DNA of 64,000 nt, from contig CDMY01000305.1 of the NCBI GenBank assembly GCA_001179505.1, positions 310,001 through 374,000 on the forward strand. Direction: 5' to 3'. Source of the stretch: Vitrella brassicaformis CCMP3155 (taxonomy: Eukaryota; Protista; Chromerida). The position numbers were made by a program, and so were the translations under genes. How positions within the stretch are numbered: position 1 is the first letter of the stretch; each line of letters begins with the position of its first letter. Of the stretch, positions 1 to 64,000 are shown one piece after another. Under the pieces are notes generated by a model. The model did no database searches and was not told the origin of the DNA. It worked only from the letters and a program-made list of their open reading frames with translations.

Positions 1-295
1 GTATTCGTCGTCGATACAACAGGTCGCTATGCTCGTTATTCGTGCAGAGGGTTCCGTGATTTGTTAGGTCAGCTCGTTTTTCCTTGGTGTGTGAAGACAC
101 GGTTCAGCGTTACACTCAACAGCGTGACACACATGACCATGTTGGCAGCATTTCATTCAGTGTGTCAGTCGCACGAGCAAATGTGCAGCGACACAAAAGG
201 CACTCACGCACTCATAAACCAAACACTGCATGCACCCAAAACAGTCTTCTGATGCATAGTCCAGACATCTGCTCCAGAGGTAGACAGTCAGTCAG

Positions 296-1595
296 TCAGT
301 AGATGTTGGCCTTGAGGCCAGACGGCCGATTGCCGTCGTAGCACACGTTGGGCTTCTCGTATCGCGACAGCGGTATAGACAGCCCCGCCTTGTAGCAATG
401 CGACAAGTCGCTCAAACCGATGCACCTGCACAGCACAGCCACACACACAGAGAGAGAGGTTGCTTCCCAGTGACTCGACTGACCTGGGCACGGCGAATTC
501 TTTGGTTCGCTCTTCGAACAGGATGGTGGTCACACTGGATGGGGCCAGCCAAAAGGACGAGTAGGTGACGACAGGAGGCAACTGACATACACAGATGCAC
601 AAAATGATACACATACACAGTGAGCGAGAACAATGGCTGGCTGTTCCTGCTCTCCTTTCTCACACCTACCCTACCTGCAGCAAGTGGGCGAGCCATGTGA
701 GTCCGAATCCGCCGTGGCAGACCACAGCCACCTGTGAACGACGATGCGGCGCCTTTGCGGCACTCGAGAGGATGCGATACCTGACACCCATACACAAACA
801 GAGCCAAAGACGAAAAGTGAGTGACGGCCGCTCACCCACCCACCCACCCACCCACCGGCCCTTTCTCAGTTTGCCTACTTTGATCCCTCCTCTCTCTCAA
901 AGCCAAGACGCCGGAAAAACTCATCACTCCTGAACAAATAAACAGGACAAAATGAACGATATACGGCTTGCATTGCGTCCTGCGTGGGATGGCTGGCCTT
1001 CCTACCTACCTTTCGCAGAGGTTCTGGTAGAGCTTCTGTATCTCCTGCCCATCATGCAGCAGTTCCCACTGCGTGCCGTGCGTGTGTGGGATGTCAGACC
1101 CCCTCGCCAACTCACCCGCTATGTCTGCATGCCATCATGTCATGACTGACCTGTGCTGTGCACTCGCTCACCCCATATAGCCCAGCCACCTGCATCGATA
1201 CCATAACGACAGGTGCGTGCCTGCCACTCCTTCCTTCCCGCCCATACTAGCTTACCTTCTCCCGGCCGCGCATCGCAGTTCATCCACTTGGGCCAGTCAA
1301 CCAGCTCCTGCATGCAACAGCCATTCACACAGACACCTCAGCATGACATCCATCCCATCTGTGTGCCCCCACTCACCTTTGTCCAGTCTTCTATCTCGAG
1401 TGGCAGCCCGAGCGATGCTGCAGCCGCCTCAGCAGTGGCCCTCGCTCTTCCCATTGGCGAGGAGAACAAGCGCGTGACGGGCGGATCTTCTGCGGCGAGC
1501 CTTTCGGCCAGCGCAGCAGCCTGTTTGCGCCCCTCTGGCGTGATGCTATCACCGTGGTACTCTGGATCTGCGTGCCGAATGAGGAGCAGCCGCAT
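296..1595 (-). CDS. Histidine phosphatase (phosphoglycerate mutase-like) family protein, about 6 exons
   Basis: Starts MRLLLIRHADPEY (RH catalytic motif), then SSPMGRARATA; later exons give VAVVCHGGFGLTWLAHLLQ (second His motif) and PSSVTTILFEERTKEFAVPRC, ending GLKANIY* (TGA at 296-298). GT-AG introns link the exons. Confidence 0.88.
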
Positions 1596-2317
1596 CGTCT
1601 GCAGATCTGTCTGCTTCCTGCAACCAAGCATCACATTACGAAGCAACGGCATGGCACGAGGACACGCAGCTGGGAATGATGGTTCGTACCGTGATTGAGC
1701 CGCTTCCGCTGCTCCCGCCTTTTTCAGCTCGCATGAGGCGAAAGAGGCGCGATTGAATTCATGTGAATTCGATATGAGAGGTCAAAATTGAACGGATGAG
1801 GGTCCAGACAAGCACACATGTATGCAGCAAATCAATGAGTGGGCCACTCACTATACACACGTCCGGGAAAAAGAGAGCTCCTCTCTTCGCCTCTTCCCCT
1901 TCATCGACTCGACGGACACTCTCTACCTCATGGTGCAAAAAATACACTCGCATGCACACACACATGATGTGGATGGATGGATACGTCATACACACACATG
2001 CATATGCACACACGCATAGCATACACATGCACAAGCTGATGGATGGCTGGCTGGTTGCCTTGAGGCCCCATCGACAAGTATCCCCCCCACCCCATCTACC
2101 CGACACATAAATCCACGCGCACTTGGTGCGCATATGAGCAAACAACACCGACCATTCCTTCCAACGACAAAGACACTGGTCAGAGGGAGAGCTGGCTGGC
2201 TCACGCCCAGGCCCCACACCCTCACAGACAAACACCAGACACATACTCATTGATGCAAATGCACACCACGCTACTGTACAGACCGACAGAGAGGATGGTG
2301 GGATAATAGTTGTTGGG

Positions 2318-4216
<1,899 letters not shown>

Positions 4217-4223
4217 CAATGTT

Positions 4224-4257
4224 GCGAGCTCAAAAAGCAGATCGTCTTAAAGCTCGC
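4224..4257. promoter_or_regulatory. Candidate promoter element: two oppositely oriented AGCTCGC heptamers in an 81-bp divergent spacer
   Basis: GCGAGCT at 4224-4230 and AGCTCGC at 4251-4257, between the ATGs at 4216(-) and 4298(+). The same heptamer occurs in 7 other divergent spacers. Confidence 0.45.
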
Positions 4258-4297
4258 CCGTGGTGACATCGTGAAACCGTCCCCCGGACGAGAAAAC

Positions 4298-6501
4298 ATG
4301 GACGACGATACGTTGCGTGACGTGTTTGGCGAGTCGCCTGGCGGCGAGGAGGAGCAGCATCCGCAGGACCATGCAGATGCAGATGCGCCGGACGAGCCGG
4401 AGGACGCAGCGCCAGATGCTGAAGACAATGCCGACCAGGAAGCTGATGCTGACGCTGATGCGGATGTAGGAATAGAAGCAGAGGCAGATGAAGACCAGCG
4501 CCGGGACCAAGAGGCAGATCAGCAGCAGCAGCAAGATGATGACAGACCACAAGCCTTCACCAGCGGTGGTGTCGCTGCTGGTGAGGAAGATCAGAACGAG
4601 AGTGAGGAAAGATCACCTGACGAGCAGCAGGCAGCAGCAGCGGCAGCATCAGGATCAGCATCAGCAGCAGGAGCGAGAGAAGAGGACGAGGGGTTGTTCG
4701 ACGACCATGACCAGCATGAGGAGGATGAGGCCGAGCCGGTCGACGAGCAGGGCGAGGAGCAGGAGCGGGACGACGACATGGGGATCGAAGGACAGGACGA
4801 CAGGGAGCCGAGCTATGCGAGGATGGCCCCAATGCAGGTCGAGGAGGTGAGGTGCATACCGATCCGATTCATGATGTGTGCGCATGTGTGAATGCATCAT
4901 GAGAGCAGGAGCCGAGGATGGCTGTCGTGTCGAGGAACATCCCCGTCAGGGACTTCCCTAAGCGAAAGCGACAGGTACGCCACATCACATCACCACCCGA
5001 CCGAGTCTCTCCTCTGTACATCTGTCTGTCCATTCACTCATCCATTCATGCGTTCAGTTGAACCCGCTGAAGCTGACGGCTGGCGTCAAGTTCGTGGGCA
5101 CGCCCTTTGTGGAGACTCGTGAGCGCGACAAGGAGCGGCTGGACGAGGAGCGGCAGGCGCGGTGGGGCCGCCGGAGGCAGGCTGCTTATGGCGGCATGGA
5201 CGCCAGATACCCACCTGAAGCAACCATCAGGTGACACCATGAGAGCTTACCCCCACCGGTTGGTTCCCTGTGTGGATGTGTTTGCTGTGCTTACTGTGTG
5301 TGTCAGGTGGCGGTTCAAGATGGATGCGAACGGGCAGATTCTGAGGGACAGCAAGACGGGCAATCCCGTGGTGAGCCTGGACCATCGAGGAAAGGCAGCG
5401 ACGTCAGTGCGGGCACGTGCACCCACGTGATGCGTATGTTTGTGTGTGTTTCGTGGTTGTGTAGCGGGAGACGAACACCCATCTGGTGCGTTACAAAGAT
5501 GGCAAGTGCGTGCTCTTCATCGGCAGCGAACCATACCTATGCACAGTAACCCACCGGCACGGGCAACGAAAAAATAGACCAGATGAGTGCCATGTATTTT
5601 GTGTGTGTGGATATCAATTAGGAGCACAGAGAGGAGCACTTGCACTTCTTTGACGACACAGACGTGAGCAAGCATCTGGAGGGGGGGCTGCATTACGTAT
5701 GTTTGGTATTGTGTGGGTGGTGTTGGCCGCTTGCCTGTGTCCTGCAGGGCGTCAAGGCGCTGCACGGCCCCGCCACCTCTCGGCTGACCCTCAAACCGCC
5801 AGTCAACTTCCAGCTGCTGTAACGCACACCAGAGAGACTGTGTAGAATCTGATGTTGTATTCTGGGTTGTGTTGTGATCAATCTGCCAGGGTCAAGAAGC
5901 CCCAGACCAACAAAGGCAAGGTGGGTGAGACGCACGATGGAAGGACGCGTCAGCCAGCTACAGGGTGCTTCGTTTGTGTGTATGCGGGCTGCGTTCGTTC
6001 CAGGCTGCCCGTGCAATCATGGAGACCACTCCTGAGGAGGCAGAGGCCGCGCAGAAGAGGACAGAAGAGGTCAGTGCGTGGGGGGGTGGGGGTGGGGGGG
6101 CACATCAAAGAGATCGTCCGTCTGTCCTTCTGTCTGTTGTGTGTGTGGTGTGCAGCAACTGGAGGACTCCCGGATGGCAACCGCCAAGCGCAAACGGAAG
6201 ATGCACGAAGCTGACGTACGCCACAGCAACCCGCCACACACACACACACACACACACACGTGTGCGTGCGTCTGTGCAGATGATGGACAGCAGCTTCCTT
6301 GAGGATGATTCGAACGACGAGGGCTCAGGTAGACACCTGAGGGAGAAATGGAGAGATGGGTCAATATGTGTGTGTGTGTGTGTGTGTGCAGATACGTATG
6401 AGAGAGGCCGTGGCAGTTCCAAAAGGTACACAGGCCCCGCTCCGCTCACAGGAGTTGCCTTGCATCCGGCGGTATTGTGTTGTGTGTGCAGACGGCGATG
6501 A
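4298..6501 (+). CDS. LEO1: Paf1 complex subunit Leo1 (RNA polymerase II-associated)
   Basis: Long D/E-rich N-terminus, then RWRFKMDANG..ETNTHLVRYKDGKCVLFIGSEPY, matching the Leo1 core pattern RWR..ESNA.IV.WSDGS.SL.IG.E; LTLKP motif; acidic/basic tail ending RRR*. Confidence 0.8.
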
Positions 6502-7006
6502 GGCGTCAGTTGTGTGCGAGGCGCGGCGTCCAGACCTTTGATGTTGTTGTTGTTGCTAAAAGCGCTGTCGGTAAGGTCCCTCTCGTTGCCTGCATGTGGG
6601 TAGACGAGGGGGCCCTGGCCGACAGGGACTTCACAGCACAGCCCAGCATACTGCCGACGCGTGTAAACGATCTGCATATGATGAAAGGTTGACGATGTAC
6701 CCAAGTAAGCTCTTCAAAAGGCACACGCACACCGACCGCATTCACGTCACGTCATGCATCGCATCCATCCGTGTACGTCCATGTGTCCATGAAGAGTCCT
6801 CTCACTCGGCATGATATGATGCCTTGGCAGTCCAACCCACACGCACACGTACAGACACGCACTCACACGCACCTCACGTGCACGGGCATGTCGCCTCACG
6901 ACTCCACTTGTCTCTTTCGAGCCTTTCCGTCTGCCTGCCTGTCTGTGTCGCTTTATGGGTTTTCTCTCATGTGTTGTAAGTTGTGTGTCACGCATTGTGT
7001 CTGCCG

Positions 7007-10000
7007 TCACATGGCGATGGTGTCGTGTGTGTGGTGGTGGTCGCTCTGTTGGATGCACTCGATGGCCATGTCTTCGCTGCAGGGGTCGCGCAACAGCAAG
7101 AAGTCCATCGTCATGAAAGTCAGACGCATGATCTGTTCCGTCGCCAACTCCTAAATGCACACACACACACAGAGAGACGCAGTCGTCTTGTCGGCTCTGT
7201 GGGTGGATGTGTATGCGTGTGTGGGGCTGTGACCTGCAGTTGTGCCATGTCATTTTCGATTTTGCCCAGCTGACACATCGTCTCGTTCTCCCTGCAATAC
7301 ACATAGTTGTGTGCATCCTCATCAACTTGTTTGCTCTTTTGTGTGACTTACTTGTTGGTGGATTGTTGGAATGTCTTCTGCAGTATTTGGTCCCGCTGCT
7401 CCATCTGGCTGATGCGATCACTCGTAGGCACCACACTCAACTAGCACACACACACGTTGAGCTGATGCAAGATGTGTATGCACTCCTGTGAAAGCGTGTC
7501 ACCCACCCACCTGTTTCTGCATGTTTGTGAAGCTCTCGATGGCGTGTGAGAGTGTGTCGGGCTGCGGACTCCCCTGCACAGACGACCGCTCGCTCGCCGC
7601 CACACTCGCTGCCTTCACCTCAGCTGAGCCAGACACACAAGCGAACGTGTCTCTGTTCTGTTGTCTTTGTGTGTCTCCCTCGTACCAGTGTGTGCGTCCT
7701 GCCCGCCAGTGATGGCCTTCTGCAGCGCCGACAGCACAGCCGCGCCAGAGCCGACAGATGCATGCGGATGCCCCTTACGCTGCACACACACACACACATG
7801 GAGGTCACCCCTTGTGTGTTGTCGTGTGTGTCTGCCTTAACGTTGTGGCTGGGTGATGGCGGTGGAGCGGGGAGTGGCGACGCCGACGACACGTTGCGAT
7901 TGCGGCCGATCGTCAGACCCGTCAGCATGCCTGGCGTGTCGGGTGTCTGTGGTGTGGCCGTGCCACCCCCGCCCTTCAGCTGCTGCTGGCCGCTGCGATT
8001 GATGGCTGGCGGCGCCTTGCCGCCCTTGAGCAGTGTGTTGGGCTTCTTGAGGGTGTGGGCGGGGAGAGGGGGGAATGGCGGGCGAGACGGCAGCAGCAGA
8101 GACGTCGGACGAGGCAGCACAGCAGTGGGACTGCACACATAAACACGAGAGGGTGCATGCGGGTGCCATCCATGTCATGTTGTGGTGTCGTTATTACGTC
8201 TTGGCGACGTGTGCGTGTTTGGGTCGGGGTGGGGCTGCACCCAACTTGTTAGGCATCCTCTTGGGCTGATTGATCACAGCCGCACCCGACACTGACACAC
8301 ACAGAATGCAGTCACATCCCTGGGCTCCTCCTTCGGTTTCATTGGTGGCTGACGTATGGTCTTGGGCGGTCTGATGGGTGAGCTCGGCGGCGGCACCTTA
8401 GGACGGGCGATCACATGACTCGCTCCGGTCGCCTCGGTGGTCAGATGGTGGTGGGGCGTCGGCTTGTGTACAGCAGCAGCAGCAGCTCTGATGGATGGGG
8501 AGGGGCGGGGCGGTGGTTTGGGTCGCTTGATCTGCGGCTCGCCGCTCTCCTGTTGGTGCTCATCACCCAGCGGACGCTTGGCCGGCGACAACGCACACAC
8601 ATCCATACCGTCTGAAGCGCAATGAACAAAGGCAGTGTTTCAAGGCGAGTGTGTGTCTCCGTGTGTGCGCTGACCTGTCGTAGAGTTGTCCTTATTGTCG
8701 TCCTCCTGGTTGGTGCCCTCATCTGTCGTCATCTCCGTCGCAGCCACCGCACCTTCGCCGCCAGCAGAACCGCCTATGGCATCTGTGTGACACACAAACA
8801 GCACAAAATGGAATACACAGCACCCTTCGAGGCGCCTTTCTCTGCCTCCATTCCACCAGTATCGTGTCTCTCATGTTGGTTTTGGCGGTGGTCGGTCATG
8901 GCGTGTGCGGCAGCCGACTCGCCCTCGTGCATCACAAACATACTGACAATGAAAACAGAAGAGGACAGATGGATCGTTCCACAAATGTGTGTAAGATATG
9001 TGTCGCCTTGATTTACCCCTCATGTGTGTCGTCATTGTGTTTGTCTGTTGCGTCGTCCACTGCAGCCGGCGGCCTCGACAGAAACGACAAACCTGACAAA
9101 AAGGCATACACAGAGAGAAGGGGTCGTGGTGCATGAGTGTGGGGCTAGTTTTGTCCTGTCCACGTGCCTGATCCTCCACTCTGAGCAGAGAGGCCGTCCG
9201 CGCTCTGCTGCTTCTGCTGCACGGTCTGGTCGGATGTCGACTTGTCGTCCTTGTCACAGCTGTCGCCGGTGTTCGTCTGCCGCTGGCCGCCGAAGAGCGC
9301 CTGCTTACTCTCACCCACCATCCCCCCTCCCCCTCCTCCTCCGCTGAAGAGCTTCGAGTTGCCGAACCCCCCTCCGAACGCCGCCCCGAACAGCCCTCCA
9401 CCGCCACTGCCGCGATGTGAGGCTGTGGTGGTGTGGTCACCATTTGCGTCTGATGATGAGTCTGAAGGGCCTTGCTGCTGCTGATGCTGGGCGCGGAGAG
9501 CTGCGAAGAGTGAGCCGCCGCTTCCAGCTGCGAAGAATCCTGAACACACACACGCGCACACCGAAATGAATGAATGAACCAGAGGCATGTTGTGTCTCGG
9601 GTAGGTCTCTTTCTCTGTTTTGTGTTACCGCCTGAAGTATCGCCCTGTGAACAAACGACGACACACGGGCATTGATGCAACCGGATGACATGATGATGGT
9701 ACAGTAATGGTGCTGTCTGTGAGGTACTTGTTGGTGTTCTTGCGAAGGCCGAAGAAGAGAGAACTGAGCCGCCACATGACGAATCTGACACAAGCAACGA
9801 AGCAACGAAGAAAAAAGAGCGGTGATGGTGTGGTGGTGACCATTGCTTCTCATGGCAGACCTGTGTTTGCCTTGCTGCGGCTGCTGCTGTTTGTGTTTCC
9901 GAAGGGCGAGGACGGTTTGCTGCCGAACAGCCCGCCGCCAGACGACGACGCACCAGATGACGACAAGAGCAACGAAAAACCACCTGCAGCAACAAATGAC

Positions 10001-10122
10001 AAACACACAGACAAACAAACGGATGCATGGATGGATGGACTCATCGAATAGATGGATGCATCATCTGTTGCTGGACGCATTTTTTCACCTGTGGCTTGGC
10101 CTTCCTTCACCTTGGCGAACAT
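7007..10122 (-). CDS. Low-complexity protein: N-terminal GLFG/FG motifs, central Pro/Lys-rich region, C-terminal predicted coiled coil (about 14 exons)
   Basis: Exons join in phase: MFAKVKEGQATG|GFS..GGGLFGSKPSSPFG..|..GGGGLFGAAFGGGFGNSKLFSGG..ALFGG..|..|ENETMCQLGKIENDMAQLQ|ELATEQIMRLTFMTMDFLLL..AM*. Confidence 0.6.
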
Positions 10123-10248
10123 GTTGGCGGCGTGGGCGTCGGCATCTCAAACGTTAACATATGTATACTCACTCTCACACAGAGATACGTATAGCGATCG
10201 AAAGCGATGCTGCGACAAAACAGCGTAAATTTTAACTAGTAGGCTGCG

Positions 10249-11165
10249 ATGATGCTCGTGGCGTTTGCTGTGTTAATATTCACTGCTGGCGCATGGAATG
10301 GTGGAGGCTCCCATCCCAAGTATGGAGGTAAAATCTTGGGAGCAGCAGAAACATCCGACGGATGCAGAGCGCGATGTGTGTGGCGTGTGCAGGTGGGTAT
10401 GACACACATGGGAACGCACATATCCACCACGGTAAGCCATGTTGCAACGCAGCGCAGCAAGTGTGAATGGATGCATGAATGGACGGATGTGATCTTGTGG
10501 GAAGGTTGTGACGGTGCCTTCGTCCAGACGGAAGGCGGAAAGGACACTCAGCGAGGTACCACGTGCAGCCGCCAACAGAGAGGCCCCATGCTCGAAGGAC
10601 CTCTGTCGTGTGTTCCGGCAGCGCATATTGCATCCATAGCTAATGAGATCTCTCTTCTCCAGCACTCCCTCAAGCAGACAAGCAGCATCATAAGTGCCAC
10701 ACAGGCGTCCATCGACGCTGCCACCACCGTGACATCCCTGGCGCTCTCCGCAGTCGACAAAGCACTTGATCACCACCACAAGGCACTGGCAGCTCTAGAG
10801 CAGCCATGTAAGCCAAGCCAACAGCCAGCCAGGAAGCGGGATGGCCTCCACGTGTCCCCCTTTCCTTGTTTGTTCCGACAGACAGGAAGACCAAGCGTCG
10901 TGGTCCCATCACGATATCGGCACCGCAGAAGCCATCATCCGCCGTGGACGATTACCTGGCCAATCTGGATCCGCGGACTGTTGCGGGGTGGGCAGGGGCC
11001 TTTTTAAAGCCTCAACGGACGACGATGGATGACCTGCTCGATTTGCTAGCAGAGAGAGATAGGGTGAAGCAGCAGCCGCAGCAGCAGCCGCAGGTGGCGC
11101 CGGAGCGTGAGGGGGATGATGAGGAGTGGGATGAGGATATGGAGGAGTTCGACATTCACTTCTAA
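10249..11165 (+). CDS. Hypothetical protein with hydrophobic N-terminus, helical/coiled-coil middle and acidic C-terminus
   Basis: MMLVAFAVLIFTAGA..; exon IASIANEISLLQHSLKQTSSIISATQASIDAA..; last exon ends EGDDEEWDEDMEEFDIHF*. The exon junctions near 10390-10600 are uncertain. Confidence 0.45.
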
Positions 11166-11485
11166 AGGGAAGGGGAAAGGTATGGATGTATTTCGCGGTA
11201 GTGGGTTGGAGGGAGGGAGAAACAAGGTCTATTTCTACTCTACATTTCATGTAGACGGTCGTTTGGCACTCATCGCGTCTCTCTCGCGGTGCGCATCATC
11301 TTTAAACCCACGTTGCTCGCACACATCCACACAAGAGTCCACATTCACCCAGTGTCCCCGTGTCCTTCAAACAAACTCCAGCCACACACTCCCTCCGCCA
11401 CCAGGCATGCACAGAGAGCTGCTATGTTACACAGCATTGGCATCCCGAAGGCTCCCGCACTTCACACCCTGCCTCTGCGCATCAG

Positions 11486-13501
11486 TCAGTCTTCCTCGTC
11501 AGCCCAGGGCGTGCGGATGGCCGTGCGTTGTCCCCCTGTCGCCCCGTCGATGGGCAGGTTGATGGTGTGGGGCAGGCGGGGCAGCGACACAAGGCCCTCC
11601 CATATCTGCTGCTCCAGGTCTTCAAACTGCACCATATAGGGCCTTCCGCACACGGGCTCCAAACTGCATGGTGCACAGCACAGACACGCACAGAGAGGGA
11701 GAGACATGGATGGCAGGACAAGTATGTGTGTGGGTTTCTGTGTGGCTGACCGGCCCATGTGGCGGCTGAGGGGCATGAAGGCGTCCCGCACGCACATAAA
11801 CACGCTGTGGTAGTCCTTCTGCATGGCGTCGTATCTTGCCTTCGCCGCCTTGTCGATCGGCACCGGCTGAAACCCCTGGCCAGACCACCCACCCTCGCCA
11901 CGCAACTGAATGAACCAGCAACAGCAAAGAAACCACACCAATGCCAGCGGTTGGTCGAGAACAAGGGATCTTGGTGCGTGTACCTGTCGCTTGTCGGGGT
12001 TGAGTGCGCGGATCTGCTGCACCGGATCCTGCTCTTTTCGGCGGTAGCTCAGGTTGAGGAAGGTCAGCTTCTTGAACAGCTCGTATGTCGCCAACACAAA
12101 GCCACGCTCCATCAGAGAATGCACCGCTCTGTATGCCTCCTGTATGCAACACGGCATGATCGTTATCTGGTGTATGTGCATTGTGCTGTGTTGTGTTGTG
12201 TTGTGTTGTGTGTTGTCTGTCTTGCCTCAAAGGAGCACATGGGTATGGGTCTGGGAACGGACGGGTACTGGCACATGACGTGGAAGTTCTGAAACAGATA
12301 ACAAAGCCGCCCCTTGCACCAGGCCGCGCGCGACCCGCTGCAGGGGCGGTTGTTGGGGAACAGATACCCGAGCCCCTGATGATAGACAGACACCACCAGA
12401 GAAGGAAACGATACCGTCCGTACACGCGGATGAGACGTGTCTGCTTACCATGAACTCGATGAATCGGTCCTCCTTTGTCATTGGTATGAGCCTCCTGAGC
12501 CTCTCCTTGGCCCCCTGTCCTTCCTCCCTCATCCAGAAGGCCAGCCTACTCCCACACACACGGTCCGCCTCCGCCCACACCATACCACTGACCAAAACAC
12601 AACAAGAAAGACACACAGACATGGCGACAACGAGCAGTTTGTGGTGAATGCGAATGTGTGCCTCCTCACCTATCGGCAGCCGTGTTGAATGCCATGCACA
12701 CCCTCAGAATGCTCCTGAGTGTTCTGAGATTTCCTGCCACGTAGCAGAAGATGGTCGTCCACACCTCCGCGCAGTCCATCGGCGCACTATATCTGGCACG
12801 GGCAGGGACGGCTGCTGTCGGTTTGGACGCAGGGAAGGGGAAGCGGGGCGAGGAGGGGCCCGCACCGGCAGCAGCTGCAGGGGCGGTGTCATTCTTGGGC
12901 AGCACGTCAGCGTTGAGACGGATGGGAGGGCGGGGGCCGGCTGGCTTGGGAGTGATGGAGCGGGTGTCCTCTTTGATGGCGACGGTCTGAGCCCCGGTTT
13001 CAACCATCGAGTGAGTGCGGCTGACGGCATCGGTCTGAAAGCAAGAACACGAAAGAGCTCAATGACTGACAGGAAATGATGATATCCAATTTATCTATCC
13101 ATTACTACCTGTGTTGCCGTTGATGCGGTGGTTTTATGGTGAATGCATGGCATCCCGGCCACCCTGTTCGACTCATACGAAGATAGGAATCGTGTCTTCA
13201 CCCACCGCAGCAGCTGTCCGCACAAGAACATCCCCGCACTCAGACCAACCTGAACGAGACGAGTCGTACACAACGGAACCAATCGCTCGCTCTCTTACGC
13301 CTCATTCCTCCTCACCCATGTGAGCATTGCAGGCCATTGGGAGCTTCCATCCAGCAGCCCATCCAGCAGGAAGGCCAGCACGCCTCCAAACGTCACGACA
13401 ACGAAGAGCCTGGCCTCGGGCAGCCAGGAACTCGGCAGCACAGGATGGAGCACGTAGAACGAAGCGGCCAAAGCCAATATCCACTCCTCGACGGCAGCCA
13501 T
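11486..13501 (-). CDS. Protein with N-terminal transmembrane segments, Pro-rich linker and F-box-like motif
   Basis: Phase-0 joins MAAVEEWILALAASFYVLHPVLP..FVVVTFGGVLAFLL..MLTW|VGLSAGMFLCGQLL..TATQ|TDAVSRTHSMVETG..APMDCAEVWTTIFCYVAGNLRTLRSILRVCMAF; ends PWADEED*. Confidence 0.55.
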
Positions 13502-13585
13502 GTGAACTCCGGACGCCCCCAGATGGGGGCTAAGGTGACGCAGTCTCAACCTCGCCTGCTTTCCTCCTTCCCCCTCGCGCCAAGA

Positions 13586-16500
13586 ATGTCGCAGCCCAGT
13601 GGTGTTCCGAGCCAGTCATCCCTCCGGGGACGCCCGGATCGGCAGGCGCCATCGACACTGCCGGCCATCTCGAGCAAGACGCGCCTCGGTGCCGGGTCGT
13701 CCAAGACGCTCGGGGCGGGCGGCTCGTCCACACTGAGCAGGAGCAAGATGAAGTCGTCTAGCACCGATGCCGCCGGGGGAGGTGAGGTGCGCGTGGTGCT
13801 GAATGGGAAGGACGTCACGCCCAGGAGTCTGGTGGCCTTTGCGCATGCGGCGGGGGAGTTGACGACGCCTGACATTGACAAGGAAAGGACACTTGGTAAG
13901 ACCCGATGAATGCATGGACTTGTAGATATGTGTCTGTGTCTGTGTCTCTGTGTGTCTGTCTGTCTGTCTGTCTGTTTTTCGTCATGCAGGTGATGTGGGT
14001 GAGGATTTGGCCGAGCTGGACGAGGGTCTGCCAGGGGAGCCAAAGGGTCTGTCGATGGCCTTCCTGACCACCAAGGAGCGGCCCAAGGACAAGACCAGGG
14101 AGCGGGCGGGACTGTCGCCCGAAGAGCTGGAGAAACCCGTCGCCATCGTGCTGGAGGAGACACCCACCATGACGTTCTTCCACCAGCCCAGCCTGTGCGT
14201 GGCGCTCGACTCTGAGGAATACTCCGTCGTGTCTAGCAGAAACAAAGGTGGGCGAGACACATCTTTCTGCGTCATGTGTCCATGGTCCTCCCCCTCGCTG
14301 TCTGTCTGTCTGTCTGTGTCTGGGCAGTGTATGACGAGCTGATCAAGTCTCATGAGGACGCGGACAAGTTCAACGACCACCACTGCCAGACTCTCAACCT
14401 CCCACAGAAGGTCAAGGAAGTCATGGCCGCGCCCCCACACGCCACAGCAGTGGGCGTCACCGCCTCACCCTTTGAAATCTTCAACGCCTTTGCCCAGGAC
14501 CCTGTCCCAAAGTGGGCCGCCAGATGCAATGCATGTCTTGCCGGTGGGCCGTATCCCATCTCATCCTCCCTCTCTGTGTCTTGTAATGTAGACACGAAGA
14601 GCTGCAGATGGCGTACCAGAGTGACGCCTCAGATCTCATGAGCAAGTCCATCAGCAAGCCCGGGACTCTGGTAGACGTCAATGCGCAGCCCGCAGAGGGC
14701 CCTAGGCTGGGCACGAGGCTGCACAAACACGAGAAGGGCGGGCCGCAGGGACCGCTCAGCGCCACGCTATCGGCACAGAGAATCTCTAAGTGAGCACGCA
14801 CCACTATGGCCGTCTCGTCAATCCCTCTCCCCGTCTGTCTGTCTGTCTGCTCAGAGAGAGTGGTATGTCTCTGACGGTGCCCAAAGCGTCCTTCACCAAG
14901 GCCAGCCGACAGCAGCAGCAGCAGCAGCAGGGCTTGGACCGTGTGAGCGTCTCGTCAGGGTCGCAGAAGCCGCCCAGCGAGGCGGGTGTATCGGACACCC
15001 CCGAGCAGCAGCGGAAGAAGGCCATCAAGGAGGGCGAGGGGACGGACAAGGACGACGCCGCATCGGACTTACCCCTCAAGGAACAGGACGCAATGCCGTG
15101 GCTCGTCGGTGAGTCGGATGGCACATAACATATGGCAGAGAGACGGGAATGCAATGCGTTTGTTTGTGCATGCAGGTGCCGACGAGGTCGTTCCGGCTGA
15201 GCTGAACGAGGCCCTTCGGGTCATGGAACGCATTGTGAGCCAAAACGTCTTCCACGACGCACACATGATCTATCGGTCAGTAGCTACACACACACACGCC
15301 CATCAACCTCCCACACACCTTTCCCCTCTTCATCTACGCACGCAGCAACTACCCCACACTAGAGGAGCTGCAGTCCATCGAAGAGGCCTGCGAGAAGGAC
15401 TTCGCCTCTTCCATGGCGGCCGCCAACAGACGTCGATCGACCCGCCTCGAGAAAAGCGGCGTGGTGGCTGCCAGGGACGCCGCAGCCGAGAGGGAGAGGG
15501 AGGCCAATGGGGGCGGGGGGGAGCATGAGGAGGGGGAGGAAGATGTGGAGGGGGAGGAGGCGCATGGTGGGGGGAAGGTGGACCAGAGCGCGCCGAGACT
15601 GGAGGACCTGTTTTGCTTCGAGTGCCCCAACCTCACTAAGTGAGAGACCCGGGATGGAATGGATGGATGGATGGAGGCTGGTTCTCTAATGTATTCACTC
15701 ACTTTGTGTGTGCAGGGATATGTCAGTCACGTGTGCCGAATGGAATGTTGCAAACCAGGTACACACACATACATACATACGCATGTCTCTATGTCTTGAT
15801 GCGTATACATCTGTGTGTGTGTGTGTGTAGGATCTGTTGGCGGTGGGCTACGGGGAGATGTCAGCGGTGCCGACCGAGGGGCTGGACGGCCTGGTGCTCT
15901 TCTGGTCACTCAAGAACCCCACCTACCCCGAACGAGTCCTCAAGTGAGCACACGCCACGCCAGGCAGTGTTACACCTGTGAATCATGTGCACGCGAACGT
16001 GTGTGTGTATATCAGGACCAAGACGGGCGTGACGGGTCTTCACTTCTCGTCTGTGCATCCCAATCTGGTGGCCGCCGGCACGCACGACGGCACCGTCGCC
16101 ATCTGGGACCTACGGTATGCTCACCTCACCTTCACGTAACACACGATCCATCCTCCCTCCCTGCCTGCCTCTCCCGTCAGTCGTCCGCAGGACCAGCCCA
16201 TATTGGAGAGCGGCGCGTCGATATCGGCCAACAGCGACAGAAAACACACCGACGTCGTATGGGACCTCAAGTAAACCACACAGAGACAGAGACACACACA
16301 CAGAGACAGAGACACACATGAGAAACCACCGATTGCATCTCACACACACTTCCACACACATGTGCAGGTGGGTTGACCAGGGTGCTGACAAAGTGCCCCG
16401 CGAGTTTCTGGCCTCGGTATCGTCTGACGGCCGGGTGTACCAGTGGAAGCTCAAGAAGGGCCTCGAGCAGTCCCTGCTTATGGCGCTCAAGCGCCTGTCC

Positions 16501-17594
16501 AACCCAAGACTCGGAGGCACCAATGTCAAGGAAGGTCCGGCCCGCAGCCATCCATCCATCCACTGTACCATATGCTGGGTGTATTTGGTGTTGGCAGGGG
16601 TGATATTTCGCCAGGCGAGCGGGATGTGCATGGACTTCCCGCGGGGCGACTCGTCGACCTACCTGATCGGCACCGAGGACGGGCTCATCCACAGGTGCTC
16701 CACATCCTACAACGAGCAGTACCTCGACACCTACTACGGACACAGCGGTGAGTCAGGAAAATGCAAATGCCCCCCCCGTGTTTTGAAGAGAGAGAGACCC
16801 ACCCCCTCATATGGCATCCATCCATCTGTCTGTGTGTGTGTAATCAGGTCCTGTGTATCGGGTGCGGTTCAACGACTTCTGGCCTGAGGCGTTTCTCAGC
16901 TGCTCCGCCGACTGGACCATCAAGCTGTGGACGCTCAAACACACTGAGGGGCCTGTCGCCACCTTCCAGGTGTTCTTGTTTTAGCATCTGTCTGTGTGTC
17001 ACATGCGCTTGCTGTGTGTTGTGTGCAGTCGACGGATTTGTTTGACGCCGTGAATGGGCTGACATGGTCGCCGCACAACGCCACAGCATTCGCGGCTGCC
17101 ATGGTGCGTCTCCCTTCTTAGACCCATACGCGTGCGTGCGCTTGTATGTGTATATGTGTGTGTGTGTGTGTCTCCCTCCCTCCCTCCCGCTGCCCTCCCT
17201 GTGTGTGTGTCTGGGGTCAGTCGGACGGTCGTGTGGAGGTGTGGGATCTGTCGATGCACATCCTCGACCCCATGGTGGTCCACTACCCCGGCAAAGCACA
17301 CGTAAGTAACCAACCACACACCACACACACCAGCCATCCACACAAACACACACACAGACAGACACAGACACCACTCTCCGCCGCCGCCTCCTCTCTCCGT
17401 GCCATGGGCAGGGCCGTGAGAACCGTCGGCGAACAGCGGTTCGTTTCGCGTTGAACAGCCCGGTGTTGGTGGCAGGCGACGACCATGGCGGTGTGGAGGT
17501 GATGCGGATGTACAACATGGAGACGCCCAACTACTCCATCAAGGAGCAGCAGGACAGACTCATGGCAGTTGTACATGCGCAAAAGAAAAAGTGA
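13586..17594 (+). CDS. DNAI4: Axonemal inner-arm dynein intermediate chain WDR78/DNAI4 (IC138-like), WD40 protein
   Basis: EELEKPVAIVLEETPTMTFFHQPSLCVALDSEE..RNKVYDEL, ALRVMERIVSQN, DLLAVGYG..FWSLKNPTYPER, IGTEDGLIHRCSTSYNEQYLDTYYGH, SCSADW-type and DGRVEVWDL WD repeats; ends HAQKKK*. Confidence 0.85.
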
Positions 17595-18025
17595 GTGACC
17601 TGTGTGTGTGTGTGTGTGAGTGTGCGTGTGGATTTATGTGTGTGTGTGTTGTTGGGAAGGAAAGCTGTGGGGGGTTGGGTGGCCCGGGGGGGTTGTGCTG
17701 CGTGTTCAATGTCTGTCTGTTTGTTCGCCGTTCGGTTCGGTAATCCCCCGACTCGTGAGTCCATCCATCCACCTGTCAGTTCCAATGATGTTTTTTATGT
17801 GTGTGTGTGTGTGTCGCCATCAGTTCCCTTGTTTCTCTCCATGCACACACATATGTGTCACACTTGGAAGTGTCGCGATGGATAGTGGAACTCGGACATG
17901 GCATTGGCAAGGCGCACCCACCCATCCCTCCATTAAGCGCACACACGCAGATCCCTCCCTCTTCACACACACACACACACACATCCTTTTGCTCGCTGGT
18001 GTGCCTGCCTGCCTGCTTGGCTCGG

Positions 18026-18898
18026 TCAGCGGGCCTGCTTGACAAAACTGATGAACCACCCAGACAGAGACATCGTGAAGGATGAAAAACCCAGCACTGC
18101 ACACACACACACACACACACACATATCGCAGAGAGGGAGAGAGAACGTGTCCGTCCATGAGGGAATCCCTTCCTCGTGAGTCTTGTGAGTGTGCAGCTTT
18201 CAGACAGACAGACCTGCGACGTATCCGGCGTAAGAAAAGTGGGCGTAGGCAATCCGCTGTGGGCCCACGATGCCGCCCATGCCGATGAGCTGCAGCGCCA
18301 GGCCCTCGATGAGCGGACCGATCGTACTGCCGATGAAGGCGCTCACTCCCCATATACCTTCACACACAGAGACAGACAGGTGTCTGTCACTCGCTTTGCC
18401 CTTGGCTGTGTTGTTTTGTGTCCCATTTGCTCACTCACCGAGGTCCTTTGCTGCCGTCTTCCTGTCCGGCAAGCAGTCGAGTGCGAGCGCCAAGTCGACA
18501 GAGAGGTATGCGCCGTTGCCCACGCCGTAGACCACCGCACACACGAAGATCGACGCAACCAAGGCACTGTGTTCGTCCGTCGTCTGAAGGCATATGAATG
18601 ACACACAGAGCATGCCATGCCCCCGTCAGGTCAGTCAGTCTGGTGTGTCATGGTCATGGTGTGTCTGTCATTTGTGTGTGCAGGGTGGGGCGGTAGGGTA
18701 CCCATGGCAGGACGAGGAAAATGACCCAGGTGAGCGACATGAGGAAGCAGGCGAAGTAGACCAGGATCTTCCGGCCGGAGTACTCGCTCAGATAGCCGGC
18801 GGGGAAGGCCACAGCTGCTGCCGCCATCTACACACACAGGACACACACACACACACACACATCCATTCTCCATGTGCCTCTCTGTGTTTCTCTTCTTT

Positions 18899-18932
<34 letters not shown>

Positions 18933-20543
18933 CCTGTCCGAGTAGGGCGATGACTGATATCTGGAACTTGCGCGTCGGCTCGTCCGTCGTCCCGATCACG
19001 TCTCGTAGGTAATACAAAATGAAGCTCTGCCCACTGATGGCCAGATAGTAGAGCGTCCTGCGCCACAACAGATAGCACCACAACACACAACCAGCACAGC
19101 AGCACCTTTCCCTCATGCCCGTGTCTCGATCTCCAACTCTCACCCACCTGGCCACGAAGATCCAGAAGAAGTCTGGGTGTGCATTGCGGTCGATGACGAA
19201 CGATTTGAGGATGTCCCTGCAGGTGATGTCCGCTGGCAGCAGGCACGGTCCCCTCGGCCAGGCCTCGCTGTAGTCCTCGATGGCCGCCAGGCACACCAGC
19301 ACGCACGAGACGAAGATCATCACCGTGTAGACGAAATACAGCACGTGGAAGTCCATATTCTTCGTGTAGCCCACAAAGAGGGAACCTGACACACACACAC
19401 GCACACACACACACACACACGACGCACACACGTGAGAGATGCATCGGGGCCGTGTGTTTGCTGATTTGATTTGCTCACAGACGAACTAACCGAGAGTGGA
19501 TCCGGTAAGGAGGTGGACGGCTACGATGCCTGAGGAGGTGCCCTGGCTTTGTTCGTCGGGCAGCTGGTCGGGGATGAGGCCGGTCTGCGCCGAGTAGATG
19601 ATGTTGGAGCACCCCGACATGAGCGAGAGGAACACCAGCCACAGCACCCTCATGTACATCAGGCTCGCAAACCACATACCCAGAAAACACGCAGCCGTCA
19701 GCAGCCCGCCTGATCACTCGCAGACACAGAGGCAGAGACAGAGAGAGAGAGGCGGAATGATAGACACAGACAGACACATAAGCGCGGATGGGCCCTCCTC
19801 TTGTGTGTACCTATGAAGATGAACGGCCGTCTTTTGCCGAACGGCGAGTAGTATCTGTCCGAGATGGTCCCGAACACCGGGGAGAGAAACTGTGTGAGGC
19901 CGATCATCGTCACGCTGAGGCCGAGGAAGAGCGACTCCTGCTGCGGCCAGAGCCGCACCGCCTCGGCCGGCAACACGTAGAGCGCCAGGGTGGCGTACGC
20001 GAAGCCATAGGGCATGTTGAAGCACGTCAGCCACACCATTAGACCGAGGCGCTTGGCGCGGCTCATGGCGAGCAGCTGCTCGGTGCTGCTGCCGCCCTTG
20101 CGCAGGCGGTAGCCCACACGAGCCGCGTGTGTGGTGGGGCTGGGGGTCATGGTGGTGGGCAGGCCCTCGCCCTTGGAGGGACGACCACCTGCACACATAA
20201 ACCAGCCATCACACACAATGTCTGTCTGTGTGACTCACTGATCGTCTTGCTTCTCCCTCCCTCCCTCCCTCCCTCCCTCCCTGACTCATTCGCTCATTCC
20301 CTCACCCATGAGTGGCGTCCTCTCGCTGTCGCCCGGCGCCCCTTCCGTCCCTCCACTCAGAGCACCAGACGTCCGGGAAGGCTGTCCACCCCGTCCCATG
20401 CTGCCGCTCCGCTGCCGCCACACCAGCTGGGCGGCATCTGCAATGTTGGGTGGGGCTTCACGGGTTGGGTGGCGGGTGGTAGGGTGCTGGGAGGCCGTCG
20501 TCTGGTCAGTGTCCGATACGGGGCTTGTGGGGCTGGGCTCCAT
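18026..20543 (-). CDS. Major facilitator superfamily transporter (GPH/sucrose symporter-like)
   Basis: About 12 hydrophobic segments; loop motif GTISDRYYSPFGKRRPFIFIG; AGYLSEYSGRK in the second half; GAYLSVDLALALDCLP..AAKDLGIWGVS. Confidence 0.88.
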
Positions 20544-20962
20544 GATGATAGCGATGCTGCATGCAGCTATGAAGGGGATGAGAGGAGCGATTGGCACTCG
20601 TCAGGCGTCAATGAGAAGCCAGCGGTGCAAACTTAGTCAGTTGAACAAACAAGTGAACGAACTCAAGTTCTCGTGGGGCTCTGCTTTCCGGTGGAGAGGA
20701 CGGGTCTTTGTTCTTTGTACGGCTCAATGCTGCTTCTGGTAGAGAGCCGAGCGTCCTCCGAGCCTTTGTTGGAAACCCCAGGGTAAAAGCTCGCGACCTT
20801 TCCGGACTGCGAAGGAGATCTGCTCGGCCTTCTTCTCCTCGGTGCCTTGTGAGTGCGTTCCCTGACAGCACACACGCATATCAGCCACCCGGCAGCCCAT
20901 ATCTGGTCGACCAGATCTGCAGTGGTGCGGGTCCACTGCTCTCACCTGCAGCATCTCGACGA

Positions 20963-22941
20963 ATGCTCCTCTTGACGCTTGCAGCATTGGCTCTATTGCC
21001 ATGCTTCACCGCGACTCATCGCAGCACTTCCTACCTGACGTTCATCCCGCCCTCGTCTGTCGCCCGCCCGGGACCACCGAAGAGGAGGTCAGCAGCAGCA
21101 GAGGGCGGGGTGATGCTCAGCGATGCTGCAGGGGGGGCGCAGCCGGGTGATTGTGAGGACTGCGCTGACGTGGCTATGCGGTATTTTGAGGCGTGGAATC
21201 GGCGAGAGATGGACGTGGCCGCAGATCAATTCGCTGAGGATGGGATCTACGAGGATCTTGTCTACCCGGACGCATTTCGGGACAGAGACTCGTTCAAGTG
21301 AGCCAACAAGGGAGAGAGAAAGAGAGAGGCGGCTATCCTCTGTGTGTCTGTGTGTGTGGCTAGCAAGGCGTCACTTGGAGCGCGTCCGTGACCGTGTGCC
21401 GCCATCCGTCCAGTTCGTTGTCGACGGCATCTCCCGGGGCGACGAGCAATTCACGGGCGTGGCGTGGCACGTGGAAATTCAAGGCAGGTACGCTGTCCAG
21501 AGCTCCTGCTGAGCAACCGCTCCATCAATGAATTGGCTCCTTCCTTTGAACTCACGGCATACCATACCATTCGCCCGCAGGTCGTTCCCCAACACCCGTG
21601 GCGCCAGCTTCTACCGCTGCAAGCGGTGCCAGGACGGCCGGCTGCGGCTCGTGTACGGCAGAGACCTCGTGGAGCCTGCTAGTAAACCCGGCGACACGTC
21701 CCTCTTCATCCTCTCTCTGGTCAGCCGCCTTTTCGGGCGCTTCCCATCTCTGCTCGACATGCCGGCGGCAAAGCTGCCCAACTACCTCAAGGACATCGAG
21801 CAGAGGGAGAGGGAGAAGAGCGGAAAGAGCGAGCAGCAGCAGCCGGCAGCAGTGGGGACCGGGGTGCGCCCGGTGAGCTTCGAATCTTCGACGAGTGGGC
21901 CGCTGGGTTGGCTGAAGAGCGGGGGGGCGCTGTGGCTGGGCTATGGCCTGTACGTCTACTTCCTGCTGGTGGGGACGCAGGCGCCCGGCCTGCCGGCGTG
22001 GGCGACGCCCGTATCTGAGTTCGAGAGCTTGCTGAAGCAGTCGCTGGACTTTTGGTTCATCACGCCGATTCTGAAAGGGGTGACGGGGCTGGAGCTGCTG
22101 CCGGCGCCGATGGTGCATCCCGTGACGCTTGGGGTGTTCAACTTCTTTAACGCCTGGTCGTTCTGCCATGCAGGTCAGTCAGTGAGCATGGTGTCCACAT
22201 ACACACACACGCACACACACACACACACATGCACCCACCTGGTCTGTGTCTGTGTGTGTGTGTGTCGTTTGTCTGTTTGTTCGTTGGGGCAGCGTTGATG
22301 TTTAGCGACCCCAAGAGCGAGGGCAAGTTTGACCGGTTCGTCGTCTGGGTGGGCACCATGTTCCTCACAAACTTCTTCTTCCTCCCCTACATGGCCCTGC
22401 GGGCCGGCACGCCCCTCCCCTCACCCCTAAGCAACCTGGCCGAGGCCATCGAGGAGGGCGACCCCAAGTCGCCCATGAGTGGTGCCGTCGAGGCTTTGAC
22501 AAAGCCGTGGGTGGGCTATGTGGGCTTTGTGGTGGGCGTGATCGCTCTTGGCTGGTGAGCAAAGGGAGAGGGAGGGAGGTAGGGAGGGAGAGGGAGTGGG
22601 GTGGTCCATGCTTGTCTGTCTGGTTTTGTGGGAGTGTCTTTCAGGGTCTTTTTGGCGTATCCTGATGGTGGCTTTGGTCCGCCCGGCGAGAGGTGGGGGT
22701 ACCTGCTGAACCAGCTGCAGACCAACCGCATTGAATTCGCTTTCGGTCAGTCAGTGCAGTCAGTGACACACAGAGAATGAAATGAGAGAGTGAGAGGATG
22801 GCGTAAATGGCGTGTGTGTGGGTGGGTGCAGGTGTTGATCTGGTGCTCTACAGCATCTTTCAGAATGTGCTGATCGGGGAAGAGAGCAACAGGTGAGTGA
22901 GATGCCAAGACACCCCAGTACATACACCCCACCCACCATCC

Positions 22942-22974
<33 letters not shown>

Positions 22975-23270
22975 CGCGCGTCAGGTTGCAGCAGCTGGCC
23001 CGGCAGCACAGCCGCCCAGACGTAGAGAGGCGAGTGGAGTCCCTCAAATGGCTCAGGTCAGTCACCACCACCAAGACGCACCAACGCACCAAACACACCA
23101 CACCAAACCAGAGAGTCTCTGTGTGTCTGTGCCCTCCATGTCACGACACATGCAGGTTCATCCCGATGTTTGGCGAGGCGGCGTGGGTGGCCCTCCGGCC
23201 GCAGGAGCAGGACACCCTGCCGCCCGGACAGGGCGGGCGGTCAAGGCGGCAGACAGGGTCAGTCAGCTAG
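20963..23270 (+). CDS. Putative plastid-targeted SnoaL/NTF2-like domain fused to a multi-pass membrane domain
   Basis: Signal peptide MLLLTLAALALLPCFTA plus S/T/R-rich transit-like stretch; YFEAWNRREMD..FAEDGIYEDLVYP..G.AWHVEI..FPNTRGASFY..GRDLVEPASKPGD; hydrophobic C-half with FNFFNAWS and MFLTNFFFLPYMALR. Confidence 0.7.
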
Positions 23271-24143
23271 GGAATAAGCGATAGATGTGTATGGTATGGG
23301 TGAGTGAGTGACGTCGGTGTGCATCATAATGGTGCCTGTGCTCTGCGTTCGCCAAGAGAGGGAGGAAGGCAGGAGGGCTGGCTGATTGATTTGTGTGCTG
23401 TGCTTGTGTGTTGGGTAGACTGATGGATGGATGGATGGCACATTCGTATGACGAGAGCTCGTAGTGGTTTAGACGGGTATCTGTCTAAAGTGGACAACAG
23501 TTTGTGTCCCCATGACACGTGTGTATGCGTCAGTGCGCCAACTCTCTGCAGGCCAAGTTATGAGAAGAGAAGAGAATTCACCGAGCGCACACTTGTCGCC
23601 CAGGTTAGGTTATCCACACATCCATCCATCCATCCACACACACATATACACGGAAACAGTCACTAAAGCAGGCAGCCGACCATTCCATGCAGACAGAGCT
23701 GCACAGAAGGCAGGCACAACAAACAAACAAGGGAACAAGGCAAGCCACACAGGCACACACACAGATAAACAAAGCGGTCCCCCACGCACATAATCACATC
23801 ACGCACGCGAGAAAGGGGAAAAGAAGCGACGAAACGAACCGAAACGAACCCAAAGGAGCTGGCGTGCTCGTTCCTTCTCTATGTGTTGTGCATAAAAAGC
23901 CGTCCCCAAACTTCAGAACGCACAGACAGGCAGACAGGCAGAAGGAAAGACAGACAGACAGACGGACGCACACAGAAAGACAGGCAGGCGTATGCGATGC
24001 GCAAAAGCAACACGGAGGACAACAAGACGAACGGACACGAGCAAGGCGAGGCACACAGGCAGAAAAGCATTCAGGCAAAATCTGCCGACCGGCGATGGGC
24101 AAATCGCCATTGCCGATGCAACACGACACACCATGGATATCGA

Positions 24144-24443
24144 NNNNNNNNNNNNNNNNNNNNNNNNNNNNNNNNNNNNNNNNNNNNNNNNNNNNNNNNN
24201 NNNNNNNNNNNNNNNNNNNNNNNNNNNNNNNNNNNNNNNNNNNNNNNNNNNNNNNNNNNNNNNNNNNNNNNNNNNNNNNNNNNNNNNNNNNNNNNNNNNN
24301 NNNNNNNNNNNNNNNNNNNNNNNNNNNNNNNNNNNNNNNNNNNNNNNNNNNNNNNNNNNNNNNNNNNNNNNNNNNNNNNNNNNNNNNNNNNNNNNNNNNN
24401 NNNNNNNNNNNNNNNNNNNNNNNNNNNNNNNNNNNNNNNNNNN
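24144..24443. other. Assembly gap (300 N)
   Basis: Run of N followed by a poly-C/(CT)n tract. Confidence 0.99.
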
Positions 24444-24758
24444 CCCCCCCCCCCCCCCTCTCTCTCTCTCTCTCTCCCCTCTCTCTCCCTCTCTCTCTCT
24501 CTCTCTCGCGCCCCGTCCCCATTCAATTCACCATCGCTCTCAGTTTTCATCCACTCGCAAAATCAACGAAATGAACGGACAAATAGGCGGACAGCCCATA
24601 CGAACGATGGTCCACCGCCACCAGCCAGACAGACATCGACCCCGGCCGCTTAATTACATCATCAATCGCGCCCACACACCAAGGCGGCCTTCCCCTCTCA
24701 ACATCCCTCCCTCTCTCTGACCCGTATCTTCTTGTACGAGTATGTATGTGTTGTACTG

Positions 24759-26135
24759 TCACACGGTCTTCTTGAGTCCACTGATGGTGGCGTTGGCCGC
24801 CTCGGTGGCCGTCTGGCAGGGGTCCTTCTCCTCCTCCCTCTCCCTCTTGCCGCCCTTGCCGCCCTTGCCCTTGGGTGTGACGATGTAGCGGTTGACGAAG
24901 AAGCGCAAGAAGAGCAGCAGGTACGTGGCGTACATGATCAGGGCGAAGACGGCGTTGAGCGGCCAGGCGCTGCAGCCCACATGGGGGATGTCGGAGGGCA
25001 AAGTCGCGATGGGGAAGACGCGCGTGAACGAGTAGAGGGACACCAGACGGAGAGAGGCGGCCGTCACGCCAACACCTGATGCAGGACAACAACCAACCGA
25101 ACGTCAAACTTGTCAGGTTGCTGTGTGTGAGTGTGTGTGGATGTGTGTGAGGGGGGTGGGGTGCGCACCGATGAACATCTGTGAAACCTGCATGATGGTG
25201 ACGACGATGCCCCACGATAGAGGCCGCTCCAGCACCGCCGCCAGGAAGTAATACGTGTACATCACCGCATGAACTGCGCCCACACGCACACACGCACACA
25301 CACACAAACGTGGTTTGGCTGGCTGGCAATCTTGTCGACCCGCCCGTACGTGACGTACCCGTGTAGTTCATGGCAATGAAGAATATGCCTGTGGGCATCT
25401 CGTTAGCGAATGCGTCCCAGCAGTAGAGGAACACCGTCAGGTGGTGGTACCAATGCAGGAAGCGCAACGGCTTCTTGCGCAAAATCAAAAACAGCGTGTC
25501 CACCATCTCGATGTACTGCACACACACACACACACAACCAGATAGACGCCTTGGCTCGTTCGTTTCTGCCCCTAAGGCTCTTTCGTCATGTGTGACTGAC
25601 TGACCATCACCACCCAACGGACCTTAGAGTAGATGAAAAGAGTGGTCCAGACGCCGGACACGGAGCTGCCATAGGTGAACCCCGCCGGCCCGCAGCTGGT
25701 GAATGTGAAGCCATAGGTCGCCAGCAGGTACAGCAGGTGCGGCACCGTCCTCATTGCCCCCACCACGGAGAACACCGCCAGCGCCAGGTTCCACAGGATG
25801 AGCAGGCCTCTGAGGTTCCACGCCGGCCGCTTGGCCATGTACCTGGTGCCAGCTGTGATGAGCACCAGGTAGAGGAAGGCCGTCAGCAGTCCCAAACCGT
25901 AGATTTGACGCGTGAAGGCGCCCCATGCCCCGCCGAAGAAGGCGCGCTCGCCCGCCGATGCGAGGGGCACCAGGGCGGGGTAGTCGTCCGCCAGGCCTCT
26001 CACGCGCATCCCCTCCTGCGCCCACAAGGCCGTCCAGTCCCCCCGCTCCCACGCAAACGCGTCGACGGCTGCTGCATCGGTGGTGGCGTTGTATGGCGAA
26101 GACAGGATCACGTGGCGCGCCATTGTCGCTGCCAT
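24759..26135 (-). CDS. ELO: Fatty acid elongase (GNS1/SUR4, ELO family), 4 exons
   Basis: FIYSK|YIEMVDTLFLILRKKPLRFLHWYHH (KxxExxDT and HxxHH motifs), MNYTVHAVMYTYY, TIMQVSQMF; C-terminal KKTV* is a KKxx ER-retrieval signal. Confidence 0.96.
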
Positions 26136-26764
26136 TCGCCGCTGGAAACAAAAGAGAGGGGAAAGCGACTGGCTCGCGATTGATGTCTACGCGAGCTCTC
26201 GTCGAGATTCTCGGTGGGGGAGACAGGCGAGACTGGGGGCGGAGAGAGTGAAGGATTTTTGAGAGCCAGTCGGTTTCGCCCGGTGTTCTCCCACGCGCTG
26301 CCCGGCGGCGTGTTGTGTTTGAGATGCCTGTGTTGGACGCACAAGGACGGGCCTCGGGACCTGCGACTCGATCTACGAAAAGAACCCGCCGACGAGAAGG
26401 CTGACATGCAGATGCAGTGGCCCACTACCAGTGGTCTTAGTTATCAGTTGGCACTCCATCAATCCGCCGCATTCGCCCAGTGAGGACCAGCTGGCTCCTG
26501 GAGCGTCTTCTTTGACCCACCGAGGGCCATCCCGCCCATCCAGACGGGCCATGCGCTGTGCCGCATGCGCATGCCAACACGCCATCAGAGCCACCAAGTT
26601 CCTGAATTGCGTAAGCAACATAGGCATCGAAGGACAGACAGAAAGGAGACACACTGTCCTGTGTTGTTCCTCATGCAGGAGATTCTTCGCCCGCCTGACA
26701 CGTTTGTTCGGGGACTGTATGCATTGAGGAGCGGGCATGGTTCTCACTCGTGCTCCTCGTCCTC

Positions 26765-28300
26765 ATGGGTGCCATCGTCGTGGTGGCGCTGCTGATCGTG
26801 CTGCTGCTGCAGCTGCTGCCGTGGGTGTTCCGGCTGGTGGGCTCTGCACACGGCACATCGGACACCCGATCGATCAAAGGTCATGTCGTTGGATTGGTCC
26901 TTCCACTGTCTGTCTGTCTGTCTGTGTGTCTGTCTGTCTGTCTGTGTGCAGCACCACACGGTTTGCTGCCACCCTAGGTGCCCAGTGTGTATGCAGCCTG
27001 TCGTCGGCTGGCAACCGTCTCTTGTGCCGTGAAGCTTGTGTGTGTACTTGGGTGGTGTATTGTGTGTGCCTGCGGTTTCTGCCCTGGCCGGCAAAGCCGG
27101 CATCGACTGCCCATTTGCTTGCTGTCCTGTTTTGCTTGGATGCATGTGCATCCCTCCCTCTTCTGGTGGATTGGTTGCTGCATTTGTCAGTGTGTGACTG
27201 TGCCATCATTTCTGTGCATAGGGAATTCGACCAACACCTCGGCTAGGTGGGCGAGCCACTCAGCCAGCCACTCAGCCAGCCCTCCATGGGCCAGCCATAC
27301 ACACACACCGCTTCACACACATGGACGACATTCTGGCACCCTCAGACCAGACACACACCCCTCTCCTCCTCCTCCCTCCCTCCCTCCCTCCCAAATCACG
27401 TCCATCCATATTTTGTGTGTGTGTGTGTGTGCAGTTGCCTCCCGCACGATATCTTACCACGGGTGTGAATTCGAGATCGTCAAGATCCCCACATGTGTGT
27501 GTGGTGTCTCTTTCTGTGTCTCAAGCGCCTTGTTCCAAGACGTGCTCGAGGATAAAGACGTCCACTGGCACAAGAACAACTAGGACAACTGGTCGGTCGG
27601 TCAACCACACCGCTCCACACGCCCCATTTGCGTGGCGGCTGGCCTGTATGTCTCTCTATTTGTGTGGTTTGGGTGTGCAGCAAGGTGTGCACCAACTGCG
27701 CCCAGACGAGCCCGAGAATCTCAGTGCCAAATCGCAGTTCTTGTCAGGTAGATCCTTTGGGCACTCACAGACAGACTGAGGCACACCACACACCCTTGTT
27801 TGGGTGGGTGGATGGATGGATGTGTGTGTGTCAGGTGGTCCCAACCGGGGCGGGCCTCCCAGACGATGATCGGTCTGCTGTCACGGTGAGCAGACAGACA
27901 CAAAGGCTCTCTCGTGTATGGAAGCATCGGTTTGTTTTTGGTCGTGTGGGCTGGCTGGATGGATGGATGGAAGGTCGGCTGTGTGCTCGCTAGTGGGACG
28001 AGCGTGTGGATGGGTGGGCGGGAAAACAGGAGGACAGGGCAGACATACTAGATTCAAGGAGGGAGGGCTGCAGACAGCCATGATGAGCGTCGGGCGTACC
28101 TGTCTCTGCATGAGCTGTCTTTGATGTGCCTTTCAGAGTCGCAGGAGAGTGAGAATGGACAGACAGATGGTGGGATAAAGGTGTGTGTGTGTGTCAGGTG
28201 GTCCCAGCCTCTAGGAGACATCCCAGCCGCGAGGGGAACCGCTGCCTCCATTTTATATCCCGTGGGCCTATTCTGACGTCTGCGCGGTCTGTTTGTGTGT
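26765..28300 (+). CDS. Possible multi-exon gene, model unresolved (N-terminal hydrophobic helix, several Cys-containing exon-like segments)
   Basis: MGAIVVVALLIVLLLQLLPW; exon-like blocks flanked by TG-rich acceptors at about 26951, 27433, 27527, 27681, 27836 and 28199. I could not join them in one open frame. Confidence 0.25.
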
Positions 28301-28399
28301 GTGTATGCCTGACTGACTTGTCCGGGGTGTGTAGTACAGAAGAGTTTCCCTTCAAGCTGCTCGCGATTCATCTATCATTCAGCTAATTATTACGGTTCA

Positions 28400-30500
28400 C
28401 ACACACGCACACACCAGTCAGTCAGTCAGTCAGTCTGTATGCACACACACACACACACACACACACATGCGCCAAGCCGACCAGCCAGTCAGTCAGCCGT
28501 CCACGCATCCACACACACACACATGCACTCCGTCCCGTCAGGTCAAATGTGGGCCAGTCCGGTCACTCCCCCTCCCTCCCCTCACCCAGCCAGTCAGCAC
28601 CCAGCCACCCACTCGTCGGTCGGTCGGGCTACCTGCCTACATACCTGCCAAACCATGCCATGCCATGCCATGCCATGAGGCGCCACGCCACTCCACGCCA
28701 TGCCGCCACACGTGCACACACAGGCAGACATGAACATGCGATTACATAATCACATGGATGGATGGATGGATGGATAAGATGGAGGGCTACGTTGGTAAGT
28801 TGGTTGGTACGGTAGGTACAAGAAAGAAAGAAAGAAAGAAAGAAAGCGCAGTCCGTCAGCCGGTCAGCTTCTTACATAGATAGAGGACATACATGAAGGA
28901 ATGAAGGCATCACACATGAAGAATGACACACACACACACACACACATACATCTACGCAATATGTGCAGGGGCGATAGAGAGAGGGGAGGGGAGCGGAGGG
29001 GAGGGGAGGAGAGTTCCTGTCAGCCAGCCAGCCAGCCAGCCACCCACAGCTCTCGTGAGGCCGAGCAAACTAAGTAGGCCACGACTCGCTCAGGTATGCC
29101 TTGGTGGTGTGGGAGTAAAGTCGAGCAAGCTTGAGTATGGTTGTGTCTGTGTGTGTTGTAGTATGTTGCCCTCCCTCCCTCCCTCCTTCCCTCGTTCGTG
29201 TAGCTCGCTACCCGCAGGTCGGCAAACGAACCAGCCAGTAAATACGTCAGTGTGTTAATGAGATGAGCACGACCATGCCATCCCGTGGAATGGCATCCAT
29301 CAATCTACCTGAGACGTTTGCCGCTCATCCGTCCGTCCGTCCGTCCGCACACCACACCACACCACATTCTTTACAGGTCAGACCGTACCGTCCGAGCGCC
29401 AGTCCACCAAGGAAACAAAAGACAGAAGAAAGGAAAAACGACAACCATCACCCATCACACCACACCCACTGCTGCCATGCAATTCACCCACCCACTGCAA
29501 ACTGAGGGAGGGAGGGAGGGAAGCGATCGGCCAAACTGCTGCCACCCACCACGCACACACACACACAGAGGGAGGGGGAGAGAGCGAGGCAAGGCAATGC
29601 GAGGCGAGACATCCATGCATCCTCATGGCGATTGAAAGGGGGTCAGAGCTCTGGTCTCACTCCTTTAAGTCGTTGTTAAGTGTCGGATACTTAAAATGCC
29701 CACAGTCGGTCCGGCCGTCTATCAATCAAGGTATCCAGTGAGTGCACTGCATTGGCATTGCATCGCACACGCGCAGGCAAGGCAGACACACACCTACGAA
29801 TGAAGGCGGCTAAAAAATCGCTCGCTCGCAAAATGTGTGTCCCCAGCCAAGCCAGAAGAACCCTCTTGCCGTACGTATCACCCACACCACACACACACAC
29901 CAGGTGCACATCCATCCATCCACAAGGCAGGCCAGGCAGACAGGCAGACAGGCAGGCGGACATCGCAAAAACGGGGCAGCAGTGGGTTAGGTTGGGTTTG
30001 GTGCGCGCATTCCTTTCTCTCTCTCATCTAGTCTACACTTGTTCGTTCGTCGGCTCGTTTTCTCTCACAGGTCGGTCGGCGGCAGTGGAGGCAGCCAACA
30101 CAGGCTGGCTGTGTGTGCCCCTGAATGTACCGTCAGCTCACATCACCTCACGCCGGGCAGGCAGGCAGGCAGACAGACAGACAGCAGCAAGGGCACCGGC
30201 CATCCATCCATCCACCCATCCATTCAGCCAGATACACGCACGGGCAGTTTCATGCATAAAAACAGCATGTGTGGCGTATATAAGGCGTGTCGTGTCGTGG
30301 CGCGTGTGGCTGTGTGTGTGTGTGTGTGTGTGGCTATGTGTGTGCATCATGTGTGTCGGGCAGACAGCCAGGGAGGGAGGGAGGGAGGGAGGAAGGCAAT
30401 CAGGCAGGCAGGCAGAGGCACATCATGTGTGCGATGGGTCCATCCATCCATCCATCTAATGGTGTGGTGTGATGTGGTATGGTGGTTGTGTGCATGGTGT
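28400..30500. repeat. Microsatellite-dense intergenic block between convergent genes
   Basis: Successive (CAGT)n, (CA)n, (ATGCC)n, (GGAT)n, (GAAA)n, (GGGA)n, (CAGC)n and (GGCA)n tracts with no convincing coding exon. Confidence 0.8.
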
Positions 30501-30534
30501 GTGCCCCATCCATCCCTTCTCGCTAGGCCACAGT

Positions 30535-33500
30535 CTAGCCGCTCTGCGCCTCCTCCAGCACGCCAGTGGCGAACCAACCTGTGAAGACAGACCCACAAAC
30601 ACCCCTGTGAGCACACCTCAACTCTCATTTGGTGCCTGTCTGGCTGTCTGTCTGTCTGTCTGTCCGGCTGGCTGACTGGCTGACCCTGGGGTCCTCGGCT
30701 GATGTCATTCGTGTCGGTGATACGGCGGCCGTAAGACCAGCCGCTCGAGTCCGACCTGATAACCACCACCCAGTCGCCCTGCCTAACGCTGATGCAGTTG
30801 GAAGTGATATCGTTAGGAGCCTTCACCCAGGCACACACACCACACCACACAAAGACAAGGAGGGAGGGAGGAAAGCAATGCACCCACGGTTGTGTTGGCA
30901 GGGCTGGCCGGGTTTGCTCATTTACCGTGTAATCCCAGACGACCCTCTTGGCGTGTGTGCGGAGCATCACGTTCTCCGTGTTGGTGTCGGCCGTGGCCGT
31001 GTTGCCCTGCTGCTGCTGCTGCTGGTGTTGTTCCGGCTCCTGCTCCTGCTGCTGTTGGAACGCCCCCGACCGCTGCACCTCCGGCGACGGCTGCAGGTAC
31101 ACGGCCACGCCAGTCGCCGGCCCTAGGATCGTCTGCACAGATGCACACACACAACAGAGGGAGAGGGAGGGGGGGTGGGGGGTGCGGTTCCGTGGCTCTG
31201 TGGTGTGTGGTGTGTGGTGTGTACGTCGAGTAGGTAGTCAGGGAACCATCCGCCAGTGTCCGTGACGACAAACTGGTCCTGGTCGATGTGCACCAGGCGG
31301 CCGTAACTCCAACCAGCATCGTTACGCAGCACTACCTCCACCAACAGACCTGACACACACGACGCCACACACATGCACACGAACACACACAGAGAGAGAG
31401 AGAGACGGGNNNNNNNNNNNNNNNNNNNNNNNNNNNNNNNNNNNNNNNNNNNNNNNNNNNNNNNNNNNNNNNNNNNNNNNNNNNNNNNNNNNNNNNNNNN
31501 NNNNNNNNNNNNNNNNNNNNNNNNNNNNNNNNNNNNNNNNNNNNNNNNNNNNNNNNNNNNNNNNNNNNNNNNNNNNNNNNNNNNNNNNNNNNNNNNNNNN
31601 NNNNNNNNNNNNNNNNNNNNNNNNNNNNNNNNNNNNNNNNNNNNNNNNNNNNNNNNNNNNNNNNNNNNNNNNNNNNNNNNNNNNNNNNNNNNNNNNNNNN
31701 NNNNNNNNNGGCGGGGGGTGTGTGGATGGGCTGACCGGCGTCATGAGTGCAGTTGTCCTGGTTGAGCTGCTGCACGAGCGCCGTGCCGTTGCCACTGCCG
31801 TTGGCCGCCTCGGTGACCAGGGCCGGCTGCTGCTGCTGCTGCTGTGCTGCCTGCATCTGCTGCTGGTGCAGCTGCTGCTTGGCCTTCTCCTGCTCAGCTT
31901 TGGCCTCCTGCACAGCACGGCGCTTCTCGCGCTCCTTCTGGATCTTATGGTTCAACTCCTGCAGACACACACACATACACACACACATCGACACATATCA
32001 ACACACAGAGAGAATGGGTGTGTGTGGTCTGAGAGTGCGTGCGTACTTCCAGGGCCTTGGTGTGTCGCTCTCTGTACTCGTCGGCCCGCTGCTCGAGTTC
32101 TTTCTTCTGCTGCTCGACGAGCTGGCTCCTGGGCTGCCAGGTGTTGTCGCCGATGTGGCTGGGGTCTTCGTGCTTGCACTTGACCAGGTGGCAGAAGTAG
32201 TGGAACAGCGGGCCCTGCCAAGAGCAATCGGCGTGCCGACACCCTGACACGGCAACACACAAGACAGACAGACAGACAGACAGAGACAGAGACAGAGAGA
32301 ATGACAGACGAGATGCACACGTGTGTGTGTGGGGGGGGGAGGGGGGGTCGGTGTCTGTCGTGCGTCCTTCCTTACTGATTTCGAGTTCTCGGTATACTTT
32401 CCAATACTCGCCGCGCAGGCCGGTGGACTGCGGGCTGAGCAGCTCCATGTCTGTCTCTTTGCTCAAATCCTCCTTGCAAAACGGACAAGGAGCGCTCTTC
32501 TTACCTAAACACACCACACAACCACACAGCACAGCCATCCACACGCCGCCCCTTGCAACCGTGTGTGTGTGTGTGATGTGTGTTCGTTCGTACGTCCTTG
32601 TCTGGCGACGTCAGCCCAGGCCCGGACTTCGACCGAGTTGCACTGTTTGTCGAACCACGTGTCGAGGCAGTCGGCGCAGAACAGGTGGAGGCAGCGCGTG
32701 AGCTTGGGGCGGAAGGCCAGCGAGTTGCAGATGACGCAGTGGAAGAGGTCGGAGGCGTCCTTGAGCAGCAGGGCCTCGGGGTCGATCTTGGAGGCCTCCT
32801 CGCTGATGCCGTACTCCTTCAACTTGCCCTTCTCCAACAACTGGTCCAAGTACTGCAGACAGACATCGATTGATTCCACACAGACAGTGGCAGAGAGAGA
32901 AGGAAGCGTGTGTTGTGGGCGTGTTGTGGTGGGTGTGGTTGTCTTACGGGTGGCGGCTTAGAGGGATGCTCGTTGTGCGAGGCGGGGCCGCCGCCACCGG
33001 TATTATCAACAGAGCTACCAGCAACTGCACAACACACACCACACACAGTACCACACACACCACACACGGTGGACAGACAGACAGGCATACAGACGTGCAG
33101 ACGTGTGTGTGTGTGTGTGTGTTCCTCCCCTCTCTCTGCTCACTTCTTTTGATGGTCAGCATTACGGCGTCAGTATGGCTGTCACGATGCGAGTCGACCT
33201 CCTGCACACAAACCACACACAACACACACACACGACACGCCATGAGTGCAGCCCGTCCCGCCTATGTGTGTGTGTGTGTGTGGACGTGCTCCTCCCCCCC
33301 TCTGTCTGTGTGGTGTGGCATGTTGTTGTTTCCTGTCTGCCTTACGGGTATAGAGTAGACGAGCTGCGAGAGTTTCTCAAACCCAAACTCACGAGCCTCT
33401 AGATCCGTACTATACTCCTCCCTGACACACACCATGACCACACACACCACACCACCACACACAGTTGACACATTTGCCGGCCGCATGACGTGTTGTGTGT

Positions 33501-34024
33501 ATTGTGTGTGCTGTGTGTGCTGTGGTGCTGACCTCCATATGTTCCTTAGCATAGCGAGGTTCATCCCGGGTGGTGGTGCCTTGCGAATCAGCGCCACCAC
33601 CTTGCGGTGTACATCCGATGGCAGCGAAGCCTTGCGGTGGTCCTGAGGAGAGGAAGGGACCAACACACCACACACCACACACACGAGAGCCTCGATTGCC
33701 GTCTGTTGTGTGTGGTGTGTTGGTGCAGGCAGGTGTGTGCCTCTTACATAGTCAGGAGCAGCATGGTGGCGGTGGTGGTGTGACCCCGGTCTCATGAGGT
33801 CCTTCGGGCCGTGGGCGTACGTGCAGTCCTTGCCCTTAGTGCACTGACCCTGCACAACACAACACACCCCACACAACACACACCCGTCAACACGTCAACA
33901 CACCACACGTCGTCCAGCCCACCCATACCATACACATGACATACGTCTCTCGCCCCCCTGTGAAAGGAGTTACCTTCTGGTGGAACGTGCAGACCTGGGT
34001 CTTGTAGTTGTGCGGTGTCTGCAT
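30535..34024 (-). CDS. Multidomain putative RNA-binding E3 ligase: CCCH zinc finger - LOTUS/OST-HTH - C3HC4 RING - TRAF-type zinc finger - coiled coil - SH3 - SH3
   Basis: YKTQVCTFHQK|GQCTKGKDCTYAHG; VVALIRKAPPPGMNLAMLRNIW|REEYSTDLEAREFGFEKLSQLVYSI; CVICNSLAFRPKLTRCLHLFCADCL..CPFC; GCRHADCSWQGPLFHYFCHLVKC; EVVLRNDAGWSYGR..GGWFPDY; ISVRQGDWVVVIRSDSSGWSYGR..|GWFATGVL..G*. Interrupted by an assembly gap. Confidence 0.78.
31410..31709. other. Assembly gap (300 N) inside the RING/SH3 gene
   Basis: Run of N between the coiled-coil exon and the first SH3 exon. Confidence 0.99.
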
Positions 34025-34619
34025 CTCACAGAGAGAGAGGAAGCCGCTCGGGTGGTCAGACAGGCTCGAGTACGGACGCTCTCGCCTGCCGCTGATGCCA
34101 GTCAGGTGTCGAGGAGCCCTCCTGAGGCCGGGAGGCTCCTAGCGATGACACAAACCCTGGAGGGATGGGCGAACGAGCCAGCGGGGGGACGTGGCCGAGG
34201 TCGGGCAGCCACACGGGGGGTGCTTAATGCGCTGGGAGGGAAGAAAGGTGAGAATTCGCGCGAGAAGTCAACGACGTGTCAGCCGCCAGTCGAGAACTTC
34301 AAGCTCGTTGGGGGCTGCTGGGGGCTTCGAGAATTGAGACGGAGAGGTGTCTTCAGATCTGCCCGTATCTCTGCGTATGCTGTGTGTGTGTGTGCGTGTT
34401 GGTGCTGTGGAGGAGCGGCTGTTTTCCGCTTCTTTGCGTTACGAGTCATGGCCAAGGCAGGCGTGTGCACAGCTCTCGCTGTGCAATCAATCAGGTACAT
34501 GTTGTGTCTGTCTGTGCTGTGTCAGATGCTCTCTTAAGTTTCTCTCTCTACTCGTAAGTTGCACAGGCAGCACACACTGTCAGCACACTGGTCGGTCACT
34601 CACACATACAAGAGTTCAC

Positions 34620-36784
34620 TCAGGTCACTTGGGTGGGGATGAGTCTGATCATGACGATGGACACGTTGTCCTGCGATTTCTTGTCGAGCAACACGTACTC
34701 CACCTGACACACAGATGGCATGCAGCATGACACACGCGACAACACATCATGATCCACACACACACACACACACGCACACATCAGCTGAGTGCGTCGACCA
34801 CCGCCCGAGCGGACTGACCGACCAGTGTCCTGCAGATGCCCTTGATGTCGAAGCTCCTGTCGCCCTCGACCGTCTGACGCCGCATCTCCTGCACACAACA
34901 CGTACAGACACACGTGTGCCTTCCTGCCTGCTTGTTGATTGGTTCAGCCATCCACTCCACCATGCAGCCCCCCGACTCACCCACCCACCTTTTGGACGAG
35001 GTCGTGTGTCATGGCCATGGCCTCCTCGGCTACCAAACAAGTCCAAAAGCCGTCACATCCCAACAGTAGAAACTCATCCTATAGGCACATACGCACACAC
35101 ACACAGAGAGAAGGGTCATGGGAAGTCTGGCTTGCGTGTGTGTGTGTGTGCGTGTGACCTCTGCTGGGCTTATGGTGCACTTCTGAAAGGTCGGCGTGCA
35201 GAGGACGCCGTATTTCTTGAGGCTGATGTCGCCGAAGGACCTCGTGACCTCTAGCGCACCGTTCACCCGGCCGTTCTCGATCTGCACACAGACAGGCACA
35301 AGGTCTCAGGACTCTCTGTGAGTGTGGATTGGTATGGTGTTGGGGTGCCGTGTGTGCATCTCACCGACCGTTCCTCCCGTCTTGATGATCCTGTCTTTCT
35401 CGGCAATCACCCATGGCTTGTGCGCTTCCGTCAGGGGAATCGCTGACACACGTCCAACACGCACACACCATTAGAATCTCTCCCTCTCTCTCTCTCTCTC
35501 TCTCCTCTCACCATGAGTCTTTGAGAGAGATGCCTTGCGTCTGCCAAGGAATGCGCCTGAGTCGCCCAGGTTGGCGATGTAGCACTTGTCCTGAAAGAGC
35601 AGCACCACAACCGCCGTGCAGCCATCTGCACACACACACAAAGACAGCCAGAGATGGACAAGTGTATGCGTGTGTTGTGGGGGCTGGTTGCGGGCGTGTT
35701 GAGTTGTGTTGAGTTGAGTTGAGTTGTGTTGAGTTGTGTTGTGTAGTTGACCGCACCGACCTCTGCATGAGGGGATATCGGTAGCAATGCGGCCATCAAG
35801 CTTGGAGAAGGCGCTCTTGACGACCTGCGACGCGACGCGGGCGGGACAATACACCACACCACACACACCACACCACACCACCCACAGCCATCCACACACA
35901 CACACACATCCCACCTATGCGCCCACACACCTTTTTGATCTCTTTGTCGCCGAGTGGTGCATCGTCCACCATCGGCCTGGCCTCCTCCTTTCCTTCTCCC
36001 TCTCCCTCCGCGCCACCAACCGTCAGAGCCGCCACTTGAGCAGCCAGCTGCACACACACACAGAAATGTCCACATGCACACACACACACACACCATGGTG
36101 CTCTCTGATCCTCTTCGTTCTGACTGACTTCCGTGGGCAGGTTGTCGCGTATGAATGTGGCCGACTGCCGCCCGCCGTGGCCATCGAACACACCAAACAC
36201 CCTGATGCACCCACCAGCGAGCAGGGAGGGATGAGCCAGGTGAGCAGAGGGGGGCGGTGCACAGCAGGTGGCTGGGTGTGGCCGTGTTTGCTATGTATGT
36301 CTGTCTGTTACGCACGCGCAATCGTGTATGGGTTTGATGGCAGGGTTGACGGCCCGGAGGCTGAGGCAGATGAGGTGCTCGTCCTCCATCTGCTTCCGCA
36401 CGCCCTTCTCACCTGCATGACACACACGCACACACACACACAGCACCACACAAGAACGATGCATGGATCCTGTATGGCCCATCGTCGACTGCCTGGCTCA
36501 TTCATGCACCATACCATATGCGTCTGCAAGGATGGTGAAGCCGCCTGCAGGCGCAGACACACAGCAGAGAGAGAACCCATCACAGATCTATGCGTAGATA
36601 AACCACTGTGTCTGTCAATCTTCCTCCAGTGCATTGCCTGGCTCCTGGCTCACTGACTTAATGGCGGGAGTGTGTGTGCTTCTGGCGTGTCGGTGGGCGG
36701 CACTGCCACCCTCTTGACCGCTCGTGAGTCAGCGGCAGGTAATGATGCCGCGGCAGCTGATCGCTTCCCCGTCACAACCTCCAT
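34620..36784 (-). CDS. PP2C (PPM) Ser/Thr protein phosphatase, ILKAP-like
   Basis: GEKGVRKQMEDEH, FGVFDGHGG, DGCTAVV..YIANLGDSGA, HKP..EKDRIIKTGG, GRVNGALEVTRSFGD, LGCDG, SQDNVSIVMI. Confidence 0.94.
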
Positions 36785-36913
36785 CCTGGAATGAACTGCC
36801 AAAGATCTGGTTGGTTGGTTGGTTATTGATCTGACCTCCCCGTCTGCAAGCCAAGCTCGCACTCGAGGGAAGGCCCCGTTGAAAGGAGAGCTACGGGAGT
36901 TTTGCGCAGTTCC

Positions 36914-39900
36914 ATGATGCGCTACCTCTATCGGAGTCAGCCGTACCAGCGGCTTACATCGCCTGTCGCTCCAACTGTTGTTCGAGTCACCCGATGGCTC
37001 ATTTCAGCCCTGCGGACAATTCGGCTGTTCCTCTGGGACTACCGATACTTCGTCCTGCTGGGCGCGCTGCTGCTGCTCATTCTGTGGACCGTCAGCGCTC
37101 TGCTGTCTTTGTGCCTGGGCAGGTGGCTGTCGCGTGTGACGCTGCTGTCTGGGCTTTATGTCCTGTTCCGCTACATTATGAGAGTGGTCATATTTCCGGG
37201 CTCGTCGTTCCTGGTAGGCACACACATGTGTGTGTGATGGATGCTGTGTGGTGGGACTGAATGAGCATCTATCTGTCTGAGTGTGCTGGTGCAGTGGAAG
37301 CGCGGGACTGAGGCGCAGTTCCGTGTTGAGATTGCCAAGCTCTACTGCACGCACATCGGGCACTTCAGAGGCCTCCTCACCGACCTCATCGCCCGCTCTG
37401 AAGGCGGTCCGCTGACCGCCAGCAGTGCTGACTTCGACATAGTGACGGCCCTCTCAGGGATGGACCTGCTCAACAACCTTCTCCGCTTCCTGTCATTCTC
37501 CGACGCGAGCGGCAGCATCGACCCGCTGCCCAAGCAGCACAAGGCCTTCCACGAGAGGGTGCAGCTGCTGACAGACAACCTCGACCGCATCAATGTCACA
37601 GACGCGTCGGCGTCGGCCGATAGTGGCTATCGGCCGCTCTCCCACTCGCTGCACGAGTATCGGGAGGGCCTCCCTCTGTTCCCTGGCATGATGCGTACCG
37701 ACCTCTCGCGCCTTAACCCGCCGGCATTCACAGTCAGCGACCCGGCTCAGCTGCCGTTCGCCCGTGACACGCTCGCCGTGTTGGATGAGATCATCGACAC
37801 GTTGACACCGCTGAAGGAGCGGTTTCTCGACACGATTAGCGTGGAGGGTTCGTCATCTGCTGCTGCAGCTGGGGACTCGCAGGCACAGAGGGAGAGATGG
37901 CTGGAGGGCGTCAAGAAGACGTTGCTGCGGTGTCATGTGGCTGCGAGTCGGTTCCTGACTGAGCCCCCTGTCGGTTCACTGCGGCAGATGAGAGCCGACC
38001 TCGTGCACAGATATGAAGGTGCGCTGGTCTGTCTGGTTGAGTTGACTGAAGAAGACAGACGATCTGACGTCACTCAACCCTCGCTCTCCTTACTTACCTT
38101 ACCTGTGTTGTGTGCCAGGGGAGCAGATATTCTTCACCGCGTCTGACGGCACCCGTCTGGACGGCGTGTACCTGCCACAGCCGTCCGAGGCCGAGGCGCG
38201 CAGGCGGCTCCGCAGCGGAATGCTGTCCCGGAATGAGGTCGAGTGGGGCCCCACGGTCGTCTTCGCCAACCCCAACGCAGGCTACTACGAAGTGTCGCTC
38301 TTCCAGGACGAGTGGGTGCGGTTCTACCACCAGCAGTACGCCACACACACACGCACCGGAGAAAGCCAGCAATCAGAGCACTTTCTGTCTCTGTCTCTTC
38401 TCTCTGTGTAGCGGCTTGTCGGTCGTTCTCTTCAACTACCGCGGCTTCGGTCGGTCGCAGGGCGCCCCCTCCCCCGCCACGTGTGCCGTTGATTGCGAGG
38501 CGGTGGTGGCGCACGTGGTGCAGAACGGGGTCAAGCACATTGGGGTCCACGGCCGGTCCATCGGCGGCATCTGCGCCTGCCACATGGCGGCCAAGTCGAC
38601 CACAGGGCAGTTGCCGCAGGTCAAGTTTGTGTGCGTCGACAGGAGCTTCTCGTCACTCGCGTCGACTGCGCACTTTGCAGTGAGGGAGGGAGGACGGCAG
38701 CCAGATGGAACGACGGGAGTGCGTGTGTGTGTGGACGGGTGTTTGGTTTGGTTTGGTTTGTGTCAGTTTGGTCCATGGGCGAGATGTGCACTGCGCGTGG
38801 GGTTCACCGGAGCTGCCAACGTCAAAAACTATCTCACCGGCAGGTGAGGTGGCCTCACCCCCACCCCCACCCCCCTGACTCGCTCACCAACACAACACCC
38901 TCTCCTCGTTTCTCTCTTTCAGGTGCACCAAAGTCATTATCTCCGACTGCAACGACCAGATCATCCCCGAGCTGGCAGCGATTAAGACGGGCGTCTCCAT
39001 CGCTCTCTGTCAGCTCAATGAACACGAGGAGGGGCCCCACCGCCAGGAGCACGACCAGGGGGAGGGCGAGGGCGCCTCTGGAGCGGTCCGACGGATCTGC
39101 TCGTCCGACATGTGTCGGGGCATGGCGTGCCCTCGGAGGGATGAGGGGGTGGATCTGAACGAGTGCGAGGCCATCGCCATTGCCGAGAGCGAACGACTCA
39201 AGGTGAGATGGACGTGGTGGCGAGAATGCAGGGGAGAAGGGAATGAAACGTCAACATGTGTGTGTGTTTGTGGGTCGGCGGATGGGGGAATGGGTGGATT
39301 GTGCAGCTGCCGTGGTCCACTCTGATGGATGTGGTGGAGTCCTGGGAATTCCTCAGCGAGCTGCTCGCCATATGCGACGCCGAAGACTCCCACCCAGCCA
39401 CACCCGTACGCACACCAGACACTCCACCCACGAGACGACACACGCTCAGCTCACACCTCTCCTTCTCCCCTCCCTCCCTCCCTCCCTCTCTGTCTGTCTG
39501 TCTGTGTCATCAGAGTGGCTGGTCCGCCCGCACAACCATCTTCAAGAAGAAGATCACGAGCGAAATCGCCACAAGACGGCTGACAGAGACAACGGCGACA
39601 GCAGCCACAGGCAGTGCCGCCAGAGACATCTCCCCCGCCAACCACCGCCACAAGCCGCACTCCTCCCCTGGGAGCGGCAGCGAAGGGCACTCCTACGCCC
39701 TACTGAGCAGCTCTGATGGCGATGACTCATCCACAAGTGAAGGCGCACCCAGCAAGAGCGAAAGCTCTGACGTGGAAATGGGTGCTGGTGGCGAGAGGGG
39801 GGCGGGAGTGGGCGATGAGGACGGCAGCGCGGCTGTCGACTGGGATGCCGTGATTAGGGACACCATCGGGCCTTTCGCTGATTCGATCCACCAGACGATG

Positions 39901-41263
39901 GACGTGCTAGGCAAGGGGCTCAATGCGGGCGGCCAGCTGTTTGACGAGGCCATCACGTCGGCCAGAAAACCCAAAGACAAGTACAACACACGAAAGAGAG
40001 AGAGAGAGAGAGAGAGACGTTTCCATCTGAGTGTCCTGTTGTCTCTGGTCGATGTATGTGTATCAGGGTGTTTGCCCTCCGGTGCTTTCTGGCCAACCTG
40101 CAAGTGTGGGGGAGCGTCATGAGCCGGTCGGGAGACATAATCCCCGACCACGCCTGCCCCTTCGACGCAGATGCCATGGAGATCGACGACATCACGGCGG
40201 TCGGACCGAGGCCGCCCCCGCCCACCAATGCCAACCCCAGCAACCCCCACCCCCCTTCCACCGTCGATGGGCTGCGCCACCATTCTCTCATCGACAGCGA
40301 GGCGGTTGATGGCGTCACTAGCAATAGGGCACATCGGGTGGCTCAGCTCATGCGGTCAGAAAAGAGGCCGAGAGACTAGGGTCGTGGCACGTTCCATGTG
40401 TGTTGTTCTTGTGTTTTGTGTGTTTGCAGCCGTCGGTCGCGGTGTCTGACGTACTTAATCCGTCGTGAGTTCAAGCAGCGATCCAAGAGGCTGAGGGAGC
40501 AGATGATGTCCCCACCGGCCGGAGGCAGCACCGTCCACCCCCTGCTGCAGAAGGTGCGACCGAACGCCACGCACACACGGAACAACGCCGTCATTCTCGC
40601 ATTCATTCTCGCTGCCTTTCTCAGGTCTTGTCCGACCTGACAGTGTTAGACGACTTCATCTCCGCCCTGTGCCGCTTCTTCAAGCTGGTCGACCTGCCCA
40701 AGGCCACCCAACCGCCGGCATCGTCATCGGTCGACACGCCCTCTCCCTGCTACTCGCCCCCCTTCCCACACACATACGGGCGAGCCTCACAACCACCACC
40801 ACCACCACCACGGGCGGCGAGGCCGTCCCAGGGATGCAGATGCCTGATGGAGGCCCAGGGCATCGACCAGGACATCAGCAGAACAACCAGCACCACCACC
40901 AGCAGCAGCAGAGCCGCCGGCACGTGTGGGATGGCCAGTGCGGGCATGGCAGGCGAGCTGACGGAGGCGGAAATGACGCCGCAGATCGACCCCAGGTGGG
41001 TGCGGCTGGCAAGAGGCAACAAGTGGAGGGACAGGGATCTTAAGGGTGGCTGTTCCTGTGTGTGTGTGTGTGTGAGTGTCAGGGTGACGGGCTATCTGCT
41101 GCCGGTGACGTGTGGGCACAATGGTGTGCTTAACCGAGGGGAACTAGACAGTTTGGGCTTCTATCTGCAGCAGTCGTCTCTTGCCCACGCAGCGCACAGC
41201 CGCCAGGCTGACCTCGAGGGCGTGCTGCAGGGGCCGAGGAGGCTCCTGATGCAGCACAGGTAG
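36914..41263 (+). CDS. Large membrane-anchored alpha/beta hydrolase (ABHD13/BEM46-like catalytic module)
   Basis: Two N-terminal TM segments; DGTRLDG, VVFANPNAGYYE, FNYRGFGRSQG.PSP, nucleophile elbow HGRSIGG, DRSFSSL; C-terminal LLPVTCGHNG (candidate catalytic His). Confidence 0.85.
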
Positions 41264-42095
41264 AGACACGTGGATGGATGGATGGATGGATGGAAAGCAG
41301 CTTTGTAGTTGTCAATCAGATGGTAGATTTATGTGTGTGTTTGACTAAGACGGGCGGCTGGCTGGCTGAGTGATCAAGTGATTCTCGTCCCACACCCGTC
41401 CACCTGCAGTGCACATTTCATCTGAATGGTCGGCCGACCCGATCACTCACACGCACATCAGTCTATTACCATGGCCGGCTATCGCGCCAAAGGCAAAGCA
41501 GGATCTCCTCCAAACACACGGACAGTAGAAATGGACGACTGTGTGTAAGAAACCAGGGAGGGTGTCACGGGACCATTTTGGTCCAGTCTGACAGAGAAAT
41601 TAAACCGCACGGACCGACTCATTCACTATGCATCACTCACTAGTAGGCGTAAACGATCGACACATGCAGTGAACACCAGTCGAGCTCCCCTTCTGTGTGT
41701 ATCTATGTGTGTGTGTGTATGCCCGCCATGTCTCTCTGGCCCAAAAACCAACACAGAGTTTTCAGATTCTGAAAGCTCTCTGTCTCGGTTCCGGAGACTC
41801 ACCCGGCATTAGCACCCACTCACTACTGTGTCACTCACCCACCCGATGACTCGGCATCACTCACTAGGCAACAACAGCCGAGCTCCTCCACTCTCTTTGT
41901 ATGGGACACGGAGCGCGCGCGCTCTCTCTCTATGTCCTACCGAATCGACAGACAGTTCTCATCTGAAAAGTGCCTGTCGACTCGAAAACTATGTGTTGTC
42001 TCACTCAAATAAACCGCTCTGTGCACTGACCGTCTCACTGCCCACTCACCCACAGCCATCCATCAAGCATAAATGCCCCTCAACCGCCACTAAGA

Positions 42096-43017
42096 TCAGT
42101 CAGTTGGTTTGAAATTCAGCCAGAAGAGAGCGTTCACGGCACCATCGTCCTTGCCATCGTCACCCAGCACCATCGCCGTCGCTACGAGGTCTTCGCCGGG
42201 AGACAACACACCGGATACGGTCGTCTCGACAGACAGGACGGAAGAGGGCGGCAGCGCCGCCCCATAGAGCGTCCGTTGACTCTGCTCGACCACCACCTTC
42301 ACCGGCACCGGCAGAATGTTCTTGACTTCGAAGGAAAACTCGCCTGTCTCACGATCCTGCTTGAACATCTGGAAGACAGTGCTGGCTTCGTTGGTTGGAG
42401 GGTCGCTCGGAATGGGAGCGTTGTTGGTGAAGGTCTGCTCCAGCAGCCGCTCCCCATCCTGTGTGCGCGCAGACACAACACACACAAGAGGCGAATGTGG
42501 GGCGAATGCGCGTATGGCCCATGTTGCCTGCACATTGCAATACCTGTGTCTCAATGACGAGGGTCACCGAGGCGAACGCGGGCACAGGCACGGTGAACCC
42601 GGGCGAGTCTTCTGGCGCGATGCTCGTTTCGCTCTCGATGCTCGCGTCAGCGCCCAAGAACACCTGATAATCCACAGGCCGCCCCGCCTCGTCCACAAAC
42701 CGCACCACAACCTCCTCGCCCTCGCTGTCGGCAAACCCGTTCCCAATCTCTATCGTCAATGCAGCCTCACTGACCCCGTCGCTGTTATCGGGATCTGGCT
42801 CTTCTGGCGAGGTGGGGCAGAGAAAGGCGAAGTCCACCGGCGGACCGCGAAGAAATGGCGAGTCGCATGATAAGAAGAAACCGCCCACTCTGTTGGGCGG
42901 GTCAGCGTCGCGGGGAATGTTGGAGAGGCTGATGATGTTGGAGGGCTCGCCTGCCGAGCGGCCAATGAGACAGCCCAGGACGCACAGGGCGACAACGAAG
43001 GCTGGAGAGCGCCTCAT
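42096..43017 (-). CDS. Predicted secreted acidic, beta-strand-rich protein, 2 exons
   Basis: Signal peptide MRRSPAFVVALCVLGCLIGRSAG; clean in-frame intron (about 42452-42543); ends LNFKPTD*. No recognisable family motif. Confidence 0.7.
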
Positions 43018-43511
43018 TCGCGTGTCTTTCTTTCCCTGACCAGCCGGGACATCCACACAGAAAAGTCTTCACAGGGAACCCTCTCAAGAATCGATCGTAC
43101 ACGATTTGTCAGGTCCAGTGAAAGGGTACCCTCTGAAAGTCGGCGCCTCGAGCTGCCGTCGTCGTCGGGGTCGCGGGGGATCCTTTTCTGGCTCTGAACG
43201 GGCTCGTTCGTGGCTTCTGTCGCCTCTGCAAGCATCACAGGTATTCACGCAAGCAGTTGCATACCCGAACAACCCATGTGGTCGTGTGGCGGATGACCTC
43301 CTGAGTGTGAAGGAAGGGAGACCCACAAGCCGCCACAAGCTGGCATCCAGGTAAGGTTGCCATCCACTGCACGCCCAAACGTGCCAACCTTACCGAAGGG
43401 ATCGAAAAGGCGTTGTCAGGCGTCGTCGCGCTCCCAACGAGGGAATCCCAAGTACGGAGTATGTAAATTTGTAAACTTGTCAAAACCGCGTCGCACAGGC
43501 GTCCGTCACCC

Positions 43512-43555
43512 TCACATTGTCCGGTGATTCAATAACCATTCACATTGTCCGGTGA
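43512..43555. repeat. Two copies of the 16-bp sequence TCACATTGTCCGGTGA
   Basis: Exact copies at 43512-43527 and 43540-43555. Confidence 0.9.
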
Positions 43556-43922
43556 ATGCATTAACATCAAATATAAACACGATGGATTAACCACTGCCTC
43601 GTGTGAGGCCCGTCGCCTCAGCACCCACACATGGACACGGACACAACTCACAGAAGAGCTCGCCGGCAGCCCACCTACATGTATCTCACACCACCAATAC
43701 AGCCAACGGAAGCCCAGGGCCAGAAACACCACACAACACCAACAGACAAAGGAATCTGAAGTGCAGCAGCACCATCCTGTCTGCCACCCTGTGGTACACC
43801 ACAGAAAAATGACAATCTCCCTCTCTCCCTCTCCCTCTCTCTCTTTCTCAACAGCCCCAGCCACACGCCCACATGTCTCTCTCTCTCTCTCTCTCTCTCT
43901 CTGATCGATATGCATGAAGGCA

Positions 43923-45897
43923 TTAGGAGACTATCATGGCGTCCCTAAGGCGCTTCAGCGTTCTCTTCAAGGGTTGGGTGCTGATCGAGTACTTGCCGCT
44001 GAAGGGGTCAGTGAGGTCCTCCAGCAAAATGCCCAGCCACATGAAGGCGCCCACCAGCAGCGAGAAGGCCAGACGGGGCAGCAGCCGCAGCAGGGGGTTG
44101 CTCGACGCTGACATGCAATGCGACAGAAGAGAGTACCAATGGGACGCCATGGAAGGGTGCGTGTGTGTCTGTGTGTGTGTGTGGTCACCCACCCTTGAGT
44201 GAGTCGAATATGAATGCGACGAGCTGCGAGATTCCCAGGAAGGCCAGCAGAAGGTAATGCTCGGCCGGGAAGCCGGTCTGCACGGCGACGACCTTTGCGC
44301 CCCTCGTGTGACGCAGCTGCGTCAACAGACCTGCAGTTCAAACAAATCGCAATGGCAGTGGTTGGATGGATGGATGGATGTATGGATGGATGGTGTCGAT
44401 GCCAACCGACCGACCTTGTATGTAGAAGACCTGGTTGAATGCTTGGGACGTACCTAGGGTCCTGTAGTTTTCGGACGACCGGATCTCGGCATCAGTGACC
44501 TGCACACAACACAGCCAGCCACTCAGACATGTCATGCACTGACAGGAAGCACCATGACCATCTCTCCCTCCGAATGGATGGACGGACGGATGCTTGCATA
44601 CCGACCTCGTCCACGACATCAATGAGGTCCGACAGACTCTCGATGGCCTCCTTGCCCGAATCATACACTGACCAATTAATTAATGCATTCCTTATCGATC
44701 CACAGGTGGGTGCTATGCTCACACCATCCATCCCATCAGTCCCTGCCGTAGCTCACCCTCATCTTTCTCCTCAGTCTCGTCCTTTATCCTCTCAGGCAAG
44801 CTCGTGATGATGGTGCTGAAGCTGCTGACCAGAGGGCTCTTGGCGTCCCACCACTGCCGGCGCGTCTGGCAGCCTCTCGTCGTCGCCTCGCCCGCCACAC
44901 TCCATGTGTAACGCCACAGGGCCCGGAAGGCGCGCCGCCTGCGAATTGGGTCGTCTTGGAAGAGCTTCTTGAGAGCCTTCTCGAGCAGGTCAATGAGGGA
45001 GATCTCTTCCTGCAAACACAGACAAACCGGCAGACAGACAGACCGACAGACAGACAGACATACGAATCAGCATGCGGGTGTGCGTAGTGGCTGACTGGCC
45101 TGTAGGATCCGTCTGATGTCCAGCTGCCTCTGCTGCAGCGTGCCGATGGTCAGCGCAGTCAGTGTGCCGAGCAACAAACCTGTACTCGGGAGAAACACCT
45201 GCACACACAACACACTCACACATGACATGGCCGGTACTCATGCCGCATTCTCCCATCTGCCTATTCTGGCGGCCCATCTGATCTGGCCCATCTGTGTTTA
45301 TCGGCAAGAAAGAGGGAGGGCAGTCTGTCTGTCTGTCTCTGCGTGTCTGTCTAGCATGAATGAAGAGACGCACACGCACACACTTGGCCGCACTTTGCCA
45401 AAAGTCTCCGTCGGAGCGTCCTTGAGCTTTGCCGCACCGAACTCCAGGACAGCAATGGCGGAGCTCACGATGGAAGGAAAGGCCATGTACACGCTGTACG
45501 ACACGATGCCAGGAATGACCGGCATCGTCGTGAACATCCACCGGCAGAAAGCCCGGAATCTCCACCTCGGGACAACACCAATCGAGCCGAGCGAGAAGGG
45601 CAGCCGCCACCGATAGAAGCCGCTTGTGGGTGTGGGAGGGACCAGGTCACCATAGTTGTCGTGCTGGCCCTCAGTGGGCAGGACCTCTGTGCCGCCTTCT
45701 GAAGCCGCAATGTCAGCCACATCTGCCGGCTGGATCAGTGTGACCGAATGCAGCCGCGGACTGGCTGATGCAACTCGCCTCGACGACTTGAACACAGGGA
45801 CAGGCCGTTGAGCAGTGAAAGCCGTCGAGTGCCCCAGACACAATGCAGAGCCCAGAGAGAGAAAAATTGCTGAAATAGTTGCTTGCCGGGCTGGCAT
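43923..45897 (-). CDS. Putative plastid-targeted DUF4239/bestrophin-like membrane protein
   Basis: Signal peptide ending STAF plus transit-like stretch; GLLLGTLTALTIGTLQQRQLDIRRILQEEISL; LLTQLRHTRG..TGFPAEHYLLL; C-terminal ILLEDLTDPFSGKYSI, matching the D-L-x-x-P-F-x-G motif. Confidence 0.62.
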
Positions 45898-46163
45898 CAC
45901 GAGCACGATGAGCGATGAATGACGTGCTCGCACAGAACAGTATGTAGCCACGGAGGGCAGATCTGTCAAGTGTTGCTGCACTGCTTTTCATTCATGGTGA
46001 GAGAAAGTGGCTGCGGCCTTCTGCTCACTTCTGCTCCCCTTTTCCTTTCTCGTCCGTCTGCCCAGAAATTTGAGCTCGCACCCGAAGGCTCAAGAGAAGG
46101 GGGTGCGACTTCCCATTCCGCGACCCTTTGCCTGTGCTGATCTATCGCTTGCCCATCACTAGC

Positions 46164-46882
46164 ATGGCGTCCACCTCCTATGGCCCTCGCGCTTCCCTGC
46201 CGCCTCTCCAGCCAAACCCAATGGCTGATGTATCGCTCTTCAGACGCGGCAGACGGGTGCTGATGAGCCTCGCGCTGCTCGCATGGGCGGCGTTCATCTT
46301 CGGCAGCCACTTCATCGTGTGGGTCTTTCCTCTCGCCTTGATCATGATTTTCTTCTGGGATAAGCCCTTCCACAAACTGATCATCAAGGTTGGCACCACG
46401 TGGTCTCGCTCGCTGACGCACTTCGGCTTCCTGAGGATATACGCGACCATCGACCCGGCAGTGTACGCGGCGGTGCGCAAGGCCAAGGTGAGGATAGTGG
46501 TGTCGAACCATCGGGCGGAGCTGGACCTGGTGAGCCTCCCGGCGCTTATCGGCGTTCTGGACCCCGCTCGGTGCGGGGAGCAGTTCGCCATAGCCAACAA
46601 CGTTCTTGTCGAAAGGGTGAGCTGCTGCACACGACCATTCATCGACAGGCAGACGTCACGCCGATCCCTCTTTTCCTGTGTGTGTATGTGTGTGTGTGTG
46701 TGTGTGTGCTGACATCAGGTGCCTGTAGTGGGTTGGTCGTTTCACTTTGGCGGCATGCTGTCCATCTTTTACAACCAGAAGGAGCGCAACGCACGGACAC
46801 TAGACAAGGTCAGGACAGAGAGACAGACAGACAGACAGACAGACAAGCAGCACACATGAGGCAACTCACACACCCCTCCCTC

Positions 46883-46925
<43 letters not shown>

Positions 46926-48014
46926 TCAGGTGGTCGATTTGCTGACCAACGGCCCTAAGTCGTGGTTTTTTTTCTTCCCAGAGGGCAACACCTGGTCGAG
47001 CAACAAAGCGAAGAGGGGCCAGCAGCTTTTCGAGGAGCAGATAGCCATCGACCAGACTGAAAGCAGCCCGGCGACCGCTGCCAGTGCCGACACGACGACC
47101 GACAGTGGCGAGGCGAGCGCACGTGACGGGGGTGGCGATGGGGATGGTGAGAATGTGCCCAATTTGCTGCCGTTGTATTGGGGCTGCTATGACCGGCTGC
47201 GCGGGAGCCTGCCTGTGTCAGATGATGTCTGCTGGTGGGCGAGAGGGTCATGGAAGGGATGGGAACCGCCACACATGGCATTCACTGCTGGTTCGGTTCC
47301 TTTCTCCCTCCGTCTGTGTGTCACTCAGGTTGGACGTGACGAGCGCCACGCCCGATGTGCCGAACCGTCTGACCTACAACTGGCGGCCACCGTACACGCT
47401 GCTGGGCCATCCAGCCTACCCTGACTACCTCATCATGAATGTCAGGTGCGTCCGCGCGCTCACACAGACGGATGCATTTATTCCCCTTAATTAATTGTGT
47501 CGGTTCAATCGTACAGGTTGATGAGTGCGTCTGATGTGTCTAGCCACGAGTCTCTGCAGCGTGTGTGGGCGCGCAAGAGCCGGTATCTCGATCAGCTGGC
47601 CGCTGGTGTGTTCCACCAGCCCAACGAGGACAGCTATGACCACAAGTGGATCCGACTCAGAGCCAGGTGCGTCCCGTCCGCAAACCAAACCAGGACACGC
47701 CATCCTCTGACTGATCCATTCATTCACTGTGTGTGTCAACTCTGTCGTGTGTTGTGTGCAGTTTCTGGAGCTGGTGGACGGTGTGGGGTCTGTTGATCCC
47801 GTCCCTCTTGCTGCTGTCGTTTGTGCTGTGGCCGGTGCAGACGCTGCTCTACTCGTGTGCCATGAACGCCCTCCTGCTGACGTGTGCGTGGCAGTACATC
47901 CCCTTCTACACGCCCCCGCAGCCAGAGGACGGCATGGTGGGGTCGGCCAACTCGTCCCCCAAGCTCCTCAAGCACGTGTCGTCGGCCATGTCCGACGCGT
48001 CCACCGGCGGCTGA
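46164..48014 (+). CDS. PlsC-type phospholipid/glycerol acyltransferase (LPAAT/LPLAT)
   Basis: Motif I VVSNHRAELD (NHx4D), VPVVGWSFHFGG block, FFPEGNT motif III, N- and C-terminal TM segments; ends DASTGG*. Confidence 0.9.
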
Positions 48015-48633
48015 ATGAATCATAGAGACAGCTGGAGGGACGTGTTTGTCGATATCCGTAAGTCAGTCAGTGTGTTAGCAAGCAATGCTGGCCGGCTGGC
48101 TGTCGTGTGTCGGCTGGCCTTGCCCACCTTGATGTGTGCGTGTGCGTACCTGCGTGCAGTTTTTGTTGTGTGTTTCCCTCCTCCTTCCAGTAACCGTTAC
48201 CCCAATTTTTCCCTGCCTGCTTGGTCGGTTGTCTTTTTCCTGTGGTCAGTCAGTCAGTCGCGTGTGTATGATCGATGAATGCATGTAATTGAGATATATA
48301 GTGATCAAGCGTGTTAGGTAGGACGTCCGGTCAGTTCGGTGTGTGTGTCTAGGAGTGAGTGATGGGGCTATTTCGGTGGAGTTGAGGGAGGTTGTTTGTA
48401 TTGTGTGCGTAGCCTCTAATTGACCGAACTGACCCTGCGTGTTGTGGGTTGATATCAATCTCGCACGAAAGTCGTGTCAATTCCTCGCTGGCTGACTTCA
48501 ATGCGCTCACGTGACTCATTGAATGGTCATTGATTGATTCATCCAATCATCGGCCGTGCTGCGTTATGTGTTCGTGTCCCTCTCATTGTCCGTCGGTCGG
48601 TCTGTCAGTGGCCCTCACTCTCACTCTCAGTCA

Positions 48634-49535
48634 TCATTGCATCTGTGGAATGTCGAGGGGCCGCATGAAGGTCGACGCGGCCTCCATCAACTCACGCTGA
48701 CGCAAGATGGACATCACACCGATGAGAACACATCACACAGACATGCCATGTGTGTCTGTGTGTGCACCACCTCGAGTTGTCTGATGGTCTTCATTTTGGC
48801 CTCGTCCTTTGCCCTCTTCTCAGCTTCGATCTCACCCAAACGAATCTGTCGACACACACACAGAGACATGGGGAGTCGGTGTGTTTCGTGTGTTGTGTGT
48901 TGTGATGGTCTGTGTGACCTCTCGTTGCTCTGTTTTGATTTGCTGTTGTGTCATTGGGATGGGCGGCGGCAGACTTTTGACGCGGGCCAACTGGGAACGC
49001 AAGTAGCGGTCCTCACCTGACCACACACGAGACACACACATGCAGCAGATGTGTCAGGGTGATCTGTGATGTGTGTGTGTGTGTACGTCTGTTGCAGTTT
49101 TCCTCGAGTTCGCTCTCCTCTGCGTCGGACACGCCACTCTACACAAAGACACACACAATCACAGAGACACCGATGGATGGTCTGTGTTTGTCTGTGTGTC
49201 TCTTTCATACGATTGTCTGTCGAGTGCGGGCCTCTTCCTCTCGGTCGTCGCGCAGCGCCTCGCGCAGCCCATCGGCCTACAAAGACAAAGACATGTATGT
49301 CACACACAGAGAGACACACAACCAGAGAGTCAGCGTCTCTGAGTGTCTGTCTGCCGTTGATCCACACGCATGAGCTGACGTGAATTTTGTCGAGGACGTC
49401 CTCATCGTCATTGTGATTGTTGCCTTTGTGTGTGGTCGGTGTGAGTGCCTCTCCTTCTCCGGCCAGCAGACCGCCGCACACAAACAGCAGCAGCAAAGCC
49501 ACACCCGAGGCAGTCACGCAACGCATCTTGATCAT
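48634..49535 (-). CDS. Small predicted secreted/organellar charged helical protein (about 6 exons)
   Basis: MIKMRCVTASGVALLLLFVCGGLLAGEGEA signal-like; exons ADGLREALRDDREEEART, EDRYLRSQLARVK, IRLGEIEAEKRAKDEAKMK, MSILRQRELMEAAS..QMQ*. Confidence 0.5.
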
Positions 49536-49793
49536 GTCGCTGGCGATGGCTGGCCAATGGATTGATCTCGTCTCTCTAGATGAGACAGAGAGACAGAGAG
49601 ACGAGGACTGTTGTTTGTGATTGTGGTAAGGCGGCGATCTGCATCTCGACATATATATGTATAGGTGCGATTGCAATACGTTCACATGTACACCCACACA
49701 TCCAGCCATCTCTTTCGGGTCATTCACTGGCTAGATAATTACTCTGCCTGACTCCCCTGCTCCCATCCGGGCGTGCCTCTTTGTCTCTCGATA

Positions 49794-50626
49794 CTACCTT
49801 GTGCGAGAATTCCCCCCACACCTACCACTCACCCAGCCAGGCCCGCGCGGACGGACGCCGAAAAACGAAGCTACGTCCAGCCACACCAAACACCAAATAC
49901 AAACACCCACAAACAAAGGACGACGGTGTCTGTGAGAGGGCGACGTCCCACGCCGTCCTCTCACAGACACGGTCGATTGATTGCATGTACGTCCAATGCA
50001 TCCATCCTCTGTCGACGCCACGCACTGCACGGCACGGCACCCGTACATGCATAAGCACGTGAGACAGTACGTGAACTAGCTTACAAAAGGTGTGGGTGGT
50101 GGACGGGTGGGGTGAGGAACGGAGGGCCCCAGTCAATCGCACCAGCATATTTTGATAGTGCTTTCGGCGGCTGGCCCACTTGCGCCCCTCGTATGGGCAT
50201 GACTTATCGGACGGCAACGGACAAACAGGTGCAGAGGCAGCAACAAGACAGACAGACAGACAGACACTCTCTCTCTCTCTCTCTGAAAGGCCACAGACAA
50301 AACACCACAGCAGCACAACAGCACAGCGCTCCCAAGCCCGCTTTGTCAACTTCCCTCCATCCATCGTATGCAGAGTGAAAATCCATCAAGCCCCCCAAAA
50401 CACGAACATCCAGCGATCAGTACATGTAGCAAAAGCCAGGGAAGGAGAGAGCCACGAGGGCCGCTGACATGACGCAAAGACAGACAGACAGGCGAGGCGA
50501 GGTGAGGCGAGGCGAGGTGCGAGCAGTGGACTGAACGAGATGGCAGTCGATTGAGGCCTCCTCTGCTCCACTCACCCAGCCAAGAGAAGCGAGCGACACC
50601 ACCTTACGACGCACCAAGACACCCAC
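49794..50626 (-). CDS. Possible short multi-exon gene, model unresolved
   Basis: Exon-like blocks MGVLVRRKVVSLASLGW, CPLPSDKSCPYEGRKWASRRKHYQNMLVRL (GTAAG donor follows) and YMQSIDRVCERTAWD between repeat-rich introns. Confidence 0.25.
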
Positions 50627-50804
50627 AAGACAGGGACGCAGATGGATGGGGAAATAACCCTCTCTCTGATGTACTTACAGTCCGTCCCCATCCCCATTCA
50701 TTCATCTCCTATACTGTGTCCCCGCCACAGAGACGGCCAGTGACCGGTAGCTGCTGCTGGACATCCCTTGCTGGCGGGCGAGCGGCGAGCGGTGCCCTGC
50801 AAAG

Positions 50805-52516
50805 TCAGAAGTAGGTATCAATCAGATATCGGCTGTAGTCCATGGAAGTCCCGACGGTGTCGTAGTTGAGCAGCCCGCCTGTCCAGTAGGTCTTCTTCTT
50901 CCCCTGCAGCGCCTCCAGCCGCTGGTAAAAGCCCGCCCGGAGCTCTTCGCCACTCACGTGGGGAAACTGCACGCAGGAAGCACACAAGGTATGGACAAGT
51001 GATGGGGTCCCTCTCCCCTTGACAACTCACGTAGGTCCAGAAGTTGACTTCGGTCAAGTTGGCCTCGTACTCTTTCGAATCCCCGTTGAAGAAGATGTCC
51101 GTCATGATCTGCGCGCTGTCCTGCTTCAGCGTGTCGTTGAAGGGCTGCTGCTGCCGATCGTAACTCTGGTAGACAATGAGGCCGGCTCCTGGCTCCGCAC
51201 GGTAAATTGAGGCGATCAACGCCGGGTGGCCTGCACCGACAACTGATCGAAGAGCGGGAGGCTGGACAGACGTATCGAGATTGCCCAAGAACTGGGAGCT
51301 CTTCGGGTCGGGCATGTGCTCGTACGATAAGTCCACGAGTGTGGAGACATACGGGGCGTGGTACACCTTCCCGAAGACATCGCTCTCCTCCTCGTCCAAG
51401 CCCAAAAACTGCATGTCCGCCGTGATCTGAGGAAACGCCACGATGATCCGGTCGCACGTCCTTTCAGTGCCATCGGACAGCTTGATTAGCGACGGCTGAT
51501 CGGACTCTCGCACAGTGTTCACGATTTCCGCACTGAGCATGACCTCTAGCTTTCCCTTGGCAGACAGCGTGTCCACTATGGCCTTCAGCAGCAATGAACA
51601 GCCTCCCACTAGTCTTTGAAAAGTGCCGGTCAAACCCTCAAATATGAAAGTTGGCGTCAGACCCTTCAACCAGTACGCCATCGGAGTGAAATCGCCAGAA
51701 AGATAGCCGTAGGCTGCCGGTAAGTAGAAGACAGTCTGGAAGAACTCTATGTGCTCCGGACCGAGGCCGCGCTCCGTGAAGCGGTCTGCGATGAACTTGT
51801 TGGCCGGACCCGCAAGCTCGGGGTAGCGGTCGAAGTCGGTGGATGTAAGAGTGGGCTCGTAGGCGAGAGGTCGCTTTGGATCCGGCTCGCCAGTCTCCTC
51901 ATCGATGGCGACGTAACTTTTCCAGACGTCCACATACGCCAATATGCTGGTGACGCCCACAATGATCTCCTGCAGGTCCTCGATGCTGTTGAGCTCGAAG
52001 AGGCTCCCGATGTTGGGGAGCGAGAGTGAAGTTTTGAACGGCTCCTTGGCGTTGAAGTCGACGAAGGAAATATCCGGCGACCCGAGCACGATCAGTTCGA
52101 AGGTCTGACCGTAGATGTCGGCGAGTTCACGGACCTCTTTGAAGCCCCGAGGCATGAGGATGGCACCGAGGTTGTAGGTGCGGTTGACGAATTCGCCGTT
52201 GGCACTGTCCACTCGCTCGATATCCCTGCACTTGCCGCCGATTCTGTCCAGTTTTTCCAGCAGTAGGATGTTGGAGTAGCCTTTCTGCACAAGGTGGTGA
52301 GCCGCACCCACGCCGCTGGGTCCCGCGCCGATGATACAGACCTCATGGTCAGCTGGGAAGGACAAGGCTCAAGAAGGGCGTTGTCAACCTGAGGACACTG
52401 AGTGGCTTACCCTTCTCGTTCTGTTCGAGGTTCTGTTTGTCAGTGGGAAGGAAGTCGATTGCTCCGAAGGCAGCGGGTGCAAGGAGGAAGAGGGCCACCC
52501 ACAACCGACGCATCAT
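50805..52516 (-). CDS. Secreted FAD-dependent oxidoreductase, flavin amine oxidase fold, PUFA isomerase (PAI/PFI)-like
   Basis: Signal peptide MMRRLWVALFLLAPAAFGA; after intron 1, VCIIGAGPSG..LEKLDRIGGKC (Rossmann GxGxxG and GG motif), YNLGA, AYGY; C-terminal FPHVSGEELRAGFYQRLEALQGKKKTYWTGGLLNY..IDTYF*. 3 exons; exon 2 spans 51032-52352. Confidence 0.85.
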
Positions 52517-52541
52517 ATCGTCAAAGGGGGGGGGGGGGGGG

Positions 52542-52841
52542 NNNNNNNNNNNNNNNNNNNNNNNNNNNNNNNNNNNNNNNNNNNNNNNNNNNNNNNNNNN
52601 NNNNNNNNNNNNNNNNNNNNNNNNNNNNNNNNNNNNNNNNNNNNNNNNNNNNNNNNNNNNNNNNNNNNNNNNNNNNNNNNNNNNNNNNNNNNNNNNNNNN
52701 NNNNNNNNNNNNNNNNNNNNNNNNNNNNNNNNNNNNNNNNNNNNNNNNNNNNNNNNNNNNNNNNNNNNNNNNNNNNNNNNNNNNNNNNNNNNNNNNNNNN
52801 NNNNNNNNNNNNNNNNNNNNNNNNNNNNNNNNNNNNNNNNN
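52542..52841. other. Assembly gap (300 N) in a divergent promoter region
   Basis: Run of N flanked by G-runs. Confidence 0.99.
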
Positions 52842-53000
52842 GGGGGCAATCAAAGATACGATCACTACAGGTAAATATGGCATACCGTGTACAGCCTAGT
52901 AAACGGCCACGGTCGTCGTCTCGAGCTCGCCAGACAGAGAAAACGGGTTTTCCGGCTCCAAAAACCGCTGTATTGCTGGTCCTCAGCTGAGGTGAGTGAG

Positions 53001-53955
53001 ATGTCGTCGCTGCCCGTGCTTTCCCAGATCGCCACAGCTCTTGGTGTGGCGTCTGTGAGTGCGCTGGCGGCACCGCAGCGACTCAAAGGCATCGGAGAGA
53101 GCCTGGCGCCGCTGCTCAGCCTCAGGTGTGTCTGTGCATTGGAATGCAATGCACACTCGCAAGCAGACAGACAGACAGACATGGATGAAACGACAAACGG
53201 GCGCTGAGGATGGTGCTGGCATGTTTGTCGCATGATTGAGAGTTGGTCGATGTTGACGCGGTTCATTTCATGAGAGTCCGACCGACTTCGTTGTCCCCCC
53301 CCATGGATGAAACGAAGATGGAAGATCTGCGGCATGGCAGATCTATCTGCTGGGCATGTCTGTGTGTATGTTTGTGTATTTCAGCTGGGGCATCTTGTTC
53401 GGTTCGCAAGTATGGGTCTCGCTGGTCAGTGGCATCATCATGTTCCGCACTGGTGAGCGGAGTGCAACCTTGCACACTGACGAGTGTGTTTGGGGCAAGG
53501 CAACGGCTGAGTTGTGTGTGTTTGTAGTGCCTCGTCACACCTTCGGCAAGTTGCAAAGCAAGCTCTTTCCCGCTTATTTCCAGCTGTCCACCATCTGCTC
53601 GTCCCTCCTCACCATCGCCACAGCCGTCCTGATGCCGTCAAACCGCCTTCTTCACACCTGTGCTGGCCTATCGCTGGCCTCCTCTCTCGTCAACCTGGTG
53701 TACCTGGAGCCTCAGACTACCGCCACCATGTACGAGAGGCACGCGATTGAGAGGGAGCTGGGCATCGGGGTCAGCATGAAGGACGACCCCGCCAGTGTGG
53801 AGAAGGCCAAGGCCAACACCGAGCTGCAGCGGCTCAACAAGAAGTTCGGGATGTACCACGGCATCTCGTCACTGAGCAACCTTATCGGGTTGGCGGCTCT
53901 CTTTCCCTTCGCCTGGGCCATCAAGCCAGAGCGGAGAGCAGGGAGGACTGTGTAG
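53001..53955 (+). CDS. TMEM205: TMEM205/DUF4149 family membrane protein
   Basis: WGILFGSQVWVSLVSGIIMFRT|VPRHTFGKLQSKLFPAYF, VNLVYLEPQTTATMYER, LNKKFGMYHGISSLSNL. Confidence 0.88.
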
Positions 53956-54385
53956 TAGATAAGATAAGATTATGGGGACCAGACCAGACCACATCGCTGG
54001 TACGTACATGCATACAGACAGTTGTGGATATGTGTGTGTGCTGATGTCATTGATGTATGGCCGAAGGATGGATGGATGAGACAGACAGACAGACAGACAC
54101 CGACTAAGCCAGCGAGACCGATCGATTATTAATCGATTGTGGTTACGTGACAGTGAGTTTTAAAAGAATATATGAGTGTGCCGCCGGCGCATCCAGGCAG
54201 ATCGAATTGCGATCACACATTCACGAAGAGTGTTGTCAATCAAATCTGCCGAAGTCCGACAAGCGTGGCACAACTATTCAGCCATCCCTCAACTCAACCA
54301 CAAGCACTGACGAAGCTGTACAGGTCACTGCCGTGGCCGGGCCGCAGATCGGCCCTCCCTCCCTCCTCGGCCATGCCTCACTGAA

Positions 54386-56949
54386 TCAATCGACGCCCGC
54401 CTTCTTGGTCATCTCGACAAGACATGTGCGCAAGTTCTCGTCCTCATCGTCGTCATCAGAGATGGGCAGCTCCACGTCATAGTACTGCATGCACCGCCGC
54501 ACAGACTGCCAGAGGGCCCTGTCTGCCCCACCCACGACCAGCGGCATCAGCACACACACGCTCGCCTTGTCGGGCAGCAGCAGCAGAGTCAGATCGAACA
54601 CCGACCTCATGCTGGCTTCCCCCCTCGCATAAGGGATCAGGTTCGAGAAGGTCAGGTGCTTGACGGGCGGGGCGAGTGGCGGGGCGAGCACCAGAGGGGG
54701 CAGCTCCACTGGCAGATGCTGGCTGACGATCTCCAGCTTGGTCAGCTTCTCAGGGCGATCCTGGCGAATAAAGGGACAGATGAATACGCACAAACATAAA
54801 TACATTCATCGAGAGGGTGTGGTGTGTGACAGACAGACCTTGAGGTATCTCAGGCACTGTCCGGTGGTGGACGGTGCCATCCCTATGATTTTCATGCTCT
54901 GGAGCGACGGTAGTGAGGTTATGGTGCGGCTGAGGGGGTTGGGCGGTGCAGCAATGACGCTGGGGCCTTGCGTCGACGTGCCGATGCGAGAGAGGATGAG
55001 ATTGTCAACATTCGGGTAGCGACCCGCCTGTGTGAGGAAGCCAGGGATGCTGCTGAAGTCGTCGTCATGGACGTCGTGTCTGAATACCACCGACAGGGAC
55101 CGCGCCCCACTGAATGGTGGGAGGAAGCTCCACCTCTATCGACGACACACACCGGTGTGGCTGGGTGCATACACGATTCGTGCTGGTTGAGTCTACCTGA
55201 GGAAGCGGGACACCTCCGTACGCAATCATCACTGACGACAGACAGACAAATGCACACAGACACCTTCACTTTCATCTCTCCTGTTCGTTCCCTCCCTATA
55301 GGTATGGACTCACCATATGCTGATTCGGCAGCGAGTCCCTCAGCCATCCTCCGCACGATCGAGTGGACAGGCGACGGATCGACAGTGTTGTTCTGGACAT
55401 CTACGCAGTCGAACGTGATGCTGACACACACACAAAGATACATGAGCGCGACACAAGGTTCCATGCATGCACCGGGTGTCGAAGCTGTATGCGATCTTGC
55501 ATCCCATGTCCTCCAGCTGCTCAATGAACCCGACAGCTGCACACACACACACACACACACATACCCAGACACAGACACAGAACGCAGACACAGACACAGA
55601 GGAAGAGAGAGTGAGAGAAGGGGGACTGGTGTTGGTTGGCTCGTCTCCTCTGCTCACCGCTCAGCCCGTGTGGCCCGGCGGTGCTCCTCAGCAGGCCAGG
55701 CATCCGCTCGCTGACAGACATGTCGTATGACAGGGTCAGGTGCTTGTTCCTCCTATCGTTCCTGTGGCCCCACAGCTGCCGCAGCACTCCGAGGAATGGG
55801 TGCAGCGCGTCGAACGGTGCGTCGGGGTGGGACACGTTGTCGTGAATGCGGATCCAGTCGAAGGCGGTCAGGTGCGTCATACTCGGAAGGAGCGGGAAGG
55901 AATGCGGCAGCCGGCGGGGGTCTGACGACAGACAGGCAGACAGACAGACAGACAGAGGCGAATTGTATTGTTGGCTATTCCGGCGGGATAGGTGGATCCT
56001 TACATGGCGTGAAAGGATAGATGTAGAGCCGCTGCAGCTTCTTGGATGTATTGAGGAAGTGCGCCAGGGGCTGGTCGACGGACGACTCGGTGAAAAGGTC
56101 ATCCTCGTAGCTGTCCTCTTCACAGTCCGTCCCCATGAACATGTCGCCCTCCAACTCGGTCAACTCTGGCCTGCAAACACACTCATACCAAACACGGGCG
56201 CATGGCTACGTCCCCCTTTCGTCGTAGGTCCATCGATGGCTTACATACCACTCGAACCCCTCGGTCACCATGCGCACGAAGTACCGCAGGCTGTCCACAC
56301 GCAGCTTCTTGACGTGGGGAAACACAATGCGGTCAGCAGGGGGCGTCACAGCAGGCGGGCTGCCGATCCCCTGCCCCTCAGCGGGAAAATCCTCGCTCTC
56401 CATGTCGTCGAATCGAGTGATGACCAGCTTCTGCAGCACGGTGGGCGATCGGCGGATGGCGGCGATGACCATCTCACTGACGGGCCACTCATTGGGATCC
56501 ATCTTGACCACGATGCTCTGGTGGTGCGTGCGCTCCAGCCGGCTCGTCACGTGGGCTGGCAGGTCCCAGAAGACGTGCTTGTCGATGTAGAGGTGGCTGT
56601 AGAGGGATGATGCTCCGCCGGCCCGCTGATGGTGCGGCTTCATGATGCTCGATGATGGCTCGCCGGTGACGCACGTGGAGAAGTGTCGGGAGACCTCTGA
56701 GAGCTGCTTGGTGCCGTCAGTGCTCGTGAAGAAGGAGCCGGCGTAGGACAACACCTCGTTCGGCATCGAGCGGAAGCCGGTGAATGGCACCTGGATGAAC
56801 AACGAATCAACGACGACAGATCGATGAGATGCAATCAATCAATGACAGATCCGTCACATCCATCCATCCTTAGTGCTGTTCTCCTGCATGCGTACCCTCT
56901 CGTGTGCCGAGGCGGCTGGTGATTCATGATTTGGCGATGAAGCATCCAT
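54386..56949 (-). CDS. F-box-like/LRR-like protein, probably from a lineage-expanded family
   Basis: MDASSPNHESPAASAHER|VPFTGFRSMPNEVLSYAGSFF..LSEVSRHF (F-box-like), followed by LxxLxL-type units: LQKLVIT, VKKLRVD, LQRLYIY, LTAFDWI, LQSMKII, LTKLEIV, VKHLTFS. Confidence 0.55.
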
Positions 56950-57278
56950 CACGATAGAAGCACACAGACAAACAGGTGACTGACTCAAAAGACGAGCTGA
57001 GAACTGCCGGAAGATGAGCTCGCAACATTAATCCAGGCAGATACCTTCAACCAGGCTGAACCACCACCGAGGCAGGCACGATGGATGCACGACATGGCGT
57101 GGCTCTTTCGTCGTGCTCGACAAGATCCGATGATGCATCTCCCGCTGAAGATCACTCGCAGCACCAAGCGCATCGGCACTGGCACGGGATGCAGCGAGGG
57201 AACCAATGCAGCGACGCAAGCATGGCGACGACAGCATCAGCTGACGTGTGCAAATGGAGGAGGAACAGGAGAACCAGC

Positions 57279-59033
57279 ATGATGCCAATGACGCCTTTGT
57301 TCGGCCTCCTTGCTGGCTTCTGTCACCTTCTCGTGTCGAGTGCATTCACCCTGCTGCCCTTGGCGAGAGATCCGAGGCGTTCATGGCCTGCCAATGCAGC
57401 TGTCAGACGACCCTCTGGCACTGCCCTGTCAGCCGAGGGCGTGCGGAAGAAGAGGCGGCACAGGAAGGGACCGGCCATCAGCCCAAGCAGTCCCCGGTAC
57501 CTCCTCACACAACAAGGCCGGCGCGCCATGTCCAAGGACCGCAGCCTCCTCGTCAAGTCGGAGATACACCGGGTCAGAAGGGCGCTGAGGGAACAGCGGG
57601 CAGCCAAGCTCGACTCATCGTCGTCACTCCAAGATCCTTCGCAGAATGCACCGAGTCTGCCTTCGCTGGAGGAGAGGTCGGCGCCCGAGCGGCTGCAAAA
57701 GGTCATCAGCCGGGCGGGCATCGCGTCGCGTCGAGCGGCGGAGGAAATGATCCTCGACGGGAGGGTGCGTGTCAACGGGGTGGTGGTGACTGACCTGGGT
57801 GTCAAGGTGGACGCACTCGGCGACCGTGTGACTGTGGACGGGCGGAAGATCGCCGTGCGGCCGCCGGAGGAAATCAAGTGGATTGCCGTGCACAAGCCAA
57901 AGGGATACATCTGCTCCATGAATGGTACGTTTGCATAAAGTGGGGGAGGGGTGGCATCATGTGTCACCATGTGGGTGTGGTGTTCCGTCGCCGTGCCTCT
58001 GTGCAGATGACCGTGATCGCAAGACGGTGAAGGATCTCGTCCCAATGGCTGAACGGCTCAGGTACTTGCCACATAGGCAGCCGCCATGCAATCGGCCACT
58101 TTGCTCGTCAATCTGTGTCTGTGTGGTTTGTGTGTTCCCTGGCTGACAGGTTACTGCCCGTCGGCCGTCTGGATCGTGACAGCTCGGGCCTGCTGCTTCT
58201 CACAAACGACAACAAATGGTCAGCCACAAACAGACCTCCTGAAACAGCTCATATGGCGGCTGCCATCACTCCCCCCCCCCCCTCTCTCTCTCCCGTGTCT
58301 ATGTGTCAGGTTGCATCCCCTCACCCACCCTTCGTATGGCCATCAGAAGCGCTACATCGTTACTGTCGACAACGGCACACCCAAATAGTGAGTGGCCGAG
58401 GAGGAAGGCAAGTGAACCTAATTATGCTCCATCCCGTGTGGTCTCTTCTGTAACCCTTCAGCGATGTTCTGAACGAGCTAGCCGAGGGGGTGCTGCTGCC
58501 CGGGGAGCGCACCAAGACGGCTCCCGTTTCAATTGGGGTGTTCTTCGAACCAAAGACATCTAGGAAATCGGTGAGTGAGTGGCTGACTGGATGGATGGAC
58601 GGCAACATTTGTTGACGAGTGTGTGTCGATCAGTTTGGGACTCTCGAGGTGACTCTGCGCGAAGGCCGCAACCGCCAGCTGAGAAGAATGATGGAGGTCA
58701 GTATGCAGTCAATGTGCTTGCGCAGACATATGTACAGCTGCTCAAGCAGCAGCTCACGCCTCCGTCGTACGTATCATGCCTCAGTTCATCGGCCATCCGG
58801 TGTTGAACATCCGTCGAGTTGACTTCGGGCCCCTGACACTCAAGGGCATCACCACACCTGGCCAGTGGCGGGAGCTCAAGCCCTCAGAGGTCTTCATGCT
58901 CAAGCGGGCCGTCATCACCCGAGCCAAAGCCAGAGAGAGGATGCTGAGGAAGCAGAGGAAGGACGGCGAGACACAGACTGTCGCGGCCAAGGAGATCAGT
59001 GGCCTTGTCGACGGCAACCGGAGGGCCGATTGA
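57279..59033 (+). CDS. S4-domain RsuA/RluB/RluF family rRNA pseudouridine synthase, predicted plastid-targeted
   Basis: Leader ending VSSAF; ERLQKVISRAGIASRRAAEEMI.DGRVRVNG (S4), HKPKGYICS, catalytic VGRLDRDSSGLLLLTND, EGRNRQLRRM, RVDFGPLTL. Confidence 0.93.
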
Positions 59034-59282
59034 ACTGCTTGTTTGTGACATGGTGTGGTGTGGTGGGTGTGGTGTGTTGGGTGTGGTACTGTGCATTGAG
59101 TGGTACAGACGTCCGTGACACATGGATGTACAGCTGGCGATCAATATATTAGTCGAGTACGCAGCTGGCGACCCAAAGGTCATTCATGTCTGGATTGGAT
59201 GTCATGTCCACACCTAGTGCTACTACCAACAACATGCCCGCGTGCCGCTCAGCACACCCATTTGTCCACACGACCTCAAAGG

Positions 59283-60290
59283 CTAGATGAAAGGCCTTAC
59301 AAAGTTCGCTGAGCCTGTCGCGACCCTAGTCCTGCGTGTACGCTCATCCACCAGCATCAGAAACGACTCACGGTCCTGCCCATCGCTCTTGATGGAGTCC
59401 AGATATGCACCAGTGCCAGGCACAGTCAGACTCGAGACAAAGCTGTCGTACTGGCTCTTGATTTTGAGGCCAGATTCGTCGAATATTCTGAGCTCTCTCG
59501 GTCTCAAGTTCATGTCGGCATATAGCTCCTCAGCCACTCGGTCAGCCAGCGCTTGCAAAGCCTCTTGCTTCGGCAGCTGAATGTCCCGCACCTCGTCGAT
59601 TGCAATGCCGACGAGACTCAGCTCGCGCACCAGCTTGCGAATGTCCACCGATCGGTCCACATAGATGGGCGCGCCGAAGCGGTAGTAATCCACGACGTAA
59701 GGGAAGTACGCCGGATCGGCGTCGATGAACACCGGCTGATCTCTTTTGCTCGTCCCCAGCTGACTGGCCAGCTGCCCAAGCACAGTGTCGGGATGCTTGG
59801 CAAGAGTTGATCTGGCGACAGCGAAGGGCTGGCCGCCCACATCCAGACGGACAGGCTGCTCCTGCACCATCAGAGAAGGCAAAGAGAGTTGCTGCACGAC
59901 GGCTGGCGAGGGCGGCGGGGCCTCCGGTGTGCCGGCCAGTGCGGGAATGGCTGGCGTCAGCGAGATGAGGGCGATAAGTGGAAGAGCCGCACAAGAGATG
60001 AACGCATGTTTGAGCATCGCCTCCATGCGTCTTGGCCATCCTTGTGCACCACTTTCCTCCCTTGTCGTCGGCTGCTGTTGTCCGCCTTCATGAAGGCCGG
60101 CAGGTAGCCGACTGACCCAAGGCTGTCTTGTGTTGGCCTGAAGAGAGGGCGAAGCTGCTGATCTCCCGTGCAGCAGTGGTCGTGGCGCGAGTGTGGTCCA
60201 GCAGAGGGCAGGGGGAACGGCAACCAATGAATGGATAAGCAGCACCACCAGCACCATCGACAAGACGCATTGTCGCAGATTCATCGCCAT
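59283..60290 (-). CDS. Intronless KCTD-type BTB/POZ (T1) domain protein with long organellar leader
   Basis: VRLDVGGQPFAVARSTLAKHPDTVLG..VFIDADPAYFPYVVDYYRFG..ELSLVGI is the canonical T1/BTB pattern; single 1008-bp reading frame. Confidence 0.88.
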   Translation of the reverse strand: MAMNLRQCVLSMVLVVLLIHSLVAVPPALCWTTLAPRPLLHGRSAASPSLQANTRQPWVSRLPAGLHEGGQQQPTTREESGAQGWPRRMEAMLKHAFISCAALPLIALISLTPAIPALAGTPEAPPPSPAVVQQLSLPSLMVQEQPVRLDVGGQPFAVARSTLAKHPDTVLGQLASQLGTSKRDQPVFIDADPAYFPYVVDYYRFGAPIYVDRSVDIRKLVRELSLVGIAIDEVRDIQLPKQEALQALADRVAEELYADMNLRPRELRIFDESGLKIKSQYDSFVSSLTVPGTGAYLDSIKSDGQDRESFLMLVDERTRRTRVATGSANFVRPFI

Positions 60291-60411
60291 CTGCAGATCT
60301 CCTGTTTCTTGAGCTGCAGCGCACCACAACAGTCAGGTATGGCGCTGGAAAGCCTCGAATGCCTTTTCCCATTGGATCGCATTCTCAGCTCGCATCTTTC
60401 TCCTCTCTTGT

Positions 60412-60663
60412 AACCGCTCTCTCCTCTCTTGTTCTACGACTTAGTCCAGCAAACGACTCGTATTCAGCGGACGGCCGTGGGTTTCGGTCTGGAGGCCTCG
60501 TGAGTGTGTTCCTTGGGAGTGTGTTCCTTGGGTTCCTCTGTGCATGTGGAGCGTGCGTGGGTGATTCCTGTTGCGTGTCGTCGTTTGATTGTGCGTGAAA
60601 GACATGGGACTTGGCCGTCAGGCCGCTTAGGACATTCCGTGAAACCGCTCTCTCCTCTCTTGT
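60412..60663. repeat. 21-bp direct repeat AACCGCTCTCTCCTCTCTTGT in the BTB/uL4m spacer
   Basis: Exact copies at 60412-60432 and 60643-60663, with a tandem GAGTGTGTTCCTTGG pair between them (about 60502-60531). Confidence 0.85.
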
Positions 60664-60749
60664 GGCAGAGGGGTTTTTTGACCTTCGCCCGAGCCGCATT
60701 TGGTGCAAGATCTTTGCAAGATCTACAGGTTCAGGGAGTTGATCTTTCG

Positions 60750-63700
60750 ATGGAGCGAATCATAAGAAGACCGGCCCTCGCACAGCTGACGGGGCGGCTT
60801 CGGCTCCTCTGCGAACAGAGGCAACGAGCGTTCTCAACCGTGGCAGAAGAGGCGACGTCCGCCGCCCTGCAGCAGAGCCCAGCGATACAGTTTGACATCG
60901 ACCCTCAGGCGCTGGATGAGGACAGTGCAGCTGTGGCAGAGTCGGAGACCATCAAGGCCGTCACACCAATACGGGTGAGTGGGCAGCACACACGTATCGA
61001 TGACCATGAGCTGACCTGTCTTTTTCTCTTTGCTGATATTGCACGGTGGCAGGCGTGGCAGGCGCCTCGGCTGCCGAGTATCCATGACCCGCCCGTCATC
61101 CGCCGCCCTGGAGAGATCGTTGATGTGCGCACCATGATACGCAACTGGTGGGCCTTCCCAGGTCAGTCAAACCAACACAAAGAACAAGAGATCAGCCAGA
61201 CACTCAGATGTTGTCTGGTTTGGTATCTGCGGTGCGTGATCCATCGTATCAGCTGTTGGGTTCAATTCCATCCTGGAGGTGCCCGTGCAGCAGTTTGAGG
61301 TGCTCGAGGGCGAAACACCAAACGACTCCGAGACAATCGGTCGGCTACGCAGAGTGCCTATGAGTGCTTCGGTTGCTGGGAGGGAACGTCCGACTCATTC
61401 CCGTGTGCTCCTTTCTTTCGTCTCTTTTGTGTGGTTTGCCTGTCATGTCAGTGTTGCCGAATGACATCTTCGGTCTGCCTATTCGGCCAGACATCCTGCA
61501 TCAGGTGGGGGGGAGAGAGAAGCCGTCTGTCACACACCTGTTCGTGTACCCGCCTTGATGTGTTTGATCAGTGCTACTGGTTCCACCGACGTGCACTGAT
61601 GGGGTGGGACGAGCGGATGCAGCTCTACCAGTGGGAGGTACGCACACACGCACCAGACAATAATGCGACGACACTTATGGATGCGTCTGGTGCGTGAATT
61701 GTGAATGCAGTGGTACGGCTCGCACAGAAAGCTCAGATCCCAAGTCAGATCAGGTGAGCTAGGTCACGGAGTGACTGTGTCGATGTGCTGTGCATCGTTC
61801 GTCATTCATGTGCTCTTCACATACACTTGTGCAGGAATGTCTCGGATTGGTCAGCGGAAGATCTCCGGCAAGTACCTGGGCGTCAAGGCACACCCGCTGC
61901 GGCCACACGACTGGAGGAAAAAGTGCCACAAGAGACGTACGTACGCGACCCTGCCTGTGCGGATATATGTGCTTGCGTAAATCGGCTTTCCTGTATGTGT
62001 GCATTTGTGTGGTGCCTCCCTGATGTGTGTGTGTGTGTGTCAGTGCTCTGGCTGGGTCTCAAGAACATGCTCTCCGTCAAATTTGCCCAGGTGGGTGCGA
62101 CCATCTGAGCTGTCGTCAAACGCCTGGATGACGCGTGTGTGCGTGTGGTTTGTGCGTGCAGGACCAGCTGAAGGTTGTGGATCACTTCTACCTCCGCTCA
62201 CACAAGACCAAACACGCAGTCAGATACCTAAGACGCATCGTCGGTGAGTGAGTGCACTCACTGATGGGGAAATGGGTGGGCGGGCAGATGGGCACAGCAG
62301 CTCAATCGAATCCCCCTCTCTCCCTCTGTATGTGTGTGCAGGGAATCGGTGCAACTCAGCGCTGCTGGTGCATGAGGGTCGCGGCGACGTCAATGACAAC
62401 TTTCGATGGGCCGTGGCGCACCTCACAGCCGTCAGGACGGAAAACGTGGAGGTGTGTGAAGACACACACAGATGCAGACAGACGTCAGAGGGTCTATCCA
62501 TGTCTGTCTGTGTGTGTGCATCAATCAGGGTTTGAATGTGTATCAGCTGCTCAAGTATCGTCAGCTGGTCATCACCGAGAAGGCGCTGCAGAAGCTCATG
62601 TGGGAGATATACCACTACCCCGAGAAGAGGGGATGGGTCAGAAGGTCAGACACACACCCACACCACCCGTTGCCCCCCTATCCCACACATGGCTGCCATA
62701 AGTAAGTGGACCGGTGCTGTCATGCCGTGTTTGTTGTGTTTATGTTGGTCAGGGCGGCCACGCCGGACGGCAAGCCCGTGAAGCTGCCGATGAAGGTATG
62801 CACAAGCATCGCCATGCCATGGGCAGGGCAGCCACATCCATAGTATGGGTGGGGGCATGGCATACCCACTGTGGGTGTGACGGCGTCTGTAGGTGCCCGG
62901 GTGGAACAAGGAGTGGGTGGAGAAGAAGGAGCGTCAGAAGAACACGCAATACGACAGGGTCTGCAGCTACACACACGATGGGCAGCGGGCCGTATGCGTG
63001 TGTGTGAATCGACTCGTTCTGCCTGTTGGTCATGTGCGTGTGTGTATTAGTCTGCTTTGTTCCGCGAGCTGCGCAAGTGGAAGTGGAACTACGAAGAGCT
63101 CAAAGGACCGCTGGTATGCATCCCTCCCATCCAAGCACACCCACCCACCCCACCGACACACGCACCAGCTCACATGTGCCCATGTGGTGTGCGATTCAGA
63201 AAGTGCCGCGCCACGACCCATTCAAAGGTACCCAAAGAAACATACCAATCAATCAGCAACATGTGTATACGTGTGAGTGTGTGTTCAGATTCCGTCCGTT
63301 TCATCTGTCCATGTACGCCAAGCGGCCGCCATGGGAGAAATTCGAGGAACTCTACAAGGCAAGGCAGACCATTGCACTGCACACCACACATCGAAGCATA
63401 CACATGATGACCTGCTCTGTGTGTGCGTGTGTGTCAGGACGACGAGCCGCTTGAAGAGGAGGAAGACCTGCAGGCGCTCGAAGACATCAGGAACGCACTC
63501 GATGTGAGGGAAGCGAACGAAGGGTCATGACACGTCCCTTCCTGCATGTGTGTCGACTCCACCTCCTGTCTGTCTGCATGTCCGTGTGTGTCTTTCGTCG
63601 ATCCATCAGGAGAGGGAGACGCTGCACACGGCGGACTTTGACGTGATTGACGACACGGGCGAGCTGAGATCGAGGTCACTCAGCGACATTGCACGAGGTG

Positions 63701-64000
63701 GGTGCGTGAAGATACAGACAGACACCCAAACCCATCCATCCATCCATCCACACGCAAACCTGTACGTGTCGGTATGTTGCCGTGTCTTTCTCAGGTTCGT
63801 CATCTGATGGGTACCTCTCAGCCCGCCACAGCCGAGACGATGAGGCCGACAATGAGGAGGAAGCCGACGATGAAGAGCAAGAGGCAAGCGACACTCACCG
63901 TACATACACTCACCAATCGGTGCATTGCATGTGTCTGTGTGTGTGCAGGGTGACGAAGGCGACATGGGTGACGAAGGTTTGTCCGGCGATGAGGATGCGG
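60750..64000 (+). CDS. MRPL4: Mitochondrial ribosomal protein uL4m (extended), 3' end beyond the window
   Basis: R-rich presequence ..QRAFST; LPNDIFGLPIRPDILHQ, GVKAHPLRPHDWRKKCHKR, GLKNMLSVKFAQ, GLNVYQLLKYRQLVITEKAL; acidic tail runs off the window. Confidence 0.85.

Follow-up and report, generated by a model that had tools for sequence, protein, structure and literature searches.

Introduction

KCTD proteins and the T1 domains of Kv channels (PF02214) are cytosolic and carry no N-terminal sorting signals. To our knowledge, all BTB/T1 domains known are cytosolic or nuclear, and a full-text literature search returned no BTB protein outside these two compartments, in keeping with the original prediction for the locus described here, which knew of no lumenal example. 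A quite different set of proteins, including PsbO and cytochrome c6, reaches the thylakoid lumen of complex red plastids by means of tripartite presequences, in which a signal peptide is followed by a transit peptide whose +1 residue is aromatic and by a second signal ending in A-x-A (PMC12136025, PMC3774753). The ASAFind check on plastid leaders looks for Phe, Tyr, Trp or Leu at position +1 of the signal-peptide cut (PMC12136025). In chromerids a conserved Phe at +1 is the rule, which is weaker in Vitrella, and both Sec and Tat machineries have been reported in chromerid plastids (PMC6668581).

In this study, we analysed a BTB gene in a window of 64,000 nucleotides of Vitrella brassicaformis CCMP3155 (contig CDMY01000305.1, positions 310,001 to 374,000; all coordinates below are those of the window). 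A leader of about 120 amino acids has been gained by this gene together with a single paralogue. The best single reading of the leader, to which we give slightly less than an even chance, is that it sends the BTB domain across the thylakoid membrane to the lumenal side through a Sec-type route; each step of targeting and the compartment in which the protein ends up are what we infer from the sequence. The gene model, the parts of the leader, the family and the competing explanations are considered in turn.

Gene structure and expression

The BTB gene is a nuclear gene, complete in a single exon (Table 1). Its open reading frame extends over 59283..60329 (-) with the first ATG at 60290, and the exact 335-residue protein is present in both the MMETSP and the JGI transcript assemblies. 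Transcript contig L007 (60369..59139) is 100% collinear with the genome and free of gaps, and no splice joint was found within the gene in RNA-type runs X1-X3, in which six and seven GT..AG introns were removed in two neighbouring genes. The intronless gene proposed originally is therefore confirmed, with the same coordinates. A GTGAGT at about 59370 was considered as a splice donor and rejected, since transcripts continue across it and the tail beyond is homologous in the paralogues. A search of 59000-61500 against Rfam gave no credible RNA family.

Table 1. Features of the BTB gene and its product in the window
Feature	Residues	Position	Strand	Remarks
5' UTR		60291..60369	(-)	79 nt, without AUG; in-frame TGA at 60330-60332
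CDS		59283..60290	(-)	335 aa plus TAG stop at 59283-59285; complete, single exon; from ORF list and sequence
Predicted ER-type signal peptide	1-30	60201..60290	(-)	n region MAMNLRQ, h region C8-V25, c region PPALC; predicted cut between C30 and W31
Transit-peptide-like stretch	31-86	60033..60200	(-)	W at +1; rich in Arg, Ser, Thr, Pro and Ala; first acidic residue E68
Second signal-like unit	87-119	59934..60032	(-)	RRMEAMLKH, then AFISCAALPLIALISL, then TPAIPALA; predicted cut between A119 and G120
Acidic Pro-rich linker	120-146	59853..59933	(-)	No Lys or Arg; low pLDDT in the model
BTB_2 / T1-type BTB domain	147-230	59601..59852	(-)	Pfam PF02214, AF2 model, Foldseek
Helical C-terminal tail	231-335	59286..59600	(-)	Specific to the family; modelled as four helices; alignable with paralogue tails from Vitrella
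3' UTR		59139..59282	(-)	At least 144 nt; L007 ends at 59139; convergent with the 3' end of a pseudouridine synthase gene

The 5' ends of three transcript contigs (L007, L002 and L008) all lie exactly 79 nt upstream of the ATG. Because the 5' end of the mRNA is located about 79 nt upstream of the first AUG, the whole leader is contained in the message, and it belongs in its entirety to the mRNA of the BTB gene. A transcript start downstream of the leader, which the original prediction had named as a possible objection, is not what is observed. The first 91 codons are present in all transcript contigs and Met1 is the first AUG; several further AUGs, in frame and out of frame, fall between Met1 and Met89. 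RNA contigs reach at least codon 38 at the depth of the gene body and others extend to -34 and beyond, while in run X2 the contig depth is 14.9 upstream and 16.7 downstream of Met89. The expression depth of the gene is approximately that of its neighbours in three RNA runs. Some RNA contigs, L008 among them, join the BTB gene and the convergent pseudouridine synthase gene. The public NCBI model (P0004) comprises 244 residues, starts at Met92 and lacks the first 91 codons; proteome-wide localization predictions made from this model would therefore misplace the protein.

The three-part leader

Kyte-Doolittle means over 19 residues show two hydrophobic peaks, 2.55 at residues 8-26 and 2.12 at residues 97-115, and no others. 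The first belongs to a predicted ER-type signal peptide whose cut, judged by eye under the (-3,-1) rule, has Ala at -3 and Cys at -1 before W31, and Trp at +1 satisfies the F/Y/W/L rule of ASAFind. An ER-type signal ahead of this Trp had been proposed from a start at Met12; the predicted signal stands, and both the reading frame and the first AUG of the mRNA begin at Met1, 11 codons upstream (MAMNLRQCVLS-MVLVV...). Between the BTB gene and its paralogue (P0002) the signal-peptide core differs by five non-synonymous changes, all of them conservative hydrophobic swaps.

The composition of the following stretch agrees with its earlier description as rich in Ser, Arg and Pro and transit-like: residues 31-68 contain four Arg, two His, seven Ser/Thr and five Pro, with a single acidic residue in the last position, and residues 31-86 are free of Cys and of N-x-S/T sequons and have no fold. 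The leader of the neighbouring pseudouridine synthase (..SSA/FTLLPLARDPRRS) resembles this stretch in style and has no second hydrophobic domain. GC3 in the stretch is 0.48, compared with 0.64-0.74 elsewhere in the gene, and residues 31-92 differ from the paralogue by one synonymous and 11 non-synonymous changes, which suggests that the stretch may be young or barely constrained. Fast evolution is typical of transit peptides, however, and a high omega is expected there. The dS value is 0.04 in the 5' part as against 0.36, with too few changes for dN/dS on the signal peptide and the transit stretch, and the much lower dS in the 5' part implies that gene conversion blurs the dN/dS comparison.

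The second unit consists of Arg 87-88 and K94, a 16-residue apolar core and the end TPAIPALA, in which ALA occupies residues 117-119; relative to the predicted cut, Pro is found at -4 and -7 and Ala at -3 and -1. A charge of +3 precedes the core and the 26 residues beyond it are free of Lys and Arg, flanking charges that fit the pattern of a signal peptide rather than that of a stop-transfer anchor. A simple sum on the Hessa scale, indicative only, gives about +2 kcal/mol, which is marginal for insertion. Residues 93-121 show seven synonymous and two non-synonymous changes between the two copies (P = 0.003 against neutrality), which indicates purifying selection on the second hydrophobic unit. 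Its core is invariant despite four or five synonymous changes and the A-L-A is also kept, whereas the linker that follows evolves fast (three synonymous and nine non-synonymous changes). The paralogue has lost the Arg pair, reading R-T-S where the BTB gene has P-R-R. In the original prediction this unit was a twin arginine, a hydrophobic region and an A-x-A site; the core and the ALA/G end hold up, but the twin-arginine reading does not, with R-T-S in the paralogue and R-R-M-E-A off the consensus. The Tat route is thus unsupported, as the twin arginine is absent in the paralogue.

BTB domain and C-terminal tail

Pfam assigns the domain to BTB_2 (PF02214) with an E value of 2.5e-12 and 47.4 bits against a gathering cut-off of 21.4; the search was run on a 348-residue form starting at TTG, in which residues 160-243 correspond to residues 147-230 of the 335-residue protein. 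The AF2 model has a pLDDT of about 90 across the domain, and Foldseek retrieves the T1 domains of Kv4.3 and Kv2.1 together with KCTD5/9/17 at a probability of 1.00 and a TM score by target of approximately 0.65-0.73, the matches extending over some 86 columns with an identity near 30%. The identification as a KCTD/T1-type BTB is therefore upheld. With an omega of 0.43, the domain is under purifying selection.

The tail, earlier called a region of no recognised kind, retains that status: a fold search with the tail alone gave matches at noise level only (best Z 5.5). An Atlas shape search directed at its function returned BTB_2 families only.

Family and origin of the leader

An exhaustive representative search found the nearest relatives among small BTB proteins of Vitrella only. 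Four of them, P0008 (CEM22871.1), P0009 (CEM15987.1), P0010 (CEM10207.1) and P0011 (CEM06410.1), are 34-41% identical to the BTB gene product over BTB domain and tail. P0008, P0009 and P0010 are leaderless, starting 3-17 residues before the BTB domain, and this leaderless majority of the family is presumably cytosolic. P0011 has two mini-exons, which encode a signal peptide supported by transcripts and an acidic stretch with Cys, and it lacks a second hydrophobic segment; a BTB domain beyond a membrane is thus not unique in the family. The leader with two hydrophobic domains is confined to the BTB gene and P0002, which lacks most of the tail, and in the family tree the stem leading to these two is long (1.14). 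The leader frame is open in both copies; in shuffles at the same base composition the chance of a 132-codon open frame was about 2%.

A word search with residues 1-132 against proteins of 184-586 residues retrieved only the BTB gene and its paralogue, revealing neither a donor of the leader nor a relative of it on a known lumenal protein; the capture of a lumenal leader, as originally proposed, accordingly found no backing. The companion proposal of a retrocopy is unsupported because the family is generally intron-poor: P0008 is intronless, BTB domain and tail lie in one exon in P0009/P0156 and in P0011, and P0010 has one intron. In addition, no A-tract follows the transcript end at 59139 and no parent can be named. 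An ESM Atlas feature search with residues 1-135 gave no usable match, and neither the exhaustive representative search nor a metagenome scan found a leader-bearing orthologue outside Vitrella. Homologues without the leader had been expected to speak against it. Most homologues do lack it, but this is not counted against the leader and points instead to its recent gain.

Proposed localization and alternative explanations

On the reading that we prefer, delivery to the lumenal side of the thylakoid, the ER signal peptide would deliver the protein to the outermost compartment of the plastid, and the transit-like stretch, which begins with Trp and is basic, hydroxylated and poor in acidic residues, would carry it on through the inner membranes of the plastid to the stroma. 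The second n-h-c signal with its A-x-A would then insert into the thylakoid in an N-in/C-out orientation by a Sec-type rather than a Tat route, so that the BTB domain and tail would end up on the lumenal side. Release by thylakoid processing peptidase between ALA and GTPEAP appears most likely, retention as an anchor less so. We know of no cullin or ubiquitin system in the thylakoid lumen; a lumenal BTB domain would for this reason serve only as a homo-oligomerization module, presenting the tail. Against a cleaved lumen signal it counts that a segment with a Kyte-Doolittle mean of 2.12 is hydrophobic enough for a membrane anchor, and an invariant second core beside a drifting first core implies constraint beyond what is usual for a disposable signal. 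The supplement to the thylakoid proteomics of Sobotka et al. (2017) holds no entry under 'BTB', 'POZ' or 'tetramerisation', which carries little weight as the search was by description and not by Vbra identifier.

The same hydrophobicity and constraint would suit a type I endomembrane or plasma-membrane protein, a reading that we regard as unlikely though the most serious of the rivals. The signal would be cleaved in the ER, the 56-66-residue Ser/Arg/Pro-rich stretch would form a short disordered ectodomain, and the second segment would stop transfer, leaving the BTB domain and tail in the cytosol, where the BTB domain would bundle four or five membrane helices. All known BTB/T1 domains reside on the cytosolic or nuclear side, the peak at residues 97-115 exceeds the usual transmembrane threshold, and a core unchanged through four or five synonymous changes is as for a retained helix. 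The charges are nevertheless on the wrong side for stop-transfer (RR and K before the segment, no Lys or Arg for 26 residues beyond), the segment has three prolines and a canonical P-A-L-A/G end, the indicative Hessa sum is marginal for insertion, and the supposed ectodomain is devoid of Cys, sequon or fold and has Trp as its first residue, in the manner of plastid transit peptides. The charges also bear on plastid import in which the second domain is no lumen signal at all, but an anchor of the class I kind or an uncleaved envelope or thylakoid anchor with the BTB domain facing the stroma; this we hold to be quite improbable. Such a stroma-facing domain contradicts the positive-inside rule, the pseudouridine synthase leader, the other plastid-type leader of Vitrella examined, has no second hydrophobic domain, and class I leaders are tied to Golgi-routed plastids of three membranes, while that of Vitrella has four. 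The spacing of the hydrophobic domains (66-70 residues) does fall within the '60 +/- 8' rule (PMC6242988), and dinoflagellates, a sister alveolate lineage, do possess such leaders, but there an Arg-rich stretch directly follows the second domain (PMC4217693), where here the sequence is rich in Pro and Glu and has no Arg, residues 120-147 containing neither Lys nor Arg.

The remaining explanations question whether the leader acts as a whole. The gene could be a recent duplicate, weakly functional or in decay, with a 5' extension that emerged from non-coding sequence and owes its translation solely to the first AUG lying within it, the product being mis-sorted or without settled function. The low GC3 of the transit-like stretch with its one synonymous and 11 non-synonymous changes, the stem branch of 1.14, the largely absent tail of P0002 and the lack of leader-bearing relatives outside Vitrella in the searches all agree with this; expression close to that of the neighbours in three RNA runs, purifying selection on the BTB domain (omega 0.43) and, more strongly, on the second unit, the frame open in both copies and the high omega expected of transit peptides in any case leave it only a small chance. 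We see even slimmer prospects for initiation at Met89 or Met92, by translation or from a second promoter, which would turn MLKH-AFISC..ALA/G into an ordinary ER signal and the BTB domain into a secreted or ER-lumenal one, as in P0011. Model P0004, read from Met92 alone, does begin with a textbook signal peptide and P0011 is a family form with nothing but a signal peptide, yet the upstream 91 codons are in all transcript contigs behind the first AUG, the depth in X2 is alike on either side of Met89 (14.9 and 16.7), and the several AUGs between Met1 and Met89 make leaky scanning unlikely. Residence in the periplastidal compartment or an outer plastid membrane, where a ubiquitin-dependent, ERAD-derived machinery (SELMA) operates and the BTB domain could keep a ubiquitin-linked role, strikes us as scarcely credible. 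It would leave the second signal-like unit without a role, and we know of no cullin in that compartment. A signal peptide with a transit-like stretch is common to periplastidal proteins, which however typically lack the F/Y/W/L at +1 (PMC12136025) for which Trp is found here, even if Vitrella follows the +1 rule less strictly (PMC6668581).

Beyond delivery to the lumenal side as such, a fuller account is possible, if doubtful. The T1/KCTD-type BTB at the lumenal side of the thylakoid may form a soluble oligomeric scaffold, as had also been suggested earlier, or stay anchored by its single conserved helix, which the BTB domain would bundle into a membrane assembly of four or five helices, such as a minimal channel or a photosynthetic-complex accessory. 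[quoted passage not shown]

Comparison with known systems

The protein resembles KCTD proteins and Kv T1 domains over residues 147-230, in sequence as in predicted fold, and differs from them in its sorting signals and in a tail that matches neither the KCTD C-terminal domain nor a solved fold. In its leader, the order of parts, the aromatic +1 residue and the A-x-A end resemble those of the tripartite lumen presequences, joined here to a cargo without a known lumenal relative. Tat substrates present their Arg pair in an S/T-R-R-x-F-L-K-like context, which is found neither in the P-R-R-M-E-A-M of the BTB gene nor in the R-T-S of the paralogue. Class I presequences of peridinin dinoflagellates and Euglena share two hydrophobic domains with about 66 hydrophilic residues between them (PMC6242988), but their Arg-rich stretch comes after the second domain (PMC4217693), whereas the BTB gene has its basic residues before it and A-x-A after.

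If the reading as a lumenal protein is true, a BTB domain that has crossed three to five membranes would broaden the known uses of the fold, and the lumenal proteome, a small one, of this photosynthetic relative of the malaria parasite would gain an unexpected component. The closest comparison lies within the same organism, where the BTB_2-plus-tail paralogues are equally intron-poor and differ in the leader, having none or, in P0011, a signal peptide only. With leaderless, signal-peptide-only and three-part forms side by side, one genome offers a natural experiment in leader acquisition.

Gene model, transcripts and predicted fold

The BTB gene lies on contig CDMY01000305.1 (NCBI GCA_001179505.1) of Vitrella brassicaformis CCMP3155, and its protein holds a sole Pfam domain, BTB_2 (PF02214), at amino acids 147–230 (E = 2.5e-12; 47.4 bits against a cut-off of 21.4 bits). 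An alignment of 12 family members gave an AlphaFold model of amino acids 133–335 whose mean pLDDT is 77.7, with ~90 in the BTB part, for which Foldseek returns the T1 domains of Kv4.3 and Kv2.1 and the BTB domains of KCTD5, KCTD9 and KCTD17 (probability 1.00, TM by target 0.65–0.73, ~86 columns); the Pfam and Foldseek matches bear out the T1/KCTD-type BTB of the original prediction. The C-terminal tail (the final 105 residues) is modelled as four helices and, folded alone, resembles solved structures at noise level only (best Z 5.5).

The exact 335-residue protein is present on a JGI transcript contig (P0003/L007), which matches the window at 60369..59139 with 100% identity and no gaps, and an MMETSP transcript (P0001) encodes, as its complete ORF, a version one residue off. 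The NCBI model (P0004) starts at Met92 (MLKHAF) and drops the leader; its 91 missing codons are found in every transcript contig, and a localization prediction made from it would give 'secreted' instead of 'signal peptide + transit + second signal'. L007, L002 and L008, the last two representing a paralogue or variant, all begin exactly 79 nt before the ATG despite differing in their first 13 nt, which favours a real 5′ end over an assembly break. No AUG occurs between 60369 and 60291, which makes Met1 the first one in the mRNA. Runs X1–X3 behave as RNA: they lack six GT..AG introns of the pseudouridine synthase gene downstream and seven of the ribosomal L4 gene upstream, and contain no joint within 59166–60324; in X2 the contig depth over codons 38–88 (14.9) is about equal to that of the gene body (16.7). 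Transcripts therefore do not begin 3′ of the leader, as judged from contigs and not raw reads, so that minor internal starts are possible.

Features of the BTB gene, its paralogues and its neighbours, with codon changes between the window gene and P0002
Feature	Position	Strand	Synonymous / non-synonymous	Remarks
BTB gene ORF	60329 to 59283	(−)		First ATG 60290; 335 aa
NCBI model P0004	59283–60017	(−)		244 aa; full form 59283–60290
Signal peptide	aa 1–30		1 / 5	All five in hydrophobic core, to Met/Val/Ala/Gly (hydrophobic or small)
Region after signal peptide	aa 31–92		1 / 11	Burst at aa 78–88, G-W-P-R-R to E-W-R-T-S
Transit-like stretch	60033–60200	(−)		GC3 0.48
Second core and A-x-A	aa 93–121		7 / 2	P = 0.003 versus neutrality
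Linker	aa 122–146		3 / 9	
Leader-bearing paralogue P0002	L002:80–883			
Paralogue P0011 (CEM06410.1)	L003:1501–2504			Leader on two mini-exons, then single BTB + tail exon
S4/PseudoU_synth_2 gene	57021–59137; L008:1337–2605	(+)		At least six short GT..AG introns, 63–91 nt
Ribosomal_L4 gene	~60664–62200	(+)		At least seven short introns
~222-nt repeat	60433–60654			Single occurrence in the 64-kb window
24-nt direct repeat	60409–60432; 60640–60663			TG(T/A)AACCGCTCTCTCCTCTCTTGT

Leader anatomy and selection

A hydropathy scan (Kyte-Doolittle 19-residue mean) gives exactly two hydrophobic peaks, at amino acids 8–26 (2.55) and 97–115 (2.12). The first sits inside MAMNLRQ-CVLSMVLVVLLIHSLVAV-PPALC/W (a stroke marks the putative cleavage site), a signal peptide whose −3 and −1 positions are Ala and Cys. 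Amino acids 31–67 open with this Trp and contain four Arg, two His, seven Ser/Thr, five Pro and zero acidic residues. The second peak belongs to amino acids 87–119, RRMEAMLKH-AFISCAALPLIALISL-TPAIPALA/G, in which a basic n-region leads into a core of 16 residues, Pro occupies −7 and −4, and Ala occupies −3 and −1; 26 residues without Lys or Arg follow. The original prediction described this leader accurately and misplaced its start, the ORF beginning 11 codons ahead of the MVLVV that it quoted. The GC3 of the transit-like stretch lies below that of all other CDS parts (0.64–0.74), which is consistent with non-coding DNA having entered the reading frame recently.

P0002, the leader-bearing paralogue, aligns to the window at 60356–59533 only (86% identity) and then diverges, indicating a separate locus; its protein is 79% identical, carries the same leader and has a truncated, different C-terminus. 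In the codon-by-codon comparison the ratio for amino acids 93–121 differs from those of the signal peptide (P = 0.04) and the transit stretch (P = 0.002), marking the second hydrophobic unit as a constrained, translated element; omega is ~0.43 in the BTB. The transit-like stretch is barely constrained by these codon counts, which, together with its low GC3, fits a transit peptide that evolves fast or, alternatively, coding sequence of recent origin. R-T-S stands in P0002 in place of P-R-R; the originally noted twin arginine is thus dispensable, an argument against Tat and in favour of Sec-type or spontaneous insertion. The low dS of the first 88 codons (~0.04, compared with 0.36 in the BTB) makes homogenization of the 5′ end by gene conversion probable. 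P0005, P0006 and L008 appear to be chimeras that assembly made from both copies; L008 fuses the paralogue 5′ end to the window-locus 3′ end and the adjoining gene.

Relatives and intron content

The mature part (amino acids 133–335), as query of an exhaustive HMMER search, matched 841 proteins (E <= 0.001), of which very few are close, and the nine near relatives looked up by name are all from Vitrella except one Logan sequence. P0008 (CEM22871.1; 218 aa), P0009/P0156 (CEM15987.1) and P0010 (CEM10207.1) begin 3–17 residues ahead of the BTB and are leaderless. P0011 (281 aa) opens with a signal peptide, MMLVSLPVLLVLVPTVLA/DTSQAKCDSDGDKC, and an acidic Cys-containing stretch, a form backed by the transcript-derived proteins P0157 and P0158, and is apparently a second, differently built BTB sent into the secretory pathway. 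The tail is homologous in the window gene and all of these paralogues. Among the 150 nearest representatives, two hydrophobic segments precede the BTB in the window gene and P0002 only; a word search limited to amino acids 1–132 found the same pair alone, and a metagenome scan for leader-bearing relatives found nothing. A maximum-likelihood tree unites the window gene and P0002 with 100/100 support, sets them on a long stem of 1.14 changes per site and links them weakly to P0008 and P0011 (81/92).

The gene is intronless amid neighbours with one intron per ~100–150 nt, as originally noted; X1–X3 and the gap-free L007 agree. P0008 is also intronless, P0010 has one intron, and the BTB and tail share a single exon in P0009/P0156 and P0011, making intron poverty a family trait; the leader is continuous with the BTB here, in contrast to P0011. 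No A-run follows the transcript end, and neither the paralogue exon structures nor the amino acid 1–132 word search names an intron-bearing parent or a leader donor, so that the proposed retrocopy and captured lumenal leader are unsupported.

Neighbouring genes and intergenic repeat

The 3′ end of the S4/PseudoU_synth_2 gene converges on the BTB gene, RNA contigs spanning both, and its protein carries a plastid leader of the classic bipartite type (..LLVSSA/FTLLPLARDPRRS). The first-exon-region ORF of the upstream divergent Ribosomal_L4 gene, MERIIRRPALAQLTGRLRLLCEQRQRAFS, looks like a mitochondrial-type presequence, not a signal peptide. In DNA run X6 the repeat between the divergent BTB and L4 genes reaches a depth of 764 versus 12.8, a ~60x excess, and it is very abundant in the RNA runs (to 22,000 in X3 versus ~110–230 for genes). 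It is flanked by the direct repeat, and many contigs break at its edges (60433 and 60650–60654). It has no Rfam match and may be a short dispersed element or promoter-bearing repeat.

Compartment

The original observation is confirmed and its interpretation partly supported: our leading, still tentative, reading is a BTB delivered to the thylakoid lumenal side, soluble likelier than anchored and with a Sec-type route preferred to Tat. Import into the plastid is favoured by Trp at +1, which passes the F/Y/W/L rule of ASAFind (PMC12136025), and by the like-styled leader of the adjoining pseudouridine synthase; chromerids retain a Phe-type +1 residue, more loosely in Vitrella (PMC6668581). Retention in the periplastidal compartment is highly improbable. 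The basic residues upstream of the second core with none downstream, the central Pro of that core and the textbook P-A-L-A/G end argue for a lumen signal over an anchor, and the Sec, Tat and SRP/Alb3 insertases reported from chromerid plastids (PMC6668581) also count for it. Against it, the second segment is hydrophobic enough for a membrane span, its invariance between paralogues exceeds the need of a disposable signal, and no BTB outside the cytosol or nucleus is known or was found in a full-text literature search. A type I endomembrane protein that keeps its BTB in the cytosol is rather unlikely; P0011, with its signal peptide only, weakens the prior for an obligately cytosolic BTB in the small-BTB family of Vitrella.

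A young or poorly functional extension, to which the little-constrained transit-like stretch could belong and to which the constrained second unit does not conform, is improbable, and effective use of an internal start is very improbable given an mRNA that includes the leader. For lumenal delivery, a plausible history would start from a leaderless cytosolic ancestor resembling P0008, which may have gained a signal peptide as in P0011 or the Met92 form; a new signal peptide and transit stretch would then have been added upstream, so that the earlier signal peptide would come to serve as a lumen signal. It is unlikely that the protein is plastidic with a second domain that is an anchor or class-I-like, and class I is nonetheless a serious look-alike. 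Class I presequences, found in dinoflagellates and Euglena, have two hydrophobic domains 60 +/- 8 residues apart (PMC6242988), a range that takes in the ~66 residues here; theirs are followed by an Arg-rich stretch (PMC4217693), whereas none follows the second domain of the Vitrella protein.
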